Assembly: GCA_964566225.1 (NCBI GenBank)
Contig: CAZMHV010000004.1
Coordinates: forward strand, 248 to 64,247
Length of the DNA: 64,000 nt
Direction of reading: 5' to 3'
Source of the DNA: an uncultured Gammaproteobacteria bacterium
GTDB taxonomy: Bacteria > Patescibacteriota > Patescibacteriia > Magasanikbacterales > UBA922
Both the position numbers and the translations under genes were made by a program. The notes under the pieces were generated by a model. That model was not told the DNA's origin, did not search any database, and saw only the letters and a list, made by a program, of their open reading frames with translations. Below are positions 1 through 64,000 of this stretch, one piece after another (within the stretch, counting starts at the first letter, position 1; every line of letters begins with the position of its first letter).

Positions 1-601
1 AAGCTTTGGGTAAAATATGCAGGGGGTACTGACCCATTTCGTGCATGGTAATCCAGAGGTCGTTTATATTATCGAATCGTTCAAAATAAAACCCACAGGT
101 GTTGAGAATCAAAAATACAGAGTACTGTATAATAATACCACAAACAAGAAGAAAAAATCCGAGCAGTGCATGTGACCAGCTGAGCGCAATGTCATACTGC
201 ACAAATAACCACACGGCAATGGGAATTTCAAAGAGAATATAATACGAAGAATCAATTTGAATGTTGCGAGAACTGAGCAAAAAGAGTGGACTTGCCGGCT
301 TTACTAAAAACAAATCAATATTGCCTTCGGTAATATCAATCGGGATTTTGAGTATTCCCGAAAAAAGCAGTGAAGAAAGTTGTACTACCAAAATCCAAAA
401 AATACTCATGAGGTACACTTCGTGTTTTTGCCAACCACCAATACTATTGGTGTGCCCAAAAAAAGTTTCAATAAACACAAACATCATACCAATCCACAAA
501 CAATTCAAAACAACTTGCATCCACATGTTGGCGCGATACTGGGCTTGGTACGAAATTGCATTTTCCAAAAATGTTTTGTAAATTTTCCAATATTTTTTCA
601 T
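1..601 (-). CDS. DUF990/ABC-2-family-like polytopic permease, paralog 1; 3' end cut by window start
   Basis: Own translation of the minus strand from ATG (rc at 599-601): MKKYWKIYKTFLENAISYQAQYRANMWMQVVLNCLWIGMMF... Hydrophobic and paralogous to the three downstream genes. Absent from the ORF track because no stop lies inside the window. Confidence 0.45.
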   Translation of the reverse strand, partial: MKKYWKIYKTFLENAISYQAQYRANMWMQVVLNCLWIGMMFVFIETFFGHTNSIGGWQKHEVYLMSIFWILVVQLSSLLFSGILKIPIDITEGNIDLFLVKPASPLFLLSSRNIQIDSSYYILFEIPIAVWLFVQYDIALSWSHALLGFFLLVCGIIIQYSVFLILNTCGFYFERFDNINDLWITMHEMGQYPLHILPKA

Positions 602-627
602 AAGCAAATACACGTATACAAAAAATT

Positions 628-1422
628 TTACATTCCACCGCCGTCATATCGACGCAGTCCGCGTTTCCACATGAGGGTAATACAGAGTCCTAACAAAAGA
701 ATCCACCCGAGTGCTTTGGTAAGATGTACCAATACTGCTGCTCCCGTTATTTTTCCTAAATATATTTGTGTAGGAATAAAGTACAGATATTGAAATGGCA
801 TCCATGCAGCAATAAGTTGCATTGAAACAGGCAACAGTGAAATTGGTGCAAACGCACCACCCAAAAGTTTTTCCAGCATGCTGCGTAAAAAAGAAATGCC
901 TTGAATTTCTTGCAAAAAGAAAGCGGAAAATCCAATAATAAGTTCAATAAACGCAAAAATAATGTGAGCACACAAAACAAACATCAAAAACAGTAAAAAA
1001 GTTTCGAGTGATGTAGGAAAACGAATAAGATCCGAGATAAAAAATGAACTAAAAAAAAGAATAAGAAAAAAAAGTGGTGCCATCATAACACGGTATCCAT
1101 TTTCTACCATATATCGGTATGGTGGATACCAAATTGGTTTTATGAGAAGGGTATTGAGACGTCCTTTTATAATATCTTCTTGGATATATCGAGAATTGTG
1201 CGCGTTGGTGCACATGCCAATAAAAATAGATACAATATAGTAGGTCACTATGTCTGCTTGGCTAAATCCACCAATATCACTTCTGCCCGCATAAATAGAG
1301 ATCCACAAAAAAGGGAAAATGAGAATGTGGGTAGTATCAACAATTATCCAGTTGATGACTCTGGCACGGTAGACCATGTGTTTTTGAAACGCAATCAAAC
1401 TACAGCGAAGATATTTACGCAT
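628..1422 (-). CDS. DUF990/ABC-2-family-like permease, paralog 2
   Basis: ORF track 628..1500. Probable start at internal Met (MRKYLRCSLIAFQ...) so that it abuts the upstream gene. C-terminal WKRGLRRYDGGGM matches WKKGLQKYTGDGI of paralog 4. Confidence 0.45.
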   Translation of the reverse strand: MRKYLRCSLIAFQKHMVYRARVINWIIVDTTHILIFPFLWISIYAGRSDIGGFSQADIVTYYIVSIFIGMCTNAHNSRYIQEDIIKGRLNTLLIKPIWYPPYRYMVENGYRVMMAPLFFLILFFSSFFISDLIRFPTSLETFLLFLMFVLCAHIIFAFIELIIGFSAFFLQEIQGISFLRSMLEKLLGGAFAPISLLPVSMQLIAAWMPFQYLYFIPTQIYLGKITGAAVLVHLTKALGWILLLGLCITLMWKRGLRRYDGGGM

Positions 1423-1423
1423 A

Positions 1424-2203
1424 TTAACTACTCGCACTCGAATAAAATTTGAGACTGTGTTTCCATAGCATAAGTGAAAAGCCAAAAAACAGCAAGGCAA
1501 GAACTATGGAAACAAAAAATGACCAGAGTGGCAGGGTGCCAAACAGAGCCTGTACTGGAAAGGCCACAATCACAATGACTGGTAAAAAGTAGGTAAAAAT
1601 AATTTGGAGTTTGGAAGATAAAATTTCAGGTGGAAATCGACCAAGGGCCACTACTTCGCGGTAAAGCCAAATCACATTATCACTCTCGGCAGTGCGCAAG
1701 CTGATGGCTGCCGAAAAAATGTGGATGCTGGTAGCAATAATAAGACCCAAAAAGAGAAGCAATAAATAAGAGAAAATGCGAGTAATATCGAGGTGGGGGA
1801 GAATGACAATATTTTTGACGAGCAAAAAAATAATTGGAATGAGAAAAATAAAATCCAGCAAATCTGTGAGACGACTTAAAGAATAAAAAAGCGCATTGAC
1901 TGGTTTGGTGAGCACTCCATCAAAAGCACCTCGCAAAACATCACCTTTGAAAAAATAAATGCCACGAAAAAAAGCAGAGGTGAGCACATCAACGACATTG
2001 AAGGTAAGAAAAAAAATAAGCGTCTGTGCTTTGGTATACCCAGCCAGGGTTGGGGTGTGTTCAAACAGGGATCCAATAAGTACCAAAAAAAATCCAAAGC
2101 GCAACAGCTTGCCGAGGAGGTAGGAAAGCGAATCAACCCGGTTCGATAAAAACGAGCTAAAAGCATTTTTAGTAAGTCTCATCCAAATGCGGAGGTGTTT
2201 CAT
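1424..2203 (-). CDS. DUF990/ABC-2-family-like permease, paralog 3
   Basis: 259-aa polytopic protein with the same N-terminal pattern as its neighbours. Overlaps the next gene by 4 nt. Confidence 0.45.
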   Translation of the reverse strand: MKHLRIWMRLTKNAFSSFLSNRVDSLSYLLGKLLRFGFFLVLIGSLFEHTPTLAGYTKAQTLIFFLTFNVVDVLTSAFFRGIYFFKGDVLRGAFDGVLTKPVNALFYSLSRLTDLLDFIFLIPIIFLLVKNIVILPHLDITRIFSYLLLLFLGLIIATSIHIFSAAISLRTAESDNVIWLYREVVALGRFPPEILSSKLQIIFTYFLPVIVIVAFPVQALFGTLPLWSFFVSIVLALLFFGFSLMLWKHSLKFYSSASS

Positions 2204-2994
2204 ATGCCGTCACCAGTATATTTTTGAAGTCCTTTTTTCCAGGTAAAAAAAGTAAGTATGCCAATAAGGGCAATCCACAATATTTGGAGCAACACACTGT
2301 GGAGAATGTCATTGGGTGACAGTTTGCCAAGGTATATTTGCATAGGTATAAACAATATATACAAATAGGGAAGTGCTGACAGAAGAACTCCAAAAGAATG
2401 CGTCACAATATTGATAGGAAAGTAGACCCCACTCGCAAATTCAAGAAGCCATTCAAACAAAAATCGTGGGCCCATGGCTTCTCGAGTCCAAAAGGCCAAA
2501 AAATTGAGCATGAGTGAAAGAAAAAAATAGAGTATATGGCCCAAAAACAAAGAAAGCGCAAATATACCCAAACTCCCAAATGAAGAAGGAAATAATATGG
2601 TTTCATTGAGGAGAATCAAAAAAAGAGCAACTTCCAAAAGAGAGGTGATGAATAAGGTTACCCGTTCCCCAAGTTCTCGAAAGTAAAAGAGTTTCCACAC
2701 AGAGATTGGTTTGAGTAAGTAAGATGAAAATGTCCCGTCATTGATATCCTGGGCAATTTTTCGAGACTGTTCACCAAACACCACGGCCTTGAGCACATTC
2801 ATGCCAAACACATAGGTGATGAGTTCTTGTCTTGAATACCCAGCAAATGCGGTACTCCCTTTGGTCAGGTACGTCCACACATAAAAGAGTACGAGCATCA
2901 CAATCACATTTCGAACTCTGCCCATCAAAAAATCAAGCCGATACGTAAGGATTCGACTGATTGAGAGTTTAAAAATTTTTTGGTACGGGGACAT
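2200..2994 (-). CDS. DUF990/ABC-2-family-like permease, paralog 4
   Basis: 264-aa polytopic protein. Shares the conserved C-terminal motif with paralog 2. Confidence 0.45.
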   Translation of the reverse strand: MSPYQKIFKLSISRILTYRLDFLMGRVRNVIVMLVLFYVWTYLTKGSTAFAGYSRQELITYVFGMNVLKAVVFGEQSRKIAQDINDGTFSSYLLKPISVWKLFYFRELGERVTLFITSLLEVALFLILLNETILFPSSFGSLGIFALSLFLGHILYFFLSLMLNFLAFWTREAMGPRFLFEWLLEFASGVYFPINIVTHSFGVLLSALPYLYILFIPMQIYLGKLSPNDILHSVLLQILWIALIGILTFFTWKKGLQKYTGDGI

Positions 2995-3126
2995 GGTGTC
3001 TATTGTAACAAAAATTTGTTGTTCTCACCATTTTCAATACAATTATCCACTTGTATTCGTCATTGTATCAAAATTGTGCTATAATAAAACCAGTTCAAAA
3101 AGAAATAACATTTCTTCTTTTTCACT

Positions 3127-4125
3127 TTGTATATTATGAGAGAACCTACATACCGTGATAGTTTGATTCATGGATGGTATCTTATGCTTGACCATAAGAT
3201 ACTTTGGATTTTTGGTTTGTTTGCAGCACTCCTTGGTCAAATGGGAGTATTGGAAATTTTTACAAAAGTGATTGTAACGGCAAAATACTATACGTATTAT
3301 CCACTCATCATGAGTGCTCCAGAAATAACCAAGGGTATAGTGAGTTCTTTGCAAGAGTGGAATCTTCCTTTGGATAAAGGAGTGTGGCTGATTTGGTTAT
3401 TGGTTATATTTTTGGCTTTTGCTTTTGTCTTTTTGTTTGTAGCTGTGGTATCTCAGGGGGCACTTATTCACTGCGTGCATCAATTTGTTCGAGGTAAATC
3501 AAAATTAGCCTCACACGAAGCGTGGCATGCAGGGGTAGGTCATTTTGGCCGGCTTCTGTTTTTGCAAGTTATCAAAAAAATAGTACTGAGTATACTTCTT
3601 TTCTTTACAGGGTATGCAACGTACCATTTTATTCTTACTCCAAGTCCTTTTTTTACGACATTGTTTGCTTTTTCTATTTTGGTGGCTCTCTTTTTTGGAA
3701 GTATTATTTCTCTGCTTACAACGTATGCAGCTGGGTATATTGTGGTTGAAGAGTATCAGGTAGAAAATGCTTTGTCTGAAGCATGGAAGCTTCTTCGTTC
3801 ACACAGTTTAGTCTCACTTGAAGTTGCCAGTATTATTTTACTCATGAATGTGGTGGTAACATTGGTAGCTGCGTGTGCTGTGATTCTCTTCAAATTTCAA
3901 CTGGCTTTGGTTGGAATTTTTGCATTGGCCACCAATAGTTTAGCTTTATGGTCAGTTGGCAATACGTTTAGTGCCTTGATTCTCACAGGTATTTTAGTTG
4001 TATTAGGTTCATTTATTACTGTGTTTAGTACTTCTGTTTGGACCTACCTATTTATGAAGATGCATGAAACTGGGCTTCAGCCACGTATGAAACTTTTGGT
4101 TCAGCGTTTGTTTTCTCGTGCTTAA
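3127..4125 (+). CDS. polytopic membrane protein, function unknown
   Basis: 332-aa ORF with multiple hydrophobic segments, immediately upstream of the GspE/PilB ATPase. Confidence 0.45.
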   Translation: MYIMREPTYRDSLIHGWYLMLDHKILWIFGLFAALLGQMGVLEIFTKVIVTAKYYTYYPLIMSAPEITKGIVSSLQEWNLPLDKGVWLIWLLVIFLAFAFVFLFVAVVSQGALIHCVHQFVRGKSKLASHEAWHAGVGHFGRLLFLQVIKKIVLSILLFFTGYATYHFILTPSPFFTTLFAFSILVALFFGSIISLLTTYAAGYIVVEEYQVENALSEAWKLLRSHSLVSLEVASIILLMNVVVTLVAACAVILFKFQLALVGIFALATNSLALWSVGNTFSALILTGILVVLGSFITVFSTSVWTYLFMKMHETGLQPRMKLLVQRLFSRA

Positions 4126-4134
4126 AAAAGTTGC

Positions 4135-5892
4135 TTGGATTTTGTAAAAATTATGTCAGATTTTCCTTCGCTCAATCAGCTCATGGCAAAAAAATCTCCT
4201 CTTACTCAGGCGGCGACTTCAACGACCGAACAAAAATTTGAAAAAAAAATGAAGGAAGTAGGAGAAAAAGAAAAAGAAGTTGAAACCCAACGATACGCAC
4301 AAGTAGTAGGGGTTCCGTATTTGAGTTTAGAAAAATTTCCTGTGAGCATGGAAGCACTCCGTCAACTTCCCCAAGAAACAGCCGAGGAACTTGGAGTGGT
4401 TTGTTTTTTTTATGAAAATGATCAGTTTCGTTTGGGAGCAGTTGACCCTACACAAAATGAAATTCAAGAGTTGCTTAAGACCATGGAAGAAAAAAATGGG
4501 GGAAAGGGGGCTCTCTATGTGATTTCAAAAAAAAGTTTTGAAACAGTCATAAAGCTCTATGCCTCACTCCCTATTGTGAAAGCGGTTACCAAAGACATTG
4601 AAATCAAAAGTGAAGCACTCGAGGCAGTTCAGGCAGACGTGACTGACTTTGCTTCTTTTCAAGAAATTTTAAAAAAAGCCAATACGACTGATATTTTGGT
4701 CTACGTAATTGCTGCTGCGCTCAAGCTTCGTTCTACCGATTTACATATTGAAGCCGAAGAAAGCAAAGTTGCCGTTCGTTTTCGTTTGGACGGAATTTTG
4801 CACGATGCTGCTACACTGCCTAACGAAGCCTACAAGCAGCTTATTTCACGTATTAAACTCACTTCATCATTGAAAATCAATATCACTGACAAACCACAAG
4901 ATGGTCGCTTTACGATTAAACTCAAAGATACCAATGTTGATGTTCGTGTTTCAACTCTCCCTACGGTATATGGCGAAAGTGTGGTTATGCGTTTGCTGCC
5001 ACAAAACAGAGAAGGTGTGAAACTTGAATCACTCGGACTTCGTGGTCGTGTATTTGAAGAGCTCAACCGTCAAATTCAGCGTCCAAGTGGCATGATTATT
5101 ACTACTGGTCCAACAGGAAGTGGTAAAACCACTACTTTGTACGCGGTAATGCATATTCTCAATGAACCAGGAGTAAAAATTTTGACACTGGAAGACCCAG
5201 TAGAATATAAAATGGAAGGAATCAACCAAAGTCAGATTGATCTTTCTAAGGGATATACCTTTGCCAAGGGGCTGCGTTCGATGCTTCGTCAAGATCCAGA
5301 TATTGCCATGGTTGGTGAAATTCGTGATCTTGAAACAGCAGATATTGCTATCCAGGCCGCGCTTACTGGGCATCTTATTTTGTCTACTATCCATACCAAT
5401 AGTGCAGCAGGAGCTATTCCTCGTTTTCTTTCTATGGGAGTGAAGCCATTTTTGCTCGCGCCTGCACTCAATGCTATTATTGGTCAGCGTTTGGTACGTA
5501 AATTGTGTGAAAAATGTAAAGAAAAAGTAACCTTGAGTGAAGATGAAGTGAAGCGCGTCAATGAACAGCTGGATACATTGCCAGAGATTGAAGCACAAGA
5601 AATTGCTCAAAAATATGCATATCAAAAGTCTGGTGCTGCTGGGCTTGTATTTTATGATGCCAAAGGGTGTAAAGAATGTAATGGTCTTGGATATAAAGGA
5701 CGTGTTGGTATTTATGAAATTATGGTTATGAGTAAAGAAGTCGAACAGTTGGTGCTTTCAGGTCATGTCTCTGAATATGAAATTGAAGAGTTGTCTGTGA
5801 AAAAAGGAATGGTCAAGATGGTGCAGGATGGACTTATTAAGGCACTCGAGGGACAAACATCGGTTGCCGAAGTATTTCGTATTATTGAATAA
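4135..5892 (+). CDS. type II/IV secretion system ATPase (GspE/PilB/PilF family), probable pilus-assembly ATPase
   Basis: Walker A GPTGSGKTTTLYA, Asp box and His box regions, C-terminal tetracysteine motif (CEKCKEK...CKECNGLGYKGR), GspE-N-like N-terminus. Confidence 0.85.
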   Translation: MDFVKIMSDFPSLNQLMAKKSPLTQAATSTTEQKFEKKMKEVGEKEKEVETQRYAQVVGVPYLSLEKFPVSMEALRQLPQETAEELGVVCFFYENDQFRLGAVDPTQNEIQELLKTMEEKNGGKGALYVISKKSFETVIKLYASLPIVKAVTKDIEIKSEALEAVQADVTDFASFQEILKKANTTDILVYVIAAALKLRSTDLHIEAEESKVAVRFRLDGILHDAATLPNEAYKQLISRIKLTSSLKINITDKPQDGRFTIKLKDTNVDVRVSTLPTVYGESVVMRLLPQNREGVKLESLGLRGRVFEELNRQIQRPSGMIITTGPTGSGKTTTLYAVMHILNEPGVKILTLEDPVEYKMEGINQSQIDLSKGYTFAKGLRSMLRQDPDIAMVGEIRDLETADIAIQAALTGHLILSTIHTNSAAGAIPRFLSMGVKPFLLAPALNAIIGQRLVRKLCEKCKEKVTLSEDEVKRVNEQLDTLPEIEAQEIAQKYAYQKSGAAGLVFYDAKGCKECNGLGYKGRVGIYEIMVMSKEVEQLVLSGHVSEYEIEELSVKKGMVKMVQDGLIKALEGQTSVAEVFRIIE

Positions 5893-5925
5893 ATATTTTT
5901 TTTACATTTTAAAGCCCTGTCATAT

Positions 5926-7068
5926 ATGGTTTCACGCCGTAAACAAACCAGCCTCCCCGAGGAGCAGCCGGTTCGATTTTATAAAATTATTGCGCTTACT
6001 TTTTTGTTTTTGACGGTAGTTTTGTTTGGTGCGGTTATTTTTATGTCTTCAAAACGCGCCGTGATTACCATTGAAACCAAAGCCTCTCCTGACAATATCA
6101 ACAACGATATTGTGGTGGGTGAAAAAGTGGACAATCCACAAATAGTAGCCATGGTTACTACTACGATAGTAAATGCAGTAGAAATTTTTAGCCCTACGGG
6201 CAGTAAAGAAGAACCAGGTATCTCAACAGGAGTTGTAACCTTGCACAACGAAACTGCCAGTGCACAGCCACTTGTTGCAACAACACGGTTACTTTCACCA
6301 GATGGAGTACTTTTTCGATTGAAAAAAGGAACCAATGTCCCTGCAAATGGTACGGTTATTGCAGAAGTGTATGCAGATAAATCAGGAGAAGAAAGTGATA
6401 TTGGACCAACTCAGTTTACAATTCCAGGATTGCCTACGGATAAGCAAAAGGTAGTCTATGCAAAAAGTGAATCACCTATGACTGGCGGACTCAAAAAAAC
6501 AGGTATTTTATCACAAGTAGATTTGGATGATGCAGAAAAACGTTTGAGTAGTACATTTGACGCAAAAATAAAGAGTGATTTACAAACTTTGTATGGAGAC
6601 AAACAAACCACTTACTTGGTTTCACCTATGGAAAAGAAATCAAATGCTAAAGTTGGGGACGTTGTGACTGAGGTGACTTTGGAAGCAAAAGCGAAAGTGA
6701 GTGTGGTTATTTATGACAAAACAGAGATGAAAAATTGGGTAGAAAAAACTATTCAAAATCGTGCGGTAGGAGATACTCAAATCTTTCGCTCGAGTAACGA
6801 AGAACCACAAGTTTCTCTGAAAGACTATAACGAAGAAAAAAATCAAGCAACACTGCATGTGTTTTCAGCAGGACTTGCTACCATTAACCCTGCGAGTAAA
6901 GAACTCGAAAAATCACTTTTCTTTGGAAAAACAAAAGATGAAGTAAAACGCTATGTAACTTCGCTCGAACATGTGACTGCTGTAGATGTAAATTTTCGTC
7001 CATTTTGGATGCAGACCGTGCCACATATACATGATCATGTACAGATCATTGTAAAAGAAGTGCCATAA
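5926..7068 (+). CDS. N-terminally membrane-anchored hypothetical protein
   Basis: 380-aa ORF. Single hydrophobic segment after a basic N-terminus; remainder hydrophilic. Confidence 0.45.
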   Translation: MVSRRKQTSLPEEQPVRFYKIIALTFLFLTVVLFGAVIFMSSKRAVITIETKASPDNINNDIVVGEKVDNPQIVAMVTTTIVNAVEIFSPTGSKEEPGISTGVVTLHNETASAQPLVATTRLLSPDGVLFRLKKGTNVPANGTVIAEVYADKSGEESDIGPTQFTIPGLPTDKQKVVYAKSESPMTGGLKKTGILSQVDLDDAEKRLSSTFDAKIKSDLQTLYGDKQTTYLVSPMEKKSNAKVGDVVTEVTLEAKAKVSVVIYDKTEMKNWVEKTIQNRAVGDTQIFRSSNEEPQVSLKDYNEEKNQATLHVFSAGLATINPASKELEKSLFFGKTKDEVKRYVTSLEHVTAVDVNFRPFWMQTVPHIHDHVQIIVKEVP

Positions 7069-7246
7069 AAATGCGAGTATTTGACACCAATGGCATTCTC
7101 AGGTAGTGTATATATATTCTGTGGCACAGCACCAGCCCAGTGGAACCTCCTCGGTAGGAAGTAAGAGCCATGACTGAAAGCTCTTTCGGGAAAGTCCATA
7201 TGGTACCAGGCTTTGAGATTTGACAATAGAAAAAAGTAAAACGTTC

Positions 7247-7330
7247 GGGTGGAACCGTCTTAATATTTTAGGACCCCGGCAAGTGGATTTCTGCAATATG
7301 TTGTGGAGGTTCACTTGTCGGGGTTTTTTG
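7247..7330 (+). promoter_or_regulatory. T-box-like motif (GGGTGGAACCG) followed by an intrinsic terminator, in the thrS leader
   Basis: 7247-7257 matches the T-box core GGGUGGNACCG. A 12-bp stem (7274-7285 / 7312-7323, one G-U pair) plus T6 follows. thrS is a classical T-box-regulated gene in low-GC bacteria. Confidence 0.3.
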
Positions 7331-7340
7331 TTTCTTCATC

Positions 7341-7512
7341 GTGAACTGATGTGAATGAAATTTTGTCTAAATGAAAAATGGGGGTCTCACCATTACTCAA
7401 AAGTTGAAACTCGGTCGCCTGAGACGACCTCAAACATCAACTTTTGCCCTTCGGGACGTAATGGTTCGCTCCACATTTTTCATGCGACAAAATTTCATTC
7501 ACATCAGTTCAC
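7341..7512 (+). repeat. 27-bp perfect inverted repeat (7341-7367 / 7486-7512) flanking a 118-bp structured core, directly upstream of thrS
   Basis: GTGAACTGATGTGAATGAAATTTTGTC and its exact reverse complement. The core contains a GTCTCA/TGAGAC stem and a CCC-TTC-GGG hairpin. Confidence 0.6.
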
Positions 7513-7553
7513 TCATCAACTTTTAAATTTGTATTTTCTAACTGTATATTTGT

Positions 7554-9302
7554 ATGGAAAAAGAACAACTCGAACACTTGCGTCACTCGTGTGCACACTT
7601 GCTTGCCGCAGCAATTCAGGAACTGTATCCAGAAGCCAAACGAACCATTGGTCCGGCTATTGATACTGGATTTTATTATGATTTTGATTTTGGCAATGTC
7701 AAAATTTCAGATACAGACTTGCCAAAAATTGAAGAAAAAATGCATGAGCTGGTGAAAGAATGGAGTGGGTTTGAGCGCCGCGAAGTCAGTGGAGAGGAAG
7801 CCAAACAATTTTTTGCAGGCAATGAATATAAAAATGAACTCATTGAAGAATTTGCTGGCGAAGGGAAAATGCTTACGTTTTATACTTCTGGAAAATTTAC
7901 CGATTTGTGCCGTGGTGGACATAGTGAAAAACCTTCCGAAGAATTAAAACATTTTAAATTGCTTTCATTGGCCGGAGCCTATTGGAGAGGCAGTGAAAAA
8001 AATAAAATGTTGACTCGTATTTATGGAACAGCCTTTGCGTCGGCCGAGGAGCTTGAAGATCACTTGAATATGCTCGAAGAAGCCAAAAAACGTGATCACC
8101 GCAAAATTGGGCAAGATCAAAAGTTATTTTTTGTAGATGAAACCGTTGGAAAGGGTTTGATTTTGTGGCAGCCAAATGGAACTATTATTCGTGACGAAAT
8201 TGAAACTTTGGCTCGTGAAGTAGAAAAAAATGGTGGATACAAACGCGTAGTCACTCCACACATGGCCAAAGAAGAGTTGTATCTGACCTCTGGTCACTTG
8301 CCATACTACAAAGACGGCATGTATCCAGCCATGGTGATGGATGATGGCACTTACTACCTCAAAGCCATGAACTGTCCACATCATCATATTATGTTCCGTC
8401 ATGAACAACGCAGTTATCGGGAACTTCCAGTTCGTTTTGCAGAATATGGAACCTGCTATCGCAATGAATTATCTGGTACGCTTGCAGGCTTGCTTCGTGT
8501 ACGTGGGCTTGCTATGAATGATGCGCATATTTATTGTCGTAAAGATCAAATTAAAAATGAATTCAAGGCTGTGATGCAAATGATTATTAATTATTTTGAA
8601 ATTTTTGGACTCCAAAATTATTGGTTTCGACTTTCTAAGTGGAGTAAAGACCATCTCGAAAAATATTTGAATGAACCAGAAAATTGGGAGTATGCTGAGG
8701 GCGTGCTACGCGAGGTATTGCAAGAAATGAATGTGAAATTTGTAGAAGCCGAAGATGAAGCAGCATTTTATGGACCAAAGGTAGATGTGCAGTTTAAGTC
8801 GGTGATTGGACGTGAAGAAACCATGTCTACGGTACAGCTCGATTTTGCAGCCAAAAAACGTTTTGGTTTGAGTTATGTAGATGAAACCGGTGCAGATAAT
8901 AACGAGGTGTTTGTGATTCACCGTGCTCCACTTTCAACACACGAACGTTTTACTGCGTTTTTGATTGAGCATTTTGCTGGGGTATGGCCATTGTGGCTCT
9001 CTCCAGTACAAGTGGCAATTTTGCCAGTTTCTACGGAGAAGCATTTTGAAGGTGCCAAAAAGATGGCAGAAGAGTTTATGGCAGCAGGTATTCGTGTAGA
9101 AGTTGATTCTGCGGACGAAACCGTGGGCAATAAGATTCGTAAATCTGCACAGGCAAAAATTCCATATGTTTTGGTAGTAGGAGACAAAGAACTTGGTGGT
9201 GAGCCACTCATGGTTCGTGTCCGTGGACAAGAAGCACAAGAAAAAATGACCAAAGAAGAGTTTGTGGCTCGAGTGACAAAAGAAAATACCCAAAGAGTTT
9301 AA
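7554..9302 (+). CDS. thrS: threonine--tRNA ligase
   Basis: 582 aa. Class II aaRS core with the zinc-site HxxxH context (CPHHHIMFRHE), motif 2/3 regions and anticodon-binding C-terminus. N-terminus EHLRHSCAHLLA is typical of ThrRS. Confidence 0.9.
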   Translation: MEKEQLEHLRHSCAHLLAAAIQELYPEAKRTIGPAIDTGFYYDFDFGNVKISDTDLPKIEEKMHELVKEWSGFERREVSGEEAKQFFAGNEYKNELIEEFAGEGKMLTFYTSGKFTDLCRGGHSEKPSEELKHFKLLSLAGAYWRGSEKNKMLTRIYGTAFASAEELEDHLNMLEEAKKRDHRKIGQDQKLFFVDETVGKGLILWQPNGTIIRDEIETLAREVEKNGGYKRVVTPHMAKEELYLTSGHLPYYKDGMYPAMVMDDGTYYLKAMNCPHHHIMFRHEQRSYRELPVRFAEYGTCYRNELSGTLAGLLRVRGLAMNDAHIYCRKDQIKNEFKAVMQMIINYFEIFGLQNYWFRLSKWSKDHLEKYLNEPENWEYAEGVLREVLQEMNVKFVEAEDEAAFYGPKVDVQFKSVIGREETMSTVQLDFAAKKRFGLSYVDETGADNNEVFVIHRAPLSTHERFTAFLIEHFAGVWPLWLSPVQVAILPVSTEKHFEGAKKMAEEFMAAGIRVEVDSADETVGNKIRKSAQAKIPYVLVVGDKELGGEPLMVRVRGQEAQEKMTKEEFVARVTKENTQRV

Positions 9303-9319
9303 ACATTTCAGTTATATTA

Positions 9320-9350
9320 AAAAATCCCAGTTTGATAACTGGGATTTTTG
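9320..9350. terminator. bidirectional intrinsic terminator
   Basis: AATCCCAGTT-TGAT-AACTGGGATT stem-loop flanked by A-run and T-run, between convergent thrS and a minus-strand gene. Confidence 0.6.
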
Positions 9351-9362
9351 GTACAAGTTTTG

Positions 9363-10751
9363 TTAGGCAACTCGTTTACTTTTTGTGAAGAAACTTGAAG
9401 GGTTTGTTGTTTTTTGAGTGGGGGGTGAAGGAAGCTGGTAGTGCTTTTGTTTATGAAGTTCTGTACGTCGACGAAGAAATTCAAGATAGAGTGTTTGAAA
9501 AATTTTGGCTTCTTTGGTATTGGACTTCAAGAGTTTTTGAGCTTGTTTTTCTTGTTGGGGTACAAAAGCTCCGCTATTTTCAATATCAATATGAAATATT
9601 TTTTTCATGTAGTTTCGTAGGGTATAAATATCCATTGATTTTGTTTTTTCAAGAAATGAATCAAGTTCTTCTTGTTGTTGAGCGGCTTGCTCTGCCTTGC
9701 GATCTACCCGGTTGGCAAAGTATTCAGAAATAGAACTCAAAGGCCAAAAAGTTTTTTTGAGAACAGGAAGAGATACGGTTTTTGTTGGAGGCAGATCATC
9801 AAACCAGGCGTCTTCATCTGACGTAGTTTGCTCTCGGGGGGGTGTTTGTTTGGGAGAAACTTCTGGGTGAAGAGCTCTTGGTGGTAAAGGTTTTGAATCT
9901 ACTTGTGAGGGTCCTTGTTGTGATGAACCCTCTTCAGGTTTGGTGATTTTGAGCGCAGGGAGTTCTTGGGTAAGAAATTGTGATGTCCAATCGTCAACGA
10001 GTCCTAAAAATCTATGGGCAATTTCGTCACACTTGGTATAATTTTGTTGCATGAGATATTTTTCTCCTTCTGCAATGAGATTTAAAATTTGTTGTTTTTG
10101 GTGTGGTAAAAATTTGTTTTCAAATTTTTCTTGGAGATCCATTTTTGCGAGTGCAAGTTTTACATTTGATTCAAATTGTTCTTGGTGTATTTGGTGAAAA
10201 TGAAGCTCTTTTGATTTGAGCGAGTTAAGTAATTCTTGAGATTTGGTGAGTGCAAACTCAAATTCTTGGTGTTCAATGTTTTCATACAGAGAAGCAATCT
10301 CCCTTGTAAGACTGGTCATTTGTTCGGGTGAAAGACCTATGGGTTTGTTTTTGAGGAGTTCAATTTCACCAAGAATAAGGGTAATGGATTCAAGTGGTAT
10401 GCGAGGTGTTTCTTGTGTGTCTGTCTTTTTTGGGGAGTCTTGTTTGAGTGCAATAGCTGACTCTAATGTTTCGTAGCGAACGCCGTTCTGTAGCCACTTA
10501 CGGAGCTGTGGATTGTTTGGATTGATTTGTCCTTGTTGAATATATGTATCAATATTATCTTGCATTCCTGATCTCTCGTCGATTGTTTCAAGGTCAATAT
10601 TATTTTCTAGCAAAAGATTCACAAATTCATCGCTGAGTTGTGTATATAAATCTGTACGTAATTGCAAAAGTTCTTGAAGGGGTTTTTGGTTGAACTCTCG
10701 AATTGCATCTTGTACTGTGGGGACTTCACGTCGCCCGGCAGCTTCTGCCAT
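9363..10751 (-). CDS. hypothetical protein, Gln/Glu/Pro-rich, partly low-complexity
   Basis: 462-aa ORF with no recognisable catalytic motifs. Confidence 0.5.
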   Translation of the reverse strand: MAEAAGRREVPTVQDAIREFNQKPLQELLQLRTDLYTQLSDEFVNLLLENNIDLETIDERSGMQDNIDTYIQQGQINPNNPQLRKWLQNGVRYETLESAIALKQDSPKKTDTQETPRIPLESITLILGEIELLKNKPIGLSPEQMTSLTREIASLYENIEHQEFEFALTKSQELLNSLKSKELHFHQIHQEQFESNVKLALAKMDLQEKFENKFLPHQKQQILNLIAEGEKYLMQQNYTKCDEIAHRFLGLVDDWTSQFLTQELPALKITKPEEGSSQQGPSQVDSKPLPPRALHPEVSPKQTPPREQTTSDEDAWFDDLPPTKTVSLPVLKKTFWPLSSISEYFANRVDRKAEQAAQQQEELDSFLEKTKSMDIYTLRNYMKKIFHIDIENSGAFVPQQEKQAQKLLKSNTKEAKIFQTLYLEFLRRRTELHKQKHYQLPSPPTQKTTNPSSFFTKSKRVA

Positions 10752-10762
10752 AGAAGAGAAAA

Positions 10763-12586
10763 TTAGTGAACACGCAGGGTAATACTCGCTTTTCCTGTAT
10801 TTTCAGGATCTTGGAGTGCTTCTTTGACACTGCGAAATGGAATTTTGGTAATTCCGTGGGATTTATAGAGTTTCATGTATTCTTTTGAAACTGCTTGCTT
10901 TAGAAAGTCAGGATTTGTTTTCATTTCTTTTTTGAGTACGGCGTCAGTCAATTTTTGAGCTTCTTTGAGTCCTACTCCAGTTTTTATATCAAGGTTATTG
11001 AAGTTGGCAACTTGACGGACTATCGCATCATAAAAATTTCCAGTTCTGCCTGCATTTGTAATGGTAACGGTTTTTTCTGCTGTTTCTTCTCTTTTGGGAA
11101 CTTTTGGCTCTATTTTTTTGCCAGAAGCACTTTGTTCATATTTATCAAAAATAGTGGTACGAGAAGATGTTTGAGGGAGCATATCGGCAAGTGCATCACT
11201 ATCGTCTTCTGCTTGTTCGCGAACAGCTTCTGTGTTTTTTCGTATTTCTTTTAAGGTGGCCTTTACGTCTTGTGTATTGTTTTCATTTGAAGGAGGTGTG
11301 GTTGTCTCGTCAGCAAGTGATGAGGTTTTACTAATTGGGCGTTCTGTTTGTGTTCGGGGTGTTTCTTCGGTAAGGGATTTTTGATGTGCTCTACTGTCTG
11401 GGTTTTTCCCGGCTCTTTTGAGCACATCTTCGATCACACTTTCATTTGGGTCTCCAAGTAAATTTTTAAGAGCTTCTTTGTTTGGGGCTGTTTTCACTGA
11501 AATAACTTCTCCTTTGGTCATGGCATCAACTTTGCCGTTGACAATTTTGTATATTCTTTGTGGAACACCTTCAAAACTTACCGTGAGAAAATCTTTGCCA
11601 TTGGAATCTCGGAAAGCTTCTACGGTGGTGGCACGGTTGAGTTTGGCAACAGTATTTTTGGAGTTATTTGTGAGGTTTTCAAAGCCTTGTAAGTATTTGG
11701 CAGGTACTGTATCACCAAGTTGAAAATCTACGACTGCTTCAAGGTTAGCTTCTTGAGCATCAAGGCCTTTTTCCCCGTGCATTTCAAAATCTACAAAAGG
11801 TGAATCAACACTACTTGGGGCACTTTCATTGGATAATCTTTGTGCCATTTCATCAATATTTGATTGCATCTGGTCATGAGCTTGGGACTCTTGTGAATGT
11901 GCAAAAGCACCTGCAACAGCTCCTCCCACCAAAGCTCCTGCTACCATGGCAGTACGGGGCATGCGATCTTTGCTTCGAGGTTTGGGTTGATGGTGAAAGA
12001 GGTTGACTGCTGCCTCATAACGAGATTTGAAGTCAGGATTTGTCTTCAACAGCATTTCAAAACGTTTTTTGTTTTTGTCAAACAATCCAAAGACTCCTCC
12101 GCGAGGAAGGGTTCCATCGGGGTTTATTTTTACGTTAAATTCAATAGCCAGAGTTGTACAGTTATCAGGTTCCAAATAAATTTCTTGAGACAGATCTGCC
12201 CATTGGTCTATGGGGAGGCTTCTATGAAATTCGTTTATTTCTGAAGCTCGAAGAGCTTGTTGTCGAGCTGTTGCTATTGCTTCTTGGTCGAAAAAGTTTT
12301 CGATTGATTCAAGAGGTTCGTCGTCTTCAATAGTTCTGGTTCGTCTCTCTTGTAATCTTGCCTCCTTAGGAATCGGTGGAGTATCGTTGAGTTCTGTATA
12401 TTCGTCACCTGTTCGTACACTCAAAAATGGAGGGATTTCGCCACTGTCTTCAGGGAGTGGACTCTGATTATGGTGGAGAGGGCTTATATCTCTGGCAAAA
12501 TTATGTGGTGATGGCATTCGTATAGCACGAAACTCATCGGTGGATCCATCTCTCATAAAAAAAATTAAGATATATGATAAAGGCAT
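10763..12586 (-). CDS. hypothetical protein
   Basis: 607-aa ORF, adjacent and co-directional with 9363..10751. Has a hydrophobic patch AMVAGALVGGAVAGAFA mid-protein. Confidence 0.5.
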   Translation of the reverse strand: MPLSYILIFFMRDGSTDEFRAIRMPSPHNFARDISPLHHNQSPLPEDSGEIPPFLSVRTGDEYTELNDTPPIPKEARLQERRTRTIEDDEPLESIENFFDQEAIATARQQALRASEINEFHRSLPIDQWADLSQEIYLEPDNCTTLAIEFNVKINPDGTLPRGGVFGLFDKNKKRFEMLLKTNPDFKSRYEAAVNLFHHQPKPRSKDRMPRTAMVAGALVGGAVAGAFAHSQESQAHDQMQSNIDEMAQRLSNESAPSSVDSPFVDFEMHGEKGLDAQEANLEAVVDFQLGDTVPAKYLQGFENLTNNSKNTVAKLNRATTVEAFRDSNGKDFLTVSFEGVPQRIYKIVNGKVDAMTKGEVISVKTAPNKEALKNLLGDPNESVIEDVLKRAGKNPDSRAHQKSLTEETPRTQTERPISKTSSLADETTTPPSNENNTQDVKATLKEIRKNTEAVREQAEDDSDALADMLPQTSSRTTIFDKYEQSASGKKIEPKVPKREETAEKTVTITNAGRTGNFYDAIVRQVANFNNLDIKTGVGLKEAQKLTDAVLKKEMKTNPDFLKQAVSKEYMKLYKSHGITKIPFRSVKEALQDPENTGKASITLRVH

Positions 12587-12665
12587 TATACCATGTTTTG
12601 GGAGTGTCTACAAAAAATTTGTGACTTGATTTTTTTGGTTTTTTTGAGTAGACTACGCTCTCACT

Positions 12666-14012
12666 ATGGAAACAAAAACATTTACCTATCACATTATTAC
12701 TTTTGGCTGTCAAATGAATAAAAATGACTCAGAAAGAATAGAGTCTGTGTTTGGTGCACTCAAAATGGTACCAGCTCGCGGTGAAGAAGATGCTGACGTG
12801 ATTTTGATGAATAGTTGTTCGGTGCGTCAGAGTGCAGAGGACCGAATTTTTGGTTTTAGCCGCAGATTTGCTGAAATGAAAAAAAATCGGCCTGGGCTAA
12901 TTGTAGCGGTAACGGGTTGTATGCCTGGGCGAGATAAGGATGGAAAATTTCGTGAAAAGTTGGAGGGGATTGATTTGTATTTTCCGACCAAAGACATGAT
13001 GCAGCTGCCCAAGTGGCTTTCTGAGTTAAACCCAGCTATTTCTCCAATGGAAAATTTGGATGAGCATTATTTTTCACTTCGACCCACTTTGCAAAAGAAG
13101 TATCAGGCCTTTGTTACTGTGCAGACCGGGTGTAATCACTTTTGTACGTATTGTGTGGTGCCGTTTTCACGTGGACTTGAAGTAAATCGATCTCTGCGTC
13201 AGATTTTGGACGAAGTAAAAAGTCTGGCAGAGGATGGTTGTGTTGAGATAACTTTGCTCGGACAAATTGTGAATCATTATGTGGCACCTGATCCGGAACA
13301 TTTTTCTCTTGAGAATCCCTATACCAAAAGTGATTTTGCCAAGCTTTTGTGGGAGTTGAACCAAGTGCCAGGCATTGACCGCATTCACTGGACTGCGCCG
13401 CACCCTATTTATATGACCGAAGAGGTGATTGATGCACTTACGTTGCCCAAGCAAGTGAATTTTTTGCATTTGCCTGTGCAGTCTGGAAATGACGAAGTAC
13501 TGCGACGTATGAATCGACGTCACAAACGGGATTTTTATATAGATTTGGTGAAACGAATTCGTGAAAAAAAACCTGATATTGCTTTGGCAACAGATATTAT
13601 TGTTGGGTTTTGTGGAGAAACCGAGGAGCAGTTTGAAGATACGGTTGATTTGTACAAGCAGTGTGACTTTGATATCTCTTACACTGCACAGTACTCTACT
13701 CGCTCTGGAACGCTTGCTGTAAAGGCATTTACCGATGATGTAAGTAAAGAAGAAAAAAAACGCCGTTGGTGGGTATTGCAGAGTCTGATGGAAGAAATTA
13801 CTGTACGAAAAAATCAGCAGTATGTGGGGCAAAATGTGTCTGTACTTATAGAGAAGTCAGATGGTGTATGGTGTGAGGGGAACTCACGTGAAATGAAGCG
13901 GGTTCGTGTGAAGGGGAATGAAAGTTTGGTAGGAAAGATAGTCGAGGCCGAGGTATACAAGGCAGACTTGTGGATGCTGTTTGGACGTAGGGGTGTTGAG
14001 GATAGTCAATAA
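12666..14012 (+). CDS. miaB: MiaB-family radical-SAM methylthiotransferase
   Basis: MTTase N-domain Cys (FGCQMN, NSCSVRQ), radical-SAM CNHFCTYCVVP (CxxxCxxC) and TRAM-like C-terminus. miaA is 4.5 kb away. Confidence 0.8.
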   Translation: METKTFTYHIITFGCQMNKNDSERIESVFGALKMVPARGEEDADVILMNSCSVRQSAEDRIFGFSRRFAEMKKNRPGLIVAVTGCMPGRDKDGKFREKLEGIDLYFPTKDMMQLPKWLSELNPAISPMENLDEHYFSLRPTLQKKYQAFVTVQTGCNHFCTYCVVPFSRGLEVNRSLRQILDEVKSLAEDGCVEITLLGQIVNHYVAPDPEHFSLENPYTKSDFAKLLWELNQVPGIDRIHWTAPHPIYMTEEVIDALTLPKQVNFLHLPVQSGNDEVLRRMNRRHKRDFYIDLVKRIREKKPDIALATDIIVGFCGETEEQFEDTVDLYKQCDFDISYTAQYSTRSGTLAVKAFTDDVSKEEKKRRWWVLQSLMEEITVRKNQQYVGQNVSVLIEKSDGVWCEGNSREMKRVRVKGNESLVGKIVEAEVYKADLWMLFGRRGVEDSQ

Positions 14013-14013
14013 A

Positions 14014-14046
14014 AAAACCGTGAGCAAGGGCTTACGGTTTTTTTAT
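14014..14046. terminator. bidirectional intrinsic terminator
   Basis: ACCGTGAGC-AAGGG-GCTTACGGT with A7 upstream and T8 downstream. Overlaps the stop codon of the convergent giant gene. Confidence 0.6.
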
Positions 14047-17000
14047 GGTACTCACGTTTTGGAGAAGTTTTTCAAGAGCCATCCATGTCTGAACTGTGGC
14101 GTTGCTTCGGACCTGTCGGTTTTTTGTTCGTTCTCGGTTTTCTCCTAAAAGAGATGTTATTTTTTCAAAAATTCCAGGAGGTTTTTCGGCCATGGCCGCA
14201 TGAATATCTCGGATAGAAATATTTTGGGCTTCAAGATCTTGTGCTACTTGCACACGCTCATTTTGAACGGCTGCTTCCAGTGTGAGGTGAGGATCCTCAA
14301 ACAGTGCTTGCATAATGTGTGGAGGTATTTGAGCATATTCTGTTTCACTGAGTACTTTGAGAAGTTGTGTACGAAATTCTTTTTGAAAAACCTGGACATC
14401 TTTGAGTGGACGACGTTGGTTGGTTCTTTCAAGTGCGTCAATCATGAATGCGTGTTGTGAAGAAAAAAAGACTTCGTCAATTTTTCGAATAGCACTCATA
14501 AAATTTCGAGAAACTGGATGGTTTGGTTCTTGGGCATCAAAAATTTCTTGTTGAAAAAGATGTTCGTTTGGATCTCCTTTTTTGAGGTGACTTCGTATAT
14601 CATCAAGAATTTTAATAAGGGCTGCTTGCTCTTTGCCGGTTATATGTACAATGATGTTCAAGAAGTACTCTCGGAGAGGCTCAAATTTATCTTCAAAAGC
14701 AGAAAGTACTTGAGGTTGAACGATTTTTCTTTCGATTTGTATTGGAAGATGGTCAACTTTCTCACGGACTGGAATTTTTGCTTGTAATCTTTTTTCACCT
14801 TGAGTGTATAAATAATCCACTTGTTGTCGAAATGTATTGAAGTATTCTGTCTGATTGGTGGTATCTGTGTGGTCTGCCAAAAAGTCCGCAAGAGTAGCAA
14901 GAAGGTCTCCAATAGAAGTGGTTCGTCGCATATGGGCACTTAAGGCTGAGAGCGCTCTTCTTTCTGCTGTTGTCAGATGTTCGCTTGAGTGGAGTGATGC
15001 TGCAATTGTTTCTTGGCTTATGTCGTTGATACGAGCCCTCAGTTGTTTTACTTCTGGTGAAGTTTCTCTTGAAATAGTTTCAACTGGTTCTGGTTCAACT
15101 GGTTTTATTTGGGGAGTCTTATCAATCTGTTTTCGATCAAAAAGTTCTACCATACCCAAAACAGCAGCCTGTAGATGTGAAAAATGGGTACTCGTAATGG
15201 GTTCGTGAAAGTTTCGAAAAATATTTCCAATATGAACCAATGTTTGTTCTTCATCTGCGGCGGTGTCGTTTTCGAGAAGTCGGAGCGTTTGTTCAATAAG
15301 TGTTGTTTCTGCATCGGTAAAGTTTGTCGTATGAAGTTCGTTTCGTACACGTCGAAATTCTCTTTCGAGTAAGGTATGGAGTTCTCGTCGTGGACCAATG
15401 TGAGCGTCTCGGTGAGGATAGTAGTCAGTTTCTGGAAGCACTGGTGAAAGTGGTGTAGTAACTCTGTCTGATCCGTAGTGAAATTCTTGGGTATGTGTTA
15501 TCGATGAAATAGGGTCTGAAACAGCTTCTGTCTCGGGTGTAAATTTTTGGTAAATATCTTCTAAAAATTCAAGAAATTCTGTTGAAAAATGTTCTCTTCC
15601 AGAATTATTTACATACATTTTAATGGTTTCGTAATAATCAAGCATCGCCTCTGCTTGTTTTTGGGGATCTGATGCAAAGTCTTGTTCTGTGAGAGCAAAG
15701 TTTGTTTGGATCTCTGCTTCTACACTTTCAAATGTATTTTCTGATGGAGTGGGTGTCTCTTGTTCTGTTAGTGATATTTGAATCGGAGAACCAGAAATTT
15801 CGGGCATTTTGTCTGTATCTGGTGTACCAACTTCTGTCGGTGAATCCAAAAGATCCGGAAACTCTCCATAGAGGGTAAGTTCTGGGTTTTCTTCAAAAGG
15901 TGAAAGATCTGGGTAAAGTTCTCGTAGTCGTACGATCTCACCCGTAGCTCGATCGGGGTCTGCATTTTTTGCTTTGGGAGTGAGTGCAATACCGTGTTCG
16001 TCTGTTGGATGAAAACTTGAATCTACATAGTGATCTTCAGTATAGAGCGGGATCAGTTCTACATCTTCTTGTCCTTTGCGACTGCCATGTTGTATTTCGA
16101 TATTTTTTTTATGATAGGTTCTCCCAAAAATAGGTTTTCCATTTTGGAAAGATCCTTTAAAAACAAGATTTTTTCTATCAATACGTGCTACGCAATTTTC
16201 TCCATGAGGGAGATAATTTTCATCAACAGGTCCTTCAACAACAACAATGTCTCCATGCTCGTTGAGGTATTCTACGGATGCATCAGATCCTATTTCACCG
16301 TGCAAAAATTCAGCATCTACGGTATAGTGAGATGTTCCACGAACTACGAGTTCTCTATCTTTGATAAATGCTTTTGTGAGAGTCACTGTGGCTCTATCTT
16401 TTACATAGCAGAGAACTTCTTTCTGACCTTCCTCTGTTTGTTTTTTAATATATTCAAGTTTTCCATGATTGTGATATCTTCCATCTTCGTCAACTCTACC
16501 AAAGTATACACCTTTGGTTCCATTTGGTGTTTCAAATGAAATTTTTATTTTGCCGAGATCTTGACTGGCCTTGGTTTCCTGTATCGTTTTTAGCTTAGCC
16601 TCTTCTACCGCGTCAAAATCATCCCAGCCTTCGTTGAAACGTCCAAATTCGTCTGTTGAAAGTCGTTCCAATACTGCGGGGTCCTGAAGATTAAAATTCT
16701 GTAGATTTACTCTTTGGCGAGGTGTAGGTTTAGGATCTGTTGGTTTATCAAAATTTAAATTTTCAGTAGCCTGAAGAAATCCTTGGAGAGAATCATCACT
16801 CATAGGGTTTTCTTCGGAAGAATCTGCTGGAGTGGGGGCGGCGGCAGTAGGTTCTTCTGGAGTTGGTTCGGTGATGACGGTTTCGTGTGGTGCGGCGAGA
16901 GGACTCTCTGGTTGAATTTCTGTGTTAGGCAGACTTTCTAAAGGGAGTGGTGTTACTGCTTGTCTAAGCGGCTCGCGAACGACGGGTTCAGCCAAAGTTT

Positions 17001-18465
17001 CTGGTGGGACGGGAGTATTTACTCGTTCAAGTGTTTCGTGAGCAATGGGTTCTACTGGAGCAACATCTTCAATTTGACCAACACGTGACCAATGAGGTCG
17101 TTCAAATGCTGTGACAGGAATTTCAGATAAAACTTTTGGCTCCTGTACGGGCTGAAGATTTTTTTGTAATCCATCAAGGAATGTTTTGAAGGCAAAAGAA
17201 CTCGTAGATTCTTCTTGAAAACGAGTAAGGTAGTAGAGAATTTGTTTTTCTTCTCTTTCAAAATTTTTGAAAGAGATAGCTTTGAAAATATTTTCAAGTA
17301 TAACAAATCTTCTTTTTTCAATAGGAGAAAAATTGGATGGGTCGGTCTCCTTTACATAGGTTTGAATCTTATTTTTCAATTCGTTAAAAGAAGCTTGTTG
17401 GTTGTGCTCTTTTTCGAGTAAATATTGAAATAAATTTTGTATATCAGTCAACAGTGTATTTTTTACTCGGTCAAAGTCTTTTCTTGTCACTGTGGAGCGT
17501 ATAATTTTTTGAGCTTCTGAAAGTACAAAAAAGGGAGACTGTGAAGTCGGTGTACGCAAAAGTTTAAGGAGTTCTAGGAGCATCTTTTTTTCTTCGAGTT
17601 GAAGCTCTGGATTTTTGCGAGGAAAAAAATCTACGTAATTCTGTTCAAAATTTTTGAGCAAGTCAATGAGATCTTGAATTGATATCAGATCATGCACCAT
17701 TGGTTCGGGTGCGGTTTCTTCAAGTGGTGCAACCGGGAGGTTGTCCGGTACTTGTCCAAGGGGTTCTTTGGAAAGATCTCTCTCTAGGCGCGTCTGTTCA
17801 GGGGAAACAGTCGCTGGTGCTGCAATATTTTGGTTAACATTTTCAAGAAAATTTTGATAGGCTGCTGTCTTCGTATCTGTCTCTCGGAGAAGAGTGTTTA
17901 CATGATTGACAAATTCATTTTTTTTGTTATTTTGGTCTTTTTTGGTCCATGGACTACTCAAAAGAGCATACAGCAGTTTAAATTTTCTTTTTTCGGTGAG
18001 AGTAAAGTGAGAAGTATCAACATTTTCAAAGAGTCGAATGATCCTTGGCTTAAAAAATTTATCTTCTATCACCGTGGGTATTTCAGGAGTCTTTGTGGGT
18101 GTTATTTGGGAGGTTTCATCACTACTTGACTCGGGTTGGTCAAAGTTAAAAAATGGATTTTTGAGACGGAGTATAAGCTCATCGTGTATAGGGTCCCATT
18201 GTATTTTTTGTGCAAGAGCAAGTGCTTCGGTAAGCGTATGGGTAGCTGTTTTTGTGTTGGCAGCACGCAAAAGTTCATTTATTTTGAAAAGTGTTTTTTT
18301 GTCTGCATCAGAAAGACCTTCTTCTGGCATGAGGTGATTTCTTTCAAAGTGGAGTGACGCCAAAAAATTGACAATACGGGCTATTGGCTTCGGAACTTCT
18401 TTTTTTGCTTCAGGTATTTGGATATCTCTGTCTTGTGAGCGACTATCCAATTTTTTCGCAAACAT
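14032..18465 (-). CDS. giant protein (1477 aa) of unknown function, with MORN-like repeats in its central part
   Basis: Uninterrupted 4.4-kb ORF. Repeats such as GTKGVYFGRVDEDGRYHNHGKLEY and GKPIFGRTYHKKNIEIQHGSRKGQ. Acidic/Pro-rich linker regions. Confidence 0.65.
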   Translation of the reverse strand: MFAKKLDSRSQDRDIQIPEAKKEVPKPIARIVNFLASLHFERNHLMPEEGLSDADKKTLFKINELLRAANTKTATHTLTEALALAQKIQWDPIHDELILRLKNPFFNFDQPESSSDETSQITPTKTPEIPTVIEDKFFKPRIIRLFENVDTSHFTLTEKRKFKLLYALLSSPWTKKDQNNKKNEFVNHVNTLLRETDTKTAAYQNFLENVNQNIAAPATVSPEQTRLERDLSKEPLGQVPDNLPVAPLEETAPEPMVHDLISIQDLIDLLKNFEQNYVDFFPRKNPELQLEEKKMLLELLKLLRTPTSQSPFFVLSEAQKIIRSTVTRKDFDRVKNTLLTDIQNLFQYLLEKEHNQQASFNELKNKIQTYVKETDPSNFSPIEKRRFVILENIFKAISFKNFEREEKQILYYLTRFQEESTSSFAFKTFLDGLQKNLQPVQEPKVLSEIPVTAFERPHWSRVGQIEDVAPVEPIAHETLERVNTPVPPETLAEPVVREPLRQAVTPLPLESLPNTEIQPESPLAAPHETVITEPTPEEPTAAAPTPADSSEENPMSDDSLQGFLQATENLNFDKPTDPKPTPRQRVNLQNFNLQDPAVLERLSTDEFGRFNEGWDDFDAVEEAKLKTIQETKASQDLGKIKISFETPNGTKGVYFGRVDEDGRYHNHGKLEYIKKQTEEGQKEVLCYVKDRATVTLTKAFIKDRELVVRGTSHYTVDAEFLHGEIGSDASVEYLNEHGDIVVVEGPVDENYLPHGENCVARIDRKNLVFKGSFQNGKPIFGRTYHKKNIEIQHGSRKGQEDVELIPLYTEDHYVDSSFHPTDEHGIALTPKAKNADPDRATGEIVRLRELYPDLSPFEENPELTLYGEFPDLLDSPTEVGTPDTDKMPEISGSPIQISLTEQETPTPSENTFESVEAEIQTNFALTEQDFASDPQKQAEAMLDYYETIKMYVNNSGREHFSTEFLEFLEDIYQKFTPETEAVSDPISSITHTQEFHYGSDRVTTPLSPVLPETDYYPHRDAHIGPRRELHTLLEREFRRVRNELHTTNFTDAETTLIEQTLRLLENDTAADEEQTLVHIGNIFRNFHEPITSTHFSHLQAAVLGMVELFDRKQIDKTPQIKPVEPEPVETISRETSPEVKQLRARINDISQETIAASLHSSEHLTTAERRALSALSAHMRRTTSIGDLLATLADFLADHTDTTNQTEYFNTFRQQVDYLYTQGEKRLQAKIPVREKVDHLPIQIERKIVQPQVLSAFEDKFEPLREYFLNIIVHITGKEQAALIKILDDIRSHLKKGDPNEHLFQQEIFDAQEPNHPVSRNFMSAIRKIDEVFFSSQHAFMIDALERTNQRRPLKDVQVFQKEFRTQLLKVLSETEYAQIPPHIMQALFEDPHLTLEAAVQNERVQVAQDLEAQNISIRDIHAAMAEKPPGIFEKITSLLGENRERTKNRQVRSNATVQTWMALEKLLQNVSTIKKP

Positions 18466-18564
18466 AGGGAATTATTTTGGTTGTAGTATATCATAAATAA
18501 TTATTTGGTAAAAGTATTTTTTTACTTGCTTTTTTGTGGGAGGGGAGTATGATATACTTCCATT

Positions 18565-19509
18565 ATGAATATTTCTCTGCCAAAAGTAATTGTACTCCTT
18601 GGACCAACTGCTTCAGGAAAAACTGACTGGGGTTTACGATTGGCAAAAAAATTTGGGGGTGAAATTATTGCTTCGGACTCTCGTCAAATTTATACAAAAA
18701 TGGATATTGGAACAGCCAAACCCAAGGGCGAGTGGCGATGGCATGCCAGTTGGAAAGGAATTCGAAAAACTTTTTATGTTGACGGTATTCCACATCACTT
18801 GGTAGATATTATCAATCCTGGAAAACGGTTTACTGCTGCTGAATTTAGAGATACTGCTGTAAAATATATCAAAATGACTCAGTTGAATGAGCATGTGCCA
18901 TTTGTGGTTGGGGGAACTGGTTTGTACAGTAGTGCGCTTATTGATAACTTTACGATTCCTCGCGTTCCTCCAAATACCAAACTTCGTGAGAGTTTGGAGA
19001 GTAAAAAAAATGAAGAACTTTTTTCATTGCTTTCTATTTTGGATCCAGAAGGAGCCAAAACTATTGATGCCCAAAACAAAAGACGACTTATTCGTGCCCT
19101 AGAAGTGTGTATTTTTACGGGAAAACCGTTTTCTTCTCAGAAAAAAAGAGGGGAACCTATGTTTCAATTTTTACAACTTGGTATTGATGTCCCACGTGAA
19201 GAACTCTATGCACGTATTGATGCACGTATTGATGTAATGGTTGAAACTGGCTTGGTTCATGAGGTGGAGGAGTTAGTGAAACGAAAGTATTCTTGGGATT
19301 TACCAAGTATGAGTGGTATTGGGTATCGGCAATTTCGTCCCTACGTAGAAGGGAAAGCTTCCCTTGCTGAATGTGTAGAAAATTTAAAACGAGATACCAG
19401 ACATTTTGCCAGAAGACAAATGACTTGGTTTCGCAGAGAAAAAAATATTGTGTGGTGTAAAAAGTATGAAGAAGCCGAAGAGTTGGTGGCTAATTTTTTA
19501 AAACAATAA
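18565..19509 (+). CDS. miaA: tRNA dimethylallyltransferase
   Basis: N-terminal P-loop GPTASGKT followed by IISADSRQIYTKMDIGTAKP, diagnostic of MiaA/IPPT. Confidence 0.85.
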   Translation: MNISLPKVIVLLGPTASGKTDWGLRLAKKFGGEIIASDSRQIYTKMDIGTAKPKGEWRWHASWKGIRKTFYVDGIPHHLVDIINPGKRFTAAEFRDTAVKYIKMTQLNEHVPFVVGGTGLYSSALIDNFTIPRVPPNTKLRESLESKKNEELFSLLSILDPEGAKTIDAQNKRRLIRALEVCIFTGKPFSSQKKRGEPMFQFLQLGIDVPREELYARIDARIDVMVETGLVHEVEELVKRKYSWDLPSMSGIGYRQFRPYVEGKASLAECVENLKRDTRHFARRQMTWFRREKNIVWCKKYEEAEELVANFLKQ

Positions 19510-19514
19510 ATTTT

Positions 19515-20210
19515 TTGTATATGGCCTCACCAAATTTACCTTTTAAATCATTTGGTTCCGCAAGTACTCCTTTACGACCAAGTATCAGTGCTGCCAGTGC
19601 TCGTGCACAAAATTTTAATGTTTCTAAACTCAATCAACAAACAGAGCGGGATGCATCGGCCGTTTCTATGAGTCAGGTGCTTGGGCGAAAAGCAGGACAA
19701 GAGAATTCTCGTTCCACTTCTGTGGCGCATATCGGACAGACTCTGTCTGCGGCTTCTACTTCGATTACTCATCCTGGTTCTGCCGTATCTATGAATGGTG
19801 GTGAGGGTCAAGATGCAGGGGCAGACAACCGCAGGTATGCGTATATGCGTAAACAAATCATGGCTCGTAAGGCAGAAGAAGCTGCTGCACTCAAAAAAGC
19901 AGCGATGGCCAAGAGTGGCTTGAATGTGGGTACAGGAGCCGCTCTACGAACAACGGGAACAGGGAGCGTGCACAAGGAACTCGGAAAAGAATTTCGAGGA
20001 CATCGTTCTACATATGGCACATTGAGTTCGAGTGAAAAAAAATTGGTCGAAGATACTATTGCGCAGCGGCTCAAATCAAAAACAACCGGGTCTGCGGTGA
20101 ATAGATATGACAAACTTGCTATGAAAAAGAAAATTAGTGATGCAAATCATGGTGGAGATGTAAGCTTTGGACATGCAAAAATTTTGAAAAAGATTGTTGA
20201 TAAACTTTAA
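19515..20210 (+). CDS. hypothetical Ser/Ala/Thr-rich, probably disordered protein
   Basis: 231-aa ORF, co-directional with miaA and separated from it by only 5 nt. Confidence 0.4.
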   Translation: MYMASPNLPFKSFGSASTPLRPSISAASARAQNFNVSKLNQQTERDASAVSMSQVLGRKAGQENSRSTSVAHIGQTLSAASTSITHPGSAVSMNGGEGQDAGADNRRYAYMRKQIMARKAEEAAALKKAAMAKSGLNVGTGAALRTTGTGSVHKELGKEFRGHRSTYGTLSSSEKKLVEDTIAQRLKSKTTGSAVNRYDKLAMKKKISDANHGGDVSFGHAKILKKIVDKL

Positions 20211-20216
20211 AAAATA

Positions 20217-20244
20217 AAACACCGGCTTTGAACCGGTGTTTTGT
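20217..20244. terminator. bidirectional intrinsic terminator
   Basis: AAACACCGG-CTTTGAA-CCGGTGTTT between convergent genes. Overlaps the pyrF stop codon. Confidence 0.6.
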
Positions 20245-21011
20245 TATATTGGAAGACGGTCCCTGTAGGCATTCCATCCAGATTGTTGGTATATTTTTGC
20301 AGTGGTTTTTGGGTCGTTGCTTTCTGTTATTCCTCTTCCAACAATAATGATGTCACTTTGACTTTGTGTAATTACGCTTTGCGGAGTTTTAAATTGTTGG
20401 CCATGTTTGTCTGTGCCAGCCTCGAGTTGTACCCCTGGAGTCATATAAATAAATTCGTCTCCAGCGAGTTTTTTGGTAGAAATAAAACCCATGACAAAGT
20501 CTTTGTGCGTTTCAGCCATGGCAATGCTTTTGGTGGTGTACTCACCTGTCGCCAAATTTCCCTGGGGAGACATTTCAGCGAGCAGTAAAAGTCCATTTTG
20601 TTTGGGGAGGCCAATTTCTTGGAGTGCTTCAATACTGCCAGGGCCAGCCACGGTGTGCGTGTTGGTAATGTGTGCCCAGTCTGCAATATGATAGATGCCG
20701 TGTTGGTATTGGAGTTGCACTGTTTTGCCAATGTCTGCAAATTTGCGGTCTTCAAAAATGAGAAAGTTGTGTGTGACGGCAAGCTCTTGCAATTTGGTAA
20801 TAAACTCTGGTGAAAAATCTTCGACAATGTCGATGTGTGTTTTGAAAATACAAATGTGGGGGCCGGTAGCTTTGGCAAGTTCGAGAATTTTTTTAGCATG
20901 AATAAAATCCGCTGCCACGCAGAGGTTGGTTTGTTTTTGTTCCATTATGGTGAGGAGTTTTTTGGCAGTTGGATTGTGTACGAGGGGGATGCGGGCGGCG
21001 TAGGTGAGCAT
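20244..21011 (-). CDS. pyrF: orotidine-5'-phosphate decarboxylase
   Basis: Motif FEDRKFADIGKTV (DxKxxDIxxT) and typical OMPdecase length. Last gene of the pyrD-pyrE-pyrF string. Confidence 0.8.
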   Translation of the reverse strand: MLTYAARIPLVHNPTAKKLLTIMEQKQTNLCVAADFIHAKKILELAKATGPHICIFKTHIDIVEDFSPEFITKLQELAVTHNFLIFEDRKFADIGKTVQLQYQHGIYHIADWAHITNTHTVAGPGSIEALQEIGLPKQNGLLLLAEMSPQGNLATGEYTTKSIAMAETHKDFVMGFISTKKLAGDEFIYMTPGVQLEAGTDKHGQQFKTPQSVITQSQSDIIIVGRGITESNDPKTTAKIYQQSGWNAYRDRLPI

Positions 21012-21012
21012 A

Positions 21013-21627
21013 TTATCTTTGAACAGGTTTTACTTGATTTTGAGCGAGGAATTGCTTTACGCTGTGGAAAGTTTCTTCGTCCACTTTTCCTGCATCTTTC
21101 AGAGAAAGAAGAATTTCACTGATAGGCATTACGGCGTGAAGGGTATATCCTTTTTCTGTAAGGTTTGCTTTGCCACCTTGTTCTCTATCAACAAGGACAA
21201 CAATATCTGTTACTTTGAGGCCTGCTTCCTCAAGTGGGGCAATAGTTTCAAACACACTGGTACCACTCGTAACTAAATCTTCAATGACCAAAACATTTTG
21301 ACCTGGTTCATATTTTCCTTCAAGCAACTTTTTGAGACCATAATCTTTTTTTTCTTTTCTTCGAATGACCATGGGTTTGTTGTGGAGAACAGAAATGACG
21401 GTTGCAAATGGGAGTGCTGTATATGGCACGCCACAAATAAGATCATATGGAACGTGTTCTATTTCTTTGTACATGAACTCAGAAATTTCTTTCATAATTT
21501 CTGGGTAGGAAATAGACATTTTTAAATCAAGATAAATGGGTGAAACAACTCCACTGACGAGTGTGAAGGCACCAAATTTGATAGCACCAATTTCAAAGAG
21601 TTTGAGAGCGAGTTCTTGTTTGGTCAT
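21013..21627 (-). CDS. pyrE: orotate phosphoribosyltransferase
   Basis: PRPP-binding motif VLVIEDLVTSGTSV. 204 aa. Confidence 0.85.
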   Translation of the reverse strand: MTKQELALKLFEIGAIKFGAFTLVSGVVSPIYLDLKMSISYPEIMKEISEFMYKEIEHVPYDLICGVPYTALPFATVISVLHNKPMVIRRKEKKDYGLKKLLEGKYEPGQNVLVIEDLVTSGTSVFETIAPLEEAGLKVTDIVVLVDREQGGKANLTEKGYTLHAVMPISEILLSLKDAGKVDEETFHSVKQFLAQNQVKPVQR

Positions 21628-22712
21628 AGTAATATGTTACAATTTTTTCCAACAGCTTGTTGGATGTGAGTAAATCCATCTTGTTCAAGAAGTTGTATGA
21701 GGCCAGTATTTATTTTTTTTACAATACTTGGTCCCTCGTAAATAAGTCCTGTGTAAATTTCTACGAGTGAGGCTCCGGCTTTGATTTTTTCGTACGCATC
21801 TGCAGCTGTAAAAATTCCACCGACTCCAATAATAGGAATGCTACCATGACTTTGTGTGTACAAAAATTGTATCACCTCGGTTGATCTTTTTTGGAGTGGC
21901 AAACCACTGAGGCCACCGGTTTCAGATTTTTTTTCTGACTTCAAAAATTCAGGTCGTTCAATGGTGGTATTGGTTGCGACAATTCCATTTAAATCTGTTG
22001 CTTTGACTACTTCTATCACATCGAGCAATTGATTGTTATTTAAGTCTGGTGCGATTTTTACGAGGAGAGGGAGCTCTGATCGCCCGTGTTCATTTTTATA
22101 ACTCACGAGTGTTTGCAAAAGCTCAGTGAGGGTACTTTTATCTTGGAGTTCGCGTAATCCTGGAGTGTTCGGTGAACTCACATTGACTACGCACATGTCC
22201 ATGTGAGGGAGGAGCATTTGAAATGTTTGCACGTAATTTTGTGTTGCATTTTTATTTTCAATATTTTTATTTTTGCCAATGTTGATTACTCTCACCATGG
22301 AACTGGGCTTTGACAGTGAAAAATTTTTGAGCAAAGTTTCTGCACCATTTCCATTAAATCCCATGCGGTTGATGATTGCTGCATCTTTCACCAGGCGAAA
22401 CAAGCGTGGGCGAGGATTCCCAGGTTGTGGTTCAAGCGTCACGGTTCCAAACTCTGCAAACCCAAAACCTAAGTGACTTAAAAATGAAATCATCTCAGCA
22501 TTTTTATCAAAGCCTGCAGCTAGGCCAACTGGATTTTTGAATTCTTTGCCAAAAATATTGATATGCAATTTTGGATTTTCAAATGTATAGAGAGCTCTCA
22601 AAATTTGAGATGAAAAAGGAATGTCACTTACTTTTTTGGTGAGGGATTTCATTTTTTCATGTGCTTGTTCTGCATCAAGCTTGAAGAGCAGGGGACGAAT
22701 CCATGAGTACAT
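21624..22712 (-). CDS. pyrD: dihydroorotate dehydrogenase (class 2-like, ~360 aa)
   Basis: GLAAGFDKN, NxGxNG and C-terminal GIGGIFTAADAYEKIKAGASLVEIYTG motifs. 4-nt overlap with pyrE. Confidence 0.85.
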   Translation of the reverse strand: MYSWIRPLLFKLDAEQAHEKMKSLTKKVSDIPFSSQILRALYTFENPKLHINIFGKEFKNPVGLAAGFDKNAEMISFLSHLGFGFAEFGTVTLEPQPGNPRPRLFRLVKDAAIINRMGFNGNGAETLLKNFSLSKPSSMVRVINIGKNKNIENKNATQNYVQTFQMLLPHMDMCVVNVSSPNTPGLRELQDKSTLTELLQTLVSYKNEHGRSELPLLVKIAPDLNNNQLLDVIEVVKATDLNGIVATNTTIERPEFLKSEKKSETGGLSGLPLQKRSTEVIQFLYTQSHGSIPIIGVGGIFTAADAYEKIKAGASLVEIYTGLIYEGPSIVKKINTGLIQLLEQDGFTHIQQAVGKNCNILL

Positions 22713-22714
22713 AC

Positions 22715-24037
22715 TTATTGAAGTTCAGTCAAACTCTTGGGCTCAAAAAATTTGTGAAATTCTTCTTCGTTCATAATGTTTTGCTCTTGGACTATGTCTT
22801 TCAGTTTCTTTTTTTCTGCAACTGCTTTTTTGACGAGTGCTGCTGTTTGATCGTACCCAATTTTTGGTGAAAGTGCTGTGGCCATGCATAAACTTTTTTG
22901 AAAGAGTTCTTCACATTTTTCAGTATTGGCTTCGAGTGTGGTGAGGCAGAGTGTAATAAATTGCGTAAGTCCGGTGGTAAGCAGGGTAATTGATTCACAA
23001 ATATTTTTGGAAACAATTGGCAGCATCACATTGAGTTCGAGTTGCCCAGCCTGCGTAGCCATGAGAATGGTTTGGTTGTTGCCAATTACTTGGAAGCAAA
23101 TTTGGTTCATCATTTCGGCCATAACTGGATTAACTTTGCCAGGCATAATTGAAGAGCCTTTTTGTATTTCTGGTAAGTAAATTTCACCAATGCCAGCAAG
23201 TGGGCCTGAACCAAGTAAACGCAAGTCATTCATCATTTTAATAAGATTTGCCGCGAGCAAGGTGAGCACTCCACTTACTTCTAAAAATGCATCAGGATAT
23301 TGTGTAGCCGCGATTAAATTTGGTGAAGCAAAAACTGGATACCCAGAAATATTTTTGAGGGCTTCGGTGGCAAATTCAATATACGCACGTGAACCAGTGA
23401 GCCCTGTGCCAACGGCAGACCCACCGAGGTTGAGTTCGTACAAAGATTTTTTTACATGTTCAAGTCGTTGCTTATCATGTTTCACGCGGTAAGCATGTGC
23501 TCCAAATTCTTGCCCAAGCGTAATGGGCACAGCATCTTGTAAGTGAGTGCGGCCAACTTTGATAATATCTCCAAATGTAACCGATTTTTTTTCAAGTTCA
23601 GTACCAAAAATTTCATACACGGCAATAAGTTTGTCGAGCAGTTGGAGCGTGGTAATTTTCATGGCAGTAGGGATCACGTCGTTGGTGGACTGTGACATAT
23701 TCACGTGATCATTTGGGTGCACTCTTTCACCCGTTGCCAAAATTTCTGTGGCACGTGAGGCAATTACTTCGTTCACATTCATGTGCATGGAAGTCCCTGC
23801 TCCACCTTGAATTTGATCCACCACAAACTGTTCTTGCCACTGTCCATTCAAAATTTCTTGACTGGCTTGCTTAATTGCCTCGGCCATTTGTTGGCTCAGG
23901 CGTCCTTCTTGTTTGTGTCCCTCTGCAGTAGCATATTTCACCATAGCAATACTTTGGGCGAGAGTAAATGAAAATGGTGTGCCAGAAATGATAAAATTTT
24001 GTAATGCCTTTTCTGTTTCTTTTTGGTAGAGTTGCAT
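22715..24037 (-). CDS. fumarate-lyase-family enzyme (aspartate ammonia-lyase / class II fumarase)
   Basis: Signature GSSIMPGKVNPV. The NPV variant favours aspartase over FumC, but I cannot discriminate with certainty. Confidence 0.8.
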   Translation of the reverse strand: MQLYQKETEKALQNFIISGTPFSFTLAQSIAMVKYATAEGHKQEGRLSQQMAEAIKQASQEILNGQWQEQFVVDQIQGGAGTSMHMNVNEVIASRATEILATGERVHPNDHVNMSQSTNDVIPTAMKITTLQLLDKLIAVYEIFGTELEKKSVTFGDIIKVGRTHLQDAVPITLGQEFGAHAYRVKHDKQRLEHVKKSLYELNLGGSAVGTGLTGSRAYIEFATEALKNISGYPVFASPNLIAATQYPDAFLEVSGVLTLLAANLIKMMNDLRLLGSGPLAGIGEIYLPEIQKGSSIMPGKVNPVMAEMMNQICFQVIGNNQTILMATQAGQLELNVMLPIVSKNICESITLLTTGLTQFITLCLTTLEANTEKCEELFQKSLCMATALSPKIGYDQTAALVKKAVAEKKKLKDIVQEQNIMNEEEFHKFFEPKSLTELQ

Positions 24038-24048
24038 AGTAGAAAAGT

Positions 24049-25335
24049 TTACAGTGGACTACTCAAAGTATATTGATTGAGTGCCAAGTTTCCAGGTCCA
24101 CCGAGAGAAGTCACTTCTTTGATGGCAGCAACTGGGTCACCGACTTGCAGGGAGTCAATATTTTCTTTTACGGTTTGATAAGCATCACGAAATGGCATGC
24201 CTTCTTTTACATATCTGTTTGCTTGATGCACAGCAAAGAGTTCTGGTGTAAATGAATTCATGAGCTTGTCAGTTTTGGGTGTGATGTGTTGCATGACGAG
24301 TGAGAGTACTTCAAGACTGCGACGAGTAATGCCAAGGCCCTTGATGAGAGGTTCTTTACTGAGCTGTGTGTCACGGTTATACCCAGAGATTAAGTTTTTA
24401 CAAATATCTTTGACTTGGGTTTGGAGTCCCACAATCACATTCACATTACTGCGTACGATTTCAAAAATATCGGGGTTGCGTTTTTGTGGCATGATACTGG
24501 AGCCAGTGGTGAATTCAATTGGCAAGTTGAAAAAATCAAATTCAGGAGTGGTGAACCAAATCATTTCATTGGCCAAGCGTCCAAGGGTCATCATGATTTG
24601 TGTGCACACTGAGAGGATGTAACTTTCTGTACTCCCACGACTGTTGACTGCGTAGAGTGAGTTGACCTGGGTTTTGCCAAAGCCGAGGAGTTTGGTGGTG
24701 TAGTCACGATCTGTTGGGAGGTTTACTCCAAACCCTGCTGCTGCGCCGAGTGGATTTTGATCATTGAGACGGTAGGCAGTTTCCAAAATCATGTGGTTGT
24801 TGATGAGTTCTTCGAGGTATGCAGCAGCCCAGTGACCAATGCTCGATGGCATGGCACGGCGGGTGTGGGTGTAGCCGGGCATGGGGATGAATTCGTAGGT
24901 GCGGGCTTTTTCCAAAAATATTTTTTGGAGATTCACAAGCTCGGCACTAATTTGTTTGAGTTTTTTTCGAGTATATAAACGAGTTGCTACCAGTACTTGG
25001 TCGTTACGTGATCTGCCTGTGTGAATTTTTTTCCCAAGGGGCCCAAGTTTTTCGACCAGATAATTTTCAATAGCAGTGTGGCAATCTTCGTCTGATTGTT
25101 TGATAATAAATTCACCTTTTGCATGAAGTTCAAGAATTTCATTGAGACTAAAAATAAGTTGGCTGAGCTCTTCACCTGTCAGAATTCCCATTTGTGCAAG
25201 CATTTTTGCATGTGCAATGGATGCTTCCACGTCAAATGGAACGAGACGCATGTCGAGTTCATAATCATTTCCTACTGTGTATTTTTCTACCATTGGGTGG
25301 AGTTTGGTTGATTCTACTTGCCAGAGTTTGGACAT
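24049..25335 (-). CDS. argH: argininosuccinate-lyase-like enzyme
   Basis: Signature GSSIMPQKRNPD. Same superfamily as the downstream lyase. No other arg genes in the window. Confidence 0.65.
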   Translation of the reverse strand: MSKLWQVESTKLHPMVEKYTVGNDYELDMRLVPFDVEASIAHAKMLAQMGILTGEELSQLIFSLNEILELHAKGEFIIKQSDEDCHTAIENYLVEKLGPLGKKIHTGRSRNDQVLVATRLYTRKKLKQISAELVNLQKIFLEKARTYEFIPMPGYTHTRRAMPSSIGHWAAAYLEELINNHMILETAYRLNDQNPLGAAAGFGVNLPTDRDYTTKLLGFGKTQVNSLYAVNSRGSTESYILSVCTQIMMTLGRLANEMIWFTTPEFDFFNLPIEFTTGSSIMPQKRNPDIFEIVRSNVNVIVGLQTQVKDICKNLISGYNRDTQLSKEPLIKGLGITRRSLEVLSLVMQHITPKTDKLMNSFTPELFAVHQANRYVKEGMPFRDAYQTVKENIDSLQVGDPVAAIKEVTSLGGPGNLALNQYTLSSPL

Positions 25336-25387
25336 ACGGGGATTTATTTTAAAAATAAATTTTGTTTGGTGTGTTTTTGGGGTCTTC

Positions 25388-25522
25388 GGGAGAGAGACTT
25401 TTTAAAAAATTTTTGGCTGCGGGATCGCTCTCACGAAGGTCCCTTCGCCCTGACGGGACTCGGGGGACCTTCGTGTATTCGCTAGGTCCTCGCTCAAAAA
25501 TTTTTTAAAAAGTCTCTCTCCC
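25388..25522. repeat. 28-bp perfect inverted repeat (25388-25415 / 25495-25522) enclosing a 79-bp GC-rich core with a nested 10-bp hairpin
   Basis: GGGAGAGAGACTTTTTAAAAAATTTTTG and its exact reverse complement. Inner hairpin CGAAGGTCCC...GGGACCTTCG. Confidence 0.6.
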
Positions 25523-25560
25523 TCCGAATTTGATTTTTACTTTTTTTGGATAATATTTTT

Positions 25561-26553
25561 TTACATTCTCTCCAAAATCGTTCTCCCATTCACAGATGCA
25601 ATATTCACAAGGTCAATAAAGTTGTAGTATCGGCAGGCTTCTTGCAGCATGCGCAGTTCAGTCCACATATCACCGTCTACAAATGGTTGGTAGTAGTCGT
25701 ATACATTGTCTATACCAAGGCCGACGAGTACGCCCGCTTCGAGCATTTCTGGCACATTGGCAATTGAATTGTGAACAGGTGAAGTAAATTGATCAAGTTG
25801 ACGCATGGCGAGGGCTGCTGAAGGGCAGACGACTACGGCAATGCCTGCGTCGGCGAGTTTTTTGTAGATTTCGCTTCGGTATTCTTTGGGTTGTGCTGCC
25901 GTAGAAATGGCGTGAATAGCCGTGACACGTCCTTGGTAGCCATGTTTGATGGTTTGTTCAATGAGTGTCTCGGTATCGCGTTCATTGGGGTTATTTTCTT
26001 GGTCAATATGTACGTGCATGGGTTTGTTTTGGTTTTTGGCGACACCAAAAAGCACATCATAGTGAGCAAGCATGTTTTCTGGTCTGTCTTTGGAAGGAAG
26101 TCCACCTACAATATCTGCCTTGGTAGTGATGGCTTCGTACAAATCTACGGCTTCTTTGTTGACCAGTCCTCCGAGGGGTTGTGTAATGGTGAGTAAGGTA
26201 ATTTGGTCTTTATATTTTTCTTTTACTTTCAGCGCTGCATTGATGGCCCGATGATCCACTGCTTCGTATGCATCAATAAAACTGCAGGTGAGGTTCACTC
26301 CTTGGGCAATCAAAATCTGAAGCCCTCGTTCAATACGCTCTTCAATCTGTTCTTCTGTGGAGGCACGTTTTAAACTGTCACTCATATTCCACTTTACCTC
26401 CATGTCGAGCATACTTTTGTCGAGTCCTTGTTTATCAATGTAAAAGGCTTTATCAAAATGTGCATGACAATTTACAAATCCTCCTCGATCGTTGATAGCT
26501 TTGAGCATGTGCTCTTTGAGGTTCCATGGTTCCATAAGGGTAATATTAAGCAA
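25561..26553 (-). CDS. amidohydrolase-superfamily protein, cytosine-deaminase-like
   Basis: N-terminal metal-binding HxH context VNCHAHFDKAF, internal His and Asp residues. True start may be the internal Met (MEPWNL). Confidence 0.5.
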   Translation of the reverse strand: MLNITLMEPWNLKEHMLKAINDRGGFVNCHAHFDKAFYIDKQGLDKSMLDMEVKWNMSDSLKRASTEEQIEERIERGLQILIAQGVNLTCSFIDAYEAVDHRAINAALKVKEKYKDQITLLTITQPLGGLVNKEAVDLYEAITTKADIVGGLPSKDRPENMLAHYDVLFGVAKNQNKPMHVHIDQENNPNERDTETLIEQTIKHGYQGRVTAIHAISTAAQPKEYRSEIYKKLADAGIAVVVCPSAALAMRQLDQFTSPVHNSIANVPEMLEAGVLVGLGIDNVYDYYQPFVDGDMWTELRMLQEACRYYNFIDLVNIASVNGRTILERM

Positions 26554-26590
26554 AAAAAAACGGCCAATCCACTAGGGGTTGGCCGTATAA
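26552..26590 (-). terminator. intrinsic terminator downstream of gatB (minus strand)
   Basis: CGGCCAA-CCCCTAGTGGA-TTGGCCG followed by T9 when read on the minus strand. Confidence 0.5.
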
Positions 26591-26682
26591 AATGATTCAA
26601 ATTGTGTTTCAGAAATAATCATATCCAACGCATTATATCAAGTTTGAAAGTGGTGCGCAAGGATAAGATATCCACTGAGTTT

Positions 26683-28290
26683 TTAGGCAGTAAGTTTTTC
26701 GCGAAGGAGCTTTTCTACTATCACTGGGTCAGCGGTTCCTTCGGTCGCTTTCATAACCATACCAATTAAAAATTTGATAATTGGATCTTTGCCAGATTTG
26801 AATTGTTCTACCTGTGCTGGGTAAGCCACAATAACTTCTTCAATTTTGAGCACCAAAACACCTTCGTCCGAAACCTGTCCATAGCCTTTGGTTTCCATTA
26901 TATGGGTTGGGTCCATATCCACTCCTGACTCAATCATATCGAGTAACAGTTTTTGTGCATTGGTGGAATTTATTTTGCTGGTATAAATAAGAGCAATAAA
27001 CTCTGCAAAATTTTCTGCTGAAATTTTTATATCTGTCACTGCCATATCACGTTCTTTGAGCAAGGCAAACAGTTTGGTGGTCACCCAACCACTCACCAAC
27101 TTGGCGATTTTACTGCGTTCTTCTTGAATTTGGGTTTCAGTTTTATTGGTGAGATCTTCAATCCAACTATCAGTTTCACTCATCACATTTTCAATAAAGT
27201 TCGCCAAATTTTTGTCTTCAGAAAAAAGTTTGGCATCGGCATACGAAAAGCCGTATTCGGTGTGAAAACGAGCACGTTTGGATTGTGGAAGTTCGGGCAG
27301 ATGTGTTCCTGCGGCAAGTTGTACTGGAGAAAATGGGGGAATATCTGGTTCTGGGAAATAGCGATAATCTGCTGCATTTTCTTTGACACGCTGCATGACG
27401 GTTTCACCCTTATCTTCATTCCATCCACGAGTTTGTTGGGGCCAGGTTTCACCAGCCTCGAGCAGTGATGTTTGTCTTTGAATTTCAAATTCAATGGCTT
27501 TTTCAACTGCTTTAAATGAGTTGATGTTTTTCACCTCAACTTTGTTGTTCAAAACATATCCGTCAAGGGGATTCACTCGTCCATTTACAATTTCAAATTT
27601 TCCGGTTTCTTGTACAGAAACATTGGCTTCGCAGCGCATCTGGCCTTTTTCCATGTCTGCATCACTTACACCGAGGCAGCGTAGGAGTGCGCGTAGTTCT
27701 TGGCAAAAGGTTTTTGCTTCGAGAGCGGTTTGAAAGTCAGGTTTCGTTACAATCTCTACAAGTGGTGTTCCTGATCGATTAAAATCTGCAAAGGTATTGC
27801 CTTCACTATCATGGAGCAGTCTTGCGGTATCTTCTTCAAGGTGTGCTCGTTCAATGCCAATAATGGCTACTTCACGAGGGTTTTCGTCTAAGAAAAACTC
27901 TAAGCGGAGTTTTCCATTTTCGGCAATAGGTTCGTCGTACTGTGAAATTTGGTATCCCTTGGCAAGGTCTGGATAAAAGTAGTGTTTGCGGTCAAATTTA
28001 GAGATTTCACGAATAGTACAGCCCAAAGCCTGACCAATAAGTACGGTCCAGATAATGGCTTGTTTGTTGGGTACTGGGAGCATACCAGGGTGGCCAAGGC
28101 AAATGCCACACACATTGGTATTGGGTTCTCGAATTTCTGGGTTATTGGCACAAGAGCAAAACATGCCGCTCTTGGTTTTGAGCTCTACATGGACTTCCAT
28201 TCCAATAATAGGGGTATATTTTGACATAGAGAAAGCAAAAAGAGGTGTCCTCACTATATCACTTCTTGGTTTGATTGAAAAGACCCCCAA
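26683..28290 (-). CDS. gatB: Asp/Glu-tRNA amidotransferase subunit B
   Basis: KYTPIIGMEVHVELKTKSGMFCSCAN...GHPGMLPVPNK N-terminus and C-terminal YqeY/GatB tail. True start is probably the internal Met at MSKYTPII. Confidence 0.85.
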   Translation of the reverse strand: MGVFSIKPRSDIVRTPLFAFSMSKYTPIIGMEVHVELKTKSGMFCSCANNPEIREPNTNVCGICLGHPGMLPVPNKQAIIWTVLIGQALGCTIREISKFDRKHYFYPDLAKGYQISQYDEPIAENGKLRLEFFLDENPREVAIIGIERAHLEEDTARLLHDSEGNTFADFNRSGTPLVEIVTKPDFQTALEAKTFCQELRALLRCLGVSDADMEKGQMRCEANVSVQETGKFEIVNGRVNPLDGYVLNNKVEVKNINSFKAVEKAIEFEIQRQTSLLEAGETWPQQTRGWNEDKGETVMQRVKENAADYRYFPEPDIPPFSPVQLAAGTHLPELPQSKRARFHTEYGFSYADAKLFSEDKNLANFIENVMSETDSWIEDLTNKTETQIQEERSKIAKLVSGWVTTKLFALLKERDMAVTDIKISAENFAEFIALIYTSKINSTNAQKLLLDMIESGVDMDPTHIMETKGYGQVSDEGVLVLKIEEVIVAYPAQVEQFKSGKDPIIKFLIGMVMKATEGTADPVIVEKLLREKLTA

Positions 28291-28307
28291 TAAGGGGGTC
28301 TCTGGTG

Positions 28308-29180
28308 TTATTTTTTAAGAGGATTTTTTTTGAGTTGGTCGTACAGAATCAGTGAAGGAAGGTATATAATGGGAATGGCTATAAAAAAGTTGATAAGAAA
28401 TGCTATGACAAAGTCGCTCAAGGCTGCGGCATTTTCACCATATTGAATTCGAATAACAAGGGTGATAATCGAGAGCAAGCCATATATACCCATGAGCAAG
28501 GCTTCTGGGGCAAAGAGTCGCCAACAAACACTCCACCAGCGACCTTCGATGAGTGATCGACTGTATTCAAAGGCATCTTTGACTTCTTTTTTGTCAAAAA
28601 TAACAGCATTAAATGTCATACTAAACAAAACAGAAAAGTATATAGCATGTACGAGACCATACAGAATTAGAAATACGAAAAAATATTCCAATACTCCACG
28701 AACCTCTCTCACTGCTATGTTTTGGGCAACAATGTTATTTGAAAATGAGTAAAAAAGTTCTGGAGTTTGTTTGCCAAACAATCCTATAATTCCTATAACT
28801 AGAGGGAAAGATGTAAAAATTCCAGATGCGATTGAAGCTAAAATTGAACGTATGGTAACTGATTTTGCCTCGGCGAGAGTTTGTCGGTAGGGATGTATTT
28901 TTTCGTGGTGGAGTACCTCTCTGAGGTGAAATTCATATCCAATTAAAAATTGAAATGAAAAAAACAAAACAATGACAAAACATATAATTCCGAGGCCCCA
29001 GGCAATAACCTGTCCCCACATGCCAGGAAAGACCGTTCCAATAATGAGTGCTGGGATTAATAAAAGAGAAAAAAGTGCTGTAATACCGAGCGACATGATC
29101 ATGTATTGGTTCAGCGGACGGAAAAATTTCTTATAGGTATCTAAAGAAATTTTAATCATTTCTCGAACAGAAGTAAGCAT
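28308..29180 (-). CDS. polytopic membrane protein (paralog of the next gene)
   Basis: 290 aa. N-terminus MLTSVREMIKISLDTYKKFFRP parallels MLPSPLELIKRSLDLYKKNKNLF of 29188..29934. Confidence 0.5.
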   Translation of the reverse strand: MLTSVREMIKISLDTYKKFFRPLNQYMIMSLGITALFSLLLIPALIIGTVFPGMWGQVIAWGLGIICFVIVLFFSFQFLIGYEFHLREVLHHEKIHPYRQTLAEAKSVTIRSILASIASGIFTSFPLVIGIIGLFGKQTPELFYSFSNNIVAQNIAVREVRGVLEYFFVFLILYGLVHAIYFSVLFSMTFNAVIFDKKEVKDAFEYSRSLIEGRWWSVCWRLFAPEALLMGIYGLLSIITLVIRIQYGENAAALSDFVIAFLINFFIAIPIIYLPSLILYDQLKKNPLKK

Positions 29181-29187
29181 AAAAAGA

Positions 29188-29934
29188 TTAGAGATTTTTT
29201 AATTTTTTCAGTTCATTGTACAGCAGTGTTGTGGTACCTGCTGAAACAGGTACGGTAATCATTTCAATGACAATGGAAAGAATAGAACCAATAAGTTTAA
29301 CTGCAGATACTAGAAAAGTCCAAGAAGCGACTGCATGTAAGAGAAGTTGTAAAATAAATGAGAGTATAAATTGAGCAAAAATTGTTACGATTACCACTAA
29401 GAACGTTGTGCACAGTAAAATCCATAAAACATCCCACCATTGTCCTTTGATAAGTCTTTTACTGAAGTGAAGTGCCTCTGTACCCCGTTTGTTATCAAGA
29501 ATAAGTGCATACACTGAGTAAAAATACCAAATAGAAAAAATAATTCCTGGGATGATAAAGAGAATAATCCCTCCAAATACGCAAAGTGCCGTGAGGGCGA
29601 CCACTATGAGTGCTGGGAAAACAAGGCGTATTGAACTGATAAGTTCTGTTTTGAGTGAAGGTGTTGGGGTATTTTGAATTTTACTTTGAATAATACGGAT
29701 AAAAGAGATACTTGCATAGAGGGTCAGTATATACAAAATAAAGAGTACCGTAGCCGCTCCTGCCATGGAAGAAAGTGGAGAATCTGGACTAAAACGAGGA
29801 GCAAAATAAATACGAAAGAGTCCTGAAAGAACAATAGGTATGGTCAAAATAAAAGTAGCAGAGAGAAAAAGATTTTTATTTTTTTTATATAAATCAAGAC
29901 TTCGTTTGATGAGTTCAAGAGGAGATGGAAGCAT
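29188..29934 (-). CDS. polytopic membrane protein (paralog of the previous gene)
   Basis: 248 aa with the same topology pattern. Confidence 0.5.
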   Translation of the reverse strand: MLPSPLELIKRSLDLYKKNKNLFLSATFILTIPIVLSGLFRIYFAPRFSPDSPLSSMAGAATVLFILYILTLYASISFIRIIQSKIQNTPTPSLKTELISSIRLVFPALIVVALTALCVFGGIILFIIPGIIFSIWYFYSVYALILDNKRGTEALHFSKRLIKGQWWDVLWILLCTTFLVVIVTIFAQFILSFILQLLLHAVASWTFLVSAVKLIGSILSIVIEMITVPVSAGTTTLLYNELKKLKNL

Positions 29935-30021
29935 AGAAACAAATTAAAAATCCAAGACTCCAAAGAGTCTGGCTGTAGTATATCAAATTTTTGGTCAAGA
30001 AAAAAGAGCTTTGACTTCGGT

Positions 30022-30708
30022 TCAAGAAGTTCTGTCTAAGTAAGGAGTGATGGTTGACCAAATTTTTTCGTGGATAATTTCTTTGTCCAAGATGGAATCT
30101 TGTTCTACACATTCTATAAGTTCAAACTCGCTATACATGGAGGCCATTTGAAGGTATGCAGATTCGGCATTTTTGAGGTGATCCAAATCGTCTTCGTGGA
30201 TATCTCTTTTTTTGCCATGCAAGTATTGACGGGCTTCTTTTTGATCTACTAATTTTTGTGAAATTTCAGGTCTAACGTGTAAGATAATATTGACATCAGG
30301 TTTGGGGATCTGAAAAATAGTGTATTCCAAGTTGTAGTTCCAGTCAAAATATTTTTTGCGTTCTTCAACATCGGCGATTTTTCCACCCTGGTGTCCCATA
30401 TTTGATCCTACATACCTATTGGCAATAACAATTTTTCCTGCGTCGAGCCACGTTTGAATTTGAGTTTTTGCCGAATATCGGTCAACCGCATACAAAATCG
30501 AAGCTCGATAGGGTCCAACTTCATTGGCTGTACCAAATTTTCCATTCAGATAGTCTTCTACCATGGCAGCACTTGGATTTCCGTATTGTGGAAAATGAAT
30601 TTGTTCTACATCAAAATTTTCTTTTTGAAATCGTTTGACCAAAAGTTCTGTCTGTGTTCCTTTGCCAGAACCATCAGTGCCTTCTATCATGATAAAGAGT
30701 CCTTTCAT
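30022..30708 (-). CDS. tmk: thymidylate kinase
   Basis: GLFIMIEGTDGSGKGTQ P-loop and DRY-like region YAVDRY. 228 aa. Confidence 0.85.
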   Translation of the reverse strand: MKGLFIMIEGTDGSGKGTQTELLVKRFQKENFDVEQIHFPQYGNPSAAMVEDYLNGKFGTANEVGPYRASILYAVDRYSAKTQIQTWLDAGKIVIANRYVGSNMGHQGGKIADVEERKKYFDWNYNLEYTIFQIPKPDVNIILHVRPEISQKLVDQKEARQYLHGKKRDIHEDDLDHLKNAESAYLQMASMYSEFELIECVEQDSILDKEIIHEKIWSTITPYLDRTS

Positions 30709-30711
30709 ATT

Positions 30712-31188
30712 TTACTTTCGTTTATATGTGACAAAGTCAAATCCTTCGTGTGTTTCTCGTTTGACTTCTTGCCATTGGTCTAAGTTAATTTCTGGAAAAA
30801 AGGTATCTCCGTCAACCACTTGTTTTACCTCTGTAATATACAGTGTATCTGCGAGGTCAATGGTTTGTTTGTAAATACTCGCACCACCTCCAAAAAAAAT
30901 TTCTTGTCCTTCAAATGCTGCGACTGCTTCGGGAATACTACGAAACACAAACACACCTTCGGGTGGCATCCAACTCTCGTCCAACGTCAATACAACATTC
31001 GTTCTGCCTGGAAGTGGTTTTTTAATATAACTTAAGATTGATTCAAATGTTCGTTGACCCATGATGACCACTTTTCCTTTTGTCATCTCTTTGAAGTGTG
31101 CGAGGTCTTCTGGAATATTCCAAGGAAGTTTATTGTCTTTGCCAATGCATAGGTTTTGAGCAACCGCGGCTATAATGGAGAGGGACAT
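30712..31188 (-). CDS. folA: dihydrofolate reductase
   Basis: IGKDNKLPWNIPEDLAHFKEMTKGKVVIMGQRTFESI and GGGASIYKQ motifs. 158 aa. Confidence 0.85.
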   Translation of the reverse strand: MSLSIIAAVAQNLCIGKDNKLPWNIPEDLAHFKEMTKGKVVIMGQRTFESILSYIKKPLPGRTNVVLTLDESWMPPEGVFVFRSIPEAVAAFEGQEIFFGGGASIYKQTIDLADTLYITEVKQVVDGDTFFPEINLDQWQEVKRETHEGFDFVTYKRK

Positions 31189-31263
31189 GGAATGAAAGTT
31201 AAAAATCTAATCCTAAAAGTTGTGTTGGAATTTTTTTTGTTAATTGTGATAACAGTGCTTATT

Positions 31264-32136
31264 TTAAACGGCAATGTCAAATTTAATGCCTGGATGACTT
31301 TGATACCCCACTACTTTGGTATCTTCATACTTCCATTCAAAAAGAGATGTAAAATTTTGTGTTTCAATCTGGCAGAGGGGATAGAGGTTTGGGTCACGAG
31401 TGATTTGTTCTTTGGCGCCTTCGATGTGATTGGAGTAAATATGTACATCTGCCAAAAAGCCCACCAACTTTCCTTCTTTGTATCCTGTTTCCTTGGCAAG
31501 CAAGTGCAAAAGAAGTGCATAGCTGGCAATGTTGAAGGGGAGTCCAAGCATGGTATCGACAGAACGTTGATTCCACAGCAAGTTCAGTCGTCCATTGATT
31601 ACCGTCACTTGATAGGAATAGTGGCATGGGGGCAGTGCCATTTCACTGAGCTTGGCTGCATTCCAAGCATTTACAATCATGCGTCGGTCAGAGGGATTTT
31701 TTTTCAGTGTGTCTACTAATTTTTGGAGTTGGTCAACACCTTGCCCCGAGTAATCACTGTCAAAATTTTGGTAGTCAGCACCAAAGTGTCTCCACTGAAA
31801 ACCATACACGGGACCGAGGTCACGCTCTTCCATCATTTTGCGTTTGGTTTCTTCGTCGTGTGCATAGGGAACCTTGCGTGGACTGCACCATTCGTCCCAA
31901 ATATGATTGTTGCGTTCTTGGAGCCAGTGTTTATCTGTGATGCCTTTGATAAAAAATTCGAGTTCACTCGCAATGACTTTGAATGGCATTTTTTTGGTGG
32001 TGAGCAAAGGAAATCCTGTGCTCATGTCGTGCTCAAATATAGCTCCAGCAATCGCAATGGTACCAGTGCCAGTGCGGTCGTCTTTTTGTTCTCCTGTTTC
32101 CAAAATTTTGCGAACAATATCAAGGTAGGCTTTCAT
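31264..32136 (-). CDS. thyA: thymidylate synthase (ThyA type)
   Basis: Active-site region LPPCHYSYQ and RLNLLWNQRSVDTMLGLPFNIASYALL. 290 aa. Confidence 0.9.
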   Translation of the reverse strand: MKAYLDIVRKILETGEQKDDRTGTGTIAIAGAIFEHDMSTGFPLLTTKKMPFKVIASELEFFIKGITDKHWLQERNNHIWDEWCSPRKVPYAHDEETKRKMMEERDLGPVYGFQWRHFGADYQNFDSDYSGQGVDQLQKLVDTLKKNPSDRRMIVNAWNAAKLSEMALPPCHYSYQVTVINGRLNLLWNQRSVDTMLGLPFNIASYALLLHLLAKETGYKEGKLVGFLADVHIYSNHIEGAKEQITRDPNLYPLCQIETQNFTSLFEWKYEDTKVVGYQSHPGIKFDIAV

Positions 32137-33416
32137 AGGTGTAAATCACGTAATGTATAAGAATTGGTACGGTGATAAAATTCAATCGATGCATCGGTTT
32201 TAATCTTTCCTGATCCATAGTTATCATTGGGACCATTTTTATCTGACATTCCGTCGGCTGGAACAATGGTTATTTCCATTCCATGAGAATCTGGCTTTGG
32301 GGTATAACTATGTCCTATTACCAAAGCATTTATTCCTCGGGTTTTCAGAAAATGTTCGAATTTTTTTGAGTACTTGCCGGTCGGAGAAGAAAGTTGTCTT
32401 GGTGTGTATGTACCTGTGAGTACTTTCCCTGGTTGATTTTTGTCGCCAAAGAATGTTTTAAAAAGGGTAGGGTCCATGGCATCCACATCGAGTTTTCCTT
32501 CTTTCATTGGGAAACTTTTTTCCAGCGTTGTCTTGTAGCTATTATTCCAAATTTCTACCAATTTTACAAAGGTCGGATATTCTCCGGTTTTATGAGAGTG
32601 AACTCTTTCATTTGTCAGAACCATAACCATGAATTCGTGTTCGTCTACGTCAGCATGAATAAAGAGAGTGTCATCTTCAATGTGGGCGATGCGTGACATT
32701 TTTTTTAAAAATTCAATGTGTTTGAGGACTGCTTGCGAATTGAAAATTTTTTCACGGTCAAAGTTTTTGAATTCAAATTCTTTTACTTCCACGACTCCTT
32801 GTGCATTATATTGTGGGATACGTTTTTTAAAACGTTCGGTGACAAACGGTTCAAGTTCTTGAAAGGTAGCATGAGCCGGATCAATTCGAAAACCATTATC
32901 ATTGGTGAGTTCTTGCAAAGTCGCAAGCCAGTATACATCATGATTCCCAATGTCCATGATAATGTCTCCTCCAGATTCCAGGGCTTGTCCCTTGAGTAAG
33001 GCCAAAGCTTCTATCACCAGGTCTCCCTGACCACTTCTATCTGCAAGAATATCTCCAAGACAAACCAACTTTTTATTTTCACCAGTCCAAGAAATTCGAA
33101 TCGATCGAAAAAATCGGAGCGCTTCTTCTCTGGAGTCGAGGTCATATTCTTCTATATTTTCAATCACTCGTTCAAATTTGTGGGGAGGTACACTTGGGTC
33201 TAATGTTTCTGTACTGTTTCCCACAAAAGTAATTTCAATACATTCAAGGCGGCTCAAATTTTTCAACAACCCTCGAAAGCTTCCATGATTATCACCCACA
33301 AACAAAATCTCATGTTTTCTTTCAACACGTTCAAAATCGATTGATTGGTCTGGTACTCTCAGAATTTCTTTTGGTTTTTCAAACCACGAAATTTCTCTCT
33401 CCGAAAAATCACTCAT
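32133..33416 (-). CDS. calcineurin-like metallophosphoesterase, substrate unknown
   Basis: GDNHG and GNHD motifs with surrounding His/Asp ligands. 4-nt overlap with thyA, implying co-translation within the thymidylate cluster. Confidence 0.6.
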   Translation of the reverse strand: MSDFSEREISWFEKPKEILRVPDQSIDFERVERKHEILFVGDNHGSFRGLLKNLSRLECIEITFVGNSTETLDPSVPPHKFERVIENIEEYDLDSREEALRFFRSIRISWTGENKKLVCLGDILADRSGQGDLVIEALALLKGQALESGGDIIMDIGNHDVYWLATLQELTNDNGFRIDPAHATFQELEPFVTERFKKRIPQYNAQGVVEVKEFEFKNFDREKIFNSQAVLKHIEFLKKMSRIAHIEDDTLFIHADVDEHEFMVMVLTNERVHSHKTGEYPTFVKLVEIWNNSYKTTLEKSFPMKEGKLDVDAMDPTLFKTFFGDKNQPGKVLTGTYTPRQLSSPTGKYSKKFEHFLKTRGINALVIGHSYTPKPDSHGMEITIVPADGMSDKNGPNDNYGSGKIKTDASIEFYHRTNSYTLRDLHL

Positions 33417-33440
33417 AACCGTAAGGCTTACTCTGGTGTA

Positions 33441-33863
33441 TTAAAATTTTCCAGTACTCCCCATCTTCCCTTGACCACGGGAGGTATCGGATAAAGTGTC
33501 TGTTTCTGTAAGTTCTGCAATCACCACAGGAATAATGAGCAATTGTGCCACCTTTTGGCCTTTTTCAATGGTATAGGGTTCATTTCCAAGATGTACGAGT
33601 GCTATACTGTATTCACCACGATATCCGGCATCGTAGACTCCTCCAAGGACGTGTAATCCTGCCATAGCAAGGCTACTTTTATCTTTTACAATAGCACCAT
33701 ACCCTTCGGCAAATTCAAGTGCAAACCCAAAGTGAAAGAGGTGTCGTTCTCCAGGTTGAAGTGTATGCCCTTCAAGAGCATAGAGATCAAGTCCAATGTC
33801 ACCTGGGTGGGCATAACTTGGGAGTTTGGCATCGGGGTGAAGTCGTTTTACTTTGATTTGCAT
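33441..33863 (-). CDS. dut: dUTP diphosphatase
   Basis: Motifs AHPGDIGLDL, GxRSxxAxxG-like and GYRGE. 140 aa. Confidence 0.85.
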   Translation of the reverse strand: MQIKVKRLHPDAKLPSYAHPGDIGLDLYALEGHTLQPGERHLFHFGFALEFAEGYGAIVKDKSSLAMAGLHVLGGVYDAGYRGEYSIALVHLGNEPYTIEKGQKVAQLLIIPVVIAELTETDTLSDTSRGQGKMGSTGKF

Positions 33864-33866
33864 AGT

Positions 33867-34418
33867 TTAATTCTTTACTTGGTCAATTATTTTTTCAATT
33901 TGGGTAAACAGTTCCTCACGTGTTCCATTGTTTACAATGGTAAATTCAGCTTCTTTGCCAAGACTCACAATCAGCTGATCAGCTTCAGACTGTTCGTCTT
34001 TGCAAAATTCTTCGTAACTTTTATTTTCATCACCTGGATTTTCTTTGCGTGCTACCAAACGTTCGTATCTGAGTTTTGACTCAGCGGTAATGTAGACCAA
34101 ATGAAATTCTGGAAGTTGCTGCAAATAGGTGATATCAGTAGGTCTGCGAATGCCATCGACAATTACAATAGAGTGTTCATCACGTTCTACGTCTTTGGCA
34201 ATTACTTTACTCATCACGTCTTGTCCATACTGTGCACGTACAAAGGTAGAAATGTTTTGTAAATTTTCACGAGTTTTTTCTACATATATTCGGTCAAGCA
34301 TGTCACGGAGCATGGTAGAAAATTTATATGATGGAGCATTATATTTTTCGAGTAAGTAGTGTGCGAGTGTACCTTTGCCTGCTGCGAGGTCACCGACAAA
34401 TCCAAGGATAATTTTCAT
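33867..34418 (-). CDS. P-loop nucleoside/nucleotide-kinase-like protein (candidate dNMP kinase)
   Basis: GFVGDLAAGKGT P-loop at the N-terminus, VIVDGIRRP lid-like region. Lies between dut and dCMP deaminase. Confidence 0.45.
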   Translation of the reverse strand: MKIILGFVGDLAAGKGTLAHYLLEKYNAPSYKFSTMLRDMLDRIYVEKTRENLQNISTFVRAQYGQDVMSKVIAKDVERDEHSIVIVDGIRRPTDITYLQQLPEFHLVYITAESKLRYERLVARKENPGDENKSYEEFCKDEQSEADQLIVSLGKEAEFTIVNNGTREELFTQIEKIIDQVKN

Positions 34419-34497
34419 AACCGAGTGAGTGAAAAAAAATTGAGCTTGATCAAGTTTTTTTGAGCGAATGAAGGTTCTATTGACTACGAAGTAATCA

Positions 34498-34995
34498 CTA
34501 TAATGTGGAATTTTCAGGGAGTGTGTATTTGCGATAGGTTATTTTCGCCGCGTCGAGCATTCGGCGTGAAGCAATGTATTCAGGCAAGTCATGGTATTTG
34601 TCACTTTCGTAAATCACTTCTGCGATGCCGTTTTGAATCAACATTTTGGCACATTCATTGCAGGGGAAGAGTGTTCCATAAATTTTGCATCCTTTTGTTG
34701 AGGTGTTTGCATTGTACACAGCATTTTCTTCTGCATGGCAAATATAAGCATACTTGGTATTTTCGTAACTTCCTTCGCGGTCCCAAGGAAAAGCATCGCT
34801 CTCAATACCTCGTGGAAATCCATTGTATCCAAGGCCAACCACTACATGATGTGTATCAACAATAACTGCTCCCACCTGAGTAGATGGGTCTTTTGACCTT
34901 TGTGCAATAAGGTGGGCCATGCGCAAAAAACATTCGTCCCAAGATATTGCTTCACGTGGTTGGGTGAGCATAAAAAGTAAAATTATATCTCTCAA
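34498..34995 (-). CDS. dCMP deaminase (zinc-dependent CDA fold)
   Basis: Zinc ligand motifs CHAEENA and PCNECAK. 165 aa. Confidence 0.8.
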   Translation of the reverse strand: MRDIILLFMLTQPREAISWDECFLRMAHLIAQRSKDPSTQVGAVIVDTHHVVVGLGYNGFPRGIESDAFPWDREGSYENTKYAYICHAEENAVYNANTSTKGCKIYGTLFPCNECAKMLIQNGIAEVIYESDKYHDLPEYIASRRMLDAAKITYRKYTLPENSTL

Positions 34996-35052
34996 AGTGT
35001 ATCAAAATCATATTGTATGGTCAATGTATTCACACTATTTCTCTCTGTTTTG

Positions 35053-35086
35053 CAAAAAATAAAACCCGGTAGAGTTACCGGGTTTA
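35053..35086 (-). terminator. intrinsic terminator after rplA (minus strand)
   Basis: AAACCCGGTA-GAGT-TACCGGGTTT followed by a T-run on the minus strand. Confidence 0.55.
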
Positions 35087-35107
35087 TGTTTCGTAGGTGT
35101 ATTTATT

Positions 35108-35833
35108 TTATTCAACACTAATTTTCACACTTGGTCCCATAGAACTGGTGAGGTATATTGCTTTCATGTAAGTACCTTTGGCAGAACTTGGTTTCATTTT
35201 TTTGAGTACATCGATGAAGGCAACGATGTTTTCTTTAATTTGATCAGCAGTAAACGATATTTTTCCAACGCCAAGGTGGATGTTGGCGCCGTCATCGTTT
35301 TTGAAAGCAGCCTTTCCTTTTTTGAGATCATTGATCATTTTTTTCACATCAGTTCCAACCGTATCTGTCTTTGGGTTCGGCATGAGACCTTTTGGACCAA
35401 GAACTTTGGCAACAGCTGCCATTTTAGGCATCATTTCAGGGGTGGCAATAGCAATTTCAAAATCGATTTTACCTGTATCTTTCAGACGTTTAATTTCTTC
35501 TTCAGTGTAGATCACATCAGCTCCAGCTTCTTTGGCAGCTTTTTCATCATTTGGTCCTACAAACGCAGCAACTTTTTTGGTTTTTCCCGTTCCATGAGGA
35601 AGAGAAACGGTTGAGCGGATTTGTTGGTCACTCTTTTTTGGATCAATTCCAAGGCGTACATGCACTTCTACGGTAGCGTCAAACTTGGTGTTGGCTGTTT
35701 CTTTGACCAGGTTTACACCTTCAGTCAAGGAATATGTTTTTGTTTTGTCGATCTTTTTCAAAAGATCTGTCATTCTTTTTCCCATATAGGTAATGGTTAG
35801 TGGTGATAGCCCAAAGGATTGCTTTGGTCCCAC
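35108..35833 (-). CDS. rplA: 50S ribosomal protein L1
   Basis: L1 family sequence. The true start is probably an internal Met (MGKRMTDLL...), giving the usual ~225 aa. Confidence 0.85.
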   Translation of the reverse strand: MGPKQSFGLSPLTITYMGKRMTDLLKKIDKTKTYSLTEGVNLVKETANTKFDATVEVHVRLGIDPKKSDQQIRSTVSLPHGTGKTKKVAAFVGPNDEKAAKEAGADVIYTEEEIKRLKDTGKIDFEIAIATPEMMPKMAAVAKVLGPKGLMPNPKTDTVGTDVKKMINDLKKGKAAFKNDDGANIHLGVGKISFTADQIKENIVAFIDVLKKMKPSSAKGTYMKAIYLTSSMGPSVKISVE

Positions 35834-35937
35834 GGTTAATAAAGTAAGATGAGTATAATGGAAAACAGTGGTTTTGTCAAGAGGGGATTAAGTACCAAAA
35901 AACCGCTTGTTTAGCGGTTTTTTGAATTTTTTGAAGA

Positions 35938-36828
35938 TTATTTGGTCCAAATCACCTTGCAGTTTGATTCTTTCCAGTTTGGACAGGCACTGTCGTTCAT
36001 GCCTGGGTAGCAAGCCACTTCACCATTTGAGGTATACAGCACTTTGAAACAGTTAGAACAGTCTTCTTTTTGGTAGTAGTAGGTATCTGCTCCGAGAGGA
36101 CACTCAGCAACGGTAATAGGGGATTCCGAGGAGCTATTTTCTAACAGAGCGGTGAGATTTTGAATCCATTCGTCTGAGCTGGCGTTTTTGGATGTTTTGG
36201 TATGTTCAGGTTCAGATTTTGCGGCTGTATTGCCAGTATTTACACTGGTTCCTCTCCCTCCACCAATATAGTCGTGTGAAGCCGGCCAAGAAGCATCTCG
36301 TACTTCATAGGTTCCACTCTCAGCGGTATCACTCGGGAGTTTTTTTATGGGATTTTGTTTTGATGGAGCTTGTAAGTCAAAAGGTTCTTCATTTTCACTA
36401 CAGACCCCTTCATGTTTTACTTTTTTACCTTGAGTTTCGGCAATACAGCGGTTGGTATAGGTTTTGTTTTCTGTGGTACACACTGGATTTGCTACGGGTG
36501 CACAGTTAAATCGGTCTCCTGGTGGCGTGAGACTCGCATTGATATCACTTTGTCCTTCGGCTGTTTTGTGACTACACTTTCCGTCCATGAAGTTCAGGGC
36601 ATCGCATTCTTTGCCTGTGTCAAATGTACAGTAGAGGCGATTTCGGTTTACTTCACTGTCGAAACGGATTTGTGCTTTGTATCCTTTGTTGGTACAAAAA
36701 ACATAGGCTTGTTGTTCACGAGTCGCTGCGCTTGTGGCGGCTATTTTGGGGTCAACAGTATTTTTTTGACATCCTGCGCCGATAAGCACAAGAAGAGCGG
36801 CTCCAAACATTGGAAGAAATTTTTTCAT
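35938..36828 (-). CDS. secreted Cys-rich lipoprotein, function unknown
   Basis: Signal peptide with lipobox LIGAGC, about 20 Cys residues, inserted between rplK and rplA. Confidence 0.5.
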   Translation of the reverse strand: MKKFLPMFGAALLVLIGAGCQKNTVDPKIAATSAATREQQAYVFCTNKGYKAQIRFDSEVNRNRLYCTFDTGKECDALNFMDGKCSHKTAEGQSDINASLTPPGDRFNCAPVANPVCTTENKTYTNRCIAETQGKKVKHEGVCSENEEPFDLQAPSKQNPIKKLPSDTAESGTYEVRDASWPASHDYIGGGRGTSVNTGNTAAKSEPEHTKTSKNASSDEWIQNLTALLENSSSESPITVAECPLGADTYYYQKEDCSNCFKVLYTSNGEVACYPGMNDSACPNWKESNCKVIWTK

Positions 36829-36859
36829 ACAAAGTGATATAGAGAATATCTATAGTATA

Positions 36860-36886
36860 ACAAAACTCGCCTAAAAAAGCGAGTTC
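36860..36886 (-). terminator. intrinsic terminator after rplK (minus strand)
   Basis: AACTCGC-CTAAAAAA-GCGAGTT with a T-run on the minus strand. Confidence 0.5.
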
Positions 36887-36912
36887 TGTAATATTTATAT
36901 TTTGTATGACTC

Positions 36913-37338
36913 TTAGTCAACAATGGTAACACCCATTTGACGAGCCGTTCCTGCCATAGTGCGCATTGCTGCTTCTACATCAGTAGTGTTGAGGTCTGGC
37001 ATTTTGGCAATAGCTACTTCACGAAGTTGTGCTTTGGTAATTTTGCCAACTTTGTCTTTGAGTGGGTTGCCTGCGCCTTTTTTGGCTCCAGCTGCTTTGG
37101 CAATGAGAGCACTTGCAGGAGCTACTTTGAGGATGAAGTCAAATGAACGATCTTCATACACATTGATGATCACCGGAACGGTTTCACCTTTGCGATCTTG
37201 TGTTTTGTCATTGAATTCTTTACAGAATCCTTGAATGTTCACACCGTGCTGACCAAGCGCCGGTCCGACTGGTGGCGCTGGATTAGCAGCTCCGCCAGTA
37301 ATTTGTAATTTGATTTGGGTCATGAGTTTTTTTGCCAT
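36913..37338 (-). CDS. rplK: 50S ribosomal protein L11
   Basis: [36 protein letters not shown] is diagnostic of L11. Confidence 0.9.
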
Positions 37339-37417
37339 AGTTCAATCAGTTTAGTTGAAATTTTTGATCTCCCGGTAAGAAGCTTGGGGAGTTCTCAGAT
37401 TTCATGAATTTTGCTCT

Positions 37418-37446
37418 ATACTAGCCTAAATTTGTTTTTTTGTCAA
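37418..37446 (-). promoter_or_regulatory. sigma-70-type promoter for rplK (minus strand): TTGACA-N17-TAGTAT
   Basis: Reverse complement reads TTGACAAAAAAACAAATTTAGGCTAGTAT, about 75 nt upstream of the rplK start. The leader contains CCGGGAGA, a possible L1-binding site. Confidence 0.4.
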
Positions 37447-37460
37447 TGGGTTTGTGGTCT

Positions 37461-38006
37461 TTACATCTTTTTTACTTGGAGAGCATCGAGTTCAACCGGA
37501 GTTTCACGTCCAAACATATTTACGAGTACTTTCACTTTTCCACGAGTTTCATCAACACTTGCTACTTTTCCTTCAAAGGCTTTAAATGGTCCGTCCACAA
37601 TTTGTACCGCATCATCAGTATGCAAATCAATTTTGTGTGAAGGTTCATTGACTCCCATTCTCTTTTGGAGTGAGTCCATTTCTTTGGCATCAATTGGGGT
37701 TGGAGTGGTTCCTGAACCCACAAAACCAGTGACATTTGGAGTATTGCGTACCACGTACCAAGAGTCATCGGTTACAAACATTTCAACGAGAACATATCCT
37801 GGAAAAATTTTTTCTTCTACCGTAGTACGTTTTCCATTTTTGATTTTAATTTTCTTTTCTTTGGGAACCAAAACCTGGAAGATTTTGTCACCCATATCAA
37901 AAGATTCGATACGTTGTTCAAGGTTGCGTTTTACATTGTCTTCGTACCCACTATACGTGTGAAGTACATACCAGCGGCGTCCTACGTTGACGTTTTGTTT
38001 TGACAT
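37461..38006 (-). CDS. nusG: transcription termination/antitermination factor NusG
   Basis: N-terminal KWYVLHTYSGYE NGN domain and C-terminal KOW (DAVQIVDGPFKAFEGKV). Confidence 0.9.
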   Translation of the reverse strand: MSKQNVNVGRRWYVLHTYSGYEDNVKRNLEQRIESFDMGDKIFQVLVPKEKKIKIKNGKRTTVEEKIFPGYVLVEMFVTDDSWYVVRNTPNVTGFVGSGTTPTPIDAKEMDSLQKRMGVNEPSHKIDLHTDDAVQIVDGPFKAFEGKVASVDETRGKVKVLVNMFGRETPVELDALQVKKM

Positions 38007-38039
38007 AAACTTTGGTGTAAAAAACGAAAAAGATCAAAA

Positions 38040-38234
38040 TTATTTTAAAAGTTGTGACAGTCCAAGGTTCAAAACACGGTCAACTACTGCAAAAAAGATG
38101 GCCAGTCCAAAGGTAAGTACGACTACGACAATACTATAGTTGATGGTTTGTTTTCGTGTTGGCCAGGTCACCTTGCGAGCTTCATGGTATGCGCCGTAGA
38201 AGTAATCTTTCATTTTCGTGAGGAGGTTCGTCAT
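38040..38234 (-). CDS. secE: preprotein translocase subunit SecE
   Basis: 64 aa with a single C-terminal TM and conserved synteny secE-nusG-rplK. Confidence 0.7.
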   Translation of the reverse strand: MTNLLTKMKDYFYGAYHEARKVTWPTRKQTINYSIVVVVLTFGLAIFFAVVDRVLNLGLSQLLK

Positions 38235-38345
38235 ATATTTTTTAAGTATTTAAAAAAGGCCTTTGGCCTGTTTCTAAGATGTAGTATAGGACAAAAGGGG
38301 GGATTTGTCAAGGTGAGTGGTATTGGTTATCCACACAAAAATAAA

Positions 38346-38374
38346 AAAAATGCTCATTTTCAGAGCATTTTTTG
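38346..38374. terminator. intrinsic terminator after gyrB; a second hairpin lies at 38258-38270
   Basis: ATGCTC-ATTTTCA-GAGCAT flanked by A8 and T6. Second hairpin AGGCC-TTT-GGCCT with a T-run on the minus strand. Confidence 0.55.
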
Positions 38375-38383
38375 ATGATTTTT

Positions 38384-41468
<3,085 letters not shown>

Positions 41469-41480
41469 GAGGGGGCTGTA

Positions 41481-42608
41481 TTGCTTATGAGTTTGCTTGA
41501 CCGAATTTCTCTTCAGGTACGGTATATTGATTTTCTTCTTCCGTTATCGGTTTTTATTTTGGTTACGGTTGGTTTGGTTTCACTTTATAGTATTGATTTA
41601 TCAAGAGGAACCGAGCTTCGATTTTTTACTACACAATTTGTTTCTTTTTGTCTTGGTATTGGTGTTGCTTCGCTTGCAGCGAGTTTGCATGCGACTCGGT
41701 ATCAGACCTTGTCGAGAGTTGTTTACTTGGTAGCTCTGCTGTTACTTGCAGGAGTGCTGCTTTTTGGTGAAACCATACGTGGAACGACTGGGTGGTTTCG
41801 TTTTTTTGGTTTTTCTTTTCAACCTGCGGAGTTTGCCAAAGTGGCACTCATACTCATGCTGGGAAGACTTGTTTATAAAAATGGGCGTCAATTTAATAGT
41901 CTTAAGTTTTTAGTCTCGAGTGCTGTTATTACAGGGAGTCTTGCCGGTCTTATTATGTTGCAGCCAGACTTAGGTTCAAGTCTCGTACTTTTTGGTATTT
42001 GGGGTGGGATTCTTTTTTTGAGTGGGCTCAAAAAAAGGTATATTTTTGGACTTTTGGGGTTGGTAGTTTTGGTAGCTGTATTGGGGTGGTTTTTTTTCTT
42101 AAAAGACTATCAAAAAGAACGTATTTTGACTTTTACCAATCCAGAGCGTGACCCCCTGGGGACTGGATATAATGTGACCCAGTCGATTATTGCCGTAGGA
42201 GCTGGGCAATTTTTTGGCCGGGGTCTCGGAAGAGGGTCTCAGAGCCAGCTTCATTTTATTCCAGAAGCACAAACTGACTTTATTGTTTCTGTGATTGGTG
42301 AAGAGCTGGGATTTTTTGGAATGCTGCTTATTTTATCGCTCTATGGACTGATTATTTACCGGCTTACCCGTATTGCCTCGCGGTCGAGAGATGATTTTTC
42401 AAGTTTTACGGTGATGGGCATAGCCTGTTTGTTTTTTCTCCAACTTATCATTAATCTTGGTGGGGCTATTGGTTTATTACCTGTGACTGGGGTGACCCTG
42501 CCATTTTTGAGCTATGGAGGATCTTCGCTTATTATCAATATGCTCCTTATTGGGATTGCAGAGAGTATTTCTCGCTCTACTGAGATGTCTCTGCGGCGGG
42601 CAGGGTAG
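41481..42608 (+). CDS. SEDS-family peptidoglycan glycosyltransferase (FtsW/RodA)
   Basis: About 10 TM helices and conserved C-terminal GGSSLIINMLLIG and VTGVTLPFLSYGGSS motifs. Confidence 0.8.
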   Translation: MLMSLLDRISLQVRYIDFLLPLSVFILVTVGLVSLYSIDLSRGTELRFFTTQFVSFCLGIGVASLAASLHATRYQTLSRVVYLVALLLLAGVLLFGETIRGTTGWFRFFGFSFQPAEFAKVALILMLGRLVYKNGRQFNSLKFLVSSAVITGSLAGLIMLQPDLGSSLVLFGIWGGILFLSGLKKRYIFGLLGLVVLVAVLGWFFFLKDYQKERILTFTNPERDPLGTGYNVTQSIIAVGAGQFFGRGLGRGSQSQLHFIPEAQTDFIVSVIGEELGFFGMLLILSLYGLIIYRLTRIASRSRDDFSSFTVMGIACLFFLQLIINLGGAIGLLPVTGVTLPFLSYGGSSLIINMLLIGIAESISRSTEMSLRRAG

Positions 42609-42621
42609 GTATCTCCGGCAC

Positions 42622-42650
42622 TTGACTTTTTTCTCTTCATCTGGTATATT
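42622..42650 (+). promoter_or_regulatory. promoter TTGACT-N17-TGGTATATT giving a near-leaderless mRNA for the 42660 gene
   Basis: The -10 ends 9 nt before the ATG at 42660, with no SD sequence. Confidence 0.4.
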
Positions 42651-42659
42651 TTCCCCACT

Positions 42660-43010
42660 ATGAGCCAAAAGCCTCGTGAGCAAAATGAAAGTTTTGCCGA
42701 AGTTGGCTTGAAGCTTATGAAGGAATGTCCGCTGTGTGGTAAAAATTATACAGCTCCTTCCCTCAAAGTTATTGAGCAACAAAAAGATACCCGGTTGGTA
42801 CACTGTACTTGTCAGCACTGCAAACAGTCGCTTTTGGCAGTCATTGTGACCACTCGTTTGGGGGTGAGTTCCATTGGTATCCTCACAGATCTCACCATCT
42901 CTGATGTCTACTCGTTTCAAAACAAAAATCCAATCTGTGAAAATGATATTTTGGATTTTCATCAATTTTTAGAAAAAAATACCAAACAATTTAGTCAATT
43001 ATTTAAATAA
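42660..43010 (+). CDS. small Cys4 (zinc-ribbon-like) protein
   Basis: CPLCGKNYT...CTCQHCKQS pairs of CxxC. 116 aa. Confidence 0.4.
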   Translation: MSQKPREQNESFAEVGLKLMKECPLCGKNYTAPSLKVIEQQKDTRLVHCTCQHCKQSLLAVIVTTRLGVSSIGILTDLTISDVYSFQNKNPICENDILDFHQFLEKNTKQFSQLFK

Positions 43011-43016
43011 TATTTT

Positions 43017-43688
43017 ATGTCATTTGCTATTTCTGCAACGAAGCGTACCGCTGAAGCACAAATGGTGCGCGCCGAAGGAAAAGTTCCTGCTGTTTTGTAT
43101 GGACCTGGTGTACAACCAGTTTCTGTAACAGTTGCTTACAATGATTTTGATAAAGTGTATAAAGAAGCTGGAGAATCAACTCTGGTAGACTTTAGTATTG
43201 ATGGTGGTAAATCTGCCAAGGTCCTTATTCAGGATGTTCAGTACGATCCACTCACTCGCCGTGTTTCACACATTGATTTCCGTCAAATTCGTATGGATCA
43301 AGAAATTGAAGCTGCGGTAGAACTTGTGTTTGTAGGTGTTGCTCCTGCGGTAAAAGAACAAGGTGGTACCCTTACGACAACTCTGTCTGAAGTGTATATC
43401 AAATGTTTGCCAGAAAACTTGATGACTACCGTTGAAGTAGATCTTTCGACTTTGAAAACATTAGAAGATACTATTTATATCAAAGATTTGAAATTTCCTG
43501 CAGGCGTTGTTTGTACTGAAGAACCAGATACTTTGGTTGCCAAAGTTGCTGCGTCTCTTACTGAAGATCAAATCAAGGCTATGGAAGAAAAGAATGCTGC
43601 TCCAGTGGATTTGAGTAAGATTGAAATTTCAGAAGATCGTGGTAAGAAAGAAGAAGACAAAGAAGCTGAAGGTGACAAAAAAGAATAA
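43017..43688 (+). CDS. rplY: 50S ribosomal protein L25 / general stress protein Ctc
   Basis: N-terminus R..GKVPAVLYGPG and two-domain L25/Ctc architecture with acidic C-tail. 223 aa. Confidence 0.8.
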   Translation: MSFAISATKRTAEAQMVRAEGKVPAVLYGPGVQPVSVTVAYNDFDKVYKEAGESTLVDFSIDGGKSAKVLIQDVQYDPLTRRVSHIDFRQIRMDQEIEAAVELVFVGVAPAVKEQGGTLTTTLSEVYIKCLPENLMTTVEVDLSTLKTLEDTIYIKDLKFPAGVVCTEEPDTLVAKVAASLTEDQIKAMEEKNAAPVDLSKIEISEDRGKKEEDKEAEGDKKE

Positions 43689-43754
43689 TTTCTCTGAAGA
43701 AATAAAAAGACCCGCTGTAAAAGGCGGGTTTTTTGTTGTATACTATGGAGTACT

Positions 43755-44891
43755 ATGAAAAAGAAAAAACAAACATCGATAAAAAAACTTGAAAATACTA
43801 GAGAGCGTGCAAAAATTTTAGATAAAAAAATAAATTTCCAAAATTTTCTCTCTTTTTCTGTTGTCTTGGGAATATTGTTGGGTACAATTTTTTTAATTTT
43901 TTATACCAAGAATTCCCAAAATACGAAAACTTCTGTATTGACTGAGATAGGTTTGACAACAAGTACTCTTGAGTCTGTTGGATCAGAGATAACCTGTACC
44001 TTTCATCGTAGTCTCGATGGTGTTTGTGTGAATACTCAAAATGAAGTAAATCCACCCATTGTAGGTGTCATGGTTGAAAATTCACTTGATGCGCAGCCGC
44101 TCTCAGGTATTTCACATGCACAGGTTGTGTACGAGGCTCCTGCCGAGGGCAATATTCCACGTTTTCTTGCTATCTTTCCTTTGGATGCACAGGTAAAAAA
44201 AGTTGGTCCGGTTCGTAGTGCTCGACCCTATTATATTGATTGGTTGAGTGCTTATGGTGATGCCATGTATATGCATGTGGGTGGCTCGCCTGAGGCATTG
44301 CAACAAATTCGTGACTATGGCTTGTTTGATATGAATGAAATGTATAATGCCAAGTCATTTTGGCGTGCAAATAATCGATTTGCTCCACACAATACCTACA
44401 CGTCTTCAGATTTATGGAGTACTGCACACGAAAAAAATATTGATGAATTTAAAAATGATGAATATACTGCGTGGCAGTATGATCAAAAAGAACGTTGCAA
44501 AAGTAATTGTATTGAACATCTACAGCTCGGGTTTTCTCCGGCTTACACTATTGTTTGGAAGTATAACCAAGAGAGTGGCTTGTTTGAACGTTTATTGAAT
44601 GGTCGAATTCAAAAGGATGAAGATGGAACTGTATACACGGCCAATAATGTTATTGTACAAGAAACAAAAATAACGATACTTGACGAAGTGGGACGAAAAA
44701 AAATTACCACGATTGGTGAGGGGAATGCCACAATTTTGAGTGGGGGAAGAGCTACTGTCGGAACTTGGAAAAAGAAAAGTAGAACCGCACCAACACAGTG
44801 GTTTGACGAAGTTGGAAATGAAATGAAACTGGCTCCAGGGAAAACATGGGTTGAGGTTGTGGAGTCGCACATGGTCCTAGAGATGAAATAA
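43755..44891 (+). CDS. DUF3048-like secreted/anchored protein (YerB-like)
   Basis: N-terminal anchor, then a domain with PVRSARPYYIDW and GNIPRFLAIF motifs resembling DUF3048. Confidence 0.5.
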   Translation: MKKKKQTSIKKLENTRERAKILDKKINFQNFLSFSVVLGILLGTIFLIFYTKNSQNTKTSVLTEIGLTTSTLESVGSEITCTFHRSLDGVCVNTQNEVNPPIVGVMVENSLDAQPLSGISHAQVVYEAPAEGNIPRFLAIFPLDAQVKKVGPVRSARPYYIDWLSAYGDAMYMHVGGSPEALQQIRDYGLFDMNEMYNAKSFWRANNRFAPHNTYTSSDLWSTAHEKNIDEFKNDEYTAWQYDQKERCKSNCIEHLQLGFSPAYTIVWKYNQESGLFERLLNGRIQKDEDGTVYTANNVIVQETKITILDEVGRKKITTIGEGNATILSGGRATVGTWKKKSRTAPTQWFDEVGNEMKLAPGKTWVEVVESHMVLEMK

Positions 44892-44904
44892 GAAAATAAA
44901 TGGA

Positions 44905-44934
44905 AAAGACCATCCACACAGGATGGTCTTTTTA
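44905..44934. terminator. bidirectional intrinsic terminator
   Basis: AAGACCATCC-ACACA-GGATGGTCTT with flanking A-run and T-run, between convergent genes. Confidence 0.6.
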
Positions 44935-44956
44935 GAGATCAATAAGATTTCGATGT

Positions 44957-45784
44957 TTAGTCAAGTGCTTGTACTTCTCGAACCGCTGTATTGATGATAT
45001 CTCTCAGAGTATTATAAGCATCTAAAAATTTTGGATCTGAAGAAAGTTGTATTTGGCTTTTGTAGAGACTATCTTCAATTTGCGCTCTTTTTGTTTCAAG
45101 CGTGCTCAACTCTTTGTTTGCATAAAATACATCATTTTCTGTTGAATCTGGATTTTTTATGATATTGAGGTTTTCTTGCATTTGCCGAAGCGTTGTATTT
45201 AACTCAGTACCAAGTTTGGCATATGGCTGTGAAAAAGCATCGAGTTCATCTGGGACGTGTTGCTTTCCTTGGATATATTCTTGAACCTCTTTTACTTGGG
45301 AGGCTTTGATATTTTCAAAGACTCTTGGTTGATTTCCTGAAAAAGGGATAGTTTTTCCTTGCATGTCTAAGTGAGGTTTTGTATTCCAGTCACCCATGGT
45401 ATATTTATTGCGTGTATAAAATTGTAAGAGGTCCTGCGCAAGTGGTCTCATGGACTGTGGAATATTTGTGGCTGCTTCAAGGGAGGCAAGTGCTTTTGTC
45501 TCGATTTCTTCTTTTTCAATTTGTCTCTTTTCTGTTTGGAGTTTTTGTATTGCGGCTTCAAGGGAAATAATTTCACTTTGGAGGTCGTCTATTTCGGCTT
45601 GTGTTGCTGGGTCGTTTGTTTCAAGGGCTTGTAACTCTGTAAGTTCCTGTCTTGTCCCTGCGAGACTTTCTGCTTGTGCGGCAAGAATGGAGGTTATAAA
45701 TTCTTTAGTGAGTTTTTCTGGGTTTTGTGTCTCTGGCTTGAAGTCTACTCCTTGTTCTGCTTGATTCAATTCTCCTTTTGACAT
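44957..45784 (-). CDS. coiled-coil hypothetical protein
   Basis: 275 aa, heptad-rich with Gln/Glu/Leu/Lys, no TM. Confidence 0.45.
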   Translation of the reverse strand: MSKGELNQAEQGVDFKPETQNPEKLTKEFITSILAAQAESLAGTRQELTELQALETNDPATQAEIDDLQSEIISLEAAIQKLQTEKRQIEKEEIETKALASLEAATNIPQSMRPLAQDLLQFYTRNKYTMGDWNTKPHLDMQGKTIPFSGNQPRVFENIKASQVKEVQEYIQGKQHVPDELDAFSQPYAKLGTELNTTLRQMQENLNIIKNPDSTENDVFYANKELSTLETKRAQIEDSLYKSQIQLSSDPKFLDAYNTLRDIINTAVREVQALD

Positions 45785-45830
45785 ATAACTAAATTTTATC
45801 TATACTAAAAAAGTTTTTAATTGTTTTCGT

Positions 45831-45989
45831 ATGAAAGCTCAGTATGGTCATATTGTAGAAGATTTACAAAAAATTATCAAGAGAGTTCAAGATTTACAAA
45901 AAAAGAAAGGGGATATAAGAAAAAAAGTTATTGCTCAAAAAGATAGCATTGAAATTGATCGACTTCGAAAGATTATTGAAACGCAATAA
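45831..45989 (+). CDS. small 52-aa basic protein (not in ORF track, below its length cutoff)
   Basis: ATG...TAA frame in an intergenic gap. Internal direct repeat AGATTTACAAAAAA x2, followed by a strong bidirectional terminator. Confidence 0.3.
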   Translation: MKAQYGHIVEDLQKIIKRVQDLQKKKGDIRKKVIAQKDSIEIDRLRKIIETQ

Positions 45990-46002
45990 AAAGACAAAAT
46001 AA

Positions 46003-46033
46003 AAAGACCACTCATTTAAGAGTGGTCTTTTGT
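46003..46033. terminator. bidirectional intrinsic terminator
   Basis: AAAGACCACTC-ATTTAA-GAGTGGTCTTT plus T-run, between the small ORF and convergent gyrA. Confidence 0.6.
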
Positions 46034-46038
46034 TTGGT

Positions 46039-48519
46039 TTAGAGGAGTGTAATACTCGCTACACAGTCTCCGTCTTCTTTGAATCGCATAATGCGCACGC
46101 CTTGTGTGGCACGGCCCAGCGTTGAGATTGATTTCAATGGAATGCGGACGACTTGTCCGTTCTTTGAAATAATGAGGAGGTCTTGTTCTTCGGTGTTGTT
46201 GATAATTTGTGCACTCATGAGTGGGCCAGTTTTATCGGTAATGTTCATGGTTTTAATTCCACTGCCACCACGTCCTTGCACTTTGTATTCACTAATTTCC
46301 GTACGTTTTCCAAGACCGTTTTTGGAAACTACCAAAAGTTCAAGCACCTTTTTCTTGACCAGTTCGGGTGACACCACATCCATACCTACAATTTGGTCAT
46401 TGGATTTGAGGCGGATACCACGTACACCAGCTGCGGTGCGGCCCATGCCACGAACCACAGACTCTTTGAAGCGAATCGCTTGACCATCTGAAGTCGCAAG
46501 CACAATGTCGTCACTGCCACTTGATGGGCGTACCCATTCGAGGAAGTCATCACTGTGGAGTTTGAGAGCAATGATTCCTGATCGACGAACATTTTCAAAG
46601 TCAGAAAGTGCAGTCTTTTTGATGGTTCCTTGGGTGGTTACCATCACCAAATATTTGTACACACTCACGTCTTCCATGGAGAGCATGGCGGAGATCTTTT
46701 CATTTGGTGCGAGCTGCAAGAAGTTCACCAGTGCCTGACCTTTGGCAGTACGACTGCCTTGTGGAATGTCATAGGCATGGAGTTGGAACACACGTCCACG
46801 AGTGGTGAAGAACAAAATATTGTCGTGGGTGTTGGTGGTAATAAGTTCTTGCACCACATCTTCTTCTTTGGTAGTTACACCAATGACACCCTTGCCACCA
46901 CGACCCTGCAGTTTGAATGTGTCTGGAGGGAGACGTTTGATGTAGCCGTCGGCTGTGGTCATGATAATGGTTGGTTCATTTGGTACTAAGTCTTCAATGG
47001 TAAATTCTTTCACGCCATGTGCCACAATTTTGGTACGACGGTCATCCCCAAATTTTTCTTTCACTTCAAGGGTTTCTTTTTTGATGATATTCAAAATCTT
47101 TTTTGGACTTGCCAAAATTGCTTCCATTTCTGCAATAAACGCCATTTTTTCTTTGAGTTCGTCTTCAATTCTTTTGCGTTCGAGGTTAGCGAGTTGTTGC
47201 AAGCGCATTTCCAAAATAGCGACCGTTTGACGATCGGTAAATTTAAATTTACTCATCAGGTTTACTTTGGCTTCGTCTTTGTCTTTGGACTTGCGAATGG
47301 TTTCAATTACTTGGTCAATGTGGTCAAGTGCTTTTTTGAGACCTTCGAGAATATGGGCACGTTCTTTGGCTTTGTCGAGATCAAATTGCGTACGACGAGT
47401 AATCACTTCTTGGCGGTGTTTTACAAATTCTTCAAGAACACTCTTGATATTGAGTACGCGTGGCTGAATACCATCAACGAGCGCGAGCAAGTTCACGTGG
47501 AAAGTGGTTTGCAAATCAGTCATTTTGTAGAGTTGATTCAACACTTTTTTGGGATACGCATCTTTTTTGAGTTCAATTACAATGCGAACACCATCTTTGT
47601 TGGATTCATCACGCAAATCTTTGATACTTTCAATTTTCTTTTCTTGTACCAAGGTCGCGATTTTTTCAATAAGTACGGCTTTGTTTACTTGGTAAGGAAC
47701 TTCGGTCACAATAATGCGAAATTGATCACCCTTGCCTTCTTCAATATCTGCTTTGGCACGAACCACAATGCCACCACGACCAGTGGAGTAGGCTGCTGTA
47801 ATGTCTGCTTTGTTGTACATGATGCCACCGGTAGGGAAGTCTGGTCCTTTGATGTATTCCATGAGGCCTTCGACAGAAATTTTGGGGTCTTCAATCAGTG
47901 CCGCCACACCGTCACAGAGTTCTGTGAGGTTGTGTGGAGGAATGTTGGTTGCCATACCAACCGCAATACCCATGGAACCATTCAAGAGTAAGTTTGGAAG
48001 TTTACTTGGAAGTACACGAGGTTCGTTGTGTGAGCCATCGTAGGTAGGACTAAAGTTGACCGTGTTTTTTTCAATGTCACTGAGCATTTCTTCGGCAATG
48101 GCTTGGAGTTTGGCTTCGGTATAACGCATGGCCGCAGCAGAGTCGCCATCCATAGAACCAAAGTTTCCTTGACCAAACACCAACTGGTAGCGCATAGAAA
48201 AGTCTTGCGCCATACGTACCATGGAATCATAAATAGCGGCATCTCCGTGTGGATGGTACTTGGCCATCACTTCACCGACTACGTGTGCAGATTTACGAAA
48301 TTTGGCACTGTGTTTGAGACCAATTTTCCACATGGCATACAAAATACGACGGTGTACTGGTTTCAAACCATCACGCACATCTGGCAGTGCACGCGATACA
48401 ATCACACTCATGGCATAGTCAAGGTATGAGGTCTGCAGTTCATCAATAATTTGAATGGGTTCAACTTTTCCAACTGGGTTAAAGTCTGTGAGCTGTGGTT
48501 GGTTTGGATTTTTCTTCAT
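46039..48519 (-). CDS. gyrA: DNA gyrase subunit A
   Basis: Active-site Tyr region (AAMRYTEA), GyrA-box-containing C-terminal beta-pinwheel repeats. 826 aa. Confidence 0.95.
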
Positions 48520-48536
48520 AGATCAAATTTAATGTG

Positions 48537-49190
48537 TCATTCTGATGTAGTTGTTGAGGTAAGTGTTGATGTGGTTACTGCAGGAGTACTTGTGGCGGTT
48601 TCAATGGTGGATGTACTTGCAGAAGAACTCACAAACGACGATAAATTTTGTACTAAAATATTTTTGATTTCTTCTTCGGAAAGTTCTTGTTGGGTTGATT
48701 CTTTGGAAAAAAACTGATCGTGTTCTTGTTCTTTTTGTTTTTTTCTGGGTTCACTTACGAGGTTGGTAAAATCAGATTTTCCTATCTGCCAGAGACTTTC
48801 ATCGCTTCCTTTGTGAAATTTCGCATTGGTAAATTGAAATTGCACATTGATAACCCAGAGTACCGCAATAAAAATCATGGTAATCCCTACTACGGTATTG
48901 AGCAAAAAACGTTTTTTTCTTTCAAGCTGCGACGACGTATACCTGTGTGTTTTGTTCCCTCCATGCGGTGAGGGGGTAGGGGGTGGTGTCGTCTCAGTAA
49001 AAGGTTCTGTTACGTTTTGTGTCAAAAGACGGGGAAGTGAGTCCACGGCCTGGCGTATGTGTGCCCGTTCTTCACGAGAAATTTTTTTTACTCCATTTTT
49101 GGTGAGTAAATTTTTTTGTTTTGATTCCTGTGATTTTTTGGGTGAACGTTTGGCTGCACTTTTTTGAGTTGTAATTTTTTTGACAGGCAT
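48537..49190 (-). CDS. hypothetical single-TM protein with basic N-terminus and Ser/Thr-rich C-tail
   Basis: 217 aa with TM at VVGITMIFIAVLWVINV. Only 18 nt from the gyrA start, so likely co-transcribed. Confidence 0.45.
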   Translation of the reverse strand: MPVKKITTQKSAAKRSPKKSQESKQKNLLTKNGVKKISREERAHIRQAVDSLPRLLTQNVTEPFTETTPPPTPSPHGGNKTHRYTSSQLERKKRFLLNTVVGITMIFIAVLWVINVQFQFTNAKFHKGSDESLWQIGKSDFTNLVSEPRKKQKEQEHDQFFSKESTQQELSEEEIKNILVQNLSSFVSSSASTSTIETATSTPAVTTSTLTSTTTSE

Positions 49191-49218
49191 ATACTTGGTA
49201 TTTCTTTTCCGTAGAATG

Positions 49219-49833
49219 TTATTCTTTTTCGAGCAATATAACTTTCATTTCATCGGCAGGTAAATCTTTTTTCTTTAAAATTACTTTTGTTTGGGGTTCT
49301 TGTGCTTGTAAACCAATAGCTTTTATAAAGTTACTGACATCTGCTGCGTTGGGATTGTTGTCACTTTTATACGCCATTGGAATAACGATTCGAGGCTCAA
49401 TAGCATTTACTACTTTTACTGCTGTTTCAGCGTCATAACAATTTTCACCACCAACCGGTACAAATAAAATATCAACACCAGTAACAATATCAAGTTCTTC
49501 GTCGTTCAAAGATTTTTGAGCCAGTCCAAGGTGTCCAATACTGAGCTGTTCGGCATCAATACGAAGCAATGTTTGGCCAGGTGTTTGGCTGGTAGCCGCA
49601 GTAATGAGAACGCCTTTGGTTTCACATTCTCCTGGGGAGGTAAGTACAAAAGGATTTCCAGAGAGAGTCATGAGATTTTCTTCACCTTGGCTTCCTACCA
49701 CAACATCTGCTGTGAGACTTCGTGGAAATTCTCCTGCTTTTGGCTTATACGGATCAAGCAGAATAACAACATCGTCAGCAAGAGGTTTGGCTTGTATTTT
49801 GAGGGTGGTTCCGCCGAGCCATGATATATGCAT
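49219..49833 (-). CDS. UPF0173-like metal-dependent hydrolase (metallo-beta-lactamase fold)
   Basis: N-terminus MHISWLGGTTLKIQ and C-terminal IPMAYKSD resemble the short MBL-fold hydrolase family. 204 aa. Confidence 0.5.
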   Translation of the reverse strand: MHISWLGGTTLKIQAKPLADDVVILLDPYKPKAGEFPRSLTADVVVGSQGEENLMTLSGNPFVLTSPGECETKGVLITAATSQTPGQTLLRIDAEQLSIGHLGLAQKSLNDEELDIVTGVDILFVPVGGENCYDAETAVKVVNAIEPRIVIPMAYKSDNNPNAADVSNFIKAIGLQAQEPQTKVILKKKDLPADEMKVILLEKE

Positions 49834-49905
49834 ACATTCAAGAAAATTAGGATTTTAATCCCTCATAGTATACTCTGTTTAAAATCTCTTTGCAAGCTAA
49901 AAAGG

Positions 49906-49938
49906 AATAAAAAATCACCGGTATTTGACCGGTGATTT
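49906..49938 (-). terminator. intrinsic terminator after the 702-aa gene (minus strand)
   Basis: ATCACCGG-TATTTGA-CCGGTGAT with a T-run on the minus strand. Confidence 0.55.
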
Positions 49939-49956
49939 ATATATTTTTGTGGTGGA

Positions 49957-52065
49957 TTATCTTGTTTGACTCGCTCTGGTTACTTTTACATATTGGTAAC
50001 CACTCCAGGTAGATTTGCCTGTTTTGTCCCATACTTTGGCACCATAACTAACACTGGTTCCAGAGTATTTTGGATAACTGCCAGAAACTTCACAAGTAGT
50101 AGTACCAGTACAAGTTTTTACTACACGAGCGTTGACATACATGTCAATTTTTTTGATACCATTTTCGTCACTGGTATTTGCTTTGAAGGTAACGGTTTGA
50201 TTGGCTGGAATACTGCTGCTTGATGCTGAAACATTTAAGACTGGTGCATTATTGACTACTGGTCTTGCTGTGACAGAAATTGTTTTACTGTCAGAACTTC
50301 CACCCATACCTGTGCGGTTGTCCCAAGCAATGGTCCATACTTTGACAGATTGACCTGCATGTCCGGTAAATGGTCCAATAGTAAGTGAACAAGTTTGAAC
50401 ACTATTTGCAGTGGTAGTCAAGATACATGTTCGAGAAATAGTTTCGTTTGACCAACTTGGCAGAGCACGAACTTCCATGCCCCAGATTCCGTTTTGACTG
50501 GTAGCACGTCCGGTTACGACCATGGTTTTATCTTCTTGCACTGAGTAAGAATATACTTGTGTTTCTACCCATGGAGCAACAGAAGGATTATAGTTATCAA
50601 TAGGGTATGGATAGTAGCCACTGTTGTTTCCTACGGTAAAGGTAAAGAATTGTGAATACACGCGGTGTCCGTTGGTATCAAGTACGTCAGCCCAGACATC
50701 AAAAGATTGGCCAATGTAGCTGTTGAAGTTACTAATATCGAGAGTACATGTGGCGTTATGGGTATTGTATCCAAGGTCACAGGTGCGGTTAAATGTATAT
50801 TGAGAATACATGTTGCCATAACCATTCCAATATTGGCGTGGAACTACATTGACACTCATACGTGAGAGTCCTTCGTTGTCCCAACCATCAGCACGAATAC
50901 TGAGTCCTTGGTTTGGAGCAACAGTAGAAGGAATTTTGGCTGGATCAATATAAATACCCGGAAGTTGATCATTTGAAGAAACATTTCCGTTTGAAGTATT
51001 ACCAACACGCATGCTATAAATATTTGAAACAGCACGTTGACCGTTGGTATCAATTACTTCTGCCCAAACATAGAGATTTTGGTTGGCAAAGTTTTGAAAG
51101 TTGGCAATATCAAGAGTACAGGAAAGATTGTGGAGTACTGTGTAGCAGTGACGACTAAAAGGGAATTGGTAGGTATCGTTTGAAGTAAACCCGTCCCCAA
51201 TATAACTTTGTCGTGTCACATATACAGAAACACGGTTGACACCTTCGTTGTCCCAACCATCGGCACGAATGTGAACGGTTGAGTTCACGCCAACTTGTTC
51301 TGGAATTGTTCCACGATCAAGGTAAACACCAGGCATTTGATTGCCTGAGGTTTGTGGAAAGTTACCACGAACATGAACCGTGATACGACTTGAGTACCCA
51401 GTATTGCCTTCGGCATCAGTAGCACGGGCTTCATAGGTATAGGTTTTGCCAGCATCACTACTACTAAATGTTGGATAAAAATTTGTGGTACAGTCAAATG
51501 GGTTGTTGTTACAGGTATTGGTCATTTGGAGTGCCCAGTCATCAACGCGGTAAATACGAACATCACGAATAACAGAGTTATCAGTAGCGCGGGATTGGAT
51601 ATACATTCCAGAGTTTGCAGTTGCGTCAACATCATAACTACTTGCAGATAAGGTAACGGTAGGAACCTGGTAGTTGTTATATCCATTGTTGTACGCGGCT
51701 ACACCCTGAAGACTCATGACTTGTGAATACAAAAGAGTGCCGTTGACATCATAGCCAACTGCTTGCAAAAAAGTAGTCCCGTTTTTTACAGAAGAAAGGG
51801 AGTAATAACAGGTATTTTGGATGGAACAACTTGCGAGCACAGAGTTTCCTTCACGAATTTCAATTCGGTTGAGGGTGCGGTAGTTGAGTGGGTATACCTG
51901 GGCAGTAAAGGATAACTGGGTTCCTGTCTGAACGGTCCAGTTGTTATTTGAATTGGTGAGAGTAATATAGGGAGCAGCATCAGCCTGTGAGTTTTGGATG
52001 CCAGTGGCCAAGGCCAAAATGGCAATAACGGTCACTCCTACTGTTCGCAGAAGGAATTTTTTCAT
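49957..52065 (-). CDS. large secreted protein with at least 3 tandem ~100-aa beta-rich repeat domains
   Basis: Signal peptide. Repeated blocks IRADGWDNEG(V/L) and CTLDI(A/S)NF...VWA(E/D)V(I/L)DTNG. Rich in Asn/Thr/Tyr. Confidence 0.6.
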   Translation of the reverse strand: MKKFLLRTVGVTVIAILALATGIQNSQADAAPYITLTNSNNNWTVQTGTQLSFTAQVYPLNYRTLNRIEIREGNSVLASCSIQNTCYYSLSSVKNGTTFLQAVGYDVNGTLLYSQVMSLQGVAAYNNGYNNYQVPTVTLSASSYDVDATANSGMYIQSRATDNSVIRDVRIYRVDDWALQMTNTCNNNPFDCTTNFYPTFSSSDAGKTYTYEARATDAEGNTGYSSRITVHVRGNFPQTSGNQMPGVYLDRGTIPEQVGVNSTVHIRADGWDNEGVNRVSVYVTRQSYIGDGFTSNDTYQFPFSRHCYTVLHNLSCTLDIANFQNFANQNLYVWAEVIDTNGQRAVSNIYSMRVGNTSNGNVSSNDQLPGIYIDPAKIPSTVAPNQGLSIRADGWDNEGLSRMSVNVVPRQYWNGYGNMYSQYTFNRTCDLGYNTHNATCTLDISNFNSYIGQSFDVWADVLDTNGHRVYSQFFTFTVGNNSGYYPYPIDNYNPSVAPWVETQVYSYSVQEDKTMVVTGRATSQNGIWGMEVRALPSWSNETISRTCILTTTANSVQTCSLTIGPFTGHAGQSVKVWTIAWDNRTGMGGSSDSKTISVTARPVVNNAPVLNVSASSSSIPANQTVTFKANTSDENGIKKIDMYVNARVVKTCTGTTTCEVSGSYPKYSGTSVSYGAKVWDKTGKSTWSGYQYVKVTRASQTR

Positions 52066-52272
52066 ACAGAAAATAGTTAAATAATCAAATTTTGCTTAAT
52101 TTAGCTTAAAATTATAGTTTTTGAATCTACTCCTACTAATAGTAGCACATTTTGGCGTAAAAGTCAAGTCTATTTTGGTGCAAAAATAAGCGAAATTTTG
52201 CTACAATATAAGCTTTTTTTTGAAAAATGTGCACTGTCTTTGACGTGTGGACAAGCACCTTCTTTCACCCCT

Positions 52273-52300
52273 TGCCAAAATAAAAAAATTTTGGTATACT
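52273..52300 (+). promoter_or_regulatory. promoter TTGCCA-N16-TGGTATACT upstream of rpsA, with ~140-nt leader
   Basis: Same extended -10 (TGGTATACT) as the promoter at 57370. Confidence 0.45.
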
Positions 52301-52438
52301 CGGCTCACTATCTATTATTTATAACCTCCTTTTTGAGCAAAAACAAAAAGAAGAGGTTCACTTATTCGCTGTTTGGCGAAGGGTTAATGTATACGGTAGC
52401 TTAGGGTTTGTACTCTTTGACTCCGTTTTTTTGTACTT

Positions 52439-53599
52439 ATGTCACAAAAACAAAATTTTGCAGATCTTTTGAAGGATCATATCATGAAACTTCCAAAGAA
52501 TGGTGAAATCGTAAAAGGAACTGTTATCTCTGTAGATAATGGTGCTGTTCGCCTTGATATTGGCGGTATTATTACTGGTATTATTCGCGGCAAAGAACTC
52601 TTTGCTGAATCTGCTGAATACACCAACATTAAAGTTGGTGATGAAGTAGAAGCCACTGTTCTTGAAGATGAAAACGAACACGGTGAAATGGAACTTTCTT
52701 TCCGCATTGCTGGCAAAGAACGTGTGTGGGACCGCATGGTGAAATACATGAAAGAAGGAATTTCTCTCAAAGCCAAAGTGGTTCAAGCCAACAAAGGTGG
52801 TCTTATGATGGTGGTAGATGCCCTCAATGGTTTTATGCCAGTTTCTCAGCTCTCACCAGATAACTACCCACGTGTTCCAGGTGGCGACAAAAACCGAATT
52901 CTCGAACATTTGCAGCAACTGATTGGCAAGGACATGACCGTAAAAGTGATTGACGTTGACCAAAAAGAAGACAAGCTGATTGTATCTGAAAAAGAAGTAT
53001 GGGAAGACGAACAAAAAGCTGTTCTTGACTCATACAAGATTGGTGACGTAGTAGAAGGTGAAATTTCTGCTCTTACATCATTTGGTGCATTCTTGAAATT
53101 TGGACAAGGCCTTGAAGGACTTATTCACATTTCAGAAATCGTATGGCAACGCATTGATCACCCGAAAGATGTGCTCAAAGTGGGTGACCGTGTGAAAGCA
53201 CAAATTATTGACCTCAACAAATCAAAGATTTACTTGTCTGTAAAAAGACTCGTAGACGATCCATGGAAACATGTGAAAGAAAAATATAAAGTTGGAGAAA
53301 TTGTAGAAGGAACCGTGCACAAAGTAGAACCATTTGGTCTCATGGTAAAACTCGATGACCAAATTCATGGACTTGCGCACATTTCTGAACTTTCTGATGC
53401 TCCAATGGCTGACGTCAAAGACGTTCGCGAGAAATTCCCAATTGGTTCCAAACATCGCTTTGAAGTGATGAACGTAGAACCAGCGGAACACCGCCTTGGT
53501 CTCAAGGTAGAAGGTGTAAAAGGAAAAGTTCGCGCTCCAAAAAAAGCTGAAGAAGCTGCGCCTGCTGAAGCTGCTGCAGAAGAAAAAGCTGCGGAATAA
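52439..53599 (+). CDS. rpsA: 30S ribosomal protein S1 (short 4-domain form)
   Basis: Four S1/OB repeats (GxV.G.V......GAFV-type) and an Ala/Glu-rich C-tail. 386 aa. Confidence 0.8.
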   Translation: MSQKQNFADLLKDHIMKLPKNGEIVKGTVISVDNGAVRLDIGGIITGIIRGKELFAESAEYTNIKVGDEVEATVLEDENEHGEMELSFRIAGKERVWDRMVKYMKEGISLKAKVVQANKGGLMMVVDALNGFMPVSQLSPDNYPRVPGGDKNRILEHLQQLIGKDMTVKVIDVDQKEDKLIVSEKEVWEDEQKAVLDSYKIGDVVEGEISALTSFGAFLKFGQGLEGLIHISEIVWQRIDHPKDVLKVGDRVKAQIIDLNKSKIYLSVKRLVDDPWKHVKEKYKVGEIVEGTVHKVEPFGLMVKLDDQIHGLAHISELSDAPMADVKDVREKFPIGSKHRFEVMNVEPAEHRLGLKVEGVKGKVRAPKKAEEAAPAEAAAEEKAAE

Positions 53600-53614
53600 G
53601 ATTTTGAAAATAAA

Positions 53615-53647
53615 AGAAAATCCTCCAGAAATGGGGGATTTTTTTGA
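53615..53647 (+). terminator. intrinsic terminator after rpsA
   Basis: AAAATCCTCC-AGAAAT-GGGGGATTTT plus T7. Confidence 0.55.
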
Positions 53648-53683
53648 CCAAACCAAGAGAAAGAGGATATAATAAGAAAAACT

Positions 53684-56353
53684 TTGAACTTACTTTGTAT
53701 GCAATCTGCTCGTCGACATGAAATCTTACAAGAGAGGAGTCTTTTTGTTGATGAACCCGAAAATGATAGAAGAGAAAAAGAATGGAATCCAGAAAAAACA
53801 TTTTTGATTCGTCAATTAGTGGGTGTGCTTGATCGGGTTGATGCACAAACTGGACCAGTCGGAAGAAAAATTTTACATAATTTTTCGAGAGGTCAAATTA
53901 CTCTCGAAGAATTACAGACAGAATTAGAACAGGCTCCAGATTTTGGTGATTTTTGTGAGCATGTATATGATTACCTTGAAAGAGAGGGTGTGCTTATGCG
54001 TAAAGGGGAAGATTTCTTGGTAGATATGTATCGACTTACACACAGAAAGTTTGCAGGAATTGATAATAAAAAATATGAAACAAATAGAATTAAGAAGAGT
54101 AGAAAAAATAAATTTAGTGATGAATGGCTAGAACAAAACGCAAATTTGCATCATGGTAGATTGGTAGATTTACTCCAAAATGCCTTTTTACAACAAGAAG
54201 TATATGACCTGGATGCTTATGAAGATTGGGAAAAATCTGGTGCAAATCCACAAAAAAAACCTGAAAAAAAATTTCTTTTTTACAACCCACAATCAACTAC
54301 AGAAGCCTTTGATAGAGAAACGATTCAAGGGGCTCACTTTCATATTTTACCTTCTGAAATTTTTGGCAAAAAAGCAGATCATTATTCAGATAATTTAGCT
54401 GATGCAGCTTTTGATGAAGTCACCCTCGCCTGTCTTATTTTTCATCCAAACTATGGTGATGGCAAAAGGGAATCCGGTGTGCTCTTTGTGCGTGATCATG
54501 AGACAAGAGAGTATAGAAAAATTTCTAGAGATTGGTTTGCCAAATCAGGAATGAAATTTGGAGGAGAGTTAGAAGAAGGTAATATTCGAAAGTTTCTTGC
54601 TTCTCCAAAGTTTTTTTTGGCAGAAGGTGGCTACCCTCATCTCACTGAAAAGAATCTTTTAACCGCAACAGATTTTAAGACCATGGCAGGGAGTGAATAT
54701 GCCGAGAAGTATGGAACAAGTCGGGATATTACTCAGAAAAGGGGTATGGTGATGATTGATAAAGTCCACTATACGCTTGGGGTAGAATTTGCCCCCACTT
54801 CTGAAAAGAAATATCGTCTGTATCAACTGTCAGAAATGGTTGGGGGCATTGTAGAAGTTGATCCTGAAACTGGCGAGGATATTCAAATGACCCATGTCAT
54901 TGATATGGTAGGCAAAGATGATCCTCGTCGAGCTGAAAGAAAGGTCTTGACTGCTCCGCAGACCAGTATACATATTCGAGATTTCAATACTGAAGAATCC
55001 AAAATTCTTTTTGAAAAACATCTCACAGGAGGAGAAGCTTTTGAGTTTGCCACTCTGTTGCAGCTCAAACAAAAATTGGCAAAAAAGGCGAATGTTTCTT
55101 TTGAAAGTCTCTCGCCGGGAGAACAGGCTGGGCTTTTGCTCGTCTATCGTAACTGCACTGAAGAAGAACAAAAGAAAATGGATAGTTTTTTGGAAACAAA
55201 AAAAGAAGCGGGCTTTCCTGTGCTTCTGCTTGGTCAGTATGAAAAAAATTTATTTCCTTTGCTTGAAAAGATTGATCAAAAATATTCAGTGCATGAACAG
55301 GCTGCTATTTTTGAAAAAATTGCTGACGTGATTCGTTCACTTCAAACTGTGGAAGAAAAGGTGAAAGAATTTTTTGTTGAAGAGGGAAAGGAAATAAACA
55401 CCAATGATATTTCGCAAGAAATAATGAAACGGGCGGCCAAGCTTATTGAAAAATTTGCCACTGAACCAAAAGCAACCATAAAAATAAGTGAACTGGTCAT
55501 GCGGCTTAGTAGAATCAAAGAAGACATCATGCTTTTTGCTGTTATGTTTAAAGTCGCTGTTAAAGGAGACAAGCATATTGATGTAAAGGAAGTAAAGGGC
55601 ATGGATTTGCAGCATTTAAATTTTGAAGAACTCACTGACAGCGATAAAGAACAAATGGATGAAATTATTCAAAAAAATTGGAGTGATCGAGATCTGTATG
55701 GAGAAAAGAAAATAAAAGAATTTCATGAACTCATGAAAACAGACAAAAATTCACGATACTATGTTATGCGAAAAGATGGAAAGATTACTTCGTTTATTCG
55801 TTTTAAAGATAAAGAAAAAGTGTTTGGGGAACCCATACGCAAAGAGGGTGGATACTTTAATGTCGATCCAGACTTTCGTGGTTCGGGATTTGGTGAAGCT
55901 ATGATGCTCGCTTCTATTATTAAAGAAGGTGAAACAGGTATTATTGATGCAGTGGTCCATCCGGATTTTGATATTGGTATTAGGTATGTAGAAGAAACTG
56001 GTTGTGATATTGTTGGGTTTGGACCAGATAAAGTTGGGACCATGCGTTTTATTTTGGAGTGTGACGATCAAAAAAATAAAAAATCTTTTACTCGTAACCA
56101 AACGGAAGAAGAAGTAATGAATTTTATCGTGAATGATTCTGTTGAAAACCAAATACGGCAACAAAAAAAAGTAATTGGTATAAACTTCAACCCAAAATCT
56201 CGTGAAGATGGAGAAAAGATAAAACTTTTGGCAAGAGAGGGTTACCGAGGAACCAGATATTTTAATAATCCGAATGGAAAAGGGAGAATTATTGTTTTTG
56301 AGTTAGACGAACAAAAAAGGATGGATATTATACAATCGAAGATTGCGAGGTAG
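53684..56353 (+). CDS. 889-aa protein of unknown function with C-terminal GNAT-like acetyltransferase domain
   Basis: C-terminal RGSGFGEAMM (acetyl-CoA-binding Q/RxxGxG/A motif). The rest is unrecognised. Confidence 0.55.
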   Translation: MNLLCMQSARRHEILQERSLFVDEPENDRREKEWNPEKTFLIRQLVGVLDRVDAQTGPVGRKILHNFSRGQITLEELQTELEQAPDFGDFCEHVYDYLEREGVLMRKGEDFLVDMYRLTHRKFAGIDNKKYETNRIKKSRKNKFSDEWLEQNANLHHGRLVDLLQNAFLQQEVYDLDAYEDWEKSGANPQKKPEKKFLFYNPQSTTEAFDRETIQGAHFHILPSEIFGKKADHYSDNLADAAFDEVTLACLIFHPNYGDGKRESGVLFVRDHETREYRKISRDWFAKSGMKFGGELEEGNIRKFLASPKFFLAEGGYPHLTEKNLLTATDFKTMAGSEYAEKYGTSRDITQKRGMVMIDKVHYTLGVEFAPTSEKKYRLYQLSEMVGGIVEVDPETGEDIQMTHVIDMVGKDDPRRAERKVLTAPQTSIHIRDFNTEESKILFEKHLTGGEAFEFATLLQLKQKLAKKANVSFESLSPGEQAGLLLVYRNCTEEEQKKMDSFLETKKEAGFPVLLLGQYEKNLFPLLEKIDQKYSVHEQAAIFEKIADVIRSLQTVEEKVKEFFVEEGKEINTNDISQEIMKRAAKLIEKFATEPKATIKISELVMRLSRIKEDIMLFAVMFKVAVKGDKHIDVKEVKGMDLQHLNFEELTDSDKEQMDEIIQKNWSDRDLYGEKKIKEFHELMKTDKNSRYYVMRKDGKITSFIRFKDKEKVFGEPIRKEGGYFNVDPDFRGSGFGEAMMLASIIKEGETGIIDAVVHPDFDIGIRYVEETGCDIVGFGPDKVGTMRFILECDDQKNKKSFTRNQTEEEVMNFIVNDSVENQIRQQKKVIGINFNPKSREDGEKIKLLAREGYRGTRYFNNPNGKGRIIVFELDEQKRMDIIQSKIAR

Positions 56354-57134
56354 AATTTGGTTTTATATTTGAAGGGGCAATACCCGCATTCCAGATAAAT
56401 TCGAAAATATTTTTAAACATGCCAGCAATTTCTGGATTCATGATTTCAAAACCAATCTGTTCTTTTTCAGTGAGAGTAAAGAAAAGGATACTGTTGTCAA
56501 ATATTTGAATATTGGTTTTAAATGGTGAAAAATCTTTGGGCAAGAATTTGACGTCAGTTGATGTAATATCATTTTTAGCATATCGCTCCAATGCTTTTGG
56601 TGTTTCTACCACAAGCATTTTTTTTACAATATTTTTTTCTTTTCGTTTTTTGACATATTCCGTGTTCAAGTCTCCTGCAAATTCCAAAATAGGATCAATA
56701 GTCATAAAAGTATAAATACAGTTTTTGGCTTCGAGTGAGGTAAATAAGGCATCTTTGATACCGTCTAATCCTTCGTAGTATTTGACGCCTGGTTTGTTTA
56801 TACCGAGGTTGTATATCCCAGCCAGTGACTGCACCATATTTTTGAACTCACCCTCGAGAAGCGACACCTCACGTTTTTTTTCTTCCATGAGGGTAAAGAG
56901 CTTAGTTGGGTGATTTGGCTTGTAGTAGGCTACGCGGCCTTCTTTGCGGTATTCCACAAAGCCTTCTGCAAGGAGGGTGGGGAGGGCTTCGTACACTGTG
57001 GCGCGAGAGAGGGGAACCTTTTCAAGGAGCCTCGGCACGGTCATTTCTCCGTTTTCCACCAGGGTGAGGTAAATCTCGGCAGTGGTGGGTTCCATGCCGG
57101 TTTTGAGGAGGGTTTCGTGGAGGGTGGTGTTCAT
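56328..57134 (-). CDS. TrmB-family transcriptional regulator
   Basis: N-terminal winged HTH (TVPRLLEKVPLSRATVYEALPTLLAEGFVE) and TrmB-like C-domain. Operator-like palindromes lie upstream. Confidence 0.65.
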   Translation of the reverse strand: MNTTLHETLLKTGMEPTTAEIYLTLVENGEMTVPRLLEKVPLSRATVYEALPTLLAEGFVEYRKEGRVAYYKPNHPTKLFTLMEEKKREVSLLEGEFKNMVQSLAGIYNLGINKPGVKYYEGLDGIKDALFTSLEAKNCIYTFMTIDPILEFAGDLNTEYVKKRKEKNIVKKMLVVETPKALERYAKNDITSTDVKFLPKDFSPFKTNIQIFDNSILFFTLTEKEQIGFEIMNPEIAGMFKNIFEFIWNAGIAPSNIKPNSTSQSSIV

Positions 57135-57369
57135 AGGGGTAGGGGAGACTTCCTTTTGAGGAGGTTTTTTTGTTTTAATTTAGCCAAATTTTGAACTTTG
57201 ACCAATAAAGAGTTTAGCTGCCAAAAACACGTTTTTTCTCTTATTCTAGCATTATTATACCATATCTGCTTTAATCTGTCAAGTATTTACTAGACAGATT
57301 ATTTTGACTACTATTTATTATATTTTAGCCAAATTTGGTATAACATATAAACCAAAGTCTGGCATAGTA

Positions 57370-57398
57370 TTGACAAATTCGGCAAAACCTGGTATACT
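57370..57398 (+). promoter_or_regulatory. near-consensus sigma-70 promoter TTGACA-N17-(TGG)TATACT
   Basis: Read directly: TTGACAAATTCGGCAAAACCTGGTATACT. Divergent from the TrmB-like gene. Confidence 0.55.
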
Positions 57399-57404
57399 AG
57401 CTTG

Positions 57405-57545
57405 TTACGATGAAAGACCGAGAAGAAGAACGAACCGAGTAACACCTTACAACTGAACCAAAGTAGCCCCAAAGGAAGGAGAGAGCCTACGGGGAGCAAG
57501 CCAAGCAACAGCCTGGTAAGCAACTACTCTATATATAGATATAGA
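57405..57545 (+). ncRNA. candidate ~170-nt small RNA or riboswitch-like leader (unclassified)
   Basis: Bounded by the strong promoter at 57370 and the terminator at 57546-57575. No ORF apart from a 10-codon leaderless frame. Internal repeats ACCGAG x2 and GTTAC/GTAAC pairing. Confidence 0.3.
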
Positions 57546-57575
57546 AACCACTCTCTCCACAGGGTGGTTTTTTTC
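57546..57575 (+). terminator. intrinsic terminator
   Basis: AACCAC-TCTCTCCACAGG-GTGGTT followed by T7. Confidence 0.55.
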
Positions 57576-58187
57576 GCAAAGACGAATCCGCCTTGGGCGG
57601 ACATCACTTAGGGCGCTGGAGCTCTTGATCAAAAGTACTCACTTTCAATGCTTGTGTGAGGAAGGATCAAGACCCAAGCGGCCTACATGATTCCCACTGC
57701 TCAAATAATACTTGGTTTGCTCTCTGGAGAGATGAGCGAAGCAGGGTGAGAACAGAGGTTGAGTCCAAAAGCCATTACAATGAAATAATTTCTTTGACCC
57801 ATATGAAAAATAGGAGAGAGAATCCTATCGGTGAAAGAAATTTTCAATTCTGAACCCTCTGTGAGACTGAAACATGTCGTAACAGAGAATTTGCTCGAAG
57901 GTTACACTTTGAGAACCTACGGAGGTCGATAGATGCCCTTGACGAAAGTCGAGCAGCAACTCCCTCGCGGCAGGTCTACTACTCGCCTCAGAACGAGAAG
58001 TAGTACCGAGTGCGTCCCGCCTTCATGGATCTGTCAAAAGATTGATGGAGGCAGGGATACTCTGTATTACAGAGAGATCTTTAGAAAAAAACAAGGCGAT
58101 GAGGAAAGGCATTTTGATTATCACGAGAGTGGTGAGAAGAATGCCTTTCCCCGCGCCTGGCAAGCGTAGTCAACAAATGGAGATTGT

Positions 58188-58823
58188 GTGGATACCACCA
58201 AGCCGGATTTCGGCACACTCAACACCCTCAGCGCGTTCGACCACAACACCGTCGGCACCAAGGTGACCGACCCCCGCAAGTTCTACAAGTTTCTGACGGT
58301 CGCGGTTGCCACCCACGACACCTCGAAGGACAAGGCGACTGGCCAGCACTTCCTGATCCTGCCGAAGGAAGCCTTCAGCACCGTCACGGCGGGAGTCGGA
58401 CGTCGGAGCAAGGAACCCAGGGACTACGTGCCGCGCCTTCACCGGGACACCGTCGAGCTCTACCTCAAGCGTGATTTCGCGGCCGCCGTGGAGAGTCTGT
58501 CCGTCGTGGTGTACACGCGGCAGGCCTACCTGGCGGATCCGGACATCAATCCGGACAAGGTGGCCGAGCGCTTCCCCGGCAACGAGGAGAAGCTCGCGGA
58601 CGCCATCAAAGAGACGAAGCGGATTGAAGGATCATCCTTCACCCACATCGTCGTCGCCGTTCTGGCATCCGCAGGCCCACGTGCTCCGTTGTCGCCCATT
58701 CGGTTGGTGAACAACCTCGCCGGTGGCAACAACGAGGTCAACGAGTGGAGCAAGGAGGACATCGTCATGAAGGCGCAGCTGACCAAGGCCTACTACGATG
58801 AGTGGTGCACGGTCGCGGACTGA
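58188..58823 (+). CDS. hypothetical protein A of the GC-rich module (211 aa)
   Basis: GTG start 5 nt after GGAG. Third codon positions almost all G/C. No family recognised. Confidence 0.6.
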   Translation: MDTTKPDFGTLNTLSAFDHNTVGTKVTDPRKFYKFLTVAVATHDTSKDKATGQHFLILPKEAFSTVTAGVGRRSKEPRDYVPRLHRDTVELYLKRDFAAAVESLSVVVYTRQAYLADPDINPDKVAERFPGNEEKLADAIKETKRIEGSSFTHIVVAVLASAGPRAPLSPIRLVNNLAGGNNEVNEWSKEDIVMKAQLTKAYYDEWCTVAD

Positions 58824-59557
58824 TCTCGGCGACGCGGTGCCAAACAAAGAAACCCGGTAGCATCCCACTCACAGACCGACAAGGTCTGGGACAAGCTACC
58901 ACTCAACGGTTTCACTCAGCACAAAATCCAGTGCTGAAATAAATGTTATGAGTCACCTGCATGTTCCAAAAGAACAAAGTGGTGAGCCAAGAGGAAGCAG
59001 TATCCTCCACGGCGAGAAGCCAAACGCACCGGTCGGCGAGAGAGAAGCACTCACTCGCCAACCCTGCAGAAATTTCAATTCGTTGAAGTTTGTGAAGGGG
59101 AGAAAATAGTAACAACTGAAGTTTTTCTTCAAAAGTGGAGAAAAGAACAGTCGCTACTACAACAAGAAAGTCCAGAATACAAAAGTAACTTTGGTCTCAC
59201 AAGAGCAAAGTGAAAAATTGGATGAAGGATGTTACAGCAGCATAATGCATGTGGTGTAGAGAGTGAAGATCATTACAACTGAATATTGCCAAAGTGAAGA
59301 AGAATGTTATTTTCTTTGGCAAGCGCAGGTTTACCAAAACGTGCGTATTGAAAATTGCTTGTCGCTCTGCTGTCTTTACTCAAGGGCAGTGAATGCGATA
59401 AGCAACTCCGGGAAGATAATGTCTTCGACCCGGAGTCCCGACAATCCTCCTCCTGTGAACCGGCGGCACGAGTGCCAATGGAGCAGGCGTCCAGAGGTGG
59501 ACGAAAAATGGAGGCTCCCCCGAGGGTTCGTGGGGAGAGAAGTGGAGAATTTCGACA

Positions 59558-60400
59558 ATGAAGAACGGGCTCAACCCCCAGCGTGGTTCTTTTTCCTGCC
59601 ACCCCGCCATCAGCGCGACGGTCAACTTCCCCCTCACCCTGAACATGGCCAACGCCTTCGTGCCCCAGGTCACCGAGTTCTTCCAGAACTGCGGGGACCT
59701 GCGCGGCTTCAGCAGCTACGGCCTCCCGGGCCAGGGCGTCGCGGCCATCCTGACCCTCCCGGTGCTGGAGATGGCGTGCGGGTTCCCCGTCACGCCGATC
59801 TACGACATCGGGCAGAAGAAGGTGGTCGGCGGGCTCAACCTGGGCGAGTTCCGTCACAGCGTGGTCCGCCCCCGCCGCGCCGAGCTGACCCGCACCGAGG
59901 CCTACGCCGGATACACCGTCATCGACGGCGCCGGTCGGGGTCTGACCCCGCTCCAGCGCGAGGAGCTCGAGGGCATCCTCAGCTCCACGGACATCCGGGT
60001 CGTCGCCGCACCCACGGGCCAGATGGACTTCGGCGACCCCACGAAGGGGATCGTCGAGACCCTCCTGGCCACGGGGCTGAGCTTCGACGACTGGACCTCC
60101 GGCCGCGTCGTGTACCTGCCCCCGGGAATGGGGCTGGCCGCGGTCGTCCAGGCAACGGCGATCTACGGTCTCTCCGAGGCCTGGCCCCGTACCCTGCGCC
60201 TCAACAAGCGCGAGGCCGATGGCCAGTTCCACCTCGACGAGATCGTCGACCCCCAGGCCCTCCGGCAGTTCGGGGTCAGCCTGGCGGCGGCCTGGCGCGA
60301 CGCGGAGCCGACGGTCACGCTCAGCGGCGCGGTCTCTGAGGACTTCCGCCGGCTCCTCACCGAGCTGGCCGAGGCCCACGGCGTCACGATCCGCGGCTGA
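59558..60400 (+). CDS. hypothetical protein B of the GC-rich module (280 aa; alternative start at 59645)
   Basis: Very high GC3 in this frame only, GGAG 10 nt upstream. The overlapping 358-aa and 384-aa ORFs are Arg/Pro/Gly-rich shadow frames. Confidence 0.6.
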   Translation: MKNGLNPQRGSFSCHPAISATVNFPLTLNMANAFVPQVTEFFQNCGDLRGFSSYGLPGQGVAAILTLPVLEMACGFPVTPIYDIGQKKVVGGLNLGEFRHSVVRPRRAELTRTEAYAGYTVIDGAGRGLTPLQREELEGILSSTDIRVVAAPTGQMDFGDPTKGIVETLLATGLSFDDWTSGRVVYLPPGMGLAAVVQATAIYGLSEAWPRTLRLNKREADGQFHLDEIVDPQALRQFGVSLAAAWRDAEPTVTLSGAVSEDFRRLLTELAEAHGVTIRG

Positions 60401-60657
60401 CGCGACGTTCCGCGTCGCTCTCCTCACGAGTAGCGTGTGAGTGAGAGGTCAACATCCTACCAAACCGCTACATTCTCGCCCAGTTCTGGGCAAATCCAAC
60501 AACAATGCACGAGGTCAGTGGGAAGCAAGCACAACGCTTCCCACCCTCAAATAAGTTCTCCAAACAAGTTTGGATGGAGGGCTTTGAGAGGAAAAGTCGT
60601 TCCGTAAAAACACCGGAACGCCTGGGCGCTCACCCAGTCCCGACAAACGGAGGAAAT

Positions 60658-61206
60658 GTGAGCAAGCGAATCGGTGATCGGGTTTTTTCCCTTCAGTTCA
60701 TGATCATCTTCGGTATTCTAATCGGAATCCTGTCCGCGTTGTTCGACTGGTGGAGCTGGATCGAGCCCATCACTGGGGTCGCGACCCTCGCCCTCTCCGC
60801 CGCCGCATGGTGGCAGACGAGACGGGCGAAGGAAGCGTACTACCAGGTGTCCGACAACCACGACGGCAACTGGATCGTCGCGCTGGAAGTCGGCCGCCCC
60901 ATCAGCGAGGCGGTCAAGGATCGTTTCGGCAGTCTGGATGTTCTCGTCCGTGTTCAGGATGTGATTGGAACCTCGGTTCTTCTCACGGAAGATCACTACG
61001 AGAAGGTGGCGCGTGCGGTTTACTCCGCGTGTGCTCTCTGCCAGAACAAGCCGATCGACTTGATCGTTTCAGGCCCGAACGGGCTGGTTTTCATCGTTGG
61101 ACAGATGCTGGGCATGGATCGCTTCCGCGTCCAGGTCTGGCAGTACTACAACGGCGAATACCAGCTAATCCCGCGACCGACGCGGGACTGGCTCGAGCAC
61201 CGCTGA
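60658..61206 (+). CDS. 2-TM membrane protein with ~115-aa C-terminal alpha/beta domain (candidate membrane effector/sensor)
   Basis: GTG start 4 nt after GGAGG. Basic N-terminus, TM1 FMIIFGILIGILSALF, TM2 ITGVATLALSAAAWW, then a domain with DLIVSGPNGLVFIVGQMLG and RVQVWQYYNGEYQLIP. Confidence 0.55.
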   Translation: MSKRIGDRVFSLQFMIIFGILIGILSALFDWWSWIEPITGVATLALSAAAWWQTRRAKEAYYQVSDNHDGNWIVALEVGRPISEAVKDRFGSLDVLVRVQDVIGTSVLLTEDHYEKVARAVYSACALCQNKPIDLIVSGPNGLVFIVGQMLGMDRFRVQVWQYYNGEYQLIPRPTRDWLEHR

Positions 61207-61484
61207 CCCTCTCAAATGTCCCGACTCCACACATGTCGGGAAAGTCCAGAGATCCTTCTTTGGGCGACACTCGGTAGTTCGCGATCAGCACTCACGATCG
61301 CAGCTCCCACGAGATTTTTATTTGTAAAAGTTTCATGGGAGAAAATAAAAACAATGGGTGGCTGGCAGCGCCCAAAATTTTTTTCTTTGTATCTGCCAGA
61401 AATTTTTTGGAAACCATTGCCATAAAGCCCCACGAGCAAATGCTCGACGGAAGTGTGGGGAACAAACGGCAGTGGTGGAGGAAA

Positions 61485-61853
61485 ATGACGAAATCGATTT
61501 TCGTTGTTGACCACCCCTTTCAGCAGGTCAAGGTGATGACGGTCAACGAGGACGGAGAAATCTGTTCCTCGACCGGTGATCACCTCTATGACCTGTCGGA
61601 AGACGGGGACGAGGTCAGCACGTCCATCGACTACGCGAGGGCTTTTCCTCACGTGGCGTTTTACGAGCGCAAGCTCGATGATGCCAGTGGGGACAAGCCG
61701 TTCTTCAGTCTGAGCCAAGAGCGAGCGCAAAGCTTTGTCGATTTCAAGCAGGCGTGCCTGCGAGAGATCAACGACGCTGGCCTCGATGACACTGCTGCCG
61801 CAATCAAGCGGCAGAACGTCATCGACGCCCTGCGCACGCGCTTCGGCTTCTGA
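61485..61853 (+). CDS. hypothetical acidic protein D (122 aa)
   Basis: ATG 4 nt after GGAGG. The upstream part of track ORF 61335..61853 is AT-rich and probably non-coding. Confidence 0.45.
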   Translation: MTKSIFVVDHPFQQVKVMTVNEDGEICSSTGDHLYDLSEDGDEVSTSIDYARAFPHVAFYERKLDDASGDKPFFSLSQERAQSFVDFKQACLREINDAGLDDTAAAIKRQNVIDALRTRFGF

Positions 61854-62301
61854 AGAGCGCGTAGTCGTATCCTCCCCTAGGTCTTGAGCAGATGAGGGGG
61901 AGTGAAAAAGAAAGCGGACCGGCAACGCGCCGACTGAGTGGGGAGAAAGATCTCACTTTGAGCTGCCAGCAACCGTGCAGCAAGACCGCAAGCTTAGGTT
62001 GGTAACCTCAACAACCAAAACTCGGGATTTGGCGATGTGCACACGTCGCCACCCAACACAAGCCCAGCAAAAATTTTTTTGAGGAGAGCACGATGAAACT
62101 CTCTCCTCGGAGTGCATGAAGATTTTCTTTGAAAATTTTTAGCTCCTTGAACGGATAATTGCTGTGCTGCTGTTGGGTGAAACGATTTTTATTTGAGAGA
62201 GAAATAAAAATTGAACCTAAATTCGTGTTATACGAAGTGTTCTTTGTAATTCATCTCGTGCTCTCTCCACCCAGAGAGTTTTTTTGTTTCAGACAAAAAA
62301 A

Positions 62302-62352
62302 CTTCTGCCGCTTTGAAAACATTTTTAGGAGTGTTTGATGAAGCGGCAGAAG
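62302..62352 (+). promoter_or_regulatory. 10-bp perfect inverted repeat CTTCTGCCGC...GCGGCAGAAG sequestering the RBS and start of a 13-codon upstream ORF (62338-62379) that ends 12 nt before gene E
   Basis: AGGAGTG-N4-ATG lies inside the loop. The mini-ORF MKRQKFLNTNNFL stops just before GGAGG-N6-GTG of the 62392 gene. Confidence 0.35.
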
Positions 62353-62391
62353 TTTCTGAACACCAACAACTTTCTATGACGGAGGTGAAAC

Positions 62392-62904
62392 GTGGGAAAT
62401 CAGCCCACCAAAATCCTCGGCCGCTTGCGAAGCGGCGAGGTCGTGCAGGATCGGGCGCAGTCCCACCTGCACGCGGGAGTCATCGAGCTGCTCCCGGAAG
62501 TGCTCAGCTCGACCGATTCGCGCGGCAAGGCGAATTTCGTCCGTGAGTTCCGGTTCAATCGCGTGGTTGGTATCAACAACCGCGTGAAGACCGGAGCGAA
62601 CGACGAGATCGTCTTCGCCCAGCGCGTGGGGCGCACCGGGCTGTCGCGGTTCGTGAAGAATCGCCAGCCCGAGCCGACCCGGTATGTGACCGTCGTCCTC
62701 AACCGCCGCGCGAGTGGCGTGTATGAGGTGTTGACGGCCTACATCGGTTCGGCCGCCCCGCGCGAGCCATGGGATCCTCGCGCGGATCGAGAAGTCTCTG
62801 CACGGTTCTGGGCCTCCGAAGCGCTGCTTTGGGGCTCTGAGCCGGTCGTCGATGGAACTGAAACAACGAACATGCCGGATTCGTTCCGGCTCGAAGGAGT
62901 GTGA
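62392..62904 (+). CDS. hypothetical protein E (170 aa), immediately upstream of and nearly abutting the AAA+ ATPase gene
   Basis: GTG start after GGAGG, high GC3, stop 3 nt before the ATPase ATG. No family recognised. Confidence 0.55.
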   Translation: MGNQPTKILGRLRSGEVVQDRAQSHLHAGVIELLPEVLSSTDSRGKANFVREFRFNRVVGINNRVKTGANDEIVFAQRVGRTGLSRFVKNRQPEPTRYVTVVLNRRASGVYEVLTAYIGSAAPREPWDPRADREVSARFWASEALLWGSEPVVDGTETTNMPDSFRLEGV

Positions 62905-62907
62905 GAC

Positions 62908-64000
62908 ATGGCCGACCAGGCCACCCTGAAGCGGGCCATGGCACTCAAGCCCAAGATTGAGGCCAACACCAACGTCGTCCTGCGCGAGTTCATCAAGCGG
63001 GACGACATCGTGCGGGCAGTCTGGCTCGCGCTCCTCTCCGACTCCGCCGCGTTCTTCCTGGGCCCGCCGGGCGTCGCCAAGACCGCCACGGTGCAGCGCC
63101 TCGCGCGCGAGATCACCGGGTGCGTGTTCTTCGAGGCCCTGATGCCGGCCATCGTTTCGGCGGATCAGCTCTTCGTGGAGTCCACCTCCATCGAGGAGCA
63201 CCCGACGGACGACGGTGGCAAGGCCATCGCGGTCAAGAACAAGCTGGGGCGGGCCACCAAGGCGCACGTCTTCTTCGCCGACGAGGTGTGGAAGACCGAG
63301 CCGATGGTGCTCCAGCCCCTGCTCGACCTGGCCCGGGCCGACGGAGTCCGTCACGATGGGTCGTTCCATGCGACCCCGATCATGGCCTTCCTCGCCGCGT
63401 CGAACGAGCTGCCCGAAGAGGGGAGCAAGCTCGGCGCGATGTGGAGCCGGATGATCATTCGCGTGGACGTTCGGGGTCTCGACCGCTCCGGCCGCAAGGC
63501 CATGGTCGCCTCGCGTCTCCGTCAGGAACGCAAGGAGCCCGTGCCCCAGGCCACGACGAACGACCGCCTCAGCGTGGAGGACTTGAAACTCCTCCAGCAG
63601 GCGCGGCCGCACGTGGAGCTCCCCGACGAGATCATCGAGATCGTTCTCGACCTGATCGAGGAGTTGACGAAGCAGGACGAGGCTGGATTCGGTTGGCTCC
63701 GCGAGGACGACCGCCGGTTCGGATTCATCTGCGACGTCCTGCAGTCGGCTGCCCTGCTGGCCGGTCGCTCGGTCGTCACCAAGGCCGACCTCGCCGCGCT
63801 GGAGTGGATGATGTGGAATGAGCCGAGCCAGATCCCCGCGATCAAGGCCGTACTCGCCCCCCTCATTCGGACGCCGGCCGGCGAGGCACAGGAGATGGTC
63901 GACGCCCTCATGGCGCCGGATGGCGTAGTGGATGGCTTCCTGCAGAACAAGCACGAGAAGTCCACCGACGCCCTCCGGCAATGCCGGGAAACCATGGCGG
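62908..64000 (+). CDS. RavA/MoxR-family AAA+ ATPase, 3'-truncated by window end
   Basis: Own translation: ...FFLGPPGVAKTATVQRLAREI (MoxR-type Walker A GxPGxAK[ST], cf. RavA LLGPPGIAKS) and Walker B HVFFADEVWK. Open to the window end, hence absent from the ORF track. Confidence 0.75.
   Translation, partial: MADQATLKRAMALKPKIEANTNVVLREFIKRDDIVRAVWLALLSDSAAFFLGPPGVAKTATVQRLAREITGCVFFEALMPAIVSADQLFVESTSIEEHPTDDGGKAIAVKNKLGRATKAHVFFADEVWKTEPMVLQPLLDLARADGVRHDGSFHATPIMAFLAASNELPEEGSKLGAMWSRMIIRVDVRGLDRSGRKAMVASRLRQERKEPVPQATTNDRLSVEDLKLLQQARPHVELPDEIIEIVLDLIEELTKQDEAGFGWLREDDRRFGFICDVLQSAALLAGRSVVTKADLAALEWMMWNEPSQIPAIKAVLAPLIRTPAGEAQEMVDALMAPDGVVDGFLQNKHEKSTDALRQCRETMA

What the first reader, a model, noticed from the sequence alone, without database searches (positions are those of the whole stretch)
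60658..61206. 2-TM protein with glycine-rich Rossmann-like C-terminal domain inside the GC-rich module
Topology is a positive N-terminus, two TM helices, then about 115 aa containing DLIVSGPNGLVFIVGQMLG and an aromatic-rich C-terminus (VWQYYNGEYQLIP). This resembles in outline small membrane-tethered nucleotide-sensing effectors of the SLOG, SAVED or CARF type fused to 2-TM modules. I cannot assign the fold from sequence alone.
Basis: inference. Interest (0 to 1): 0.55.

Follow-up and report, generated by a model that had tools for sequence, protein, structure and literature searches.

The report
Membrane-anchored half-SAVED nucleotide sensor
The gene encodes a small membrane protein whose cytoplasmic end is one half of a SAVED cyclic-nucleotide sensor, paired with a signal-degrading or signal-binding protein but with no signal-making enzyme in sight, in a bacterial group (CPR) that mostly lacks CRISPR.

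Summary
Window 60658-61206 (+) is a real 182-aa gene: GGAGG 4 nt before a GTG start, GC3 0.77, about 90 homologue clusters. It has a positive N-terminus, a two-helix membrane hairpin and a C-terminal alpha/beta domain of about 110 aa.

The domain is SAVED: Pfam PF18145 scores 30.1 bits against a 26.2 cut-off, and PADLOC SAVED4 gives E=1.9e-18. The best fold matches are 3TM-SAVED, Cap4 and CalpL.

It is only one of the two CARF-like lobes of a normal SAVED, so it must pair or stack with other copies to form a ligand pocket.

The upstream gene (59558-60400) is a stand-alone two-lobed SAVED-like protein that passes NCBI's Csx15 cut-off. In relatives from CPR metagenomes this partner is replaced by Csx20-, Csx16- or Csx3-like genes. 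All four are cyclic tetra-adenylate (cA4) ring-nuclease or sponge families.

Most likely this is a cA4-type-gated membrane effector with an off-switch. No Cas10, CD-NTase or CRISPR array is in the window or in the related loci.

It is a new variant of a known kind (TM-SAVED effectors) and is moderately interesting.

The parts
60658..61206 (+). Gene for the 182-aa 2TM / single-lobe SAVED protein (GTG start, TGA stop)
   Evidence: ORF. GGAGG at 60649-60653. GC3 0.77. Pfam SAVED above cut-off. PADLOC SAVED4. 18 close homologues.
60682..60813 (+). Membrane hairpin: TM1 (aa about 9-31), short acidic/aromatic loop with the conserved W...EP motif, and TM2 (aa about 33-52)
   Evidence: Hydropathy. AlphaFold2 helices 12-29 and 32-61. 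W32, P37 and T43 are invariant in the family. Weak NCBIfam SLATT_1 hit for aa 8-63: E=6.9e-4, 19.6 bits against a 41-bit cut-off.
60862..61173 (+). Single CARF-like lobe of SAVED4 type (aa about 69-172), with the invariant motifs ALEVGRPxSEA, SGPxxL and Q(Y/F)...Y...P
   Evidence: Pfam aa 55-168 against profile positions 59-184 of 190. NCBIfam SAVED aa 69-169 against 147-254 of 261. The family profile matches each of the two lobes of CalpL (7qda 427-485, and weakly 294-353) and of AcrIII-2 (9r8s). Foldseek matches.
61174..61203 (+). C-terminal tail RPTRDWLEHR, the most conserved stretch of the protein
   Evidence: Mean column identity 0.92. The pattern P-x-[TD]-R-[DES]-W-L recurs at the C-terminus of distant relatives. 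It is poorly ordered in the monomer model, with pLDDT below 50 at aa 177-182.
59558..60400 (+). Upstream partner gene: 280-aa soluble stand-alone SAVED-like protein whose C-terminal lobe is a Csx15 domain. Predicted cA4 ring nuclease or sponge.
   Evidence: NCBIfam CAS_Csx15 scores 38 bits against a 35-bit cut-off, aa 129-237. PADLOC Csx15 E=3.5e-6. AlphaFold2 pLDDT 94.6. The top 13 Foldseek matches are two-lobed SAVED domains aligned over about 250 columns, E about 1e-2. GC3 0.94.
61355..61384 (+). Terminator-like hairpin plus T-run about 150 nt after the SAVED stop. Probable end of the Csx15-like/SAVED transcription unit.
   Evidence: This is a consensus match only.
56328..57134 (-). TrmB-family regulator transcribed divergently from the island. 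It is a syntenic neighbour of the module in 17 related loci and a possible regulator of it.
   Evidence: Pfam TrmB E=4.9e-12. Neighbourhood tables. A perfect sigma-70-type promoter at 57282..57254 is overlapped by a palindrome at 57272-57301.
62392..64000 (+). Downstream conflict-system genes in the same island: a 170-aa ORF (phrog_23674) and a bpMoxR AAA+ ATPase that is cut by the window end. Whether they are linked to the SAVED gene or merely adjacent is not known.
   Evidence: Pfam bpMoxR E=6.7e-22. PHROG hits. Related loci continue with a VWA protein and a 500-800-aa protein.

Best explanation
The gene encodes a small inner-membrane receptor-effector for a cyclic oligonucleotide, most likely cyclic tetra-adenylate (cA4).

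**Shown**
- It has a two-helix membrane hairpin and a cytoplasmic domain.
- That domain is a single lobe of the SAVED4 type, the type found in the cA4 sensor CalpL.
- It sits in an operon-like arrangement behind a soluble Csx15-type protein.

**Inferred mechanism**
- One lobe cannot form the two-fold ligand pocket of CARF or SAVED, so two or more copies must share the ligand.
- They would do so either as a CARF-like dimer or by head-to-tail stacking, as in CalpL, AcrIII-2, Csx15, Cap4 and 3TM-SAVED filaments.
- Ligand-driven clustering would bring the membrane hairpins together. The conserved W...EP motif suggests they then open a pore or ion channel, or otherwise disturb the membrane.
- The result would be growth arrest or death of the infected cell.
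- The upstream Csx15-like protein would degrade or sequester the ligand, setting the threshold and resetting the system.

**Missing step**
The enzyme that makes the signal is not encoded nearby. It must lie elsewhere in the genome or be of an unknown kind.
For: **SAVED identity**
- sequence profiles; model and fold search; PDB sequence search.

**Single lobe**
- The soluble part is about 110 aa.
- It aligns to profile positions 147-254 of 261 of NCBIfam SAVED.
- Its profile hits both lobes of CalpL and of AcrIII-2 separately.

**Ligand**
- CalpL's SAVED4 domain binds cA4.
- The neighbour in the window passes the curated Csx15 cut-off.
- Across about 27 assessable related contexts, the neighbour is:
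  - Csx15-like in 5;
  - Csx20-like in 8 (PADLOC E about 1e-5, aligned over the full length);
  - Csx16-like in 1-2 (E=7.7e-9);
  - Csx3/Crn3-like in 4 (E down to 7e-17).
- All characterised members of these families bind or degrade cA4.
- Swapping of unrelated families with one shared function next to a constant gene argues that the constant gene responds to that ligand.

**Effector role**
- The loop and TM2 are more conserved than a mere anchor needs: mean identity 0.67, with W32, P37 and T43 invariant.
- The TM part gives a weak hit to the SLATT pore-forming module.
- Precedents are Cap14, a 2',3'-cGAMP-gated chloride channel, and the 3TM-SAVED filament, PDB 9wq3.

**Topology**
- The predicted topology puts the sensor domain in the cytoplasm.
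Against: - No Cas10, CD-NTase, mCpol or CRISPR array was found in the 64-kb window or in the flanks of about 40 related loci. CPR bacteria rarely have CRISPR.
- The fold matches are weak in E-value (7.9e-3), and NCBIfam SAVED is below its cut-off (27.5 against 33 bits).
- TM2 is only weakly hydrophobic in this copy.
- Relatives without TM helices exist, some in contexts that look like mobile elements. That would also fit a sponge or anti-defence role.
- SAVED4 domains can themselves be ring nucleases.
- Ligand, oligomerisation and membrane effect are all inferred; nothing was measured.
- Multimer modelling could not be run.
Confidence: 0.55

Rival explanations
1. It is a membrane-anchored ring nuclease or sponge. 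The single-lobe SAVED dimerises, binds and degrades or sequesters cA4 or another cyclic oligonucleotide. The TM hairpin only localises it. It would damp signalling rather than kill the cell, either as a housekeeping brake or as an anti-defence gene carried by a mobile island.
For: - CalpL's SAVED4 domain and the viral stand-alone SAVED AcrIII-2 are ring nucleases that sandwich cA4 between protomers.
- Soluble relatives of 105-145 aa exist. One sits in a resolvase-containing run of small same-strand ORFs that looks like a mobile element.
- The best match in the viral structure library is a 123-aa protein of an archaeal virus.
- The island has foreign base composition, and its MoxR genes hit phage families.
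- The invariant C-terminal R/D/W/H/R tail could be catalytic.
Against: - The gene is almost always paired with a separate ring-nuclease-type gene. Only about 4% of type III loci that have a ring nuclease carry more than one, so two quenchers side by side would be unusual.
- The TM hairpin carries invariant residues.
- CPR genomes seldom have a CRISPR system to quench.
Confidence: 0.17
2. It senses a different nucleotide-derived signal that belongs to its other recurrent neighbours. Candidates are a product of the tightly coupled radical SAM enzyme found in 16 related loci, or a signal of the MoxR-VWA conflict system. It would be the membrane output or regulator of that system.
For: - A radical SAM gene abuts or overlaps the SAVED gene in many loci. 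It has weak similarity to nucleotide-acting members: NrdG2 E=1e-13, viperin E=1e-7, MoaA E=1e-6, and PADLOC pVip E=3.3e-8.
- bpMoxR, a VWA protein and a large protein follow the SAVED gene in the window and in L001, L012, L023 and L038.
Against: - The window itself has no radical SAM gene.
- All radical SAM hits are far below their curated cut-offs.
- The MoxR module is absent from most related loci.
- The swapping of four cA4 ring-nuclease families points to cA4.
- Conflict systems commonly cluster without working together.
Confidence: 0.15
3. It is a lineage-specific housekeeping membrane protein of CPR bacteria with a Rossmann-like domain unrelated to immune signalling. It would be conserved next to TrmB because of shared regulation.
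For: It occupies the same syntenic site, next to a TrmB-family regulator, in 17 related loci from several CPR lineages.
Against: - It is rare: 91 clusters among 1.84 billion representative proteins.
- It sits in an island of deviant base composition and variable content.
- Its specific profile and fold matches are to SAVED.
- Its neighbours belong to CRISPR-associated ring-nuclease families.
Confidence: 0.05

Closest known systems
Cap14 (Saf-2TM + SAVED), CBASS effector; 2',3'-cGAMP-gated chloride channel (PMC10402079)
   Same: N-terminal TM module, C-terminal cytoplasmic SAVED sensor and no enzymatic domain. The output is a change in membrane permeability.
   Different: - Cap14 has a full two-lobed SAVED and three predicted TM helices, and is encoded next to its CD-NTase.
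- Here there is one lobe and two helices, no cyclase, and a ring-nuclease-type partner instead.
- Homology of the two TM modules was not tested.
3TM-SAVED filament bound to 2'3'-cGAMP (PDB 9wq3)
   Same: It is the best structural match of the model: E=7.9e-3, probability 1.0, 110-120 aligned columns. It is a membrane-tethered SAVED that forms ligand-bound filaments.
   Different: The target is 337-339 aa and only about a third of it aligns. No paper on it was found in the library.
CalpL (SAVED4-Lon protease) of type III CRISPR
   Same: It shares the SAVED4 sequence type: PADLOC SAVED4 and a family-profile hit to 7qda residues 427-485. CalpL binds cA4, forms filaments and acts as a ring nuclease.
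   Different: CalpL is soluble, has two lobes plus a Lon protease, and lies in type III CRISPR loci.
PADLOC family 'SAVED4--SAVED_TM' (catalogued bioinformatically)
   Same: The match is E=3.5e-14 and covers aa 23-179, including TM2 and the whole lobe.
   Different: The profile has about 120 additional N-terminal positions that are absent here. No experimental work on this family was found.
AcrIII-2, viral stand-alone SAVED ring nuclease (PMC12751052; PDB 9r8s)
   Same: It is a SAVED4-derived protein without an effector domain that shares cA4 between protomers. Its two lobes each match the family profile. It is also among the structural matches of the upstream 280-aa protein.
   Different: It is soluble, two-lobed and viral.
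Csx15 (PMC13148439): small dimeric CARF-superfamily protein that binds cA4 between stacked dimers
   Same: It shows how a small single-lobe unit builds a shared cA4 site by dimerising and stacking. It is also the family of the partner gene in the window.
   Different: It has no TM segment and is a different sequence family. The profile-profile comparison of A1 with A2 was not significant.
Cam1 (CARF fused to a TM domain), a type III CRISPR effector that depolarises the membrane
   Same: A cA4 sensor on a TM helix with no enzymatic domain. This comparison rests on my own knowledge and was not checked here. CARF-TM effectors are described in general terms.
   Different: It has a CARF domain, not SAVED, and lies in type III loci.

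Membership tests
SAVED domain (Pfam PF18145 / NCBIfam NF033611) | Match to the family profile above the curated cut-off | tested here: met
   Pfam scores 30.1 bits against a 26.2 cut-off, E=4.8e-7. NCBIfam scores 27.5 bits against 33, so it is below that model's cut-off. PADLOC SAVED4--SAVED gives E=1.9e-18. All 18 close homologues carry PF18145.
SAVED domain (Pfam PF18145 / NCBIfam NF033611) | CARF-like Rossmann-type alpha/beta fold | tested here: met
   The AlphaFold2 model has alternating strands and helices at aa 72-170, with pLDDT 84-89 in the core. The best PDB matches are SAVED and CARF proteins, but with E only 8e-3 to 0.3.
SAVED domain (Pfam PF18145 / NCBIfam NF033611) | Two CARF-like lobes fused in one chain (pseudo-dimer) | tested here: not met
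   Only about 110 aa follow the TM hairpin. They align to the second half of the NCBIfam model, positions 147-254 of 261. The family profile hits each lobe of CalpL and of AcrIII-2 separately. CalpL's two-lobe architecture is described.
SAVED domain (Pfam PF18145 / NCBIfam NF033611) | Binds a cyclic oligo- or dinucleotide | not testable with these tools
   Inferred only, from homology and from the ring-nuclease neighbours.
CBASS TM-SAVED effectors (Cap14 type) | Encoded next to a CD-NTase (SMODS) cyclase | tested here: not met
   No CD-NTase hit came from Pfam, PADLOC or NCBIfam for any island ORF, for 10 unassigned window ORFs, or among neighbours in related loci.
CBASS TM-SAVED effectors (Cap14 type) | N-terminal TM module followed by a C-terminal SAVED | tested here: met
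   Homology of the TM module to Saf-2TM was not tested. There is only a weak SLATT_1 hit.
Type III CRISPR ancillary effectors (SAVED4 with TM) | Match to the catalogued SAVED4--SAVED_TM profile | tested here: met
   E=3.5e-14, aa 23-179 against profile positions 122-275 of 278. The N-terminal 120 positions of the profile are absent here.
Type III CRISPR ancillary effectors (SAVED4 with TM) | Located in or beside a type III cas locus (Cas10, CRISPR array) | tested here: not met
   There is no repeat array in the window and no cas hits. The rest of the window reads as housekeeping genes (read by eye). The remainder of the genome could not be examined.
Type III CRISPR ancillary effectors (SAVED4 with TM) | Co-occurrence with a cA4 ring nuclease | tested here: met
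   Csx15 is in the window, above its curated cut-off. Csx20-, Csx16- and Csx3-like genes occur in related loci, mostly below the curated cut-offs.
Ring nucleases (rival reading) | Catalytic degradation of cA4 | not testable with these tools
   Conserved R, D, H and S residues exist, but no catalytic assignment can be made.

The most novel reading that the evidence does not exclude
CPR bacteria, which largely lack CRISPR-Cas, may keep a widespread cA4-type receiver module (single-lobe TM-SAVED plus an interchangeable ring nuclease) that works without Cas10 or a CD-NTase. The signal would then come from an unrecognised synthase, possibly the tightly linked radical SAM enzyme or another island gene. 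Alternatively it could come from outside the cell's own immune system, from a phage or from the host bacterium on which the epibiont lives. Under this reading the single-lobe SAVED would also be a living intermediate between dimeric CARF and fused two-lobed SAVED.
Probability: 0.2. Interest if true: 0.8.

Novelty: new variant of a known kind. Interest (0 to 1): 0.55.

Why it matters
TM-fused SAVED and CARF proteins are a large predicted class of immune effectors, but few have been studied. This family has four features of interest:
- It is about the smallest version conceivable, at 182 aa with one lobe. That makes it a convenient model for how ligand-driven assembly is turned into a membrane effect.
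- It suggests how SAVED could have arisen from, or reverted to, a dimerising CARF-like unit.
- The ligand can be predicted from the neighbours, because four unrelated cA4 ring-nuclease families replace one another beside it.
- It occurs without any visible signal synthase in Patescibacteria, a group described as essentially devoid of CRISPR-Cas. This raises a testable question about where the signal comes from.

A precedent exists: a SAVED effector that works alone on a housekeeping second messenger has just been reported.

Tried and rejected
- **Longer ATG start at 60505.** Rejected on GC3, the ribosome-binding site and the N-termini of homologues.
- **Signal synthase among island ORFs.** Pfam, PADLOC, NCBIfam, PHROGs and PDB-sequence searches of 58188-58823, 61335-61853 and 62392-62904 found no synthase. 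The only hit of any kind was phrog_23674, of unknown function, for 62392-62904.
- **Defence genes elsewhere in the window.** PADLOC found none in 10 unassigned ORFs.
- **The 889-aa protein upstream of TrmB.** Only a GNAT domain was found.
- **The 430-480-aa protein that follows DEAH helicases in related loci.** I read the alignment for nucleotidyltransferase motifs and saw none.
- **The VWA protein and the 777-aa protein of L038.** No informative match.
- **Internal duplication in the 280-aa partner.** Not significant by sequence, although the model looks two-lobed.
- **Relationship between the SAVED family and its partner family.** Not significant.
- **The 98-aa neighbour family (L014, L016-L019) as Csx3.** Only hhalign E=1.4e-3 and no PDB hit, so it is left unassigned.
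- **The 139-aa family of L015 and L031.** Unassigned.
- **Rfam.** No family in the window at gathering score. In the island (57100-62400) only two chance microRNA hits far below gathering score.
- **Cultured phages and plasmids.** No phage relative, and one chance-level plasmid hit: 24% of the query, E=7e-3.
- **Contexts of distant relatives.** L041-L045 showed no cas genes.

Full report
**1. The observation**

Window 60658-61206 (+) is an open reading frame of 182 codons.
- Its GTG start is preceded by GGAGG at 60649-60653.
- Third-position GC is 0.77. It is 0.44 in the overlapping +-strand frame and 0.53 in the 153 nt between the mechanical ATG at 60505 and the GTG.
- Homologues start at the GTG position.

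Hydropathy gives a strong first helix (aa about 9-31) and a weaker, Ala/Gly/Ser-rich second one (aa about 33-52) that is clearly hydrophobic in relatives. AlphaFold2 models a helical hairpin, 12-29 and 32-61. The N-terminus and the stretch after TM2 are basic and the loop is acidic. By the positive-inside rule the C-terminal domain is therefore cytoplasmic.

The hydrophobic stretch around SGPNGLVFIVGQMLG is a buried helix of the sensor fold. The same stretch misled TMHMM for CalpL. No dedicated TM predictor could be run.

**2. What the C-terminal domain is**

- Pfam SAVED (PF18145) matches above its gathering score: 30.1 against 26.2 bits.
- PADLOC models derived from the CARF/SAVED classification give SAVED4--SAVED E=1.9e-18 and SAVED4--SAVED_TM E=3.5e-14.
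- NCBIfam SAVED matches below its cut-off, at 27.5 against 33 bits.
- An AlphaFold2 model built on 18 family members (mean pLDDT 77.6, pTM 0.56; 84-89 in the core of the domain) has alternating strands and helices.
- Its best PDB matches are a 3TM-SAVED filament with 2',3'-cGAMP (9wq3), Cap4 and CalpL, followed by CARF proteins (Cad1, Sis0811, Can2, Card1). The E-values are weak, 8e-3 and upward.

The domain is only about 110 aa. It aligns to the second half of the NCBIfam SAVED model. The family profile hits both lobes of CalpL (residues 427-485 significantly, 294-353 weakly) and both lobes of the viral SAVED AcrIII-2. [quoted passage not shown] The protein here therefore carries one such lobe, and a defining feature of SAVED, two fused lobes, is not met.

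**3. The family**

- 18 close homologues (48-100% identity) are all metagenomic and unnamed.
- A full HMM scan of 1.84 billion representative proteins gives only 91 clusters.
- These include 2TM forms, forms with one N-terminal helix and soluble forms of 105-145 aa.
- Where the organism is named, members come from Patescibacteria (CPR): Uhrbacteria, Magasanikbacteria, Saccharibacteria and Moranbacteria MAGs.
- Cultured phages hold no relative, and plasmids give only one chance-level hit.
- The most conserved parts are the C-terminal tail RPTRDWLEHR (0.92 mean identity), the lobe (0.74) and the loop plus TM2 (0.67, with W32, P37 and T43 invariant).
- The tail pattern recurs at the C-terminus of distant members.

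**4. Context in the window**

Positions 1-57 kb are about 40% GC. Read by eye from the translations, they encode housekeeping genes: ThrRS, MiaA, MiaB, pyrD/E/F, GatB, Tmk, ThyA, DHFR, Dut, L1, L11, GyrA, GyrB, FtsW and S1. The closest DNA-level relative is a Magasanikibacteriota MAG.

From about 58.1 kb onward the genes have GC3 of 0.68-0.94, against 0.27-0.44 in the flank. The island holds, in order:
- an unassigned 211-aa ORF;
- the 280-aa gene at 59558-60400;
- the SAVED gene;
- a terminator-like site at 61355-61384;
- an unassigned ORF;
- a 170-aa ORF matching phrog_23674;
- a bpMoxR AAA+ ATPase that is cut by the window end.

The 280-aa protein passes NCBI's curated cut-off for Csx15 (38 against 35 bits, aa 129-237). 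It models with pLDDT 94.6. Over about 250 columns it resembles whole two-lobed SAVED domains (Cap5, Cap4, SAVED-CHAT, AcrIII-2), again with weak E-values of about 1e-2.

Csx15 is a CARF-superfamily protein that binds cA4 between stacked dimers and either sponges or slowly cleaves it.

**5. Context in relatives**

I collected 40 related loci carrying the SAVED gene, about 30 distinct contexts, and clustered their ORFs. The constant neighbour is a small protein of a cA4 ring-nuclease or sponge family, but the family changes:

| Neighbour family | Contexts | Evidence |
|---|---|---|
| Csx15-like | 5 | |
| Csx20-like | 8 | PADLOC E about 1e-5, full length; NCBIfam 20-23 bits, below cut-off |
| Csx16-like | 1, plus 1 weak | E=7.7e-9 |
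| Csx3/Crn3-like | 4 | E down to 7e-17 |

- Two further small families next to the gene remain unassigned.
- All characterised members of the four families act on cA4.
- Other frequent neighbours are a tightly coupled radical SAM gene (16 loci), a DEAH helicase (6 loci) and the MoxR-VWA genes (5 contexts).
- None of these other neighbours is universal, and the window lacks the radical SAM gene.
- A TrmB-family regulator lies divergently upstream in 17 loci.
- No Cas10, CD-NTase, mCpol or CRISPR array was found in the window or in any locus.
- CPR bacteria are reported to be largely devoid of CRISPR-Cas.

**6. Mechanism**

*Shown:* a 2TM hairpin, a cytoplasmic single SAVED4-type lobe, and pairing with interchangeable cA4-handling proteins.

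*Inferred:*
- The ligand is cA4 or something close to it.
- The pocket is formed between lobes of different chains, as in CARF dimers and in the head-to-tail stacks of CalpL, AcrIII-2 and Csx15.
- Assembly clusters the hairpins and makes the membrane leaky, as shown for Cap14 and proposed for TM-SAVED proteins generally.
- The partner removes the ligand.

I put this at 0.55. The rivals are:
- a membrane-anchored ring nuclease or sponge (0.17);
- a sensor for a product of the radical SAM or MoxR systems (0.15);
- a housekeeping protein (0.05).

The missing synthase is the main gap. Either it lies elsewhere in the genome, or it is unknown, or the receptor uses a signal not made by a dedicated immune cyclase. 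A SAVED effector that works alone on cyclic di-AMP has been reported.

**7. Comparison and novelty**

The protein works like Cap14, 3TM-SAVED or Cam1-type effectors. By sequence it belongs with the SAVED4 group, and a TM-fused SAVED4 profile already exists in PADLOC. It is therefore not a new kind.

It differs from the known examples in four ways:
- it has one lobe;
- it is minimal in size;
- it lacks a linked synthase;
- it is restricted to CPR bacteria, in a compositionally deviant island at a syntenic site.

I rate it a new variant of a known kind, with interest 0.55.

Noticed in passing
window 57135-57600: Divergent promoter region between TrmB and the island. It contains a perfect TTGACA-17-TATAAT promoter for TrmB (57282..57254, - strand) overlapped by a 14-nt palindrome (57272-57301), and a + strand TTGACA-17-TATACT promoter (57370-57398). 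About 170 nt downstream lies an intrinsic terminator (about 57546-57577). The promoters and the first part of the transcript are conserved in L016 (nhmmer E=4.7e-21) and partly in L001. Folding gives z=-2.4. There is no Rfam match. This is a candidate small RNA or leader.
   Followed up: partly
window 58100-64000; also L001, L008, L015, L016, L018, L019, L021, L026, L034, L038: A GC-rich island (GC3 0.68-0.94 against 0.27-0.44 in the flanks) lies at the same syntenic site next to TrmB in many CPR genomes. It is 8-20 GC points above its flanks in nearly all of them, with sharp edges where both ends are visible, as in L038. Two high-GC contigs (L004, L040) each carry one of the island genes, and L040 also has the same large-protein/TrmB/Csx15-like gene order, so high-GC genomes could be donors. 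Why the composition persists is unexplained.
   Followed up: partly
window 62392-64000: A 170-aa ORF (phrog_23674, E=3.8e-23) is followed 3 nt later by a bpMoxR AAA+ ATPase (PF20030 E=6.7e-22; phrog_19600). Related loci continue with a VWA protein and a 500-800-aa zinc-ribbon protein with no other match. This looks like a MoxR-VWA conflict system with an unrecognised third component.
   Followed up: partly
window 62299-62355: A perfect 15-nt inverted repeat (AAACTTCTGCCGCTT / AAGCGGCAGAAGTTT, 27-nt loop) lies just upstream of the 62392 ORF. It causes the spurious microRNA hits in Rfam.
   Followed up: no
window 61335-61853: The mechanical 172-aa ORF contains a terminator-like site at 61355-61384 in its first 50 nt. 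GC3 rises to 0.74 from 61497. The real gene probably starts at the ATG near 61488 and encodes about 120 aa of unknown function.
   Followed up: partly
window 53684-56353 and 56328-57134: An 889-aa protein, whose only recognised domain is a C-terminal GNAT, converges on TrmB and overlaps it by 26 nt. This pair is conserved in at least 9 related loci although the large protein is only 13-23% identical between them.
   Followed up: partly
L014, L016, L017 (two copies), L018, L019: A 98-aa family lies next to the SAVED gene. Its C-terminal motif is LTGPMAVWAYLVVFH..H.F..V.YNDGRG, which looks Csx3-like by eye. hhalign against the Csx3-like set gives only E=1.4e-3, and there is no PDB sequence hit.
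   Followed up: partly
L007, L008, L013, L015, L017-L019, L029, L031, L037: A radical SAM gene of 260-345 aa abuts or overlaps the SAVED gene, sometimes upstream and sometimes downstream. It has only generic similarity to NrdG-, viperin- and MoaA-type enzymes. Its role is unknown, and it is absent from the window.
   Followed up: partly
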